Shown piece after piece: positions 1 through 64,000 of a stretch of DNA of 64,000 nucleotides; position 1 is the first letter of the stretch, and each line of letters begins with the position of its first letter. The DNA is from Squalus acanthias (taxonomy: Eukaryota): positions 51,398,001 to 51,462,000 of the forward strand of contig CM059446.1 in NCBI GenBank assembly GCA_030390025.1, written 5' to 3'. Both the position numbers and the translations under genes were made by a program. Under the pieces are notes generated by a model that saw only the letters and a list, made by a program, of their open reading frames with translations, was not told the DNA's origin and searched no databases.

Positions 1-112
1 GGAACTGAGGGGGGTGATGTAACGAGGTTGGATGTAGGCGGTCTTTGTAATGGAGAGAGTACACGATTGGAAACTCTGCTCAGGGCCGAAAAGGACGCCA
101 AGGCGGTCTGGA
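1..112 (-). mobile_element. L2-type LINE RT fragment (cut by window edge)
   Basis: GTAGGCGGTCTTTGTAATGGAGAG and CTCAGGGCCGAAAAGGACGCCAAGG are the reverse complement of the L2 segment at 63640-63710 (TTTGACCCCAATCTGAG...CTCTCCATCACAAAGATCGCCTAC). Confidence 0.55.
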
Positions 113-594
113 TTCACACGTGACGAGCGACCAGTTGTGCAAGGTACCGGAGGGCAGCTGTTCCCTCTGGAATAGTCTCCCAGTGAGAGTTAGCACCTTT
201 AGGGAGGAGGGGAGAAAACTCCGAGGGAATATAGGAGGTTGTAGTAGCAAAGTTCAGCTCAGATAACCAATACACAACAGGGGTGTCAGTGAGCGAAGTG
301 ATCGAGACAGAGACAGAATTCTTGATGCTTTCAAAATCTGTTTGACAAAATAAAAATCTATAGTTTACAGAAATTTGTGTATGAAATTGATATCACATTC
401 TGAATGAAGTGGTGATGGGTAGTATTGGATCTGCATCCGAGCACAGCCTGTGTGTGTGTCAGTGGTTTGGGTCTTGGCCACTGTAAGAGGAAAGTGATAG
501 GTAGAGTATTACGGTAGAGTATTACAGAGACTGGTGGGTTGGTGAGAAGTCCGTTCTGTAAGGGAATGACTGTGCTAGTGCTCCAATAAACAAT

Positions 595-765
595 GGGGTG
601 GATCTTGACTTTATGCGACAGTGTAAAGCGGGTGATAGCGAATCGGCAGGCCGCTTTACATCTCTCCCGAGTTTTGTTTCAATTGACTTCAACAGAAATA
701 AAAACCGGGCTGCCGAGTCGCCATCACCTGTTTTTGCACTGTCGCCCAGAGTCAAAATGACCCCC
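595..765. mobile_element. Palindromic MITE (Harbinger-like), AAT target-site duplication
   Basis: Left arm GGGGTGGATCTTGACTTTATGCGACAGTGTAAAGCGGGTGATAGCGAATCGGCAG matches the reverse complement of the right arm (GGGGGTCATTTTGACTCTGGGCGACAGTGCAAAAACAGGTGATGGCGACTCGGCAG). AAT lies at 592-594 and 766-768. Confidence 0.75.
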
Positions 766-914
766 AATGTTACAAAAAAGCAAACATGAATGTGCAACAC
801 CCACTGTGTATTTGTGAAGAATTAATTTGATGGGGCAACATAAGCAATTAAGAAAAAGTATGTGGCAGTTTTTTTGTCTTCCCTGCTCCTCCCCCTGCTA
901 GACTATGGTTCTGG

Positions 915-1250
915 AGGCACTGGTCACCCATTCATTCAAGTACCCGTTATTCATGTGCCAGGCTATTTGACTGTGGACGGCATCACAACTCATCCTCACT
1001 CAATATCTGAACACGTGTACTTTCCAGCCGGCCACTGGTTAGCCATCAGGAGTAGGATCCCATGCTGATTTTATTATCTCTCCCCCGCCCCCCCCCTCCC
1101 CGAAGTCCAGGGGTGCAGAGGACAATTGTACTGCCCCTAACACTGCCCTAAGTAAGGTGAGTTAACTCAGCACAGAGCAGAGTTGTAACCTGGACCTTCT
1201 GGTCTGTCTGGCATAGTTCCATATTGGATAAATTTGTCAAGGCATCGGGG
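915..1250 (-). mobile_element. Old tRNA-derived SINE
   Basis: Shares diagnostic blocks (TAACTCAGCACAGA, CAATTGTA..GCCCCTA, ATCAGGAG.AGGA) with copies at 3615, 8960, 24985, 42258 and 61960. Confidence 0.55.
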
Positions 1251-1784
1251 AGCCTCAAAAGCTTGGTCTCTGCGAGCTGAGAGCTGCGTATCGTATTTAT
1301 CAGGATGAGGTCAGCACAAATTGATGCCTTTCTGCGCATTTTTTTTTTGTCGTAACACCCCAAGTTTGTCAGAAACTCCTTTTCATGGTTCTCTTTCACA
1401 AAGTGAGAAACCCATCACCGATGCATCCAGCAATCCAATATTTCCTTTTCATACGAAAACTGAACGGTTCTCCTAACAATTTTATATCAAGACAAGCCCA
1501 AAGAGAGCCAGGTCTGCAACCCAAGTGAAGTGATCATTTAACCAACTGGGTCCTATAAATGAGATGCTATCTATTGCTTGGGCACACAGGCTGACATTCC
1601 ATTCTTGGATCTGACGTACACCTCCAGTTGTGCACATTTCAAACATTTTTAAAAAATTCTTTGAAAAATAATTCATTTGAGGATTACCGTTTCAAACTTA
1701 CATTTGAATGGGTTAAGGAAGCACTTGTCATATGGGGAAGAGGAATATTAAACTAAAGAGAAAACCCACAATTACTGGGACACT

Positions 1785-1870
1785 GAAATAAACAGAAAAT
1801 TCTGCAAAAGGCACATCAAAAGACAGGTTAATGTTTCAGGGTAGAGACCCCTGGTCAGAACTGATCAAGA
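1785..1870 (-). mobile_element. Degenerate Penelope-derived short element
   Basis: AACAGAAAATTCTG...GGTTAATGTTTCAGG...GTCAGAAC is homologous to the better-preserved copy at 7812-7910. Confidence 0.45.
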
Positions 1871-2387
1871 AAAGTGGGATGACCCCTTTATAGGACTGTG
1901 CAAGACAGAGGGGAGAGGAGTAGAACAGGTTAAGGATCAGAGTGCAGTTATTCAGTTACAGGGAGGCAGTCATTCACTGGTTAACAAGTGCTGGACAGTT
2001 AACTTACAAATCCTGCTTAAAAAATTATAATCTTGCTCCCCCTCCCCGTGAACAGTTAGCTGTGTGGAGGTTGCTGTGCAGCTAGAGTGAGATAAATTCA
2101 ATGCTCATTAAAGAAAAAAGCCCCGTGCCTATCTCTTTTTGACCACTTGGCTTTCAGATGTAACTGGACAGTAAAACAGCACAACACCTTTTAATAGACA
2201 GTGGCTCTCCATTCTCTAAAGCCGGCTTGAATAAATGTTGATCTTTCCCCCGGCAATAAACAGGATAGGAACAAAAAAACACAAACAACGTTTCAAGAGG
2301 GGGAGCATGCAGCTGTAGCAATTGTGTTAGTAAACAGTTTATTGTGCCCAGATCATTATCCCACCCCTTCCCCTTCCCCTCGATCTG

Positions 2388-2403
2388 ACAATGGCTGCAT
2401 TGT
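2388..2403. promoter_or_regulatory. Candidate SOXE (SOX8/9/10) dimer site
   Basis: ACAATG-GCTG-CATTGT: inverted SOX sites with a 4-bp spacer; further CATTGT and ACAAAG motifs within about 120 bp. Confidence 0.4.
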
Positions 2404-2619
2404 GCTGGGACCCTCATTCGTAGTCTGGAGAGGCAGCTTTGGCATTGTCAAGAGGAGCTGGGAAACGGCTGCGACCACGGCAGAGGTCGAATACAAACAG
2501 ATGCCCATCAGTGACAAAGGCACTGAGTGTTGGCACAGACAAGGGCTTCCTTGTTCCTTGGTGAACTATCTTGGGGTCTGTCTGTGTGCATGCGCCTGTG
2601 TTAATTACTTTTGCAATGC

Positions 2620-2845
2620 AAGTGTGTGTGTGCATGTGTATGTCAGACTGATTGAGTCTTTGGCACAGTGTCTGGATGCATGTTTCTATCTGTATGTGTG
2701 TGTCTCTCTCTCTCTCTGTCACTTTCTCTCTGTCTGTATGTCTCTCTGTCTCTCTCTCCTCTCTGTCTCTTTGTGTGTGTGTGTGCTCTCTCTGTCTGTC
2801 TGTTCTTCTATCTCTGTCTCTCCCCCTCCCTCCCTCGCTCTGTCT
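2620..2845. repeat. Compound (TG)n/(TC)n microsatellite
   Basis: Visible GT and CT dinucleotide runs; these explain the low-complexity ORFs here. Confidence 0.9.
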
Positions 2846-3614
2846 CAAGCACAAATATATAACAATGTACTTGAACATTAACCACTCCAGCACCAGGCAT
2901 CATAGAACTTTGTGGAATTTTAACATTTCTTTTTAGAACGTCTAACACAGGGTGCCCCGTAGTATTGTGTTTTATCATTTCATGATTTGTGTTGATATTT
3001 AAATATGAAAACATCATTAACAAAAGAACCGGTGGCTGCTTCTTTCTGCACTTCTTTGAAATGGTAAAAATGAGAATTCTATAAAAGTCCTTTGTGAAAT
3101 GTAGGAGCATCATTTATAAAATAGTCACAGAAAATAGGTCTACAAGCAAACAAGATGGATGTAGAAAGAGAGAGAGTGTGCGAGAAAGAGGGATAGAATC
3201 CCCATTTACTCCCCCAGTAATAAATTTAAAGTCCTTTCTGAATTTATGGCTCGTTTGATTCCAAATGCACCCAGGGAACAAAGCAAATTAATTTATTGCA
3301 ACGACAGCGCAGAGTTTAAAAAAAAAACTCTCCCACGTCCCATATGTCAGTTTAAAAGCAATTCTGCAGCAAATGTATTCCAGTCAGGTCTCATAACCCT
3401 GAGTGTGCACTAATCTGCTACCCTTCTGTACCCTAAATGGGATTCAGATGGGCACAATACAACTGGCAAAGAGGCAACTCATGTCTCTGGTCTGAGATTG
3501 GCAGAACGGCAAGATTTTACTTGCCCTCTTAAAAGGAGCAATTTTCGTTGAATCTGTTTGTTTCAACTCATCAGCATCATTTTTTTTTAATAAACATCTT
3601 CTTTAAAATAGAGA

Positions 3615-3792
3615 CGGTTGTTCCGACAGCTCAGTGAGTAAATGCACTGCTTATTGTGGTACTGAGCCATACAAACCAAAAAGACCCCCATGTTCTGTCC
3701 TTGGTCTGTGTTGAGTTTCCTGATCTGTCAGGGCAGCAGTAGGGCTGCTACTTTTAACCCCTGCATCCCTGGGTTAGGGAGGGAAAACAAGC
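3615..3792 (+). mobile_element. 5' part of tRNA-derived SINE
   Basis: A-box-like AGCTCAGTGAG followed by GGTCTGTGTTGAGTT..CTGATCT..AGGGCAGCAGTAGGG; same family as 915-1250. Confidence 0.5.
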
Positions 3793-4894
3793 ACCTGTAC
3801 CATTCATAATATCCCACACAGGCCTTCAGGAACATTAAGCAGATCAGCTCAATGGAATGCCCTGTACAAAAGGGGTGGGATGAGCTGAATATTCAGGAGA
3901 AAAAAACACAGTTGGAAAAATACTTAGAGAATGAGAGTTGGACAGAAAGATACTAAGGAAGGTATAAAGACAAATAGACATGCAGTGTAACAGGCAGAGA
4001 CCGATGAGCCAATGATCAGAGACAGGCAGATTGAGGGACAGGACCATTGAGAGCATCAGAGCCAGAAGAGTGAGGGAGAGAGAATGAAAATAAGGATCTA
4101 TTCAAACAAAGCATAAATGAGAGGAACAGCAGGAAAGATATGCGGGGAATGAGCTGAAAGGGGAGTGAGCAAGATATGATTGACATCAGTGCAGCACAGT
4201 CCATCGCCATATTTAAACAGTCAGCCTGTGATTATCAAAAGGTTGCACAAGTAACAAAACAAGCTTGATTTATTCTTGCTACCACAGCCCAATGTTGTGA
4301 TGGGATGAATTCCACGAGGCTCCCATTCTAGAATCTTCGTCTCCAATGTGATGGAGACCGAACTTGGGCTTCCTGCAGCAGGAGCTGTGCCGGCCGCAGG
4401 GAAAAAATCAAGTGCAGGGCCTCTCTCGGGCAGACAGACAGTGCTGGCATCAGACTGACAGGGCATATGTCAAACAGAGGGAGACATGATAAACTAGGAG
4501 CCAGTCTGCACAGACGGGCTGCAGAATCTGTCACTGAGACACATGGATTTTCTGTTTTCACTTTTAATTTAATGATTAAGTGTTAATGTTATTGAATTTT
4601 TAATGCATGTTATTCAACCGCAAACCTTACATATGTTGAACCAAACACATTTACTAAATATATTTGTGTTGCTTTATTTTTTTTATAGTTCTCCTGGTCT
4701 AAGATTTGTCTACTGTGCACGCCTTCTGTCCTCCTCCTCTTCGCCCTCATTAAAGATGGCAGGGCAAGTAGATAAGGTCATTGAAAGGTAAACAGAAGCC
4801 TTGGTTTTATATCTAGAGGCAAGAAGGTAAATTAAACAAGTACAAGGTTTTAGGCTGCAGTTTGAGTATTGTGTATGGTTTTGGGCATTATAGG

Positions 4895-5060
4895 CTTTAA
4901 GACGTTCCTTGAAACCTACCTCTTTGACCAAGCTTTTAGTCACCCATCCTAATAGCTCCTTCTTTGGCTCGGTCTCAATTTTTGTCTGATCACACTTCTG
5001 TGATGTTTTGCCATGTTAAAGGCGCTAGATAAATGCAAGTTGTTGTTGTTGTTGTTGTTG
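4895..5060 (+). mobile_element. L2 LINE 3' tail ending in (GTT)n
   Basis: AAACCTACCTCTTTGACCAAGCTTTT...ATAAATGCAAGT(TGT)n; homologous to 48900-49020 and 60690-60840. Confidence 0.75.
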
Positions 5061-5092
5061 AAATGGAAACGATCCAGCATAAATTCACTCGG

Positions 5093-5506
5093 ATGTTCTC
5101 CTTCGAGCAGAGAAGGTTAAGGGGAAATTTGATAGAGATGTTCAAAATCATAAAAGGTTTTGATAGAGTAAATAAGGGGAAACTGTTTCCAGTGGCAGAA
5201 GGGTCACTAACCAGAGGGCGCATAATTAAGGTAATTGGCAAAAGAACTAGAAGCGACATGAGGAAAAAATGTTCAAGCAGCGAGTTGTTATAATCTGGAA
5301 TGCACTGCCTGAAAGGGTGGTGGAAGCAGATTCAGTAATAACTTTCAAAAGGAAATTGGATAAATACTTAAAGGGGAAATATGTTCAGGGCTATGGGGAA
5401 AGAGCAGGGGAGTGGGACTAATTGGCTAGCTCTTGCAAAGAGCCGGCACAGGAACGATGGGCCGAATGGCTTCCTTCTGTGCTGCATCATTCTATGATTC
5501 TATGTT
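5093..5506 (+). mobile_element. Younger CR1 3' fragment
   Basis: Translates as FSFEQRRLRGNLIEMFKIIKGFDRVNKGKLFP (CR1 ORF2 C-terminus); TCTATGATTCTATG tail; ATGTT at both ends. Confidence 0.9.
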
Positions 5507-5687
5507 ACCAGGGATGATGGGCTACAGTTATTACATTACATAGGATTACATAGAATTTACAGCACAGAAACAGGCCATTCAGCCCAACTGGTCTATGTTG
5601 GTGTTTATGCTCCACATGAGCCTCCTCCCACTCTATTTATGAGAAGTCGCACAACACCAGGTTATAGTCCAACAGTTTTATTTGAAA

Positions 5688-5724
5688 TCACGAGCTTTCG
5701 GAGCGCTGCTTCTTCGTCAGGTGA
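5688..5724 (-). ncRNA. Minimal type I hammerhead ribozyme (antisense copy)
   Basis: Reverse complement TCAC-CTGACGA-A-GAAGC-AGC-GCTCC-GAA-AGCT-C-GTGA; one mismatch in stem II. Confidence 0.7.
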
Positions 5725-5731
5725 AATCACT

Positions 5732-5768
5732 TCACCTGACGAAGGAGCAGCGCTCCGAAAGCTCGTGA
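5732..5768 (+). ncRNA. Minimal type I hammerhead ribozyme
   Basis: TCAC-CTGACGA-A-GGAGC-AGC-GCTCC-GAA-AGCT-C-GTGA: stem I TCAC/GTGA, core CUGANGA and GAAA, 5-bp stem II, palindromic AGCU stem III, CUC cleavage triplet. Confidence 0.8.
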
Positions 5769-6917
5769 TTTCAAATAAAACTGTTGGACTATAACCTGGT
5801 GTTGTGCGACTTCTCATTTTTGTCCACCCCAGTCCAGCACTGGCATCTCCGCATCATGGCCACTCTATTTACTTCATCTCACCCTATCAGCATAACCTTC
5901 TACTTCTTTCTCCCTCATGTACTTATCTAGCTTCCCCATAAATTCATCTATGCTATTCACCTCAATCACTCAATGTGATAGCGAATTCCACATTCTCACC
6001 ACTCTCTGAGGAAAGAAGATTCTCCAGAATTCCTTACTGGATTCATTAGTGACTATCTTATATTTATAGCCTCTATTTTTGGACTCCCCACAAGTGGAAA
6101 GATCTTCTCCATGCCTATCCATCGAACCCCTTCATTATTTCAAGTTACGAAGAGAGACTTGAGAGATTAGGATTTTTTTTTAATTGGAGCTGAGGTCAAG
6201 TGATAAAGGGTTATGATAAGCTAATTAGTGATAGATTGTTTCCACTGGTCAGTGAGACTGTAATAAGAGGTCACACATTTTAAATACTCACATAAAGAAT
6301 TAAAGGAAAAGTTAGAAAGAATTTCTTTCCACAGAGGGCTGTTTGAACATGGAATTCTCTACCACAAACTGCTGTTGAAGCAGATTCGATAAATTCTTTC
6401 AAAAGGGAACTAGATAACTACTTGAAAAAGAGGAACATTAATTGGTATAGGGAGTGAGGCGGTGAATGGGAGTAGACGAGGTTGCTTGTGGAGAAAAACA
6501 CTGCTTTGGTCTTGATGGGACAAATGGCCTGTATGAGCTGCTGTACATAGTTTTAAGATGTTCTTTGCACTATTGGTAGGTAGAGATTTTTAATCACCAT
6601 CCTCACTGATTTTTTTGGGGAGATGTTCTATGATTCTTGCTCTTACTCCCTCTCTCCCTCCCTTGTGTTTCACTTTTGAATTATTTTTTGCCATTATGTG
6701 TGTGTTTGTAAACAAAATGGAAATAACATTTGTCAAATGCTTCCCCCCCCCTTGAATGCACTATTGCCATTAATAAACAGAGGGTAATGGATAATTAATG
6801 GGATATGGAAATTACATCATAATGCACCCGTGACAAAGTTACAAGTGGGTTGTGTGGACTGGTCATGGGGGACAGTTTTTGTTACTGCAGTTTGTTTTCT
6901 AACACTTTGGTGCTAAA

Positions 6918-7045
6918 GAAAAGAAACACTTGCATTTATGTAGCGCCTTTCCTGACCTCAGGACGTCCCAAAGCGCTTTACAGCCAATGAAGTACTTTTT
7001 AAAAAAATGTCGTCACTGTTGTAATGTAGGAAATGCTGGCAAAGA
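6918..7045 (-). mobile_element. 3' tail of DeuSINE-like element
   Basis: CTTGCATTTATGTAGCGCCTTTCCTGACCTCAGGACGTCCCAAAGCGCTTTACAGCCAATGAAGTACTTTT is antisense to 31805-31880. Confidence 0.65.
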
Positions 7046-7811
7046 CTGGAATTTCTTTCAAATTAAGAGAAACTTCTTTTAATTTCAATTTTTTCATTTT
7101 TTCTAATATGGTTACTTTTTGTCTTTGCCCCATCCACCCCCTACCCCTACACAGAGGTAGTGAGGTAATTGAGAGTATATGATATTTCCTAGTGACATGA
7201 TCTGTGCTGCTAACCTCTGAGACCTGCACTGCCCATGTGACATTTTGCTTCGCCACAAGTAGCTCTGCCAGGTATCGGATTCAATGAACGTTATCCAATG
7301 ATCCATGGGACTGAGAGGGAGGAGGCATGTTCAATGTGCAGTTAATCATCTCGACTTCGATTTAGCATCCGGTCCATTGCTCAGTTCATTGCTTTAGGGC
7401 GTTCACGTAATAAAAGCTGTGAGTTGTACATCGACCTTTCATCTCTGGGACCTGGGTTTCAATCCAGTTTCATGGGATGAAAGTCCCCCCTCTCTGCCGC
7501 CTGCTAAAGTCCAATGTAAGATGAGTGTGGGGCTGTTTCAATCCAGTTCCTAGTGGGCCCACACTCAAAGGTTCTGCCACATATAAAGAGTTTGGGGAGG
7601 GGGTGAATCAGGAGCAATTCAGGGATTTGGAGAGGGGCCCATAACCCATACCAAAAACACTAGGAGGGCCATATCTCCTCACTCCCCCATCCCTTCCTTG
7701 TACTCCGAACTTAGCAATAGGTTGGCAGTCTCACTCAGAGACCAAAGGATGGCTGGTACACAAAATAGAAAAATTGTCACATTGGTGCAGCAGAGAGTGT
7801 TCTTTTGACAT

Positions 7812-7910
7812 ATAAACAGAAAATGCTGGAAATACTCAGTCAGGCAGCATCTGCGGAGAGAGAAACAGAGTTAACGTTTCAGGTTGGTGACCTTTCGTCA
7901 GAACGTTTCT
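7812..7910 (-). mobile_element. Penelope-derived short element, second family
   Basis: AAACAGAAAATGCTGGAAATACTCAG...GAGTTAACGTTTCAGGTTGGTGACCTTTCGTCAGAAC; several homologous copies in the window. Confidence 0.7.
7870..7904 (-). ncRNA. Minimal hammerhead ribozyme motif (family 2)
   Basis: Reverse complement GTT-CTGACGA-A-AGGT-CACCA-ACCT-GAA-ACGT-T-AAC: stem I GTT/AAC, 4-bp stem II, palindromic ACGU stem III, GUU triplet. Confidence 0.65.
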
Positions 7911-8069
7911 TATTTGATGTTGAGGTTCAGGCGCATGGTTGGGACAGTGTAGAGCGAGCTTTTTTCTGCACCTAACCCACACTGTACCTGACCTGGGAGG
8001 GCTTGATGCTGACGCTGGTCACCGAACTGAACTCATGTCTCGTTTGAAGTTTTGTTCTGTGAGCATTCT

Positions 8070-8460
8070 GGCGAGTGAACCATGATGATAGGCTGTGGAA
8101 AGTAGGAATGTTTAGGTTTGAAGAGAAGATTCGGGGAGATCTTATTGAAGTAACCAAGATCCAGAGAGGTATAGACAAACTGAACCCTAGTATCTATATT
8201 TAATATGATGACAAAAGTTAAAACAAGGGGGCACGAATTCAAGCTCAGAGCAGGGAAGGTGAACAGACAGTTCAGATTTCATTATTTTACACAGAAGGTG
8301 GTGAATGTACAATATGAACTGCTCAGGGAGACCTTGGAGGCAGATAGGCTTGGTAAATTCAAGGAAGAGCTGAATGGATATTTGCCGAGAAAAGTGATTG
8401 AGAGTATGAGAGATAGAGTGGTGTATGACATTTTCTGGAGTTTGAGTGCAGCCTGATTGA
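8070..8460 (+). mobile_element. Old CR1 3' fragment
   Basis: KTRGHEFKLRAGKVNRQFRFHYFTQKVVN translation. Confidence 0.75.
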
Positions 8461-8664
8461 ATGTTACAGCCTTTTATACTCATGTACATTGCTCTATAGC
8501 CCTCTGACTCAACAAATGGATAATTGAAGCGTGGACAATGGACTTTTCACTGCTAAAGCCATCTCCTTCAGTCATCTCATTTATTTCTTAGCTGTATTGT
8601 GTTGGATACTCAGAACAGCCACTCTAGAAATAAACAATTGAACACCTGAGTCCTCAAATGGTCT

Positions 8665-8928
8665 TTAAAAGAAATTTCTTCACTCAGAGGGTTGTGAAGC
8701 TTTGGAATTCTCTATCCCCAGAGGGCTGTGGGCGATCAGTCGTTGAGCATATTCAAAACAGAGATCGATAGACTTTTGGATACTAAGGGAATCAAAGGAT
8801 TTGGGGATAGGGTGCGAAAGTGGAGTTGAGGTAGAAGATCAGCCATGATCTTATTGTTTGGTGGAGGAGGCTCGAAGGGCCAAATGGCCTACTCTTGCAC
8901 CTATTTCTTATGTTCTTATGTTCTTATG
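8665..8928 (+). mobile_element. CR1 3' end with (TTCTTATG)n tail
   Basis: AATTTCTTCACTCAGAGGGTTGTG...TGGAATTCTCT, 3'UTR, tandem tail. Confidence 0.85.
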
Positions 8929-11900
8929 GTCACTTTGCAGCAAAGATCACTGTGTAATGATCAGGAGTGAGAATCCTGACTGTTTTATTTCCCCACCCTC
9001 CATAGCCCAAGGTACTGAAGCCAATTGTAGAGACCCAAATGCTGCCCCTCCAGCATTACATTTAATTTAATAAATAATGATGATGTTGCTTTGAATCATG
9101 CTCCTCAGTCTGGATAGCATGCTGCTGGTGCCTCAAATCAAATGCCCTGCTCGGCATCTTTCTCTCTGTGTCCCTCTTTCTTTCTCTCTTTCTCTCTCTG
9201 TTTTTACTCTTTCTCATTTTTCTGTCTGTGTCTCTACTCTTGACATGCTTCTCTCTCTCTCTGGGCATGCTTCTCTCACAAGGCGCAGTTCTTCCTTTGA
9301 CAATTCTCCTCTTTCTGACTGGGCACACTCTTTTCTCTGGACATGCTTGTCTCCCTGGGCACACTCCTCTCTCTGGGATAGCTCCACTCTCTTACTGGCC
9401 ATGCCCTGGTTCATGGGTCACGGGCCTCTTTCTGACTGGGTACACGCCTCATGCTCCTTTAGCTTCTCCCTGCAAAGCATTTCAGTTTTGAACAACACGA
9501 TGTGCAAAGAAATTCAAACTGACTTTTGAGCATCTTTTAAATAGTTTTGCTCAAATTCACACTGGCAAAAAAACATCCAAATATCAACTTATGGACAACA
9601 CAGATGTTTACATTTTTATATAAGATTAACAATATGTATGATATTTATGAACTTTCAATACGTGAAACATAAAAGTGAAACAAAAAAATATCCAATTAAA
9701 GTTGATTCTGGCTATCTCCTTCGGGCTAAGTTGAACTGGTTGCAGGAGGCTGGGCAACTGTTGAATGGATGTGACGGGTCCTGACAACCCAGCCAGTGTG
9801 GTGATTTTTAACCGAGATCATGACTGATTTTGACGGATGTTGGATAGAAGGTCAGGCTTCGCTTAGAGAGAAACTGTAATTATTGGCCGTACTGGAGGGG
9901 CTCCTTCCCCAGTGACTAAGGGGTAGATATAATCCAGAGTCCCCAAATGTTGGTCTTACACATATGGTTCAGTAGTATCCTCCACATGGGATTGAAGACA
10001 AGTACAAAGTAAGTAACATAAATTGACTTTAGTCTTTCTTGGGCTTTGAGGTTGATTTGTGTCGACAGGAGGGGAGTGACATTAGTTAATGATTTCTCTG
10101 GTGAAAATCTTGGTGGACAATTGGAAGGTGAACGATTGGAGCACAGACACTGGAGGTTCCACTGTAGTTACACTGTTGATCCATTACTTATCTATGGTCA
10201 TGGTAACTTAGAGCAAGAGGTGGGCGAAATAAAATTGTGCGGATTACTGTTTAATCCAGGTGGAGATGATTTAAAGTTATGTAGTTACCAGGATTTTTAC
10301 CAAAATAAAACAACCCATTATACGAAATGGGTGATTCCAAAGGTTGAAGGTGATGGGACATCAGGTAAGCCTATCATTTACACAATAAGATAGTTTTGGA
10401 TGGTTTGAAAGCTCATTCTATCTTAGGACCTCAAAATTGTGGAACTTCTCACCTCCCTTATTCTTCGCTCCTTCCTACAATCTACAGGCTTTAAAAACTC
10501 AAGCTTGGTGTTATCTAACTATCACTTCCTGGTTCATCTGTGCTTCTCTCCCACTCTTTGCAACCTTGCTGGCTTCCTGCACTGTGGGCCTTGTCTCTTC
10601 ACCTGGGCTTTCCAATTTTAAAGCAAGTGGTTTAGGCTTCCTGTGAAGATGATGCCTTTCAAAGTATCCGCAAGTATCTTGTTTTAAATGTTGCAGGAAA
10701 CTTCCACTTTGACAAGCATGTTTTCTGCTTTGATGGCAAGTTCTGATACCTGGCATCATCGTCATCACTCCCACTGCCTCATTTCAAGGGCGATAAACAG
10801 CTTCCAATGAGTCTGTGACCGGAGTAAAACCCAGTACTGCAGATGGGGCTGTCCAATATCTAGTGTAATAATTCAAAGCTCTTTTGATTTGCACTCTATC
10901 GCTCTGCTACTGCATCCTGGTACCTCATTTGCGTTTTTACTGCAACCAAGCATTGGGCTGACAGTTTAATAGATTTCAAAGGGAAAGCATCACCACCTTT
11001 AGTTAAAAACTTGATTCCCAAGATCCAAATTTTTTTTTATTGTAAGCTTGCTGTTGGGCCACTGGCTTCCTGATTGGAATTGCCACCTTTGCCCTTTTAT
11101 GGGGCCTAAAAGGTGGGGATGGGGGGGGGGATAAGATAATGCTGAGAAACCTAAGTCATAGGGCCCTGTCTGTGAGAAACGTCATGACAATGGCCAACCT
11201 GGACAGGAAGCCAGTCACTGTACAGTGAAGGTTCACAAAAATCATAGCGATTTCTTTTTAGAAAAAAAGAAAGAAAAGTTGGATCCAGAAATGGGGAGGG
11301 GGATTATTCTTGGAGGGTAGTCTGACTGTGTGGCCCTGTCCTGCTGCAGTGTCATAGTGGAGAAGCGGAAATTCAAATGGGGCTATCATACCGAACCTGG
11401 GTCCAGCAAAGTGAGAGGTCAAGCCTGTGAAGGGATTGTTTAAAGTAGATTTCCTTGGGCTCACTCATGTGACTCCCCTCAGCTGCATATCTAACTCCTA
11501 ATCTTCAGATAAGCATGATTATCCCAGGAATGGCTGTTGTCGAGGCTTTGTAATGGCTACAAGGAACCTTTGATGCTGTGCTTTGTGATGGTGCGGTGCT
11601 GATTTTTTCAATGCCTGGGATGAGTTTCTGGGCGTGTTACTGCAACTCTTTTTTTTCTCTCCGGCAAGAATCTTGCTTTTATCTTGCATTTTTTTTCCTG
11701 ATGGTTTGTGTTCTCACTCTGCACAAGAGAGGAGGAAAAAAAATAAAACCCTTCCTGTAACAAGGATGTGTTTCTGTGTAAGAGAAGCACTCTTTCAATT
11801 GATCTGATCCATCTTGATTTTTCAGAAGAATGAAACATCTCCTTCGCTGAGTCCAGAGGGACAGTGAGATGTGAAATTCCGTTAAATAAAAATCATTTTC

Positions 11901-12711
11901 TCCAAAGATGTAACGCTGAAAAATCTCAAGTGCACGGGGATGTGGAGAAAGAATGGATCTCAGTAATTGCTGTGAAAGTACAATAAACAAAGGGATTTGA
12001 TGATGATTAAATCAGAGAGCACTGGGGCCAGGCACAGATTAAGGACTGCAGGTTAGAAAAGCCTGTGTAACTTTGTGTCCTAGACATGGAGTATAAATTA
12101 GAGCATGGGACAAAAGTGTTCAGAAGGTCAGCAGATCATTCCCCACTAAAAGAGACTGGCTTAAAATTGATGTTGCTCCAGAATAGCCCCCTTTTCAAAC
12201 TCAAGGACACGATGTGCAGATCAGAGGAGGCTTCAAGCGTGTGTGGTTTCTCCGGTGTAACCCCAAGCGGTTTTGTCACTGCCTCAGTCCGTTTTGAAGT
12301 CATCAGCGGCTGCAATCATGTAAAACAGCGCAGCCAGGGAAAGCCACAAAATGCCTGGATGGCGCTGGAAACGCATACCGCACGACCAGCGCGACCTGGC
12401 GGAAAGTGCGCTTGGCACCGATTCACCGTAAAAACTGCAGGCCTTGAAATCACGCCACGGGATGCAAGCTTACGGACGCTTAATGCATTCATCTGCAGGC
12501 CCTCTCTCTGCTAAACATTAGCTGGAAACCGGTTAAGGGTTGCATTAAAACAGTGGAGAGAGGAACTTCAGAGGAACATGTTTGTATCCCACAGGGGAGC
12601 ATAAGGGCCTAACACTTTAAAATATGTATCCATTAAGTTTGAAGCGAGTGGAGATTCACAGACGCCACTTCACAGCAAGGCACAGCTTTACAAAGTGGAC
12701 TTATTTGTAGG

Positions 12712-12888
12712 ATAAAAGCAGAAAATGATGTAAATACACTGCAGGTCAGAGACAGAGAAAGGCACCATAACATTTCAGGTAGGACTGGGTTCTGATGAAG
12801 GGTCTCTACTTGAAATGTTACTCTGTCTTTCAGCATTTTGTGGAGGAAACAGTCTGTGTTTCCCCTGTGGACCTTTCTTCAGAACTGA
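12712..12888. mobile_element. Degenerate Penelope-derived element with decayed hammerhead core
   Basis: GTT-CTGATGA-A-GGGT-CTCT-ACTT-GAAATGTTAC at about 12789-12821, within arms homologous to 7812-7910. Confidence 0.55.
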
Positions 12889-12919
12889 AAAATGAGAGTC
12901 GAGCAAACATATTAATTAT

Positions 12920-13150
12920 GAACATTAGGAACAGGAATAGGCCATTCAGCCCCTCGAGCCTGCTCCGTCATTCAATTAGATCATGGCTGAGCTGCACCTC
13001 AAATCCATTTAACTGTCTTGGCTCCACATCCCTTGATACCCATACCTGACAAAAATCTATCGATCTCAGTCTTGAAAGCTCCAATTGTCCCAGTATCCAC
13101 AGCCTTTTGGGGGAAGAGAGTTCCAGATTTCAACTACCTTCTGTGTGAAA
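12920..13150 (-). mobile_element. CR1 3' end
   Basis: Antisense homology to 8680-8925; close match to 17315-17500. Confidence 0.8.
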
Positions 13151-13265
13151 AGGGGGTGCGAGAAATATTAGAAAAACAAGACAAATACGGAGAGGAAGCA
13201 ACCTCAATGGCACTGAGAAGCTCTCCCTGTTCTTCTCTTCCTTTCCTTCCCTAATCGCAAACAAC

Positions 13266-13448
13266 ATATGAAGTTTCACAATTTAGCACTCTTTGCTCAG
13301 AGCTTCACATAACAGGAGAGCGTATCGGGAACTCAGGCACGGAGGTAAATGACGATTTTCTGTTCATTAACCCACACCCGAAATCCCAGTACGCATTCCT
13401 GTCGCACACAGCTCTGCACCAAGGGTGCGAGACCGTAAAATTTACCCC
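13266..13448. mobile_element. Degenerate palindromic MITE
   Basis: Left GCACTCTTTGCTCAGAGCT..ACAGGAGAGCGTATCGGGA matches the reverse complement of the right arm, which ends AAAATTTACCCC. Confidence 0.55.
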
Positions 13449-14609
13449 AAAGTTTTGGTCGTTTTTTTTTTCATGCAGACCATGCCCCTTTAAGTGTGCA
13501 GTTGCTCATATGAATTATAAAAAGGGGTAAAGAATTGTTTTTAGAAATAAATGGGCAAAATAATTTTAAAATGTTGAGGAAAAAATATTCATAGCTTTAT
13601 TTCAGAAAACGGGGATTTTTTTTTAGTTGAAGAAACAATGGGTTTACTATGAGGAGAAATTTTTGCCTGTTGTGACTGGGAGAGTGTTGCCTACACCAGT
13701 CTTGGCCCTCATTTGAATGATCCTTGATTATATATGCAGAGTGTGTGAGCACTGTCTGGCTTCATATAATAACCGGCAAAGTTTGTGTGCAATTAGAGGC
13801 CAGAGTTAGGCTACACCCCTTCTGCTGAGGCTTTCTGTGCCTCAGACAGGGCCTGGTTCAGAGACACTGCACTGTGCTGTTGCCAGGAGCAATATGCCTG
13901 GGCCTGTGCTATGCTGTGAAAAGGCAGGGCCTGTCAAACTGTCTGACTTCAGCCATAGCTGCGTCCCCCACAGCTGGGCTCACGCATACCTCAGCCCTTG
14001 TTCAGAGCCTGGGAATAGCGAAGCCCGGTGAGGTTCAAGGACAGGCTTGACAATCATTAGTGAGAGGGGGCCCCGCTGTTCCCACTCTCTCTCCCTTTTC
14101 TCTATTGACACATTCATGGATGTCTTCAGAGCGGCGCACACTGATCCCTCTGAATTGATACCTCATCACACCTCATGCACGCATGCATAAGCACGGTGAG
14201 ACAACAGAGTGCACTGAACAATGTCTCCCTGTGGCCTATTCAGTGGAGAGGCCCTGTTCAGCTCTGAGTGTCCCCTCTGGTCACTTCAGAAACTTCTCAC
14301 TCTCTCTGTGTGACTGAGTGTGAGGGGGATAGTGTAGTGATACTTCCATACACAGGCAACACAACAATGCAAGTTCCCTTGTCCTGTTGCCATTTTTACA
14401 GATGGTATTGATGTGAACAAGACCCTTAAATGGATCAACAGTTGTACATTTTTATTAATCAAATATGGCTTGTTTAATTGTTTCAACTAGGTTAACAGAT
14501 TAAATAAGGAGTGGACAGGAGCTGATGCCTGGTGACATATGAGGTCACCGCCATCTTATTTCAACATAGACAGCCCCGACATCTCTAAAGTGTAAACACA
14601 TCAAAAATT

Positions 14610-14765
14610 AAACAAAAAACCGTGAATGCTGGAAATATGAAATAAAAACAGAAAATGCCAGAAATGCACAGCTGGTTGGTTGAAGAGAAGGAACGGGTTA
14701 ATGTTTCAGGGACAGTCTTGATAAAGGGTCCCATCCTAAACTGTCATCTTTCTTTCTCATTCAGA
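14610..14765. mobile_element. Degenerate Penelope-derived element
   Basis: AAAAACAGAAAATGCCAGAAAT...GGTTAATGTTTCAGG homology to 7812-7910. Confidence 0.5.
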
Positions 14766-14957
14766 AAGTAACTCCTTATTGAGAAGTGCATTATAATGGA
14801 GATATTTTGCGTAGCTCCCAAACACATACACGCTCAATGTGGAAAGAAAAGGGAAATAAAGCAATTTATAAATATTACAGCCAACAATGGATGGTTGGAG
14901 TTATGAGTTACAGTCATGTCTGAGGCCATTATTGGGTTTTGGAGTTTAAAAAAAAAA

Positions 14958-15280
14958 AATTTCACGGGATGTGGGCATCGCTGGCAAGGCCAGCATTTAT
15001 TGCCCATCCCTAACTGCCCTTGAACAACTGAGTGGCTTGCTGGGCCATTTCAGAGTGTTGTGGGTCTGGAGTCACATATGGGCCAGATTTCCTTCCCCTA
15101 AGGACATTAGTGAACAAGATGGGTTTTCCTGACAATCTGGTAGTTTCATGGTCACCATTACTAATACTAGCTTTTTATTCCAGATTTATTTAATTAACAG
15201 AATTTAAGTTCCACAGCTGCCAGGGTGGGATTTGAACTCGTATCATCTGGATCAGTAGTCCAGCGCCTCTGTACCGTACC
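14958..15280 (-). mobile_element. tRNA-head SINE with LINE-derived 3' tail
   Basis: B-box-like GAGTTCAAATCCC on the minus strand (about 15227-15239); tail GGGATGTGGGC..GCATTTATTGCCCATCCCTA..TGCCCTTGA shared with the LINE at 36260-36600. Confidence 0.75.
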
Positions 15281-16029
15281 CGTTGTTAATGCACCTGTGC
15301 CAGCTTGGTATCTGGAATATAGATGTCCATCTAATTTGCCACGACAGTCCTTGATCATTAATGTTTGTTCACAGTACTTTTTTATTGAGAAGCTTAAAGT
15401 GAAAGTCCAAGACCCCTTGCGGGGGGGCAGTATTAAAATTGAAAAAGTAGGAAAAACTAGAGAAGATCTTAATGCCAAAGATCTGTTCCTATAAAGTAAA
15501 ATATCTGTCGATGTGTTATTAATAAGACAGCAAAAATTGCATAATGTATAATTAGAGCAATCTAAAAATCAGGGCTAACCCTGCTGTTTACCCGTGGAAA
15601 GGTTTGTGCCGTCCATATGGGTACCTGGGGGCGGTCACAAGGTAGTAATCTGGTTGAGAGCTTCAGATGCAATCTCAAACTGTCTGAATGCAGCTCATTG
15701 ATTTTGTAACGGTATTCTGAGCTCCAAGTTTAAATCTGAGCTCTTGTTGTGGTTTCCTAATCTTTTTTAATAATGTACACTGATACAAATTATTTCGAGG
15801 AGTTTGTTAAATTTTTCAGTCTCTTGTTGCGTTGACTGTTGGTTTCAACTGTCTTGTGTGTTTCACACATGATGATGCTCACACCAGTTGTGATGGTAGT
15901 GAGTTTTTAAGGCAGTTGATTACCTCTGCTTTTTTTATTATTGAGAGCTTCAAGTGAGAGGTCAAGGTTTACAGTATAGGATACCAGTAAGGTTGAAAAG
16001 AGCAGGAGAGAAGGTGAGGGCTATCGGGA

Positions 16030-16175
16030 AGTAGTGTTAGACCACACAATGCTTGAGCTTTAAAAACCTGTAGGTTGTAAGAGGCAGGGATGACTGAAGG
16101 AAGTGAGGAGCTCCACAGTTTTGAGGACCTGGGAAAGAATTAGTTCGAGTACGACACTGTGCGATGAATTTTGAA
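16030..16175 (-). mobile_element. 3' end of a divergent CR1/L2-group LINE (Crack/Daphne-like)
   Basis: Minus translation FFPRSSKLWSSSLPSVIPASYNLQVFKAQ resembles the SFFPRT..LWN.LP...FP..Y.L..FK C-terminal motif. Confidence 0.5.
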
Positions 16176-16187
16176 ATTTTGACACAG

Positions 16188-16485
16188 TGGGGCCCGATTT
16201 TAACCCGACCTGGGCAGTTAAAAACAAGCCGGTTACTTACCCGCTCAGACCCTGACCATTTCCAAAATTAACTTGCAGGTTTTGCAGGCAGGTGAGGCAG
16301 CCACCTAAAATGGCAGGGGCCTCATAAATTTATGCAAATCAGTGTCTTATTACGTCAATAGGACCCTGATGCAGTTTTAGCGGGGCTTGTGTGCCTTTCT
16401 CGCTCGGCAATAGTAGGTCTGCAGCTGGTCTAAAGACAGGACAGACCCTTCAGGCAAGTGTAAAACCTTCCTTTTTGGGGGCCAG
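16188..16485. mobile_element. Terminal fragment of Harbinger-like non-autonomous element
   Basis: Begins GGGGCCCGATTTTAAC, similar in style to the other GGGG...ATTTT termini in the window; no matching right end found. Confidence 0.4.
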
Positions 16486-16599
16486 CATCTTATGACTGCA
16501 TCGTAGAACTTTTTGAAGAACAAGAGAGAGAGAAACTCCAAAAAGAAATGACCAGTATCGTAGACAGAATATTATATGTTGTTTATATGATACAAGCGA

Positions 16600-16930
16600 T
16601 AGAATTTGTGGGCATTAAAAGATTTAAAAGCCATTACTTCACACCTGCAAGCGATAGCTGGACCTGCTTCTGGCTGGGGCAGAGATCACCTCGAACAAGT
16701 GGTAGGTACTGCATAGAATTATCAAGGCCAGAGTGATCTCTTGCACTAGTTTCAATCGCCTAGTGGGAGGTCGGAGAGGAATTTCCCAGATTTTTTTCTC
16801 CAAGTTGGCCTGGGTTTTTAATCAAGGTAATACCTTGATATTACAGTACAAGGTATCACAATTGGGTGGGACAGACTGGATGGACCAGAGGGTCTTTTCC
16901 TGTCCGCCGTTGTTCGTATGTTCGTACTAC
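16600..16930 (+). mobile_element. CR1-type 3' UTR fragment
   Basis: Ends TGGATGGACCAGAGGGTCTTTTCCTGTCC followed by a (TGTTCGTA)2 tail. Confidence 0.55.
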
Positions 16931-17314
16931 TTGCAAATTGTGATGATTGATGGAATTGAGTAAAATCTTCATTAATATTTCTATTAAAGACTCCCAGGGG
17001 CATATTTGCTAATCGGCAAAGCTTTTGGTATGAACACTTTGAGGGTGAATTTCCGCCGAGATTCTTCTGATCGCCCACCATAACTTCAGCAGTAGAGCTG
17101 CGGAAACTCCAGCAAAATAGCGCAATGTCAATTCTGGAGTTTCTGTACGCCGTTTTTGCAGGGTTTACGCAACTCTTCCACCAAAGTTACCCCGGTGAGC
17201 AGTAGAACCCCATGTGCCAATTTTGGTGAGGTACCAAGGCCCCAGCAAAAGTCAGTGCTTTCAGGAGAGGAAGGAGAACAACTCGGGAGAAAGAAAATGA
17301 GCAGATAAACTAAA

Positions 17315-17752
17315 TTAGGAACATAGGAACATTAGGAACTGGAGTAGATAATTCAGCCTCTCGGGTGTGCTTTGCCATTCAATGAGATCATGGCTTATCT
17401 GCACCATGTGCCTTGATACCCTTACCTAACAAAAATCTATCGATCTCAGTCTTGAAAGTTCCAGTTGTCCCAGCATCCACAGCCTTTTGGCGGAGAAAGT
17501 TCCAAATTCCAAAGTGCTTCCTGACTTTGCTCCTGAATAGCCTAGCTCCAATCTTATGTGCTCTTGTTCTGGATTTTCCCACCAGAGGAAATTGTTTCTC
17601 TGTATTTGCCCTATTTTTTGGGGAAGGCTTGATGGACCAGCTGGTCTTTTCCTGCCCTGTCAATTTTGTATGTTCTATCAAATACTTGCAATATTTTAAA
17701 CACCTCGATCAGATCCCCCCTCAATCTTCGATACTCAAGGGAATACAAGCCA
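17315..17752 (-). mobile_element. CR1 3' fragment
   Basis: Minus translation FPLVGKSRTRAHKIGARLFRSKVRKHF; (GGAACAT)n tail. Confidence 0.85.
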
Positions 17753-17756
17753 AGCT

Positions 17757-18815
17757 CGAAAACAGAAAGTAGAGGTAGCTACTCAGACTGGCAAAAGTGG
17801 GAAGTGGTGTTCCACAGGGATCGGTGCTGGGACCACTGTTGTCCACAATTTACATTAATGATTTGGACTCGGGAATGGGAAGTACAATTTCAAAATTTGC
17901 AGATGACACCAAACTGGGAGGTGTAGTTAATAGAAAGGAAGAATGTGACAAAGTAGAGGAAGACATTAATAAACTTGTAGAATGGACGTGTAATTGGCAA
18001 ATGAATTTCAATATAGAAAAGTGTGAGTCGGTGCATTTTGGTAGGAAGAATAAAGAGGCCACATACTGCTTGGATAATAAGAGTCAGAATGGGATAGAGG
18101 AGCAAAGGGATCTAGGGGTACAGATACACAAATCACTAAAAGTTGCCGCACAGGTTAATAAGGCTATAAAAAAGCAAATGAAGCACTAGGGTTCATTTCT
18201 AGAGGGATAGAACTGAAAAAGCAGAGGAGTTACATTAAACTTATATCGAACCTTGGTTAGACCACACTTGGAGTACTGTGCACAGTTCAGGTCTCCATAT
18301 TATAAAAAGGATATAGAGGCATTGGAGAAGGTGCAAACAAGATTCACAAGGATGATACCAGAACTGAGAGGATATATTTATTAGGAAAGACTGAACAGGC
18401 TGGGGCTCTATTCTCTTGAAAAGAGAAGGCTGAGGGGTGACCTGATAGAGGTCTTTAAGATAATGAAAAAGTTTGATAGGGTAGATGCAAAGAAAATGTT
18501 TCCACTTGTGGGAGTCCAAAACTAGAGGTCATAAATATAAGATAGCCGCTAATAAATCCAATAGGGAATTCAGGAAAAACTTCTTTACCCAAAGAATGGT
18601 TAGAATGTGGAACGCGCTACCACAAGGAATAGTTGAGGCAAATAGCGTAGATGCATTTAAGGGGAAGCTAGATAAGCACATGCGGGAGAAAGGAATAGAA
18701 GGATATGCTGATAGGGTGAGATGAAATAGGGTGGAAGGAGGCTCATGTGGAGCATAAACCAGTTGGACCAAATGGCCTGTTTCTGTGTTGTACACTCGAT
18801 GTAACTCGATGTAAG
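17757..18815 (+). mobile_element. 5'-truncated CR1 LINE (~1.05 kb)
   Basis: RT motifs SGVPQGSVLGP and KFADDTKLGG, then YRTLVRPHLEYC and FFTQRMVRMWNALP; disrupted frame; (CTCGATGTAA)2 tail. Confidence 0.95.
17797..18189 (+). pseudogene. CR1 ORF2 reverse transcriptase fragment
   Basis: QGSVLGP and FADD catalytic motifs; reading frame breaks downstream. Confidence 0.9.
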
Positions 18816-20527
18816 TTATGCAACCCCATCATTTAACCCTCTAAGCCCCTGTATCATTTCTGGTAAATTAAATGATTGCAGCCACTCTGGACACAGGTTG
18901 CTGCATCCTGTAGTGAATACACCAACCCTGGAGAGATGAAAACTCAAAACGTTTAACCTTCAATCCTGACGTGTTTTGACGTGTTTTTTGTTGTCATGTA
19001 GTGGATTTGCAAACAAGTGAGAAAGGTTTGTCAAAAACTGTTTTGTGAAGAAAGTACCTCTAAGTAGTCTGTACCCAACTGAGTCTGAGGTTGGTATTTG
19101 AATGCATGAAATTGACCTGAAATTGATGAGCAGCTCATTAGAAAAGAGATGCAAGGGTGAAATCTTTCTAACTTAGATTTTGTTTTTAAGGGTACCAGAT
19201 TATTTTGAAACAATGAGGGGGGAGAAAGAAAAAGAATCTGGAGCAAATCATCTGTGGTGCTTCCCAGGTTCATACACGTCATTAATTATTTTTAATTAAA
19301 AAAAAACTTTTTCTCCCCTGTAAAAAATGATGGAGTCTGTTGCCATGACTACAACTTGTTCAAATTACAGAGAATTTTTACTGTGCAAAATTAAATACCT
19401 GTCTGTCTAATATACCTTAAGTGTGTTGGTAGTGTTAGCTGACAAAGGTTAAATAATGGCTACAAATACTGTTCCAGTAATTTACCCACCCACACCCATC
19501 CAAGAATATTACATATTCAGTGCCTTTGTGAAAATGCAAAGTTCCAGTCTCTAAATACGGGACAAAGCTTTTATCCTTGGTTATTTTACTGTTATTGTGC
19601 AGACTGAAGCTCAGTAAATGAAGTAGATGCATTTGTGCTAACGGTTTGTGGGGAGGGGGAATGGGGGGTGGGTGGTGGTGGGGAGAGGACCATTATTTCT
19701 CATTCAAGTCCCTCTCCTGGAAATCAGGGCTGGCATAAAAGAAGCATATTTGCATAAGCAACATGGGTCATATTGAGGAGGAAACAATATTAGCAACTGA
19801 AAAATTCAATGCAGTGTTGCAGAGAGGGACCAGAAGCAAACAGAATTGACAGTCAAAGGTTTCTTTGTACCCTGAGGAGATGAAATTGTCCAGAAACTCA
19901 CTCCATTTGATTTTTGTTCCTCCTCCCACCCTCCCAACAGCGCTCCCCCCCCCCCCCGCCCCCCCCCCCCACTGCCTCAATTTTTTGGTTGAAGGCATGG
20001 TCAGGATAAGGGGCGGGGTAGAGGGATAGAAAGTAAAATGAACCATCTGAGTTATCCGAGGAGACAAAAGGGGACTGTAAATTTACAAAAACACATCATT
20101 AAGGCAGACATCATTAACTGTTTCCATGCCAGTTTTCTTTGGATAGCTTTTGTACATTGCATTGATTGTTAATAATGATCCCACCCCCCTCCCCACCTCC
20201 CAAAAGGGCACTGACTTTACAGAAAAGCGTTTGGTAAAGCTATTTTTGCAATGCAATGGTGCTGTTCACTTTGAAAAACGCATCTCGAACTGTGTGGTCT
20301 GTACATGACATTGCCCTGATGAAATTGACATGTGTGCGGGTTGTGGCTCATGTCCTTTTCCCAACGACACAGTTCGCCTCTTCCTTTTGAGCGTGAAGTT
20401 GATTTTTCCCACAGCTCTTTGCACAGTTAGCATGCATGTACATTCAAAATAATCCTGTAAAAAAAATAGCAGAGAATTTCACAACAGGACATTGGTCTGG
20501 TTGTTCAGGTAATGAGGGTTAGATATA

Positions 20528-20841
20528 TTGGATGTGTCCAAACTGTGGCCCAGTGGCCACGCGATGCCTATACACCCTGGCAATCCAGCCTTCGAAGCCC
20601 AGGCAATTCACTCTCTGATTCGCTGGTTTCTTCTGCTTGAATTTTGTGAGGCCGGGGGTTTGGAAAGGGCTGCTCTTGGGACTGTTGCCTCTTGGTGGGT
20701 GAATCCTAAATCAGACACCAAGATCTGTTAGTATCAGCAAGCTGAGATACATGCAAATTAATGGGAACATGGATTTGAATTGTATATGTGGCCCCCCCAA
20801 GGCCCCATGTGACATATAGGCAAAAAGCTTGGACATCCCTG
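20528..20841. mobile_element. hAT (Charlie-like) non-autonomous element
   Basis: Left GTGTCCAAACTGTGGCCC and right AAAAAGCTTGGACATCCCTG fit a CAGGG.TGTCCAA-type TIR; second copy near 35700-35893. Confidence 0.55.
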
Positions 20842-21114
20842 AGGTAAGTAATCATTAGACTAGTATCTGTAGAGACAAGAACCTCGTTTGTTAACTATCA
20901 TGAATTATATGTCTTATTGTTACCTTTTTTGGTGATTTTTTTTGTGCTCATCGGGGTGAAGAGATGTTAGTTCTGGGGAATGAAACACTTTCTTCCATTA
21001 CAGGTATTAAGTGTATGCTCGGTTAGCTGAATGCAGCACTTGGACATAGCAGAGTAAAGTTCCCACCTGCACTTCCCAGGAATGTGTCTAACCTTGTGCT
21101 CAGAAAAGCAAACT

Positions 21115-21295
21115 TTTACTGTGCATGTGTGTGTGGGCATCGGGTGAAGGCAGGACAGGACTGGAGCTTGGGCTTCAATGCCCCTCACAGTCAAGTCGCC
21201 TGCCAACACTCTCAGTCTGGGCTCACATAGGATGAATAGCCACTTGGGGAAGGTAGCACAGTGCTGCTGGTACCTGTGCACCCTGTAACACCAGT
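21115..21295 (+). mobile_element. 3' part of old tRNA-derived SINE
   Basis: GCCTGCCAACACTCTCAGTCTGGGCTCACAT.GGATGAATAGCCACTTGGG is antisense to 920-1020 and 61960-62010. Confidence 0.55.
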
Positions 21296-22302
21296 GATAG
21301 TCAACATCTTCAGGAGAGACGGGGAGAACATTGGTGGGTGGGTGAGGAATGGAATTGCAGCAGCTCCCATTTCCTCCAAAGACAGAAGCTCCAAACAGAA
21401 ATGAAAAAATACACTGCTCAGATAGTCAGCGTTTGATGTAATAGTTCCATATCTTTTCTAACCTGGCAAACAAGAGATGGGGAGATTGAACACCTCGGGG
21501 AGAGGGATCACTGCTCAAAGGTATCCCACATTTATCAATTACAGGGGTTTGAAGCTGCTAGCAGCTCATGGTGTGAGTGCCTTTAATTAGTCAACTTTAC
21601 AAATAGCAGTTTTTTTTCCTAATACAATATTTACTTTTTTTTGTAGCAAGGGTGTTGGCGAACAGAGTTGGAGGCATGCATTATTGAGTAGTGATGGCAA
21701 TTGACATGTAGGCTTATTATACAAAGATATTCCTGATACGCCTGTACTTTCAGCCAGTACTGATTTTGTTCCTGCCTTCAGCCACGCAGTTAGAATCCAT
21801 CCGTTATGAAATCTGATGCTTTCCAGCTGACACCAACAGAGGGGCTCCCTGCAGTGAGACCAAAAAAGGGGAGCCGCAGTGGTCTCCGTGCAGCTGAATT
21901 CAGAGATCGAGCTAACTCTAGCCTCTAGTTTTTACATAATCAATCCTCTTCCCACATGATGTCATGGTGAATTTTCTACCTCTGTCAATATGGTACCATT
22001 AACTGTGGGGACCTCTTCCCTGCATATGACTAATTTTAGTCCCAAGATTTGGATGTTATGTCTAATTGTAGCAGTTCTTTAACAAAACAAAGTGCTGGAA
22101 ATGTGCAGCAGATCAACCAACATCTGAAAGGGCAAAGATGGGTTAATATTTTGAGTGGGGACCCTTCATTGGAGCTCGTGGATTTGTTTTTTGTTGCTTT
22201 CTTTTTCTCTCTGTTGTACTAGCTTTATTAGTTCTTGGAAAATTTATTCACATCCCTCTGTGACATTTATAGTCCCTTGGGAGTAAGACCTTGTGACTTG
22301 TG

Positions 22303-22938
22303 ATACAATTTTAAAGGGGGTGCATGAAGAGAGAGACCTGGGGGTGCTTGTGCACCAATCTTTGAAGGTGGCAGGACAGGTTAACAAAGCAGTTAATAAA
22401 GCACATGGAATCCTCTGGGCTTTATAAATATAGGCATTGAGTACAAAAACCCAGAAGTTATGCTAACCTTATATAAAACACTAGTTCGGCCCCAGCTGGA
22501 GTATTGTGTCCAATTCTGGGCACCACACTTTAGGAAGGACGTGAAGGCTTTGGAGAGGGTGCAAAAAAGATTTACGAGAATGGTTCCAGGGATGAGGGAT
22601 TACAGTTACATGGATACACTGGAGAAGCTGGGGTTGTTCCCCTTAGAGCAGAGACGGCTAAGAGGAGATTTGATAAAGGTGTTTAAAATCATGAAGGATT
22701 TAGATAAAGTAAATAAAGAGAAACTGTTTCCAATGATTGAAGGGTCGATAACCAGAGGGCACAGATTTAAGGTGATTGGCAAAAGAACCAGAGGCGACAT
22801 GAGAAAAAACCTTTTTACGCAATGAATGGTTAGGATTTGGAATACACTGCCTGATTGGGTGGTGGATACAGATTCAATATTAGAAGATTCAATGGGCTGA
22901 ATGGCCTCCTGTGCTATACGATTCTATTATTCTATGAT
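22303..22938 (+). mobile_element. CR1 3' fragment
   Basis: ORF 22460-22825 LYKTLVRPQLEYCVQFWAPHFRKDVKALERVQKRFTRMVPG; (ATTCTAT)n tail. Confidence 0.95.
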
Positions 22939-22939
22939 T

Positions 22940-23242
22940 ATCAACAACTTGCATTTATATAGCGCGATTAACTTAGTAAAATTTCCTACGGCGTTGCAAA
23001 GGAATGTTATCAAACACCAAGCCACACAAGGAGATATTAGGACAGTGACCAAAAACTTGGTCAAAGAGGCAGGTTTTAAGGAGCATCTTAAAGGAGGAGC
23101 GAGAGGTAGAGAGGCGGAGAGGCGGAGAGAGGGAATTCCAGAGCTAGGACCCAGGCAGCAGAAGGCACGGCTGCCAATGGTGGAGCCATTAAAATCGGGG
23201 ATGCACAAGAGGCCGGAATTGGAGGAGAGCAGAGATCTCGGC
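22940..23242 (-). mobile_element. L2 LINE 3' end
   Basis: Minus translation TIGSRAFCCLGP; CAACAACTTGCATTTATATAGCGC tail. Confidence 0.85.
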
Positions 23243-23334
23243 AGAGTGGAGCAGCAGCCACCCACCTTATTCTTGTGGAGCCCAGAGGGGCACCCCTGGT
23301 CTTTGATCTCTGGCTGTCATTTAAATACGTGTGC

Positions 23335-24315
23335 TCAAGTTAAACAGTTCTGGTCATTACAATGGGAATTGCAAAAAGTAGTGATTGATATGGAATTCAG
23401 AAACAGCTCTCAAAATATATATAAATGATCTGGACTTGGGCACAATATCAAAATTTGCAAATGACACAAAAATAAGGAGTGTGGTACTATGAAGAGGACT
23501 GTAAGCAACTTCGGGAAGATATAGACAGGTTAGTAGATTGGGAAAATATATATTATATGAAATCTAATGGAGATAAATGTGAAGTGATACATTTTTGGAA
23601 GAAAAATTTGGGGAAGACATATACACTAAATGGAAGAACTTTAAAAGGAACAGAGAGACATAGGAGTTCAGACACACTGATCTTTAAAAGTGGGAGGGCA
23701 AGTTGATAAAAAGCATTTGGGGTCCGAGGTTTTATGAAAGGGTCATAGAGTACAAAAACAAAGAGGTAATGTTAAACTTATACAAATCAATGGTTAAACC
23801 TCAGTTAGAATATTAGGCCCAGTTTTGGGCACTTTACCATAGGAAGGATGTCAAGGTGATAGAGAGGGTGCCGAAGAGAATCACTAACATGATACCAGGG
23901 ATGAAAGATTGTAGTTATGAGGAGAGGTTAGAGAAACTGGAGCTTTTTTCATTAGAATAAAGACAGTTAAGAGGAGGTCTAAGAGAGGTGTTTAAAATTG
24001 GGGATAACTATTCCCATTGGTCAATGAGTTGGTAACTAGAGGGTATTAATTTCAGATCTTCATGGACTTCATGAAGGGAGAGGCTAGAAGATTTTTTTTA
24101 TACAAAGGGTTGTTAGGACATGGACTGTCCTACCAGAAACATGTTGGGAACAGAATCCATAATAACTTTCAAAAGGAAATGGATAAATATTTGAAAAAGA
24201 AAATTTTTAAAAGTCATGGGAAACATTAAGTAAGTGGATAGCTCTTTCAGAGAGCTGACACAGGCATGATGGGCTGAATGGCCTGCCTCTTATGCTGTAA
24301 AATTCTATGATTCTA
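23335..24315 (+). mobile_element. Older CR1 fragment
   Basis: Degenerate KFANDTK, DKCEVIHF and LYKSMVKPQLEY motifs; ATTCTATGATTCT tail. Confidence 0.85.
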
Positions 24316-24984
24316 ATGGTCACTGAGGAGGGAAGGTGGGGAGGATGTCAGTGTGCTTATAAATATATATACTAACATACAGAAGTTTGTAAATACATTT
24401 AATAGTGCAACACACTCCCTGGGACTGGATAAATTTGATCAAACGACTCCCCTCCCATAGTTTATACCATCGAAATATTTTAAGCGTGTTCCAGCCTTGC
24501 AAGATACCCCCAGCTATTCGCTGTGTAGACAGAGGTATTGCAACATGCCTCAGACATTTCAAGCACGTGAAAAGTAATTCAGTTGTTGATGGATTCCAAC
24601 TGCGCACCAAGCAGTGAGAGAGCAAACTGTCGTGCGCTGAGGTATAATTTTACTGTTGTATAATCCCAGATAAGCCAACAGTAATTACCTGCAACAAGGA
24701 AAAATAAATCTCAGTGAATGTGTGTTAGTATTAATGTTACTGATGACGTTGATATAAGCATAGGGCATGCTAGCTTTTATAAAAGGGACATAGAGTATAG
24801 AAGCAAACAATATCGCATAGGATTGTTGGTGCTTTGCTATTGCTATTTGAGTGAGATACATTCCCAGTGAGGGCTCATTTATATTTGACAATGGATTTTT
24901 ATATAGTGCACACCTGAGGTGCTTTTTAATTCAGTTTTTAAATCATCCCCCACCCTCAACTTCTCTACAGTTCTCTTCACTCCT

Positions 24985-25215
24985 CTACTGAAGGTACTGA
25001 TCATGCTCAGATACAGTTCCACAGGCACAGGCTGCGCTCCATACCTCATCCATGTGAGCGTGAGAAGGCTATTCCACAGTGCGGACATTACAGCTAAGCC
25101 CCATCCAGTCCTTACTTGACGTCCACAGATAGCAGGGGCCATGGTGTGTAGCAATCAGGACTGGATCTTGCCCTACCTCAGGGGCACGGAGATCAATTGT
25201 AGTACTCCTACCGCC
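24985..25215 (-). mobile_element. Old tRNA-derived SINE fragment
   Basis: Homologous to 915-1150. Confidence 0.5.
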
Positions 25216-25918
25216 AGATTTTTACCTCATTTTTCCCTCTCTTCTAAGTCTTTTCAGGTTGTCTGCCTCTGGATCTGAGGGGGGGTGCGGGCACTTTTAC
25301 CCCGATTATCATGACTGCCATTCTTTGGGTAGCTGTCAGGAGTCTTTTTAATGGTCTCTTGAGGACAAACCACCCATTTCCATTGCCTTCTACAGGGCCT
25401 GACCACCGCTCAGTACCTAGCATGCAACTCGGCTCAAATCAAAACTGCGCCCGTTCACTGCATGGCACTGCATGTTGGCATTCCATAACTTAATGTATTA
25501 GCCTTAACATTTGTGAAATGGTAACGGAGTGAGGTGATGATCTGTATATCTGGAAGTGTTTCATGGAATATAAAATGTAGCAAAGTGCCCATTTACACAC
25601 AAGCAGTAAGCATCAATTTGTTTGAATTCTGTGAGGGTTCAGAGGGAAGGATGACTCTAAACAGCATACCATTAATTTACACTGATATTTGCTTGCAGTT
25701 TGTGAATTACTGTTCTGGATTCTGGGTTTAAAGTTGGCTGTCAATCTGAGGATTTGCTGGTGTGAATAGATTATTCCAAATCTGCCATTCTCAGCTAGAA
25801 AAGGAATGAGTGCGGCTGATAACCCAACACTGCCTATTGTGTGTCTGAACCGATTCAAGACGGAGGCTGGTGGAAGTGCTGTGAAAGCACATTCTGTGTG
25901 GATCACCAGGATTATCCT

Positions 25919-26111
25919 GATCAGAACTGTACTTTCTTGCCAACAGTCCTGGTTTCATTGTACAGAGTCCAACTTTAGTTTCTGACCCCTCGTGGTGGCG
26001 TTTTAAACATTCCTTTCCACAGCCTCAGAATCCAATCTTTTGAACTTAAAAATTGATTCAGAATGTTGAACCTTCCCAACCCCAACCTTTAGATGCTCTG
26101 CTAACACCATG
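25919..26111 (+). repeat. Local direct duplication, copy 1 (continues at 29250-29278 after the transposon)
   Basis: GATCAGAACTGTACTTTCTTGCCAAC...GATGCTCTGCTAACACCATG aligns with few differences to 29685-29879. Confidence 0.95.
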
Positions 26112-26601
26112 GGGGAAAAATTTGTCCCCTTAGCGCATCCCGTTAGCACCAATAGATGGCACTAATGGGGCACTAGACCAGTATCGCCAGGGCGAGGCGA
26201 ATCCAGCGCCGCACGCCAAATCCGGCCCCCCAGTAGCGCCGCCAGTAAGAGGTATCGCCAGGAATGTCAACGCCAGGTAGATCGTGATGTCAGTGAGTGT
26301 GCAATGCTCACTGACCGCCCGATTTGCAAAATTGATTCTCACCACCTGGAGTAAACACCGACAGGGAGAGCTGGCGTGTAGTACCAGGAAGCCGGCTCCA
26401 GGGACATTATTTAAAGGGATCATCAGTAATCATTCACAGCTGTCAGGTTAGTGCAGTTTCAGTGTTTTTTTGTTAGTTTCACCCACTGCAACAGTTTCAT
26501 TCAGTAATTTCAAGGTTCTTTTATATGAGGAGTCTTCTGGCAACTAAAAAGTAGCTACATTTATTCTTCAAAGATTCAAACTGCTACACTTGGTAACATT
26601 A

Positions 26602-26862
26602 ATGGGGGCTGCACTGGCATGCCACAGTGCCCACCAGGATCTACAGTGGAAGGAGCATAGGCAGCAAGAAATATGGGAACATATGCGCAGAGAGATGAGG
26701 AGGGACATCAGGGCTCTCACCAGGAGGCCTTGGCCTCCAAGGGTATTCCGAGAGCACATCTCCTGCCTTCAATTAAGTGAGGATCAGTGTATTAGATGGC
26801 TCCACTTCACCAAAGAGGTGGTCACAGAACTCTGCCACCTTCTCCAAACAGACCTCCAGCCT
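26602..26862 (+). pseudogene. Harbinger transposase (HARBI1-like) N-terminal remnant
   Basis: RRPWPPRVFREHISCLQLSEDQCIRWLHFTKEVVTELCHLLQTDLQP is the typical N-terminal region; the DDE core is absent. Confidence 0.8.
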
Positions 26863-27021
26863 CACACATTAAACCCCAGATCCCCTTTGCTCACCACATC
26901 CCCATCATTCCATCCCTCTCGCAGGCCGTATCACAGCACAAAGCTGAAATGAGCAACACCAGAAAAGAATGAAGTAATACATTTATCAAAAAGTAGTGGA
27001 CATAGATTTAAACCAAAAATA

Positions 27022-28898
27022 TTAACTATTCACCCTTGTGCAATCCCTTAGTGCCTGTCGAAACTGTGCGTTTTCCTGCTCTAGTGCTCCTATGAAGTGT
27101 TGGCCCAGTGGCTGCAGCATGGCTGGTGGAAGGCTGCTGAATGCAGTGCGGGAGACTTCAGATGGCCTTGCAGGATGTCCTCGACCAGCTCTGGACCTGG
27201 AAGGCCTGGCTGTAGACTGCATCACCTCAGCATGGGCGGCAGTACTCTGGGCTGGCTGGATGACAGGCGGCGACAAGTGGCAGTGGTGGGAGCAGGAATG
27301 TTGTCATCCTGAGAGAAGACAGCAGGTTCCTGCTCCACTGACCCACTGCCAGGGCAGCACCTCAACATCCCTAGCAATCTGTTGGAGCACAGATTGCTGG
27401 CCTGCTGCGACACCGTGAAAGCTCCCGTCGATGGTGGCAGACCCAGCCACGATGGCAGCAGTCAGAGCTTGTGTGGCATCAAACTGAGACTGCGTGAGAG
27501 CAGTCTGAGATTGGATGCCACCAACCATAGACTGCATTACAGCACGAAGATGCTGCGTCGCTTTTGCCTGTGCTGCAATGGAAGCTGCCAGATCGCCCAT
27601 TACACGTGGCATCAGGTCTGGGTCACCACTGTCTCTCTGGGAGTCTACCATCCTTTGCAGACTGGAAATGATGGGCTCCATGGTGTGCACAGAGCCTTGT
27701 GCAACATTGGAGGCGGACTCCTCCATGCTCCTTATCATTGCTGAGAGGCTTTTGGGCACACTTGCCATTGCACCTATCATCTCCATGTGCATGCCCATCA
27801 CTCTTCTTCTAAAGGCCTCCCCATCGAGGTCCTCACCTGAGTCCTGTGCAACAGAACTCACCCTCTGGGAAGCTGGTCCCCGAGCTACCCTTTCCCCCTG
27901 GCCTTGCTGCAGCCCACTCGTCCCCGGTGCCTCACCCTGTGCAGATCCCGCTGCTATGCTAGCCTTTAAAGAACATGTAGTACCAGTATCTGAGCTGGTG
28001 TCTGTGGGTGAGAGATGCAGTGACGCGGTGTGTTCTTCCCCCTCCTCTTCTCCCGCCTCGCTCTCTACCGTGCCCTCAGAGATAGGCTGCTCAAGTGCTT
28101 GCTGATTATCTGAAAGCATTAAGGCACAAGAGTCAGCTTAAAGTGAAGGGAGGGGAGCAGGAAGGGAGAAATGCATGCATACAGCATGATTAGCTGGAAA
28201 GTGTGAAACGCTTGTGGGGTGAGGGGAAGCGGGATGTGAGAAGAAGGAGTAGGGATGAACATACCAATGTTGTCCCCAAGGGGGTCAACGTCGCCGGTGG
28301 CCATGGCACCCAACATTTGGTGCCCAGTGATTTCCAGCACACAATTCTCCAGCGCAGACAGTGGTTGGGTGTCGGCTTTGTCCTCCACTTGTGCGTTCCT
28401 GCTCCCTCCTGTTGTGTGCCACCTTGGCCTGCAAGAGAAAGGAAAGTGTGTGAGTGAGTGTGCAGCAATGTGTCTGGGTGTTGTGCCTGCCATAGTTGAA
28501 TAGCTGTCATTGTTTGCAAGGTGTGAGATGTGGGTGTGAGTGTTGATAGGTAGAGATTGTTGGTGGGTGAGTGCTGGGGGTGTGGTTCTTTGGGCAGTGT
28601 GTGAAGATTGTGGTACAGATGGTGATATGTAGCATTTGTTGAAGCATTCACTCACCCTGACCACCCAAGTGAGGTCGTTAAATTTCTTCCTGCACTGTCT
28701 GTGGGTCCTGGGGACCACAGTGCTGCCCAAGATGTGCTGTGCTACCTCCCTCCACATGGTGTGGAAGTCTTGTGGTGAGGTCTTCCTGCCACTTGCCGGG
28801 TAGAGCACTGCCCTCCATCTCTCCACAGCGAAAACCAATGCCGTCAATGCTTCATCGGAGAATCTGTGGGCTCTCTCCCTGGGGCGTGGGCCTGCCAT
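27022..28898 (-). pseudogene. Harbinger ORF2, Myb/SANT-like DNA-binding protein, three exons (28898-28656, 28428-28265, 28109-~27022)
   Basis: Exon 1 is 81 codons: RAHRFSDEALTALVFAVERWRAVLY..WREVAQHI..RTHRQCRKKFNDL. GTGAGT and GTATGT donors, TTGCAG and TTTCAG acceptors. Exon 2 is 164 nt, incompatible with its phase 0 to 1 junctions, so it carries a frameshift. Confidence 0.85.
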
Positions 28899-29684
28899 GA
28901 GCACACCTGCTTCAGTCCTCTGGCTCCTTCTCCTTGTTCTGCTTCTGCTTGCTGAGGCAGCTGCACAGCCAGCAATGCTGAGAATGAGGTGCTGCAGCAT
29001 CAATGAACCTCCCTGTTAAGTAGTGAAAAAAGCCTGTGGCAATGATGCTTTGTGATTAGACCGCACCCGATTTTGGTCCACTCTTTAAGCCAATGAGCTT
29101 GGGTTTTAAGACTTGATGTTGGACTCCAATCATTTTATTGGCCAGTGAGCACTAATTTTTGTGCGGTCTAAAGCATTTGCGCCTGATGCTAATTCTTCAA
29201 CTTTTCTACTGACACTGCCCATTCCTTGGCTGTAATGAATTTCTAGCCCATGTATCTTTTCCAGTTAGAAAGGGGGAACAGTCTGTGTCACTTGACAACA
29301 GCATCTTCCCTGATTTCCTCGGTTAATCATTGTCTACGGCACTTAGAACTGTGGGGCGGGGTCAAATTTTACTGTGGCAAACGTGCCTCTCTTGTCCATA
29401 ACAAACACTGCAACATCCAATACACATTTTAGCAAGTTGTAGCTCTTTTAAGTCTTATCTTTATTGCACATGTGGTCAGCTTTTGCATTCAGTATTTCTT
29501 TTTGCCTTTAGTCTTCCCCACAACTCAGGACTGATAAAAGTTGCAAGTGGCTGCCTGAATTGGAGCAAAAAAAATGGCTACGACCCTGGTGACACTTTCT
29601 ATTCCATTTGGGAAGCTGGGACACTCTGGGTGACTTGACAACACTCTTCCTCCTACTATTCCTTCTCCAGCTGAGATGCTGTGG

Positions 29685-29907
29685 GATCAGAACTGTACTT
29701 TCTTGCCAACAATCCTGATTTCATTGTACTGAGTCCAACTTTAGTTTCTGACCCCTTGTGGTGGAATTTTAAACATACCTTCCCACAGCCTCAGAATCCA
29801 ATCCTTTTTGAACTTAAAAATTGATTCAGAATGTTAAACTTTCCCAACCCCAACCTTTAGATGCTCTGCTAACACCATGTATCTTTCCCAGTTGGGAAGG
29901 GGGAAAA
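29685..29907 (+). repeat. Local direct duplication, copy 2 (empty transposon site)
   Basis: Reads CTAACACCATGTATCTTTCCCAGTT without interruption. Confidence 0.95.
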
Positions 29908-30454
29908 GCTGCTGGGTGCTCTTATTACTACTGGTGATTCACCTTTCTTTGGCTGTTTCTCTTTTCCCACCATGATTGCTTTATTGCAATGCCTACCTCA
30001 AACTACAACAACAAACTTAAGTCAGACATATGTGACTGTCAATTGAGGTTAAACCTAGAACATTTTGTGCCTCTGGTTGGGATTCCAATATCCTATTATT
30101 GAGGCTAGTGCAATGTTCAATTTATTTCAGGGTTTAGTCCTTTTTATTTGTCCAATCCCAAAACAACACAGCAGTTGTGAATTGAATTTTTTGAGTTAAT
30201 AATATTCACTGTAAGTATTTGAAAAGTGATGCTGCACCTCCCACTATACAATGCCGCCTCTAATCCCTTGGACAGAATTATCAAAGAGTCCTGTATGTAA
30301 TGTGAGAAAAAGAAAATTGTACCAATTATAAACCTGTTAAACCATATCGCCTGATGTTAATCAACTTAATTTATACCTTGTAACACCCGTCTGCCCTGAT
30401 CCTTACTAAAGTGGTTTTACAGGGGTCAGATTCACAACCCTGAGGGACTTTGAA

Positions 30455-30735
30455 ATATAAGAACTTTTAGGAACAGGAAAAGGCCATTTGGACCAACATG
30501 CCCATCTTCTTTTTGATAGATCTCAACTCCACTTATCCACCTGCTCAGCAACATCCCTCAAACCCATTCTGCCTCCAAATATATCTAATTGTAGACTCCA
30601 TTTATACTGTCAGCATCAATCTCCTTCCTTGGTAACTTATTCTACAACTGTATTACCATTTGGGTGAAAAAGTACCGAATGACTTCCCTTAGTAATCCTA
30701 GCTTCCTCATTTTTAACTCCTGACCCCTAACATTT
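30455..30735 (-). mobile_element. Old CR1 3' fragment
   Basis: AGGAACAGGAAAAGGCCATT...TGGGTGAAAAAG...TGACCCCTA antisense pattern. Confidence 0.6.
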
Positions 30736-31528
30736 GACCTGTTTGATTGTCAGGGCAGCTTTAAGGCATCAAGTTGTTAAGTACGTAAAAAAAACAACTG
30801 GTTTAAAAATATGGGAGGCTCGGGTAAACCAGGCACATCACTGGGAACAAGGGGATTGAAAGGAACAATAAAGGTACGAGAGATAAGGAAAAAGATCAAG
30901 ACACTAAGGTCTGAAAGAAAAAGAACAATGGGATGAAAAAGGCAAACATATTTATAAAGTAGAATCTGCTTGTAGTGATTATGCAAATATAGTGCTCAAA
31001 TCAGATTTGCCAATTGGCTATTGGCCAACTCGATCTCTAGAACTAACAATGGAAAACAGCATATGATAATCGAGAAAAGACACACAGAAATCTGTATTTT
31101 CTCTATTTAATGATCAAATGGGCAGAGTTTCATTTTTTCTGGAGTGAGATGAGTCCGAGTTCAAACCCAGGCTACTGCTGCACTCAGCTCTGTAGCTCCA
31201 AGGGAGCTCACCTTTTATTCATGCTCTGACGCCTGGTTTACAGTCAACATCCTTTGATTCAGAATCACAATCGATGATCATGATGCTCAGAGTATTACTG
31301 TGTGGGCCAGTGTGATTGAATGGGAGTAAAGACATCAAATGCAACACCCTCACCTGATTGGGGAATAAGTACTGAGAAATCCAGGAAAAGGCCCTAGACC
31401 GATAGTGCAGAACAGCACCATAATTGACAAGAGTATGAGAAAATGGACCAAGATTCATCTATGCACTGTCACTGTAGAGGGACTGGATCTAGGTCTAACT
31501 GCACCATGTCGCTGCAGAGTGAATAGTC

Positions 31529-32396
31529 TGGATTTACTTGTACACTGAACAGCTTCTTCTAGTTCCTTTCCTAGTTCTACAATACCTACGGCACAGAATC
31601 TGCTAAAAATGAATTTCTAACACCGTCTGAAGATCGCATGGCACTATTGGAATAAGAGCAGCCAGTTCTCCTGGTGTCTTGGACGAAATCTCAACCAACA
31701 CCACCAAAACAGATTAACTGGTCATTTATCTCCTTTTCTGTTTGTGGGGTCTCGATATGGACAGATTGGCTGCTGCATATGGCTACATACCAACAGGGAT
31801 TACACTTCAAAAGTACTTCTTTGGCTGTAAAGCAGTTTGGGACATCCTGAGGATGTGAAAGATGCTATTTAAATGCTGGTTCTTGTCATTCCACTGTCTG
31901 TCTTGTGTCTCATTACTTCTCTCTCTCTCTTGCTGATTGCTATCTTTCTTCTCTTTCCCTCCTCTGCCCGCCCTCCCCCAATTTAGGACACAAGTTGTTT
32001 TATTGACCTGTGAACAAAGCTGGAAAGAAAATCCCAGATCCCTATAATCTATGGATCATGTGCTCCTGGGTCAAGATTATCATCTGTGGAGGGCACCTAG
32101 TCAAGGTTGAAGAAAGTTTAATAGATGTGACCAATAGGTGAAGATGGATGAATATTCTGGAGCTTCTGCAGATAATATTAAGTGGTGTGGGGTGAGGGGG
32201 GAGAGGGGTGGGGAGAGTAGAGTCCATGATAGGGCAAATTGTACAAAACACCAGGAGAACTGGCTGCTTTTATTCAAATAGTGCTATGCGATCTTCAGAC
32301 ACTGTTAGAAATTCACTTTTAGCAGATGCTGTGCCGTAGGTATTGTAGAACTAGGAAAGGAACTAGAAAAAGCTGTTCAGTGTACAAGTAAATCCA
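31529..32396. repeat. ~150-bp inverted duplication with ~570-bp spacer
   Basis: 31529-31677 is the reverse complement of 32248-32396 with scattered mismatches. Confidence 0.9.
31625..31885 (+). mobile_element. DeuSINE-like SINE (5'-truncated)
   Basis: CATGGCACTATT.GAA..GAGCAG, AAACAGATTAACTGGTCATTTATCTC and GGCTGTAAAGC..TTTGGGACATCCTGAGG tail. Confidence 0.7.
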
Positions 32397-32689
32397 AGCT
32401 ATTTACATGGGCTATGGAAGGAAATTTAACATGGTTCAGTGAAGGAGTGGGATTGATTGACAGAATGGCATTTTCTCATTCTGTGTTTCTAGTGTTTTTA
32501 CTGCACTATAGAGTAAAGGCAAGTTGTAACTTACGGGGATGAAAATGAATAGAAGTAGAAAGGCAAGTGCAAGTGCATGAATGACTAAGCACCATTTTAG
32601 GAAACAATTCTTTTCATAAACTTGATCAGAATTTGGGCACATCAGAATTTGGTCTTGATTGCTAATCAGTGACCCAGCCATCATTCCAC

Positions 32690-33010
32690 TTGGTACCACA
32701 AAGATAAGTTTAGATGAGAGAGGCCATTTGTCCCATCTAGCTCATCCTTCCATAGAAACCTTCATTACAGCGTCCAGAGTTTCTGCCTCCACTATCCCAC
32801 TTGGAGATCATTCAGGTATTGATCACTCTGTATGGAGAAGTGTTTCCTGATATGAGCCCTGAAATTGCATCTTACCATTTTATTCCCATGCCACGTTTCC
32901 TGCAGTTGTGATTTTACTTAAAACAGTGCTTTGGATTAATCAGTTTGACTTTGCTTGGTGTTTTATGTACCTTTTTATAAGGTTCCCTCTCTGATTTTAT
33001 TTAAATTGAA
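32690..33010 (-). mobile_element. Very old CR1 fragment
   Basis: GAGGCCATTTGTCCCATC..TCCACTATC..TTGATCACTCT antisense pattern. Confidence 0.5.
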
Positions 33011-35599
33011 AAACAAATGTGAAGGGCCAAGGCCTACATTAAAGAGAAGAAAAATGAAGAGGTAGTCATTAGTTGAAGCCAAACTTGGATTCTAAGACTT
33101 GTCGTTTGTAGGTGAAAGGGAAGAAGGGGAAGGGGAAGAGTTATGCAGTGTTTGGGAAAGAATGAGTTACAGTGGTAGATTGTGCATTGAACTGTGATTT
33201 CAACATAGAGTGCGGGGAAGAAGAACATGTACAATGGTGCATTTGGCGCTTCTAATGTTTAATTGAAGTTTGTGCAAAATTCATGAAGAATAGAAATTTC
33301 AGGTGATCTTTAGTGCATATAAACCTCAAACAATGCTAAGCTGCAGAATTTTAAATAAAGAAATGCAATGATGGGAACTATCATCTAATATGAGAGTCTT
33401 TCTATGCTTTCCTAATCTGTATGGTGTAAAACTTTGCAAAAATGACTGGTCACTCCCATCTCCCTCACATGTTTTCTTTCTAATCTCTTCTTTTTTTCCA
33501 TTGTACCCGTTCTCATTTCTCTCCCCTTCCCCACCCCAGATAAGACCTGGAAACAGAGACAAGTTGGATTCAGAATTCCTAGGCGCCGTGGTTTTATCAC
33601 ATACCTGAGGCTAAATGTGATAGAATCAGCAGCGTACAAGAGGGCTGCAAATCACTGTAGATGTTCTCGGCAAATCAAAGTTTAGCACAAAGGGGGTTAG
33701 GAATGGGTTAAATCCAGCCTGGATAGCGCAATGAAATGACGATATTGAGAAGCTGTACATCAAAGCTGCTGGTGGGACACGGATTGTATTGGATGACGCC
33801 ACATTTTAGGATGCAGCCCTTTGCGCACATGCAGTGTAGGATTATCTTCAGTTGGGACATGATAATCTTTGCGCTATGTTCTACTGAAACTTCTTTGGTA
33901 GCTCCAGGTTTTCAGAGATCAACAGATGTCCACTTGTTTTTGTTGCCGTGCTCAAATTGAAACCTCTAGGCTTTATTCCTCTCGGAGAGTTGAAGGACTC
34001 GGTGACTTCTGAAAATTAGGGAAGAATTCCACGCTTAGACTCCAGCGTCAAATCCAAACCAAATTTATGTATAAAAAAAAGCTTTGATCAAATCCAAGCG
34101 TCTGCCCCATAAACTCTCATCCTCTAAAGCAAAACAACAAATGAAGACTTTGGCCCCACTCCCTCCAAACTCTGAAGAAAAGATGACGGCCATCTAAATA
34201 TGGATTCGCACTCAAAATCAATCTCCATCATTATGAATACCAACATAAATCATATTTGGTAAAGAAGAAAAAGATATCGGATTACTGCCGGATAAACGGA
34301 GCAAGACTGAACTGGCGAGGAGAGTCTAGAATCCAATCCAGCTCACCAATTTGTTCAAGACATCTTTGCAGACATCCTGGTTTGCTCCTGGAAGAGTTAG
34401 CAGTGTCTGGGGAGTTGATTTGTTCCTGTTTGAGGAGCTTGGCTGTGGTAGTAGCAGATGGTGGAGGGATTTGCAATGTTCAGGGCGGCGTGAGGTGTTT
34501 TTGCAGATTAGGAGGGTGTTTCTCACAGGAGTTGGGCGCCTTTGTTCCGCAGTGAAATTTCCCTCGATTTAGTTCTATGCGATCGACGGCAATAGGTTGG
34601 GGAACAAATCTTATTCTGCACCTGATGGACGGCCCTTGAACGTTGTTTAGACATTGATGATTCAAATCCTTCTCTCTAAGCTTTGCATTTCAAAAGGAAA
34701 GGACAGGCTGGGACTGGAATTTCCTTTTTTTAAATCTTATTTCTGCTTGTTATTGATTTCACAGGGCCAGAATGGGGAAGACTTGGGAGAGTTTGATAGA
34801 GAATGAACTTTCAATTTAAATCAGGTTATAAATAGTAACTGATACCTGATGTTTGTGGGGTCCATCAGAATTTATCTTTAAATAAAAAGGTGGGAGCACC
34901 ATTTCACTTTGCTGTGAGGTTGTTAGAATAGCATTGCACCCATAACAATCATTAACACATCAGACTTTCAATGTCTGATTAAATGGGTAAACATTTTGAG
35001 AAAAAGCGGAGTAATATTTCAGTTGTTCGTTCTTGTGCTAAATATGAAAGGTAACTAAGTACAAACTCTCTGAAAGATTGCTTGCCACGTTTGCCTACAT
35101 AACAGTCAATGCTCCAAAATGTGTGAACCGCTTTGAGACTTTTCGATGACACAAGGAAATACTACATCAATGCGAAGATCTTTTAAGTCAAAGTCAGAAG
35201 ATTGTTTGTCCTGTGATAATTGGTTAGCTGCGTTTGTTAAAATGTGATTCAACTTTTAAATCTAGTCGATATAGTCACCAATTTGTTCACAATTACCGTT
35301 AGACTTTGGCACATCCCCATAACTTACAGGGATGAATTATGTGCAGATGTTTTCCAGTTCATCTTGGCAGCACTTGCAAATCACCAAAACAACTCTTTAC
35401 AATTTGGAAACTTACAAGCTAAAACATATGCATCAACTGCATTTCCTTTCCTTTCATTGTTGGTTAGAATGTGTATGGAGTGCATGTAACAATCAGTTGG
35501 GTTCCACTCATTTCTGGTGAGAGTGGATTTTGTGCACTGCATTTGATGTCAGATATCAAAGCTGCCAGGAGATGGACATTATACCAGTGATCTCTAAGG

Positions 35600-35893
35600 T
35601 GTGCCCCTGGACCACACATAACCCCTGAGCCCTTGTAACCCGGCTCAGGCAACAGAATCCTATCTGCCCTTATTTTTTTTCCTGGCCCTTGTTTTGTGCT
35701 GTTTAAATGCATGCCAAGAGGTTTGGAAAGGGTTGTCTTAGCACTGTTGCTGCATTGTGGATACATTCTAGATCAGAAAACCTAGGTCTGTTGGTATCAG
35801 CAACTTGAGATATGTGTAAATTAATGTGATCTGCCTCCCCCATAGTATGCTGCACCTCTGTGGTGCACAAAACAAAAAGCTTGGACACTCCGG
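35600..35893. mobile_element. Second copy of hAT-like element
   Basis: GGTTTGGAAAGGG, TCTGTT.GTATCAGCAA..TGAGATA and CAAAAAGCTTGGACA shared with 20650-20840; left edge uncertain. Confidence 0.55.
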
Positions 35894-36259
35894 CTAAACT
35901 ACAGTTTTATAGGTACTCACTTTAGAGTGTATTGAACTAGCAGCACTGATCTATACTGCCAGCTCACACTGCTCTATACAAACCTATTTAAACACACAAA
36001 CAAAATTCCACTTACTTGAGTGACAACGCAAGTGATTTTCTTTAGTGTTATAATAGAGCTGACTGTCCTGCCAGGTCTATAATTTAAATGTATATATATA
36101 GAGAGAGAGGGAGAGAGATTAAACTTTGCATGGCTTACAGTGGACATGAAATACCAACCCATTGAGACTGCTTCCTTAAGGTGATGTCACACCACTTACC
36201 AAAATTCCAATCGCACTCAGAACAGATTTTGTGCATTGAGATGCATAACCCATCTTTTT

Positions 36260-36600
36260 TTTATTCATTCCTGGGATGTGGGCTTCGTTGCCAAGGTTGG
36301 CATTTATTGCCCATCCCTACTTGCCCTTGAGAAGGTGGTGGTGAGCCTTCTTCATGAACCACTGCAGTCTGTATGGTGAAGATGATCCCATAATGCTGTT
36401 AGGTAGGGAGTTCCAGAATTTTGACCCAGTGACAATGAAGGAATGGCAATATATGTCCAAGTCTGGATGGTGTGTAACTTAGAGGGGATCTTGGAGCTGA
36501 TGGTGTTCCCATGCACCTGCTGCCTCTGTCCTTCTAAATGCTGGAGGTGCGTGTTTGGCAGGTGCTGTCAAAGAAGTCTTGCATCAGTGTTGAGCTGCAT
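36260..36600 (-). mobile_element. CR1-group LINE 3' end (tail donor of SINE at 14958)
   Basis: Minus translation IPSLSLGQNSG / SFIVTGSKFWNSLPNSIMGSSSPYRLQWFMKKAHHHLLKG; tail shared with the SINE. Confidence 0.75.
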
Positions 36601-37529
36601 AACTAGCCTACCAGGCCTGGTAGCTGTGAATAAAAATGAGAACCCAACTCCCAGATTAACATATAATTATTTCCCTGTAGTTCAGTAACAGCTTCTTGGT
36701 GATGCCATAATACTATCACTGATGTCATAACAGGATCCTTATGACATTATAAAGATGCATCATTTCCTTCAATGTATTTCCATATAATTAAAACTAACAC
36801 ATTAATTAATTTAATGGTAGTTTGCGACTACGTTTGCACATGGAATCAGAATATGTAATAGAACATAATGGGAAGTAGGGGAGAGACAGAGCAACAGTGG
36901 GCTATCCCATTTATTCTGTGAATGAGGAACCCTGATTCACTAAATAAAGTGAATGATTCATTAAATCTATTAAATTTTCTTTGTTGCATAATGGAGTTGT
37001 AATGGAAATTATTACATAGATGGAGAGCTGAACTGCTGCTCATTGCATCATATGAGCTAGCCCTTGATCTCAAAGAAAAACAGGATGGCGAAGCTAGGGT
37101 GTTGGCTCACTGCAACTTGAATAATCCTTTAAATGAAGATAAAGTATTCAATTCATAGACCTGTCCTCAGCTTCAAATATTGCTTCTTTCACTAGAAAAT
37201 CGGGATAGATATTTGGCTCTGAAACATAAACAAGAAATACATTGAAAAGCAGCTCAAATGTCATCGTGTTCACTGAAAGCAAAGCCAATCAGAGGATATC
37301 AGTTCCTGGGCAGGCTGTGCGCTGTACCAATACGGTGGTGAGTGAGGGAGGAGTATCAGACTCCATGGAATTACACACAAGTGTGGACATTGTATGTATG
37401 ATGACACGGATTAATCACATCGGGATTGGTATGTTTATGAAAAATGAGTTTATTGCAGTTAAAAACCTTAAAATTAGATTGTGAAATCTTCCTCTTCAGA
37501 ACCGATCCTGACACTTTGTCCTCAACAAC

Positions 37530-37760
37530 AGCAAGCATAAACAGCAATTATCTTTTACACTGTCTTTAGTGTAGCTAACGATTTCAAGGCTTTCCAGGAA
37601 GGGGTGATGGGAACAGACACCAAGCAGAGACTGGAGGAAGGTATGGGGAGGTGACATGAAGTTGGGGCCAAACAGGTGGGGTTTGAGAGATACGGCAAGA
37701 GGGTGGGGTTATGGAGGAGAATTCCAGAGAGCAGAATAAGCTCCACAGCCTCAATGTGTC
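37530..37760 (-). mobile_element. Old L2 3' end
   Basis: Degenerate homology to 22940-23170. Confidence 0.5.
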
Positions 37761-38039
37761 CAGGGCTTGGGATGAGAAATTTAGCCTTGTGTCGGGAAAG
37801 TGGGGATGTAGGTTAGTGGGGATGGTTACAATATACGTTCATAGCCCAAATCATGAGCCCCAAATGGGCTCATTTGCAAAAATAAACCATAATAACACGT
37901 ATCGCTCCACTTGAAATCTGAGTGTCCTTCAGTGTGTGTCCTCCATGTGCATTGTTGCAAAGCATTCACATAATGAAAAGGTTCATTGATAAGACTGTGG
38001 TGAATGATCCAGCAGGTTACATGCTGGACTAGGGGATAA

Positions 38040-38330
38040 AGACCCAATTAAAGCGCAAGGCGAGATCTTTAATTAGCTCACAACTCCCTATGCAAGCATA
38101 AATCCTATTGGACAGTTACCATTTATTGGCTGTAGTCAGTCAATCTGTTCAATGAAAATCAAACTCCATTTGCACCAACCGAGAAGTCATATTCTTACTG
38201 ACTGTGCCGCTCGTTCACAATAAATTAAAAATATGAAGGCAGTGCCCTGTGTAAACGTGGCTTCACAACGATTGCAAGGCAACTCTTGTAGAGGGCTGAT
38301 ACAAATCGACTCATTTCTGCTTCCCCGCCC
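38040..38330. promoter_or_regulatory. Candidate conserved non-coding element
   Basis: Non-repetitive block with CAATTA/TAATTA homeodomain, TGTAAAC forkhead-like and CCAAT-type motifs; conservation not verifiable here. Confidence 0.3.
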
Positions 38331-39704
38331 CCAAACCCATTCAACGCAGACAACTGACAAACACCTACATTGCTGCCAGAATGAGCGGCCCGTGCGAAGT
38401 GGCGGGTATTGGAAGTAGGATAATATAGCACTCAGCAGGTACCCAGATATCACAGGTCCACACACTTTTTTTGTATTGATGGAACTGAAGTTAACCAGAG
38501 CGAGAACAAAGTTTAAAGACACAAATTACAGTAGATTACGAGTGCGTCTTTCAAGCTCCAATCTAACTGAAGCAAAATAAAACATCTTTAAGTAGGACTT
38601 GTTAGAGCCCCTTTATATGTTGCACCAGTTAAAAAACCAAGCACTGATCTCTGGCCTGCTCGCTTGGTGTTCACTGCGTTTAATCCTATAGTTTAAGACA
38701 CAGTGGGGATCATTTGATTTCCTGGGGAGATCCTGTATAAAACCCAACAGTGAAAACAGGCACAAATCTGATAATCATCAGATTGATTTGGGAAGAATTA
38801 GAAGTCTTAGTCTAAAGTGGGATTTAAGAAACAAAAAGAGAAAAACACATACGGGAAAGTGAGCCAAATCAGGCTGCCCAACACCTACAGCAAAATCCTG
38901 CTTCATTGAATGTTGAAACTTGCATTAAACCCCAGTGCAACGCTGATCCTGCTGAATACTCTTGCTCTAATTATCACAGTTCAAAGGTTTATTTTTATGC
39001 GGTTTTGGCAGGAAAAAAAATCCAGTTTAGAATCTTGAACCATTTCGGAGAAGAGACAGAGGGAATCAGCAAGTGAGCGATGGTTTGGAATTTGAGCATC
39101 CTGAGGGATGTGTGTCTGTCACATCGCATTAAAAATAATTCATTTGTAGTTGATGTTGGGGCTGGCTTGTTTGCTAATTGTGCTCCATGCGGTAGAGCAG
39201 CTGAATCCGTTTAACCTATACTGTGGAATGCACTTCTTTTTGTTACAAAGTAATGTTCCTGAAGACTGACGCTACCGTATTATTTATGAAAGGTGCAGAA
39301 TTTACAAACGGCATTTTACTTTTGTGTAAAATCTTTGGCATATTATCGAAAAATGAATAAACTTACGTAAATTAGAAGATCTTGCAAAAATGAACTCCGA
39401 TCCATGAAATGGTGGATAACTAAGCACTTTGTGTGTGTGTGTGTGTGTGTGAGGAGGGGGTTTAAAGGGATTGATAGTCAGGATACTAGATACAAAATCA
39501 AATCGTTTAAATAGTATGGACATGAAATACAAAGAATAACAATAACTATAGGCAGGCTGTATATTAATACAATTTTATATTATAACACTGATTCATAATT
39601 AGTGTTTTTTGTTTTCTTTCCCTGTTTATTGAATTTCTGGATTTTTTGAATCCTATTTTTTCTTTCTCTTCTTGGATCTCCAAATAAGAATCCATTGAAA
39701 TTTA

Positions 39705-40205
39705 AAAAAGCCATTCGGCCCATTGCATTTGTGCCGGCTCTTTGCTAGAGCAATGAAAAACTAACCCCACAGCCCTGCTTTCTCGCCATTGCCCCGTATT
39801 TTCTTCCGTTTCAAATATTTATCCAATTTGCCCGTAAGATGCAATGGTTTCCGCCTCAACCATTCCCCGTGGAAAAGAATGTTATATTCCATCAGTCCTC
39901 TCCCTAAACAAATTTCTCCTTACCTCTCCTCACTCTCTTAATGGCAATTTTAACTTGATGATCCCCGTCACTGATTTCCCAACCAGCGGCAATAGTCTTT
40001 CCCTCTTCACCCTCTCAAAACCCTTCATAATTTAAAAAAAAAACTCAGTTAAAGCTCTTCTTAGCTTTCTTGCCCCAGTGGAATTAGTTCTAGTTCCAGT
40101 ATCTCAAGTCTCTCCCCATACCAATAGTTTCTCATCCCTGGCATCATCCTGATGAATCTATACTGTATGCTCACTATTTCTTTAATGTCCTTGCTATAAC
40201 GAAGC
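39705..40205 (-). mobile_element. CR1 3' fragment
   Basis: GCCATTCGGCCCATT..GTGCCGGCTCTTTG and TCACCCTCTCAAAACCCTTCATAAT antisense to 5100-5480. Confidence 0.8.
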
Positions 40206-41499
40206 AATGAAAAACACATTGATTCGCGTGTACTCTTATACTTTACGCCAGTGTTTATAAAAACTAAAATTACGTTGGCAATTTTATGACACTATCCCAG
40301 ATAATATCCAATACAGGCTGGTACGAAAATCAACCGGCCAGAGTGGCCTGTTCCTGTGCTGTAACATTATATGTAAAATTATCCAATAAACGATATAATT
40401 GTCGTGAAGTTGTCCTAATCTTTTATCTATAAATAGATTCTAACATGAAAAACATGATCTGTTGTGCCAGCGATGTTAACCCACACTTGTCTTGGGCCCG
40501 TTAACAGAGAAATCAAAGAGACCAAATTCATTATTGTCTTAAACTTGGCATCAACGCATGTCTTTATCGGCTCTAATGTTTTATTTTACAGGTTTCCCGT
40601 TGGAGAGTCACCCGAAGAGTTGCCGTTGCCACAGGTGGATTGGCTCATGACCCCCAGACTAAAGAGGAATCAGAATGAGGAAGAACATGTAGAGAACACA
40701 ATAAGCACGCTGCAAGGAGGTTAAAGACCTGAAGTCTTGGAGAAAGATGGGATGCATTGCTGATCTTTGCATTTTGAACATTCCGAGCGGACTCGTAGCA
40801 CTGATGTTTATTCACATCGCTTATATTGGACATGTGATCATTGAAACAAACACGTTCTGTTGGGGAAGAGTCTTGGTTTTCAGCCCGTGTGTATTTTATT
40901 GCAACTGAATCAAAAAGCTCAACCACTTACATTTCTGTTGTCCCACCCCCCGCCCCACCCTTCCCCAATCAGCATCAGGACCACTTGAGGTCAGTTTCAT
41001 AGACTCACAATCAAAGATTTGTCTGTGTGGTAGGGCTGATGTAGAGGCGGTTGGGTCAGTAAATACATTACAGCTCAATAGCCCGCACAGAAAAGGAGGT
41101 GACATCACGACAGAAACTGAAAGTAATAAGCAAATATTCCTAATCAGCTCAATGAGACCAAATTGCTCTAAGTGGCGGAGGCGGTCTCAGTTTGTTTTCG
41201 GACCCACGTTTGCTTATCGAGGTGGGAAGATTTCAGAGATGAGGCTGCTAAAATTCATATTATATATGAATTTGAATATATACATGAATCTTAGAAAATT
41301 TAGTAAATGTTTTATAATCTATTTTATAGAGAAGGAAATTAAGCTTTAACCTGCTGTAAATCTATATGGGGACGCATTAAAAATCGCGTATTGCAGGCTA
41401 CCCATTTAAATTTTTTTTGTACAGTTTCTTCCTTCTGCAGGTGTTGACTCTTGCTGGGGGCAGGTTCCACTCTTTCCCCGCTGGTAGCTTGCCCAATCT

Positions 41500-42258
41500 T
41501 CAGGTGTAAAGTTTCTGCTTTGGACGCAATCGGCGATTCGGGCACAAATTGCGCCCACAATTGCGCCCATTTTGAACATTGTCCGTCCCCCCGCCCCCCC
41601 CCCAGTTTGCACTCAAACTCATTTGCATTTCGCTGAACGCAAAATCTGCCACGTACCAGCACAATCTGCCAGTGTTTTAAAACGTTATTTTTTTTTTAAA
41701 TTGCTGTATAAAATATTCCTTGATATATTTAAGAGTGGCTACTTGGTAAAGTTTGATTAATACAGCTGAAAATAGGCTTATCACAAAAAATAAGCATTTT
41801 AAATCACAGTGTCAATCCACCACCTGTGAGTAACCCGATTTTAAATGACATAAAAAAATATAGAACCAGTTCCTAGTTATATTGGGGGAGTGTAGTCAGT
41901 TCATTAGTTAATATTTTTTTAAATCATTCAAAACCTTTCAAAACATACCTATTAGTGTCTTTGCGCCCAAAAGATCCAGCTTAATTTTTGGAGTCTCCTC
42001 CAAGGCCTACAAACGATCGCAATTAGCGGAAACTCCCAATGGTGATTAATTCAGCCTGGGGGGTGTGGCCAGTTATGTGGGCGGGGCTGGCTTCTAGCGC
42101 GATGTTTTAAAAACTAGCACAAAAGATCACGGAAACTCGAGTTGCGCTGAGCATAATTTGCGCTTAAAATTCCACAATCTTTTGAGCCGGTTACTCTGAT
42201 AAGGGGGAATTGCACTGGGGGAAAAAAAACAGGGCAATCGAGCGGAAACTCCAGGCTG
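41500..42258. mobile_element. Non-autonomous DNA transposon (Harbinger-like)
   Basis: Imperfect termini AAAGTTTCTGCTT / GAGCGGAAACTCC and repeated subterminal AATTGCGCCCA motifs. Confidence 0.45.
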
Positions 42259-42580
42259 AAGTGTGGGCAGGCTATTATACTGTGAGAGGCATCACAGCTC
42301 AGTTCGAACCCGCCCTCACACAGTGTGGACAAAATGCATTTGTTAGCTGGGGTCACTGAGCATTAATCAGGAGCAGGAACTCAGCTGGTCTCCCCCACCC
42401 CTATGAGGCCATAGCTTCGAAGAATTCACATATCTGTACACTTAGCAAACGAATATCTCCACCGGGTGTAAAGTGCAACTTATGCAGCGCCGCTACTGTT
42501 GCCCTGACTGAGCTCAGCTCACTCAGCACTGTGAAGGAATGAGGCAAACCTGGGACCACTCTGGATCTGTATGGCTCGAA
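42258..42580 (-). mobile_element. Old tRNA-derived SINE with internal insertion
   Basis: Homologous to 915-1250; interrupted at about 42412-42482. Confidence 0.6.
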
Positions 42581-44516
42581 GATTAATGAACATTGAGGAA
42601 GAACTAAATATTGAGAGGTTTGCGACTGAACAGATTTTAAATTCAAATTATATACATATATTCCAATCCCATTCTACTTCTGAAAGATTGTTTCTTAATT
42701 AAATTTGGTATAAACCATAAATTGAAACATAAACATATAGAAGAGATTCAAATTAATATATAGAACATCACTGATTATTTTTGGAAATTAATTTAAACAA
42801 ATGAAGAATATCAATAAACGAGCATAGACTAACTCGGCGAGTGTTGAAAAGGACAGTGTGTTTGTAACGCTCCTACATGTAAACCAATAGATTATCTATT
42901 TGTTTCGGGCAATAGATGAATTGCTCGTCAATTTACGGTTCCACGTCCCACCTTCTCATTCTGAAGGAATGTTTATTTCTTGCACGTTTGTCCGGCGGGA
43001 AACCCATTCACGTTGTGGTGTAATTAACAATACAAAGTATGAACCAATATCTGGAAAATGTTATGCTGAAATTCTATGAAGGTTTTTTCGGCGACCTATG
43101 ACTGATTTATTTTTTATACTATTCGTAACTTTTGGGACTACATTTTACCTGAAATACTTCATGCACAGTAGAAGAAGGTTGCCTATGAAAGTAAATATTT
43201 GAAACTTTGATTAGGAACAGTTTGAAATTCCAGCCAATGCAGGGGTCGGGGACCTGCACTGATGTATTCTCATGGTCTGGTGCTGTTATGGCCCAGTTGC
43301 TTGTATTAAACTGTTCACAGAGTAAATCCCAGTACCGGTGGGTTTGCTGATCTGTGGACCATAGCTTTCAAGATTTTCAAAGGATATGAACACACCTATC
43401 CGTACACTTATTAAACGAATATTTTCACCGGGTGTAAGGTGCAACTTGTTTGATTGAAGATTTAATCGCTGTTGAGCATTCCTACAATAATCCTCCAATA
43501 AATTCACGTTTCTGATTAACTTCTTGCTTTCTTCTCGCTGTTATTTTTGGACACTATTTCATGTATTTTCATTGCAGAAATAAATATTCTGTAAAATATC
43601 GGCTTGCAGAGGAAAGAGGTACTTGCAAATACTTGATGAGGTTGATCTTCGGTTGAGCTTCCTTCAGCCCCATCGGCTATTTAAAAAAAACCTCTTGCAA
43701 TTAGTCTTGAATGATTAATTGGATTGTCAGTCTCGGACAGTGAAAGGCCGCAATGTTTCACTGGGAAATTCGCCCCCCCACCCCCCATTTATATAGAAAA
43801 TAGAACCGAAAATAAGAACGTGTTTAATAGTCTTGGTAAAGGAAGGGCTTCAAATATCTTTATTTCTCACAAGTTCCATTACCTTTTCCATGGCTTTGAA
43901 CAATATGTTTTCTTTCAATATTAAAATCAATATTGCAGGTATAAGTTTATAATCCATGTTACTACACACAGTTGGCCCCAGCTCATACCTACTGGTTATT
44001 CGAAGTTTTGCAGACGCCTGATTAAGCATTAAAACGAGCCATCGCTCACTCCTGCAGTCATTTTATTAATCTTATAACAATGGAGCATTTTGAAATAATT
44101 CACCAATTATAATTGTTTCGCTGTGGGAAAATATAGCTGTTTTCATGTATCAACCACATGAATGATATGTAGACATGTTTTATATCGTTAGTTACTCAGC
44201 ATAAAACAGGACTAATAGTGTGTATCAATTATATCGGTTACATTATTCTCATAGAACTAAAACGTGTTTCAGAATTTATGTAAGGAGATTTGATAAAATA
44301 TTTTACAGGTTAGTTCATGTTCCTGTCTTAAGTTTCGACCACAACTTGCTTGTAGTGTTTCCGTTTCCGCCGTAATATTTACATCCTGGATGGGCCAGTC
44401 AGTATTTGAGCTGGGTACAGAATCTCAACTAGTTCTGGACCGTTCGGGCATCGCTGTTCCACGAGCCAAGAGTTTGTCACTCGAGTTTTTTTTTCGTTCA
44501 AACTTAATTAGATTTG

Positions 44517-44631
44517 TCACTTGTGAAGTAAGGCGATACATGAGCCTTTCATTTCCTGTTTATTAGACCCTCACTTGTGAAGTAAAGCAGTGGGTGCGCC
44601 TTTTATTCTCTCTCGTGCTTATTACAGCCCT
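44517..44631 (+). repeat. Diverged ~54-bp tandem duplication
   Basis: TCACTTGTGAAGTAA at 44517 and 44571, each followed by GCCTTT.ATT...TTATTA..CCCT. Confidence 0.7.
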
Positions 44632-45547
44632 GTTTTCTTTTAGTTTGGATGATCTTTTTACTATTTTCTAATTGAAAGAAATTCTCGATCATAGTCACTG
44701 GGCAGCAATGAAACAAAAACAAAGATTTATCACAAATTGTTGTGTCACACTGATTTTTTTAATATAAATTCAAATTTCATTTTTTTAAACTCGGCATCTT
44801 CAAGTCGGCATATTAATGCTCCATGTCGATGCTAAACACGCCAAGTGTCACGTTTTCCCAGTGATCAGGGTGAACCATAGGCGACAAAAGTACAGGCATG
44901 AACATAACTGGTAATATCTGGGGAGAACCTGGACACCCGTCATTAAGGGCTCTCAGATTAAATTCGCTACGACAAACCTCACTGTGCGGGGATCCATCTA
45001 ACAATGTACAGTTACAACCATTTATAGAACATAGCTAGAATGTGTGTGATTATCGCATCTTATAGCGAGGTACCCAAATAAATAAATTACTGCCGTTGTG
45101 TTCATGGAGCATACAGTTCCATGCCGGATGTCTCGCATTTAAACTTTTACCTAATTGCTTTTACGTAATTTCTGAAATACATAGTAGATATTTAAAGAAT
45201 AATACAGGGAATTGCGTTATTTTATTTAGTTTGTGAAGATACCTTCATTCATGTTATTCGGTGTTATAACTAGATGACAAGTGTTGGAATTTAGGGTTCT
45301 ATACTGCAAATTAATAGGTTTCAAGAGTAACACATCCGCTTCTCGAAGGCAGAATAGCGCCTCCTTATGAGAGAAGCTCAGTCAGCCATTTCCGAGTAGG
45401 GATGTTGGTGGTTGACTAGAGACTTGGCAAAGTGACCAGCTAGGGGGGGAAAATCACTTCCACCTCCAGTGGGGCACTGAACAAAACGTTTTAATTTTTA
45501 GTTTTATTCTGTTTTGCCTCTAATGATTTTTCCCAAACAGGGAGTTC

Positions 45548-46261
45548 GCCCAGCCCACACTGCACAACACAGAACAGCCCATGGACACCCAGCCCAGCCC
45601 ACACTGCACAACACAGAACAGCCCATGGACACCCAGCCCAGCCCAATCTACACAACACAGAACATCTCATGGACTCCCAGCCCAGCCCACTCTGCACAAC
45701 ACAGAACAAACCATGTACACCCAGCCCAGCCCAGTCTGCACAATACAGAACAGCCCATGGACACCCAGCCCAGCCCAATCTACACAACACAGAACAGCCC
45801 ATGGACACCCAGCCCAGCCCACACTGCACAACACAGAACAGCCCATGGACACCCAGCCCAGCCCAGTCTGCACAACACAGAACAGCCCATGGACACCCAG
45901 CCCAGCCCAATCTACACAACACAGAACAGCCCATGGACACCCAGCCCAGCCCAATCTACACAACACAGAACAGCCCGTGGACACCCAGCCCAGCCCAATC
46001 TGCACAACACAGAACAGCCCATGGACACCCAGCCCACACTGTGCAACATAGAGTAGCTCATGGACACCCAGCCCAGCCCACCCTGCATAACACAGAACAA
46101 CCCATGTACACCCAGACCACACTGTACAACACAGAACAACCCATGTACACCCAGCCCACCCTGCACAACATAGAACAACTCTTGGACACCCAGTCCACCC
46201 TGCTCAACACAGAACAGTCCATGGACACCCAACCCACTCTGTACAACACAGAATAGCTCAT
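45548..46261 (+). repeat. Minisatellite, ~17 units of 44 or 39 bp
   Basis: Unit CAGCC CAGCC CACAC TGCAC AACAC AGAAC AGCCC ATGGA CACC; register at 45581, 45625 ... 46021 (44 bp) then 46060, 46104, 46143, 46182, 46221, 46260. Confidence 0.98.
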
Positions 46262-48105
46262 TGTGGCCCTTAGTAGATGCGTTTGCCTATATACTAAGTA
46301 GAAGTCGATGTACCCGAGTTCATACCAAAGGCTACAAATACCGGCTACCTTTAAGGGGCTATACAATGATATGTAACATCTCCCTTTGCTCTGTCTGATT
46401 CAGGTGACTTTCATCTGTGGCTTTAATTATAAGATGGTCTAACACTATTACATTCACAAGTGTAGTTTTAAAAATCTAATTTTTTTGTTTATTTCGATGA
46501 TAATTGGATTGACATTTGGAGTTGCCTAATGTTTTAATACCCCACATTCAGCCTGCTTCCAAGAGCTCCACAGCCCTGAGTCTGAACCCAACACATCAGC
46601 TGTTTCTAACTTTGGATGGTGTTACTTTTTAGTAAAGGAGCTGATGGAGCAAGGAGTAGGAGAGAAAGGAATAGGAGAATGAAAAGAATACAAAGAGGGA
46701 AAGATGGAACATAAGCAGCCGTTTCAATACTTGTATTTATGAAGCTTAAGGCGTTTCATTGATACGGATTCCGAGCAGGATTTTTTCTGTAAAAGTGTAG
46801 AACGACACCTTGTCATTTTTTCTAGTTTTGTCCAATACCCACTTACAAGTGAGGTTAACTTCTTGGAGCTTCTTAGTGAGGATCCAGACCATGATATCCG
46901 CTATTTAACCAGCTATTCGCCAATACCAAGCTTTTGCTAGGGGCAGTTGCTTGGACACCTCAATAAATTCTACAGCTTCCTTAATTGTTCGAGCCGATAA
47001 GAGTTAATTTAGTCACCTCTGGTGGTTTTAGCCGCGGTTGGCATCGCACGGTGTGAACAATGGTCTCTCACTTACACCAAATTGTGAAATGATAGGGGTG
47101 AAAAGTTCACCATAACAAACTTAAGATCAACCAGTTTAACAATACATGCATCAAACTCCAGGGCAGGGAACTCGAATCTTACACTATTTTACAGCGAATT
47201 TTAACTTAACTTAACATCGACAATTTATTACTGAGTCTGGTTTGGGGAAACTCCCTCAAACTAAATATCCTGGAGAGTGCAACTTCACACACTTTATATA
47301 TCTGCCCATACAAATTAAACTTTCCCAATCACAACCCATTGCCTTGCAAGGGAAGCAACTCGAACACCAGGAAAGGATAAATATGAATAAAGTATAATAC
47401 AAATTTATTGAAAAAGATCTCATGTGGAAAGAGGAATAGAATAAAAGCTAGTTGTAAATCTAAACGATCTGCGAATCGACTTAGTCGCGAAAATATTCCC
47501 AGAATTAGAGCCACGTTGTGAAAGTTCCCACCCCCCCCCCCCCCACCCCACACCCCCAAACAGAAGTTATTTTTTAACCTGAAGGTGCCGCCCGCCTTAC
47601 TGAGACCTTGGTCACCGTCTCCGACACTTATTCTATTTTTGTTCGATTCATGTCAACATGAAAGGCTGCAATAATATGATGACTCACATCAAAATACTGG
47701 AGTCAAGTAAGGTTTCATTTTACAAATAGCAACTCTAATCAGTTGATACAATTTACTGTGGAACTGTTCAATTATTTTCATTTTAGTCCTTTCTTACCGC
47801 ACCTGTACCCTGTCTGAACAGCAATCAAATCAGAATACTTTAAAATTATCTTGGTGATTCTTTGAGTCATATATAAATGCATAAAATTAACCATTTGACT
47901 GTATACCACCATATGTAATTATACATACTTGCTTTATATATCTATATGCAGTCTTTTATGACCATATACGAATATATAATTTTTCATAATTATCATACAT
48001 AGAAATGTCAATATATGGACATAAAGAAATAAACCATATTTTCCATATGATTGTCATATATGATTATATATCTAAAGGTACATACAGGGTTTTTTTACAG
48101 GGCGT

Positions 48106-48146
48106 AGAACAGCCCATGTACACCCAGACCACACTGCACAACACAG
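48106..48146 (+). repeat. Orphan minisatellite unit
   Basis: AGAACAGCCCATGTACACCCAGACCACACTGCACAACACAG. Confidence 0.9.
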
Positions 48147-48764
48147 GTGTAAAGTATTTAAATATTCCTGGCTTCTCACCAAATGTCATAAATACATGAA
48201 TAGATAGTTATTTAATCACAGGCTCCTCCTCGGGTTCAGTTACAGCAAACGCCAGCACCCAGGATCGAAGAACAACCCAGGCAAAGGGGTCACTGCGGTC
48301 CGAGGTTGTCTGTTCTGTAACGCACTGCCAATAACCCCACATTTAATTCGGGGTCTGGTTAACAAAGTTTCCTTCATGAGGTAAAGGCCAGAGATTTGAT
48401 CGATTTTAAACGGGGCTGAGGGATGGTTGGAGAGAAAAGGAGGAATGGAGCACAAGGATTAACATCTGCCTATGAGATGAATCCAGATTTAATATTTCGT
48501 TGAGGTCTCAACCAGATGAAGGCAGAAATGACACGTGTGGAAAAAGATCGTGTTTACAAAACTAATACAATGTGTTTGAAAGTGTGAGGGAGGGTGACAC
48601 GTGCAGCCAGCTCTAGAACACTAGGAGCACTGTAAGTTTTCGCCAACTTTATGCCATTTCCTTAAACATCGAGGGTGAACACGTCAAAACACGTAATTGC
48701 AACGGGAAACTGGGCCATTGGACGAATTCCACTGCACAGCAACGGCCTTTGTTAAGGAGATGAA

Positions 48765-49141
48765 CATCTCTCGCATTCCCGATTTTAATTGCTCCACCAT
48801 TGGCGGCCGTGCCTTCAGCTGCCTGGGCCCTAAGCTGTGGAATTCCCTCCCTAAACCTCTCCGCCTCTCTACCTCTCTTTCCTCCTTTAAGACTCTCCTT
48901 AAAACCTACCTCTTTGACCAAGCTTTTGCTCACCTGTCCTAATATCTCCTTATATGGTTCGGTGTCAAATTATGTTTGTTAACACTCCTGTGAATCGCCT
49001 ACTTCAAGTTGCTGTATAAATAGGAAGAGAGGAACAGGGGGTAGGCTATTCAGCCCCTTGAGCTTGTCCCGCCATTCGATGAGGTCATGGCTGATCTGTA
49101 TCTTAACTCGATTCACCTGCCTCGGCAAGTTGTTGTTGTTG
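48765..49141 (+). mobile_element. L2 3' end with antisense CR1 tail inserted at ~49022-49124
   Basis: STIGGRAFSCLGPKLWNSLPKPLRLSTSLSSFKTLLKTYLFDQAF; tail GCAAGTTGTTGTTGTTG resumes after the insertion. Confidence 0.9.
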
Positions 49142-49149
49142 CATGATAT

Positions 49150-49410
49150 TTAAGGGCATAGAGAAAGTAAATCGAGCACAATCCTTACGGACACACCAGG
49201 GCAGGAGATGCAGGGGTCAGGGTTGTGATGGGCAAGTTTAGGACAGACACCAGGAAGCATTTCTTTACGGATGATGATCTGGAACCGGTTGCCAGGAAGG
49301 GTGGTGAAAGGCAGAACATGGAGCCATTTAGCAAACAGCTGGATGCAGTAATGGCAGGATGGTAGGGTTGGTACACAGGAGACCAAATGGGCTGAAGGGC
49401 CGTCTTCATT
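49150..49410 (+). mobile_element. Old CR1 3' fragment
   Basis: GGAAGCATTTCTTTACG..TGGAACCGGTTGCCAGGAAGGGTGGTG; ATGGGCTGAAGGGCC. Confidence 0.7.
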
Positions 49411-49799
49411 TAAACCCGAGTGATCAAACTTCAGAGCAATGTTAAAGTTCCCCTCCAGTGTGTTGGCTTAACCGGGTTTGAAATTTATAATTAAATTGAC
49501 ATTAACTGTAACTATTTTATTTATGTTGATATTTATTCACCCCGAGCACATGCATTTCGCTGGTTGATTTCGAGTGTATTTCGGAACCGGCGAATTTGAA
49601 TATCCGACAGACACACACTTATTGTGGGAAAAAAATGGAAATCGGTTCTTTTCCGCCTGAATTTTCTTTGAATCCAGTTTCGGTTGATAAGGACGTGGAG
49701 GCTGGAAAGTTTTTCTAAGTAACGCACGGGGCTTTTGAGAAACAACAAAAAAAAAACCAGCAGACTACAAAGACCTTTTTATTTAAATTTGTTTTGAAT

Positions 49800-49920
49800 T
49801 TAGCGGATTTGCATGAAAACTGCATGAAATGACCTCATCGGCAGCTGCCATTAGCTGTTTAATTAACTATCGAATGGCAGGAGGAGACGGAGGACGTGCT
49901 TGGAATCCCATTAGCGCTTC
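49800..49920. promoter_or_regulatory. Candidate enhancer/CNE
   Basis: ATTTGCAT octamer (49807), TGACCT, CAGCTG and TTAATTAA packed within about 60 bp. Confidence 0.4.
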
Positions 49921-49923
49921 TTT

Positions 49924-49979
49924 CACACACACACACACACACACAGAAAGAGTGTGTGTGAGAGAGAGAGAGAGAGAGA
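49924..49979. repeat. (CA)n-(GT)n-(GA)n microsatellite
   Basis: Direct inspection. Confidence 0.9.
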
Positions 49980-51654
49980 AGCACCAACCAGTTACACACA
50001 GATATAACACCCTCACAGACCAGAGAGAGAACCTGGAGACTTTCAATAAACCTACCGACACAAGGACATTTCACTCCCTCCTTTAAGACTGAGACTCATC
50101 CACTTCACAAAAAATCTGACGTTTTCTCTTGAAGTTGTCCACTTTTAAATGAAACTCCAAAACATTTAAATATGTTCTGCTCTGCGGAAAAGTTCTCCAA
50201 AGGTGCTAAATCTCTTTATGCATCAGAACCCCTCCTCTCAATGTTGGTCCTGGCAGAAAAAAAAAATCTGTTCATTTAAAAAAAATAACTCTACACCGCA
50301 GTTGGGAAAAAAAAGTGTCCCCGCTCCACTTGTGTCTGCCACGCCTGTTAAGTCTGGGGAGACAACTATTTGAATAGAGGTTATTTGGGGTCAACCAGCG
50401 AGGTTAAAGCTGTAGTCTTGTTTCAGTGCTCTTTTAAAACAGCTGTGTTTGCTGGATTGGTTTGTCTGTCTGGTTTTAACACTTTAAATATTTTAAAAAA
50501 CCATAAAATTATCGGGGGAGGGCGGGAGAGTCTGAAAGTGCATTCAAACAATCAATCATAGAAACGTATAGAACAGAAGGAGACCATTCGGCCCATCGTG
50601 CCTGTGCCGGCTCTTTGAAAGAGCTCATTTGTTTCCCACTATTCTGTGCAGTAATGTTAAATCCCAATGTATTGCTCATACTGTATATATTTAATTACCT
50701 GGACTATTCTAGCTGCAAATTTCAATATAGGTTACACTTTTTGCAGCTTCAATTTCATCCAATTTATGTTTTCCGGGCAGATCTTGCGACCTAGCTCCCT
50801 AACCACAAATTAAATTAGCAGCCTACGATAGTTAATACAGCACATGTTTTCCTTGCAATTAATCCTAGATCGAAAGAAATATGATCACACGCACTAATAT
50901 TTCAACCTGAATATGCTTCTGAGCAGCAGGTGCCGCGTTGAAGCAGGTCTGTTGTCTTAACAAGGTGTTTGGTACATTTGTTTTAGATTGAATTGTGGCG
51001 AGTTTGAAGCGGAATGGACAGCCAAGTTCAAGTGCATGTTCGTGGGCTTTATTGAGAGCTCTGCTCGCTCCCGTCTCGGGCCTTTTGTCCGCCCCAACAA
51101 TTGCTCTTTATTCCTACCCTGTACTTGGCACTGCCTGGGCGCCCGTGCATCAAACTTAAACCGCACTGTTGTGGTTTTGGGACTCAAATTATCCTCTAGT
51201 CGAAATTTCTGCCATAATCATACATGTACTCCCATTTCAGCCTGATTGGCACCGAGTCATAAGGAAAAGACTCAACACATGGTAGCAATACAGTGCCGGG
51301 ATGCGGTTTTTTTTTTAAAAAGAGGGGTGGGTGGGGGAGAGTTTGGTAACTTTTCAGTATCAGCAGAGACGAAAGGTCTTTAAACTTGAACAACTTTGGC
51401 TTGTTTGCAATGGGATGAAAGCGAATCCTAGAGGGAACTGCATTCAGACCCTGAATACAAGGTAAGGAATGTCTATGTATATGTTAAGGCTACTTACTTT
51501 TTTTGGAGGGGCGGGGGGGGGGGGGGGTGGTGGGGGCGGTGTTGGGGTCAGAGATATTGCTGCTGGTGTGGACATTGAGAAGTCGAGCTCTAAATGGCTA
51601 TGTTGTGGAATGTTGGTGCTTGCTGGCATTTGAGAGGGAAGGAAAGGCATGTCC

Positions 51655-52030
51655 AATTTTTGCATAAATCAGAGGTCATTGGCGGTTGCTATTTGGGTAG
51701 TGACACCGTTTGACCCGACACAAACCTCTAGAGCTAGGACTATTAGCTGGTCTCACAATGAGGTTGCCTCTGACACAATGCCTGAGCTGAATTGCTAACC
51801 TTCCGGAGCAATGTCACCTCAGCCAGCCGTCCCCTCACTTCGAACACGGACTTGTTAAGCAGTGTCATTGCTGAATCGAACGATAATCCGTTTAATCGAT
51901 TATTATTAACCCTACAGGGTTTTTTAATGGACCCAGGGCAAGGTTCACCAGACGAGTCCATACATAAATCACAATGGACAGTGCCGGGAGGGGGTGACAT
52001 TTAAACTTGTTTAAAGCAGCATTAATGTAT
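51655..52030. promoter_or_regulatory. Candidate enhancer/CNE
   Basis: Two CATAAATCA (PBX-HOX TGATTTAT) sites, AGGTCA, three ACAATG SOX sites, TAATCC and ATCGAT motifs. Confidence 0.45.
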
Positions 52031-55000
52031 TTCCTTGACCCGTGACTTAAAATAGAAATATCACCTTTAGAAAAATGTTGCCATTTCTCTATTTATTTCC
52101 AGATTAATAGTCCTTTGTCTTCAACTGAAAACTCGGACTGAACCACACAAATCTGCTAATTTCTGATGTAATAATTGAATGGAAAATGATTATAGGTAAC
52201 CTGGAAGATGCATCATCTAATGTATCTCACGGTCAGTTTGGTAGAACATGCACTACCCTAGATATTTTGCAATAAATTAAATTATATTGAGAGTAGTTTT
52301 CTCCGACGCACAATAGGTCATTACTGAGCTATCTCCAGTTGCCATATTTAAAAATATATATTCTCTTAAATTTAAGTACAAAGTTATGAGAGATTTTACA
52401 CAGGGTTAGGGTTAGGGTATTGATCTGTATTGATAAACTGGTCATTCATAATAAGTTCCCCGGGCAGCTCCGCCATACAATTTGGGCTTTGACTCTGTCA
52501 ACAGATTAATTAGTTATATAGCAGTGGGCAGAGATTAAACACCGGCTAGGGGTCCAGGGTAGCTCGTGTTATTTTAAAGGTCACGGTTACTGAATGGAGT
52601 TATCCTACCAACAGCTTTACACGTCAGGGATGTTAGATGGCTTAGTTGTACCGGAAATGGATTGAAAGCCTTGGGTTTATTTTGTGTTCATTTAGTGGTG
52701 TTTCCTGGAGTAACCAACCCGCAAAGAGGTCAGCCCGCCCCACACTCTGACCATCAAGTGTTTCACGGGCCAAATCTAACCTTGGCGTTTTTGCAATTGC
52801 CTAGAAAAAGAAATGAAAAGCACGTTTAGGCAGAAGGACTTGTGTAGATTGATTTTGTGCAGGGTCCAGAGAAATAAAAATGGGAGATTTTTTAGCTTCT
52901 TCGCCTGAATTGCTAAATGACCTGAGGCAAATTACTTCAATTCAGTTTGCACGTGTGGAGTTTATTTTTGACCTAAGCTATGCATGTTAATACATCAATA
53001 ATACAATGCATCGATGCAGACGTGTTGCGTTATTTTGGTATCGTTTATTTGCATAACCGAATTGGAGAGATGCTGCAATCCGACTAGTTGCGTGAGGAAC
53101 AGGGAATGTGTGTTGCGAGTGAATGGAGTGGAAGGAGAGAATAGATAGAATCAGAGCTACTCGGATCATGAGCTTGTGATGAATTCCCACCACTGCCGTT
53201 ATAGCTGAGGGGCAGACTCCAAAAATGGCTTGTGAAGCCCATATACTTTTACGAGTAACTCGGCGAATGACGGCGTTTCCTGTGAGATACTGACTGGGCA
53301 GTGAATGTACCGGATTGGTTGAGTCGGGTCTGATCCACGAGTTTCTGGATACGGCGCTTGGCTTGTTTGCTGGTTGATGTCAGGCAGGAGGAACGCGACG
53401 CCGAGTTGCAATTGGGATGTCGTCGACCCCCAAGGGCAGGCGGAAGGGGGCTGCTTATTTTTCAGCCAGCCATTTTGTATTACGGTGCAGTTTTCAGTCT
53501 CAAGCTCCCAATTCAGCCGAAGAAGATTCTTAAACGCAGCCATAAAGTTGTGAATGTACCAAACTGAAACAGGCGCACAATCGTTTGCGCAATGGAATGA
53601 ATGAATGAATGAATGTGGTGTTTGTAAACGCGGTTTGGCGTTTTCTGCATCAAATCTCATTGCTAGAATATTTTTCGTCTAGATATCAAATAATGTAATA
53701 AAATAAATCACGGTGTCTGTGTCTCTGAGCTAGGCTGTAATACTAAAATCATCGCCCAATCTCCAAATCCGACCAAAGATTCGGAAATTCGATTGTAACT
53801 GACGCCCAGGTCAATTTCAGACAGGTACCTGGCGGAGTTGCATTTTGCTCCCCATTTTTTTTCTTATTATTTACACCCTTTTAATCACATTCTTGGGGAT
53901 TCGCCTTATTGTAATATTTACGTGACCGGAATATTCAAAGCCCACCCCAGGAACATGGCGCTGCGGAATCGGAGCTGCCAGGTTCTGAGAATCAGCATAA
54001 AGATACCAGTGCCAATAAATAAACCGGGATATCGATTCAATACTTTACAGAATCGATAAATGCTTCCAAAATGTTTTTAATACAACAAGAAAATTCAGTG
54101 GCGGATGGGTCATTGTTTCTTTTTAAACGCCCATTCCCCACCCAATAATAAGCTGTTCTTTGTGTGAAATTATTCAGTAAATGGTAATTGATCCTAAACC
54201 GCCCCCATTGCTCCTGAACCCCTGGATCAGGGCGATCTGGTTATTGAGGACTATTGTCAGAACTGATATCCTGTTAATTATACTTCAGGATCACGATGAG
54301 TTTCATATTAGAGGTACAGTAAGGGAATTCACTCCATCAAGGCAAACCAGACATCCCATTTGCCCCCAAATTTCGCATGATTCATTTAAATTAAATTAAG
54401 TGATAGGATATTTATAAAACTGGCAGGGAACACGCGTTGGGCTGCCCACCATCTATAACAGGTTCTAGTGTGGCTGTGTAACCTGGATTGGGAGAGAGAG
54501 AAAAAACAGAGGAAGTTATTCTGAATGTTGGCGCAATTTGAAGACTTGACAGGATAAATGGATTTGCGCTGGGTTTTTTTGGCGAGAAAGGCGTGGTTCT
54601 GAATAAAATCCGGGTGGGAACTAATTGCCACGAAGTCTTAGTCCTTACGGCAGGGTTGGGTAACATTTGTCCCACCCTGCTACTTTCAGTTTTACTCGCC
54701 TTTAGCTACTTTGTCACAATCTGGCACGTGATCATTATATTTGCCTAAAACAGGATACAATTTTTTTTATGGTTTGTAAATCTGTCAATATCAAGAAGCT
54801 GACAATTCGGATTTAAACTTTCGTGGCCTTTTCAGGCTTAAATATTACTTTCTCATTTTAAAATCTGAACTGTGCTTACTACCAAAGTGGGAGCATCGAA
54901 GATTAGGACTGGGGGCGGCACCCAGAAGAAAGTAGAAACAGGAATATTTCACCCCAAACAGGAATGGTTAAAATTTTGAATGCCTTTCGGTGATGGTCAT

Positions 55001-56034
55001 TGTGCCAGGACTAAAAAACTGAACCAGCAGTAATTTATATGTAGTAATGAGAACTTGGGATACAAATCCCACCAATCTGAATCCGGTGAAACTGACATTA
55101 ATGGTAAAATGTACCAAAGGGAGGAATATCTGTCCAGTCCCGCCATATTATATCAATATTAAAGGCGTAACCCATTATTCACATAAGGGGTTCGTGTTGA
55201 TTTGATCTAAAGTTCCATTCTCTGATCACTGTTTACGAATTTTAGAACGTTCCATGCAGCCACATTACTTCTAATCTGTTAGCTGACCAGATAAGGCATC
55301 TACACTGCAATGGGGCATACCTGACCACTGTAACTGGAGTTTAAATAATCTACAGGTAAAACTACAGCATTCGGGAAGAATGAATGAACTCAATAAACAA
55401 AGGAGGAAATGAGATTTGATCCCATGCTCCCCTTTCTGTTCCCTTCTAAAAAAAAATTACCAACTAAATTTTGAAGGTTCTCATCGCTCTCAGCAACATC
55501 GCTGCCATAACACTATGAGGCAAATAAGTAGAGACGAGAATAATGAAATGTTTTAAATGATCCTAGATTAGACATTGAGTTCCTCCATCCTACAGACTAA
55601 AAACTTTGGCACCACCGAACCAATAGGCTTGCCTATTTTTTTCAACCTTGGTGCCCTGGTCCTGATTATTCACCTGGAATTTTCAATAATCAAAAGGGTA
55701 TTAACATTTGAAGGCCTAAAATGTATTAATTTTCTTGGCAGTTCCGAATTTAATTAGGACTATAGAATAATATATTTATAAATTTCGAAAGCTCTGCTAC
55801 TAAAGAAAGATCTATATTCTCTTGCTAAATAAGTCATACTTTAAATCTACAACATTATTGTCTAACTTGTGCTGGGGCAATGAACAGTATAAAAGGTGCA
55901 AAGGACGCAAATTCCATCCAGTTCATTTTCCTGGTGATTTGTAGGAATCTGTGTTTCTCCTCTCATGAGATCATGACGAATAATCAGTTATTATAAAACT
56001 GGAGAGAAACGAGAATACGGATTAGTTGAGGTAT

Positions 56035-56235
56035 AAAGAAATGCTGAAAATCTGAATTAAAAACAGAAAAAAATCCGGAAATAGGCAGCAGGCAAACCAA
56101 CTTTTGAAAGAGTTAAAAGCAGGTTAAGGTTTCAGGTTGAAGGGCACTCCCTGCTGAAACATTAACCTGCCTTTTCTCTTTCAGATGCTGATCTGACCCA
56201 TTGGCTAGTCCAGCAGTTATTTTTTGTTCTGTTTT
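56035..56235. mobile_element. Degenerate palindromic Penelope-derived element
   Basis: GCAGGTTAAGGTTTCAG / CTGAAACATTAACCTGC inverted arms; homology to 7812-7910. Confidence 0.6.
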
Positions 56236-56664
56236 ACTGGAAGTCCTGAACCCGTTGTTTCCTTTCAATGAGGGAAACTGCCATTACGGTGCCGAAAGGG
56301 TTAAGGGGCATGCAATATGGTGAAAACGCGTTGAGGTAGAAACAGTTTCGATAGTGTAAAACCTGGGCCACAGGAAGGGACAGTACAGCTTTAAGCCTAT
56401 TCTACAACTGCTGCATAAACGCACAGCACAGAACAAAAAATGCGGTGCAAAATTCGACTAAAATCACTTTGCGTTCCAAACAATTTTTTTTTAAATTCCC
56501 TTTCAATACTGATCTGCTACATGGGTAATTTGATTGGATTCTTATCCTATCACTGCAAATTTACCAGTTTTTTTTAAAACCCAGATTGTTGGGGAGGGGA
56601 TTTCTCTCCTGGTTTATATGCTTTGATAGGGGTTCGGAAAGGCACGGTGTACGTGTGCGCTAAG

Positions 56665-57285
56665 TAAGGGAGCTCCATTAACAGCCAGTGCTGCGTGTTC
56701 GGCTGCAGTCATTGTGCCTGAGCTAATGCACCTGCTAGTCTGATTACATTTGAGCACTGTGTACAGTAACTCAATAGCGTTCCCCACAATGCTGTCTTTA
56801 GATCAGCACAATCCTCCTTTTTCTAGGCACTTAGGCCCATGTTCTTCAAAGCAAATTGCCTTTTCTATAACCCATTTACAACCAATTGCACACACATCTG
56901 TTTTCCCCCCTTGAAAAAAGCTCTTTATACAGCCCGATCTGTAAACCTAGCACCTTGTCTCCTCTCATTTAACTCGTTGTCCAATTTATAATAAACAGAT
57001 ATTAGAACGTTCTAAGTCAGTTTCACAAAAGAAAGTGATTTATTTTCAGTGTCCATGAATCAGTTTATAAGGGTGTTGGTTATTATTGTGATGTCAATAA
57101 CGTAACGATTCATTGGTGGCTGTTTGTATATAAAATATCAAAACGTCAATATTTAATGCACTTGAAGCAGTTTGCATTAATTTTCCACATTTTTGGTGAG
57201 GCTACTACCTTAATTTCTCCCCTCTATTTAATGCGATTAGTGTCTGATTTACATCGTCTAAGGCTGCGCCAATCAGTTGTATTGA
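56665..57285. promoter_or_regulatory. Candidate CNE cluster
   Basis: SOX (CATTGT, ACAATG), TAAT and TGATTTAC motifs in unique sequence. Confidence 0.3.
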
Positions 57286-58611
57286 AAACACCTTAAGCAT
57301 TTTGAGTCCATAGTCTCCTTGTGTAGGGCCCAGATTAACATCTTGCCTCGGTCTGTGACAGAACTAGTTATTAACAGCACTTCTCTTATCGTCTGCATTT
57401 CTTTGCAGTTAACCTCTTGGATATATCTTAATAGAAGATTATTAATACACGAGCTTTCCAATGTTTGTGAATGCAATATTGCAGATTCATAATTTGGCGA
57501 GGAGGTGGCTTATCACGATCGCCATGCAACAGAATGTTCCAGAATCACTGACTTTTTCAGTTTTACTTTCTATTTTTTTTTTTTTGCTCTCTGAATCCGG
57601 AGCCTGTAGTATCCAGGCCTTTGCTCCTGGCATTGACAGATTTCCACCATCTGCAATCTTATCCCACACAAAGTTATTCAAGGAATGATGCGAGAAAATG
57701 ACAGCCCGAATTGACAATGTGTGATTAAAATAAGCTGCATTTGGACAGTTTTTAACATCCAAATGGATGACTCAAACACATAAACCTATGTTCAGACTAG
57801 TAAAATAGAAGATTAGTCCCAGCGTGCTGCTAAAAGATGTATTAGGATAACTAAAATACTGGGGCATTCAGATTATTATATTGCAATCCCACTTTCAGAG
57901 ATGCGTACAGCAATTCGAGTACTTTCCAATTTATAGTTTGCTTTTGCCTTTAATAATAAACAAACGGTCACATTATCCCATTAACTTTTGTGAGTTGTAT
58001 AAACTGACTTAATTTATTTTGATAAATGCAAATTATATATTGGAAATTATAATAACGGGAGCACTTTCTTAATATAATTAGCTTCAATTATCACAGAACT
58101 CGATTTCTTCAAATAAATTGTTTGCTTTTGAAAGAGGCAGGGTCTTCAGTGAAACGACGGCACAGCAAACACGCGAATTAATATCAAATTTATATTAAAG
58201 TCCAGGTGTTCCAAATTTCAATGGACGGGACATTAACGAAATAACTGGTTGCGACCGAAATGGAAAAGCGCAGGCTTGGAATATGCGTCTTACGAATTTG
58301 CTTAAATATTGGTGGAAGAAAGTGAGATTCGGTAACTGTACCAATCGGAGAACTAATTTCGCGAGTTATACCGTTTTCAAGGCTCGCAATATCATGGCAG
58401 CAAGGATATCCCACTTGCACAGCAGCCAAGCGACTGTGCATCCAATTTAAATGGTATCTGGGTTCTAATATAATTTAATTTCTGAAATCAAAAGAATACT
58501 CTGCAGTGGAAGGAAATTATACCCTGTCTGTTTTGAGAAACCTGGGTGAAGGAACAAGACCTATAGCACAGGACATAGCCAACACCGAAAAGAGTACAAA
58601 AGATGATCTGA

Positions 58612-58730
58612 TATGTTGAGAGGGTGGGATGAAGTAAGGTGGGCGGAGGCTGGTGTGGAGCATAAACACCCGCAGTGACCGGTTGGGCCGAATGGCCTGT
58701 TTCTGTGCTGTAAATACTCTGTAACTGTGT
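58612..58730 (+). mobile_element. CR1 3' UTR tail
   Basis: GTGTGGAGCATAAACACC..GGCCGAATGGCCTGTTTCTGTGCTGTA matches 18740-18790. Confidence 0.75.
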
Positions 58731-59452
58731 AATTAGATAAATGAATGCAGTCGTGGTTAGATGACACCAGCCAATAGATTGAGGGAGGCAAGGAGTTCCA
58801 GTCTGAGGTCGTTGCAAATAATAACAATAATACCAATAATAACAGGTACAGTAAGATAAAGAGGAAAATTGGCAGACGAGCCAAAAATGTGAGGAGAGGA
58901 AAGATTGAGAAGAGGGTATTAAGTTCAGAGAAGTGATTGAGAATGCAACAAATGGATATAGTGATCAGAAAAGTAAAAATGGTCTGTCAATCACCTCCAG
59001 ACAGTAGAATCTTTGTAGGATTCAGCAGTGTTTAGGTGAGGTGGCAGTATGACTATCTTAGGAGATCCAATAAGGTCTACCACCTATTAAACAACAACAT
59101 TTTAAAAATGGGATCTACACACCAACATTTTAATGCTTTGTTAATAAGTTCGACCTTACAGAGAGGTTTGAAGTAAATAAACCATTTTTGCCTGGGCAAT
59201 GAGCATGGGAGAGGGCACATGTACAAAATTTACAAGCCCTTGAGCAACGTTAGAGATTATCTTTTTAAAAAAGACATGTGGAACATACACTCTGAGAAAG
59301 CAATTGATTTTTGGGATCAATCGACTGATTCTAAAATGAATTGGATCAATATGTGTTGATAAAGGAGATTGAGGGCTAGAAAAATATTATCAGTGCTGCT
59401 TGATTTTTCTTTTCACGAGAGAAGGAAAGGGAAATCCATGATGAGATTCAAG

Positions 59453-59629
59453 GGGGTTGAAATTCATCACAAGCCGTGGCACAAAATGGGCAGAATCGGA
59501 TCGGATCGGCCGATCGTTATATGCTGCGCCTGATATTTACTTCTACTGACTGCGATGGAACTGAATATAACGGGCGGCCCCTCCGATATTGCCTGCTTTG
59601 CGCCACTGCCCGAGATGAATTTCTACCCC
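59453..59629. mobile_element. Palindromic Harbinger-type MITE inside an old CR1 fragment
   Basis: TIR GGGGTTGAAATTCATC / GATGAATTTCTACCCC with extended arms; flanks AAG / ATG. Confidence 0.8.
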
Positions 59630-60299
59630 ATGAACTCTATGTGAAGTGGGCTTGATAGGCCAAATGGCCTTTTCCCACTATGCTCTAAAAGATTTTAAAT
59701 GTAACGGAACTGCCTGAGAACTTTTTAAAATTACACTGCAGATGAGTTGCAATTGGTGTGAGAATCTGTCTCCATGAGATGGTCTTGCCTAAATTCAATT
59801 TGGATATCTCCACATCATGTCTATAAAGGGTGCATTAATGCAAAGCTGAAATTTTGGCTTCATATGATGCAAACTGTATTTTATAACTACCCTACAATAC
59901 TAAGTTATCTAACAGATAATTATCAGAACTCTATAACCTACACATCTTAAAATGAATAATCAAAAGGAACAGTTTTTTTTTAATAGCTTGGGTCAAATTA
60001 TTAGTCATAAATGCAAATTATTCTCCACTTTCCCCATGACTAGAAATGTTTATCAAATGAAAATACAGAAAAGAGAGTGGAAATGTAATAGTTTGGTAGG
60101 AGTATATTTTACAAATTAAAATCTTCAATGCTGTCCTGAAGACACTGGTGCTGATCACCCTTCCATACAACTCCCAGGTGGGCATTCTTCCTGTGTGAGT
60201 CTAGACAGTGAGTGTAAGAGGACAATTGAAGCATGGATCCGCCAGCCCAATCCTCACATCCACACCTGCACCTTCACTCACTGGTCCATGCTTTTGTTA

Positions 60300-60842
60300 T
60301 ATCCAGACTCGACTATTCCAGTGCTCTCCTCCCATCTTCCATCCTCCACAAACTTAAGCTCATCTAAAACTCTGCTGCCCATATCCTAACTCGCACCAAG
60401 ACCCGTTCACCCATTACCCCTGTGCTCGCTGACCAAACATTGGCTCCCAGTCCAGCAACAACTCGAATTTAAAATTTGTATCCCTCCATGTTTCCAAATC
60501 CCTCCATGGCCTTGTCCCTCCTTATCTCTGTAACCTCCTCCAGCTGTACAATCCTCTGAGAACTCTGTGTTCTTCCAATTTTGGCCTTGTGTGCATCCCT
60601 GATTTCCTCCACCCTACCATAGGCAGCTGTGGCTTCAGCTGTCTAAGCCCTAAGCTCTCGAATTCCCTCCCTAAACCTCTCTGCATGCTCCTTAAAACCT
60701 ATCTCTTTGGCCAAGCTTTTGGTCACCTGTCCTGATATCTCCTTATGTGATTCGATGTCAAATTTTGTCTGATAATGCTCCTGTGAAATGCTTTGGGATG
60801 TTTTATTATGTTAAATGTGTTATATAACTGCAAGTTGTTATT
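60300..60842 (+). mobile_element. L2 LINE 3' fragment
   Basis: Degenerate HITPVL..HWLPV.Q..FKI region and L2 tail. Confidence 0.85.
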
Positions 60843-61659
60843 ATGGACAGTTGCTAAGTGGAGGCCAGACATTTCCCCACAAGAATGGGAAAGGAACTAT
60901 CGGCTGGAAGATACATGTGATATTGCATTATCAAACTCTTTTCTTCACAATTTTAATCCATTCAACAACAACAACAACTTGTATTTATATAGCACCTTTA
61001 ATGTAGTAAAAAGTCCCAAGGCACTTCACAGGGATTATGGGGAATTTTACACCAATGTAGTATGTTTGCATGATTATATCACATACTATCATTTCCAGGC
61101 TCAAAAGAACAATAATTACATTTTATTGGGTCCTTTTCACTTACTGTATAGAAGCTGTGATATCCTTGCCTGCTAATGGTATTCCCTTGCCTTCATTTAC
61201 TAGAGAGCATGAAAAGGATAGGGAACAGTATTGAATCCAAGCTTGGACAACACCCAACCAGTTCATGGCAAGTCGTCCATGGATGTAGGCCCAGAAATGC
61301 ATGTTGTAATTAATATGCCCATTGTAGTATGTGAAGCAGAGGTGGTCTGCAAATAGCCCCCTAGGCTGTATTTTGAATCCTATTACAGTATATAGTTCAC
61401 ACAAGAATCAATATACTGTAGATTACACACCATGCAATGCAATTTTACATGTAGAGATTGACTTGGTGAATAATATATCAATATTTATCACAACATCTAA
61501 TCTGTATTGCATGTACCTGAGGCATGCAATACCTGATCAGAGAATACTTGTTGATGCTTTATTGGTGCAAAGAAGCATTTCACAAAATATATTTTCCTCA
61601 ATTTCCTCCTCAAGATGCTAACTTGTGGAGTATAGTTCCATGGATGCTGGAAGACCTCT

Positions 61660-61960
61660 GATATAACCAGGGGGCATAGTTTCAAGGTAAGGGGCAGGAG
61701 GTTTAGAGGGGATTTGAGGAAAAACTTTTTCATCCAGAGGGTGGTTGGAATCTGGAACTCACTGCCTGAAAGGGTGGTAGAGGCAGGAACCCTCACAACA
61801 TTCAAGAAGCATTTAGATGAGCACTTGAAACGCCATAGAATACAAGGCTACGGACCAAGTGCTGGCAAATGGGATTAGAATAGATAGGGCTTGATGGCCG
61901 TCGCAGACACGATGGGCTGAAGGGCCTCTTTTTGTGCTGTATAACTCTATTACTCTATCT
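61660..61960 (+). mobile_element. CR1 3' end
   Basis: [51 protein letters not shown]; (ACTCTAT)2 tail. Confidence 0.9.
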
Positions 61961-62245
61961 CACCCAAGTGTCCATTCATCATGTGAGCCTAGACAAGTGT
62001 GTGTTGGTAGGCAGTTTCCTGTTGGGGGTCAGCACAGCCAGTCCTGAGCTGAAGCCCCTCCACACATGTACTTTCCAGCAGGTGTCATTTGATAGTGATT
62101 AGAAATGGCATCCCTCTTTAGCCCAGGTAGGAGGTCAGTTGTACCCCACATGCTGCTCAGGCTGAGAGCAGCTGACTCAGAGTAGAGTGGGGATAAAATC
62201 TTATATTTGTGATCTGCATAGTTCAATATTACACCATGTGCTTCC
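61961..62245 (-). mobile_element. Old tRNA-derived SINE
   Basis: Homologous to 915-1250. Confidence 0.5.
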
Positions 62246-62539
62246 TTAACCTGCAAAGCCATCAGGGGAATTGATGTCTGCCCTCTTATAAACAGTATTA
62301 TCATAGCTACAAGAATCATATATTTCATGGAATTACTCAACTGCCCACATACAGCAGGGAAACTAATGAAACTGTCCCAGAAGTGAATGAATGAGTGCAG
62401 TGAAGACCTGCTGTGTCTTTCTTTTTACTGAGACACTGAGATGAAAATTCATAGTGCAAGCTGAAGAGTGGAAATGTAGAAGAGAAGACGTAAATCAGGA
62501 AAACATACTTCTATTTATATAATGTTCTTATATTTCAAA

Positions 62540-62780
62540 TCTCTTGAATTGTATTGAAGTGCAGTTACAGTTACATAGGAAAATAAGCAGCCATTGTTGT
62601 GCACAGCAAGAAGCCACAAACAGCAGCTAGATGAATTACCAGTTAATCTGTTTCTGATGTTGGTTGAGGGAATAATTGAGCAGGACACCTGGAGTGCTCC
62701 CTGCTCTCCAAATAGTGCCTTGGGATCTTTGACATCCAACAGAACAGATAGTTGGAACCTTGGCTTAACATCGCAACCTT
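62540..62780 (-). mobile_element. DeuSINE-like SINE
   Basis: ACCAGTTAATCTGTTT..GATGTTGGTTGAGG and AAATAGTGCC.TGGGATCTTT antisense to 31625-31800. Confidence 0.7.
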
Positions 62781-63159
62781 CTAAGTCAAAAACACTGACT
62801 AAGTGACAAAAAGACTGGGTTTTAAAAGCCTGCAGATACTTAGAATTTAGGAAAACTGAAGGAGGTAAGGAGTGTTAAGGTCCTGAGAAAGAATAAGTTT
62901 GAGTAGGAGATATTGCAATAACCTCAATATCAACACAATGAAAATACAGGATGGAGTATCTGGAGCTTGGTTGGGACAAGAGAAAAATTGGGAATAACTT
63001 CATTAAATGTTTGGAATGGATCACACAGAGAATAATTAACAACTTGGAGTGAATCACATACTGGAATATAATTGAGGGTTCAGATATAAATTTAGGAGTA
63101 AAACTTGAGCAGTTTTTATAACAGAGCTTTTTCTCAGCTCCTTCCTCCAATTGCACTTT

Positions 63160-63458
63160 ATTCTTTCATTTCTGGTGTTGGGTTTGATTCCGTCCCAGAG
63201 TGAAGGGATGAAAGACTTTTCTCTCCGATGACCACAAAGGGTAGGCTTGGCACAGTATAACTATAGAACTGTCCATAATTTGGCCATCTTGCTCCAATAA
63301 GGCATAAAAGAAGGCCGATGTGGGAAATTTAAATGCCACACTGATTCAAACCCTCTTTTTATGCTGGACTTTAGGGTAAATCATTGGAGGAAGATTCATA
63401 GGAGCTCGATGCTGCCTGTGCTATACCAAATCTTAGCAATGCATATGCTGACTGTTGG
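63160..63458 (+). mobile_element. Degenerate LF-SINE-like element
   Basis: TGGGTTTGATTCC...GGGATGAAAG and TGTGCTATACC...ATGCTGAC blocks match 7430-7480 and 7975-8020. Confidence 0.4.
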
Positions 63459-63459
63459 A

Positions 63460-64000
63460 CTCTCTCAATCCCCCCATGGCCTCTGTGCTGCCAGATTGCT
63501 TCTCTGATATCAAGCCTTGGATGAGCTGCAATTTCCTTCAGTTAAACATTGCCTTTGCACCCCACGACAAACCCTGTACCTTTATCACTGATTCTATTCC
63601 CCTGTTTGGCCACTGTCTCAGGTTTAACCAGATGGTTTGCATTCTATTTGACCCCAATCTGAGCTTTCAACCCCATAATCTCTCCATCACAAAGATCGCC
63701 TACTTTCACCTCCATAACATTGCTCCCCTCTGCACCTGCTTCAGCCTATCTGCTGCTGAAACTCTCATCCATGATTTGTCACCTCCAGCTTCAACTATTC
63801 TAATGCTTTCAAGGCCAGCCTCCCACCCTTCACGCTCTGTAAACTTCCGTTAATCCAAAACTTTGCTGCCCATATCCTATCCCACACTAAGTCCCACTCA
63901 CCATCACTCCTTGCTGACCCACATTGGCTCCCAGTCCTCCATTGCCTCCAAATTAAAATTCTTATTCTGGTGTTTAAATCCATCATGGTCTCACGCCTCC
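63460..64000 (+). mobile_element. L2 LINE RT C-terminal fragment (runs off window)
   Basis: CFSDIKPWMSCNFLQLN, FDPNLSFQPH..SITKIAYFHLHNIA..LS.SAAETLIH. Confidence 0.92.

Follow-up and report, generated by a model that had tools for sequence, protein, structure and literature searches.

The 220-bp insert at positions 5640-5859 of the 64,000-nucleotide stretch of Squalus acanthias DNA analysed here (the window) consists of two 5′ leader copies of a Penelope-like element (PLE) placed head to head. A single insertion event is the likely origin of both: each of the two nicked target strands would have primed reverse transcription, and synthesis would have run off the RNA at its capped 5′ end. The insert lies between identical 12-bp direct repeats (5628-5639 and 5860-5871), which form the target-site duplication (TSD). 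It comprises a short arm on the − strand (5640-5727), which begins with the inferred +1 A (5727) and reaches about +89; a central junction base (5728); and a long arm on the + strand (5729-5859), running from the inferred +1 A at 5729 to the start codon, with a 42-nt tail (5818-5859) that finishes at ATG (5856-5858), where the ORF starts. The TSD, the 220-bp insert, the inverted arms and a one-sided tail of about 40 bp had been described in an earlier note made from the sequence alone, and their coordinates are confirmed. The 87-bp arms with a single mismatch (5711/5745) given there hold for 5639-5725/5731-5817, but the arms can be extended about the one central base 5728 to 89 bp with two mismatches (5711/5745 and 5726/5730), the short arm carrying the substitutions at 5711 and 5726. 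The description of the element as young stands in a relative sense only, with 2 of 89 arm positions differing, a perfect TSD and retained CpGs. The short arm has 1 nt of microhomology with the TSD at 5639, and the first five bases of the right TSD match the continuing template. The insert contains neither a TATA box nor an ORF: its leader sequence begins precisely where the promoter leaves off and breaks off at the start codon.

The insert splits an older high-copy host repeat (5540-6080, − strand; approximate bounds drawn from contig depth and paralogous contigs), which we take to be a CR1/L2-like 3′ end. Contig depth over this repeat is very high, and many paralogous contigs skip the insert region. 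With contigs aligned at 90% or 99% likeness, no piece spanned either junction, since the sequences on both sides are high-copy repeats, and the joints that skip the insert belong to paralogues.

The family from which both arms derive is abundant: the long arm gave 40 scored matches at 97-100%, and the genome-wide copy count proposed in the earlier note returned 97,107 exact occurrences of a 26-mer of the arm in the 3.7 Gb genome. At two loci (L017 and L031) the tail continues into an RT ORF whose ATG corresponds to 5856-5858, and at a third (L207) a frame open for 877 codons from stop to stop (about 847 from the ATG) matches RVT_1 with an E value of 2e-9. This nearly full parent-family frame (L207 3433-6063, + strand) stands in partial tandem with an inverted copy. 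Its translation contains a CX4CxxC linker, CHGKLCKTC, upstream of a GIY-YIG-like motif, VVYLIRC...C...WYIG, with two internal cysteines. Pfam gave no GIY-YIG match for the L207 ORF and the nuclease assignment therefore rests on the motif, so that, of the RT/GIY-YIG partner to which the earlier note had pointed, the RT is borne out by a domain match and the nuclease by motif. By these sequence features the parent is an abundant endonuclease-bearing (EN+) PLE with a single predicted ORF carrying RT with GIY-YIG at its C terminus, and it fits Neptune/Nematis, for which PMC8557442 describes a CX2-5CxxC linker upstream of GIY-YIG.

An inverted pLTR with a one-sided tail is the published layout of EN+ PLE units (Pen2a_Av, PMC3846280; general scheme, PMC8557442), and the insert has this layout of pLTR, inverted truncated copy, one-sided tail and TSD. 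It shares with these units the head-to-head inverted copy, the 30-40 bp one-sided tail and the TSD, and differs from them, as they are described, in that each of its copies comprises nothing but leader sequence below +1, promoter and ORF both being absent. The same layout recurs across the genome. An upstream inverted copy was found at 29 of the 30 top loci (one of only 19 bp), the tail was on one side only in 162 of 169 two-armed inserts, and the TSD measured 12-13 bp, the family mode, in 104 of the 155 one-tailed inserts having a TSD; the set of 169 was pooled from several selected searches, as were those behind the loop, variant and microhomology counts below. The locus is nothing unusual, one of thousands of by-products belonging to a known class. 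Palindromic targets were not significantly preferred (1.97 vs 1.87 pairs). Separate insertions at L039, L040, L057, L214 and L228 share one 10-12 bp target, as do likewise those at L005, L006 and L062; these reused targets lie inside abundant host repeats and hint at preferred nick sites.

The earlier note had seen in the insert a recently mobile non-coding ribozyme element, a reading under which it would be a non-autonomous palindrome transcribed and re-inserted as a unit. The exact junction of this insert is indeed common to 245 loci, and PLE proteins are reported to be capable of working in trans on sequences flanked by pLTRs (PMC3846280). However, these 245 loci make up only 5.8% of the 4,192 short junctions (head-to-head cores with at most 30 nt between them), which are otherwise varied, and among 30 loci sharing the junction the tail was on the left in 19, on the right in 10 and absent in one, with arm ends, subfamilies and flanks all varying. 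A self-mobile palindrome would have a fixed junction, fixed ends and fixed polarity, and none of these was found. With no TATA box or other promoter and no ORF in the insert, movement as a unit is highly improbable. Animal non-LTR retrozymes (10.64898/2026.07.22.740005) are likewise non-coding, carry a type I hammerhead and derive from PLE pLTRs, but are described as head-to-tail tandem units, whereas the window holds a single head-to-head pair with a TSD and no head-to-tail tandem.

TATATATG lies at −30 from the A of TCACTT in seven of the eight promoter-bearing copies listed and at −33 in the other, and both arms of the insert stop at that initiator A (5729 on the + strand, 5727 on the − strand). 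The rotifer pLTR described in PMC3846280 shares the TATA box and a TCACT initiator with the shark parent family. Of the 100 arms that come first on contig C1, 51 extend beyond −40; 12 of the other 49 end at −2 to +1 (p 9e-8), six of these at +1. Genome-wide counts were 5,418 arm ends at +1 (with a base other than C before +1), 3,559 at +2 and 835 at −1 (with a base other than T before −1). Roughly one in five of the +1 ends (five of 30 inspected) can be attributed to a subfamily variant, and the +2 count consists partly of another subfamily and partly of partners of +1 ends; the +1 peak is not exclusive. From the motifs and junctions together, we infer that the +1 A is the transcription start.

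The base preceding +1 provides the evidence for the cap. Where this base is templated by neither arm, all 31 junctions of one register and all six of a second had G, 37 of 37 overall, with no non-templated base at +2/+3 among the 100 of 117 junctions listed. In 91 of those 100 a G of the partner arm is joined directly to +1, as if a C at the cDNA terminus had paired with the partner G. Both arms belonged to the main subfamily in the 20 of the 31 extra-G junctions that were fetched, and no promoter-bearing variant that would explain the extra G was present in 30 loci. The G:A ratio was 55:17 before +1 by hand count, compared with 11:27 at ends near the cleavage site (+36/+37) and, again by hand count, 43:34 at −1; since G is also frequent at other ends, it is the non-templated cases that carry the argument for the cap. 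An extra G derived from the cap has been described for full-length L1 (PMC11702581), and its presence at these midpoints suggests that each half was separately copied up to the start of a capped RNA. A terminal-transferase activity of the RT adding C, independent of the cap, would be an alternative source of the same G. In the insert itself, the C at 5728 was likely copied from the mRNA cap at the end of the short-arm cDNA, although at this locus such a base cannot be told apart from the −1 C of the genome, and trimming of a longer cDNA could have produced the long arm. An arrangement in which both cDNAs ended at −2 and annealed via a G.G mismatch was considered and dropped, since the junction spectrum places ends at +1. 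A contig of run X3 links 5676 to 5729, one G separating the two, which is the extra-G pattern in another sample.

The outer ends of the arms bear on the choice between two primings and a fold-back, in which one cDNA or antisense template would snap back at its end and serve as template for the second arm, a route put forward for rotifer PLEs (PMC3846280). These ends fall mostly in two zones, about +86 to +95 and about +126 to +134, and after filtering of the 155 inserts the mean microhomology was 1.62 vs 0.94 on the short side (n=134) and 1.61 vs 0.67 on the long side (n=126), each above all 2,000 permutations. A fold-back does not account for template microhomology at both outer ends in two fixed zones. 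Loop II differed in length between the arms in 29-30 of 122 inserts (of 200 examined), and among 82 main-clade pairs the variant was on the tailed arm in 12 and on the short arm in nine; variants also occur in promoter-bearing copies, and such recurrent differences on either arm argue against one arm having been copied from the other, although gene conversion at a later time, or a hot spot of slippage, could produce them too. Markers of lineage were discordant between arms in seven of 122 inserts, compared with 59 after shuffling. This concordance, sometimes extending to private variants, would be expected of a fold-back; as it far exceeds chance, it also indicates that any two templates were closely related. 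Junctions fall preferentially at short palindromes, for example AAGCTT (7 of 50), again in keeping with snap-back, but the junction of this insert leaves a loop of only 1 nt and an antisense template leaves the G before +1 unexplained. Two first-strand syntheses on closely related templates fit these data better, and a fold-back is unlikely; in this respect the junction data depart from the self-priming proposed for Pen2a_Av in PMC3846280.

Under the two-priming mechanism, a GIY-YIG enzyme would nick both target strands 12-13 bp apart, and each 3′-OH, paired over 1-3 nt, would start synthesis within the RNA, one of them near +86 to +95 and its counterpart near +126 to +134, with the stretch between the two becoming the tail. 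Each cDNA would be copied through an uncleaved hammerhead and, where the first leader copy served as template, would end at +1, often gaining a C opposite the cap, after which host end-joining would link the two cDNA 3′ ends. On balance, we favour reading the mini-palindromes as an in vivo record of a dimeric RT-endonuclease that uses two templates at two fixed sites and copies to the m7G cap, giving strong-stop-like cDNA, with the cap-derived C joining the cDNAs. If so, it would be clear why the pLTR is inverted, why the tail is on one side and why tandem copies are needed, the transcription start would have been mapped from DNA alone, and the antisense self-priming model would be replaced.

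Several of these features have counterparts in vitro. PAc, a Poseidon PLE of Anolis carolinensis, is reported to cleave and extend both strands from two internal starts bracketing the tail, to use uncleaved RNA and to have been modelled as a dimer (PMC11167929); it shares with the family here the two RT start sites bracketing the tail and a hammerhead near the ORF start. In contrast to PAc, as described in that paper, the family here has a linker of the Neptune/Nematis type (CX2-5CxxC), its tail stops at the ATG and not within the ORF, its short and tailed arms use different start zones where no strand difference is reported for PAc, and priming involves 1-3 nt of microhomology where no primer homology is reported. 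L1 twin priming (PMC11702581) likewise involves priming at both target ends, an end-joined inversion junction and an extra G at full-length 5′ ends, but L1 is described as copying different parts of one RNA, whereas both arms here represent the same segment. A literature search over openly accessible main texts found no report of a cap-derived G or of two templates for PLE inversions. The layout itself is published; what is added here, at the level of the family, is evidence for run-off at the cap and for twin priming. The interest of the class lies in the origin of inverted pLTRs and tails, which PMC8557442 names as an open problem of PLE biology. The junction statistics predict a cap-dependent extra G, mixed templates in the arms and short primer pairing, all of which could be tested in the existing PAc in vitro system, making the mechanistic question a testable one.

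Each arm contains a hammerhead motif, with cores located at 5736 (+) and 5720 (−). The + strand motif (5732-5768) has the anatomy of a minimal type I hammerhead: stem I at 5732-35/5765-68, the C3-A9 core at 5736-42, an extra A at 5743, stem II at 5744-48/5752-56 with the G10.1-C11.1 pair, GAAA at 5757-60, a palindromic, loopless AGCU stem III, and C17 at 5764. This agrees with the core details in the earlier note. The complete hammerhead that it placed on each strand stands for the + strand but not for the − strand, where the motif (5688-5724, C17 at 5692) is disrupted by an A.C mismatch at 5711, in the second pair of stem II. An Rfam covariance-model search of the insert, one of the checks proposed there, gave no match to the hammerhead families and only hairpin-driven miRNA matches below the gathering score, and the putative hammerhead identity rests on anatomy and family covariation. 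Among the 82 of 100 arms that could be parsed, by a parser that itself fixed most core bases, stem I pair 3 was C-G in 52 and U-A in 24, and stem II pair 5 was C-G in 73 and U-A in four, with N7 free and loop II of 2-9 nt. The compensatory pairs, free N7 and variable loop II indicate that the source elements keep the hammerhead fold, in line with the PLE origin, inverted pLTR, tail and minimal type I hammerhead proposed previously. Position 17 was U in 71 of the 82 arms and is C in this copy; five of the 82 had a U4C core. Metazoan PLE minimal hammerheads as described in PMC4209133 share the extra base between A9 and G10.1, the G10.1-C11.1 pair, palindromic 15.2/16.2, a 4-bp stem I and the absence of loop 3; the family here differs in having U at position 17 in most arms, and in the lack of an Rfam match. 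Motifs on opposite strands 100-700 bp apart are already noted in that paper. In a cofold of two + strand hammerheads, the stem III dimer was not the minimum-energy structure.

Both arms span the cleavage site and their templates were therefore uncleaved. Capture of cleaved RNA was considered and rejected as a weak candidate, none of 100 arms ending at +36 to +38. In a second set, 8 of 100 arm ends were at +37 compared with 9, 6 and 8 at neighbouring positions, and genome-wide there were about 455 at +37 compared with 133 at +36, a roughly threefold excess; five of 23 inspected +37 ends were accounted for by 4-nt microhomology. The arm ends lying at the cleavage site make up a minor class at most. 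Joints ending at 5765, which resembled ribozyme-cut ends, were set aside because most copies differ from this one at 5764, which would halt the alignment.

Folding of the full insert gave a hairpin of −172.1 kcal/mol (z −26; 0 of 200 shuffles as stable), compared with −10.8 kcal/mol for the hammerhead-like fold of the + copy and −3.9 kcal/mol for that of the − copy. A read-through transcript would form this hairpin of 87-89 bp, and small RNAs are reported from rotifer Penelope copies (PMC3846280), so that the locus might be thought to act on its host as a ribozyme switch or a source of dsRNA. The earlier note had expected hairpin formation to compete with self-cleavage, but one hammerhead is damaged and the hairpin dwarfs the hammerhead fold, leaving no balance to switch; with the hairpin ahead by over 150 kcal/mol and no promoter in the insert, a switch is unlikely. 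Minimal hammerheads are, in addition, described as having no activity as monomers and low activity as dimers (PMC4209133), and no host gene was recognised near the insert (28 ORFs listed; four window frames compared with Pfam, with only an RT fragment matched). An effect on the host is scarcely credible. The predicted read-through RNA is one long hairpin hiding both hammerheads, an inert product, and the insert was likely dead on arrival; if the site is transcribed, it may be a source of dsRNA. Across the genome, thousands of perfect 90-bp hairpins could be a bulk source of dsRNA or of fragility.

Other features were noted in passing. Hammerhead-core-like motifs of other sequence families at 12792 (+) and 7901 (−) of the window are possibly the ends of other Penelope families. 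Beside the insert, at 5458-5586, two repeat 3′ ends, presumably CR1-like, face each other with 27-nt inverted arms and TTCTATGA-like repeats in between. A GC-richer segment at 27304-29015 (−) has two ORF-like frames, one of which looks to us Myb/SANT-like, and is possibly a Harbinger-type transposon. Elsewhere in the genome, the ORF listing of locus L276 includes an open pol-like frame of an LTR-type element (1-1455, − strand), and in the window a tandem repeat array at 45491-46256 has open frames on both strands.
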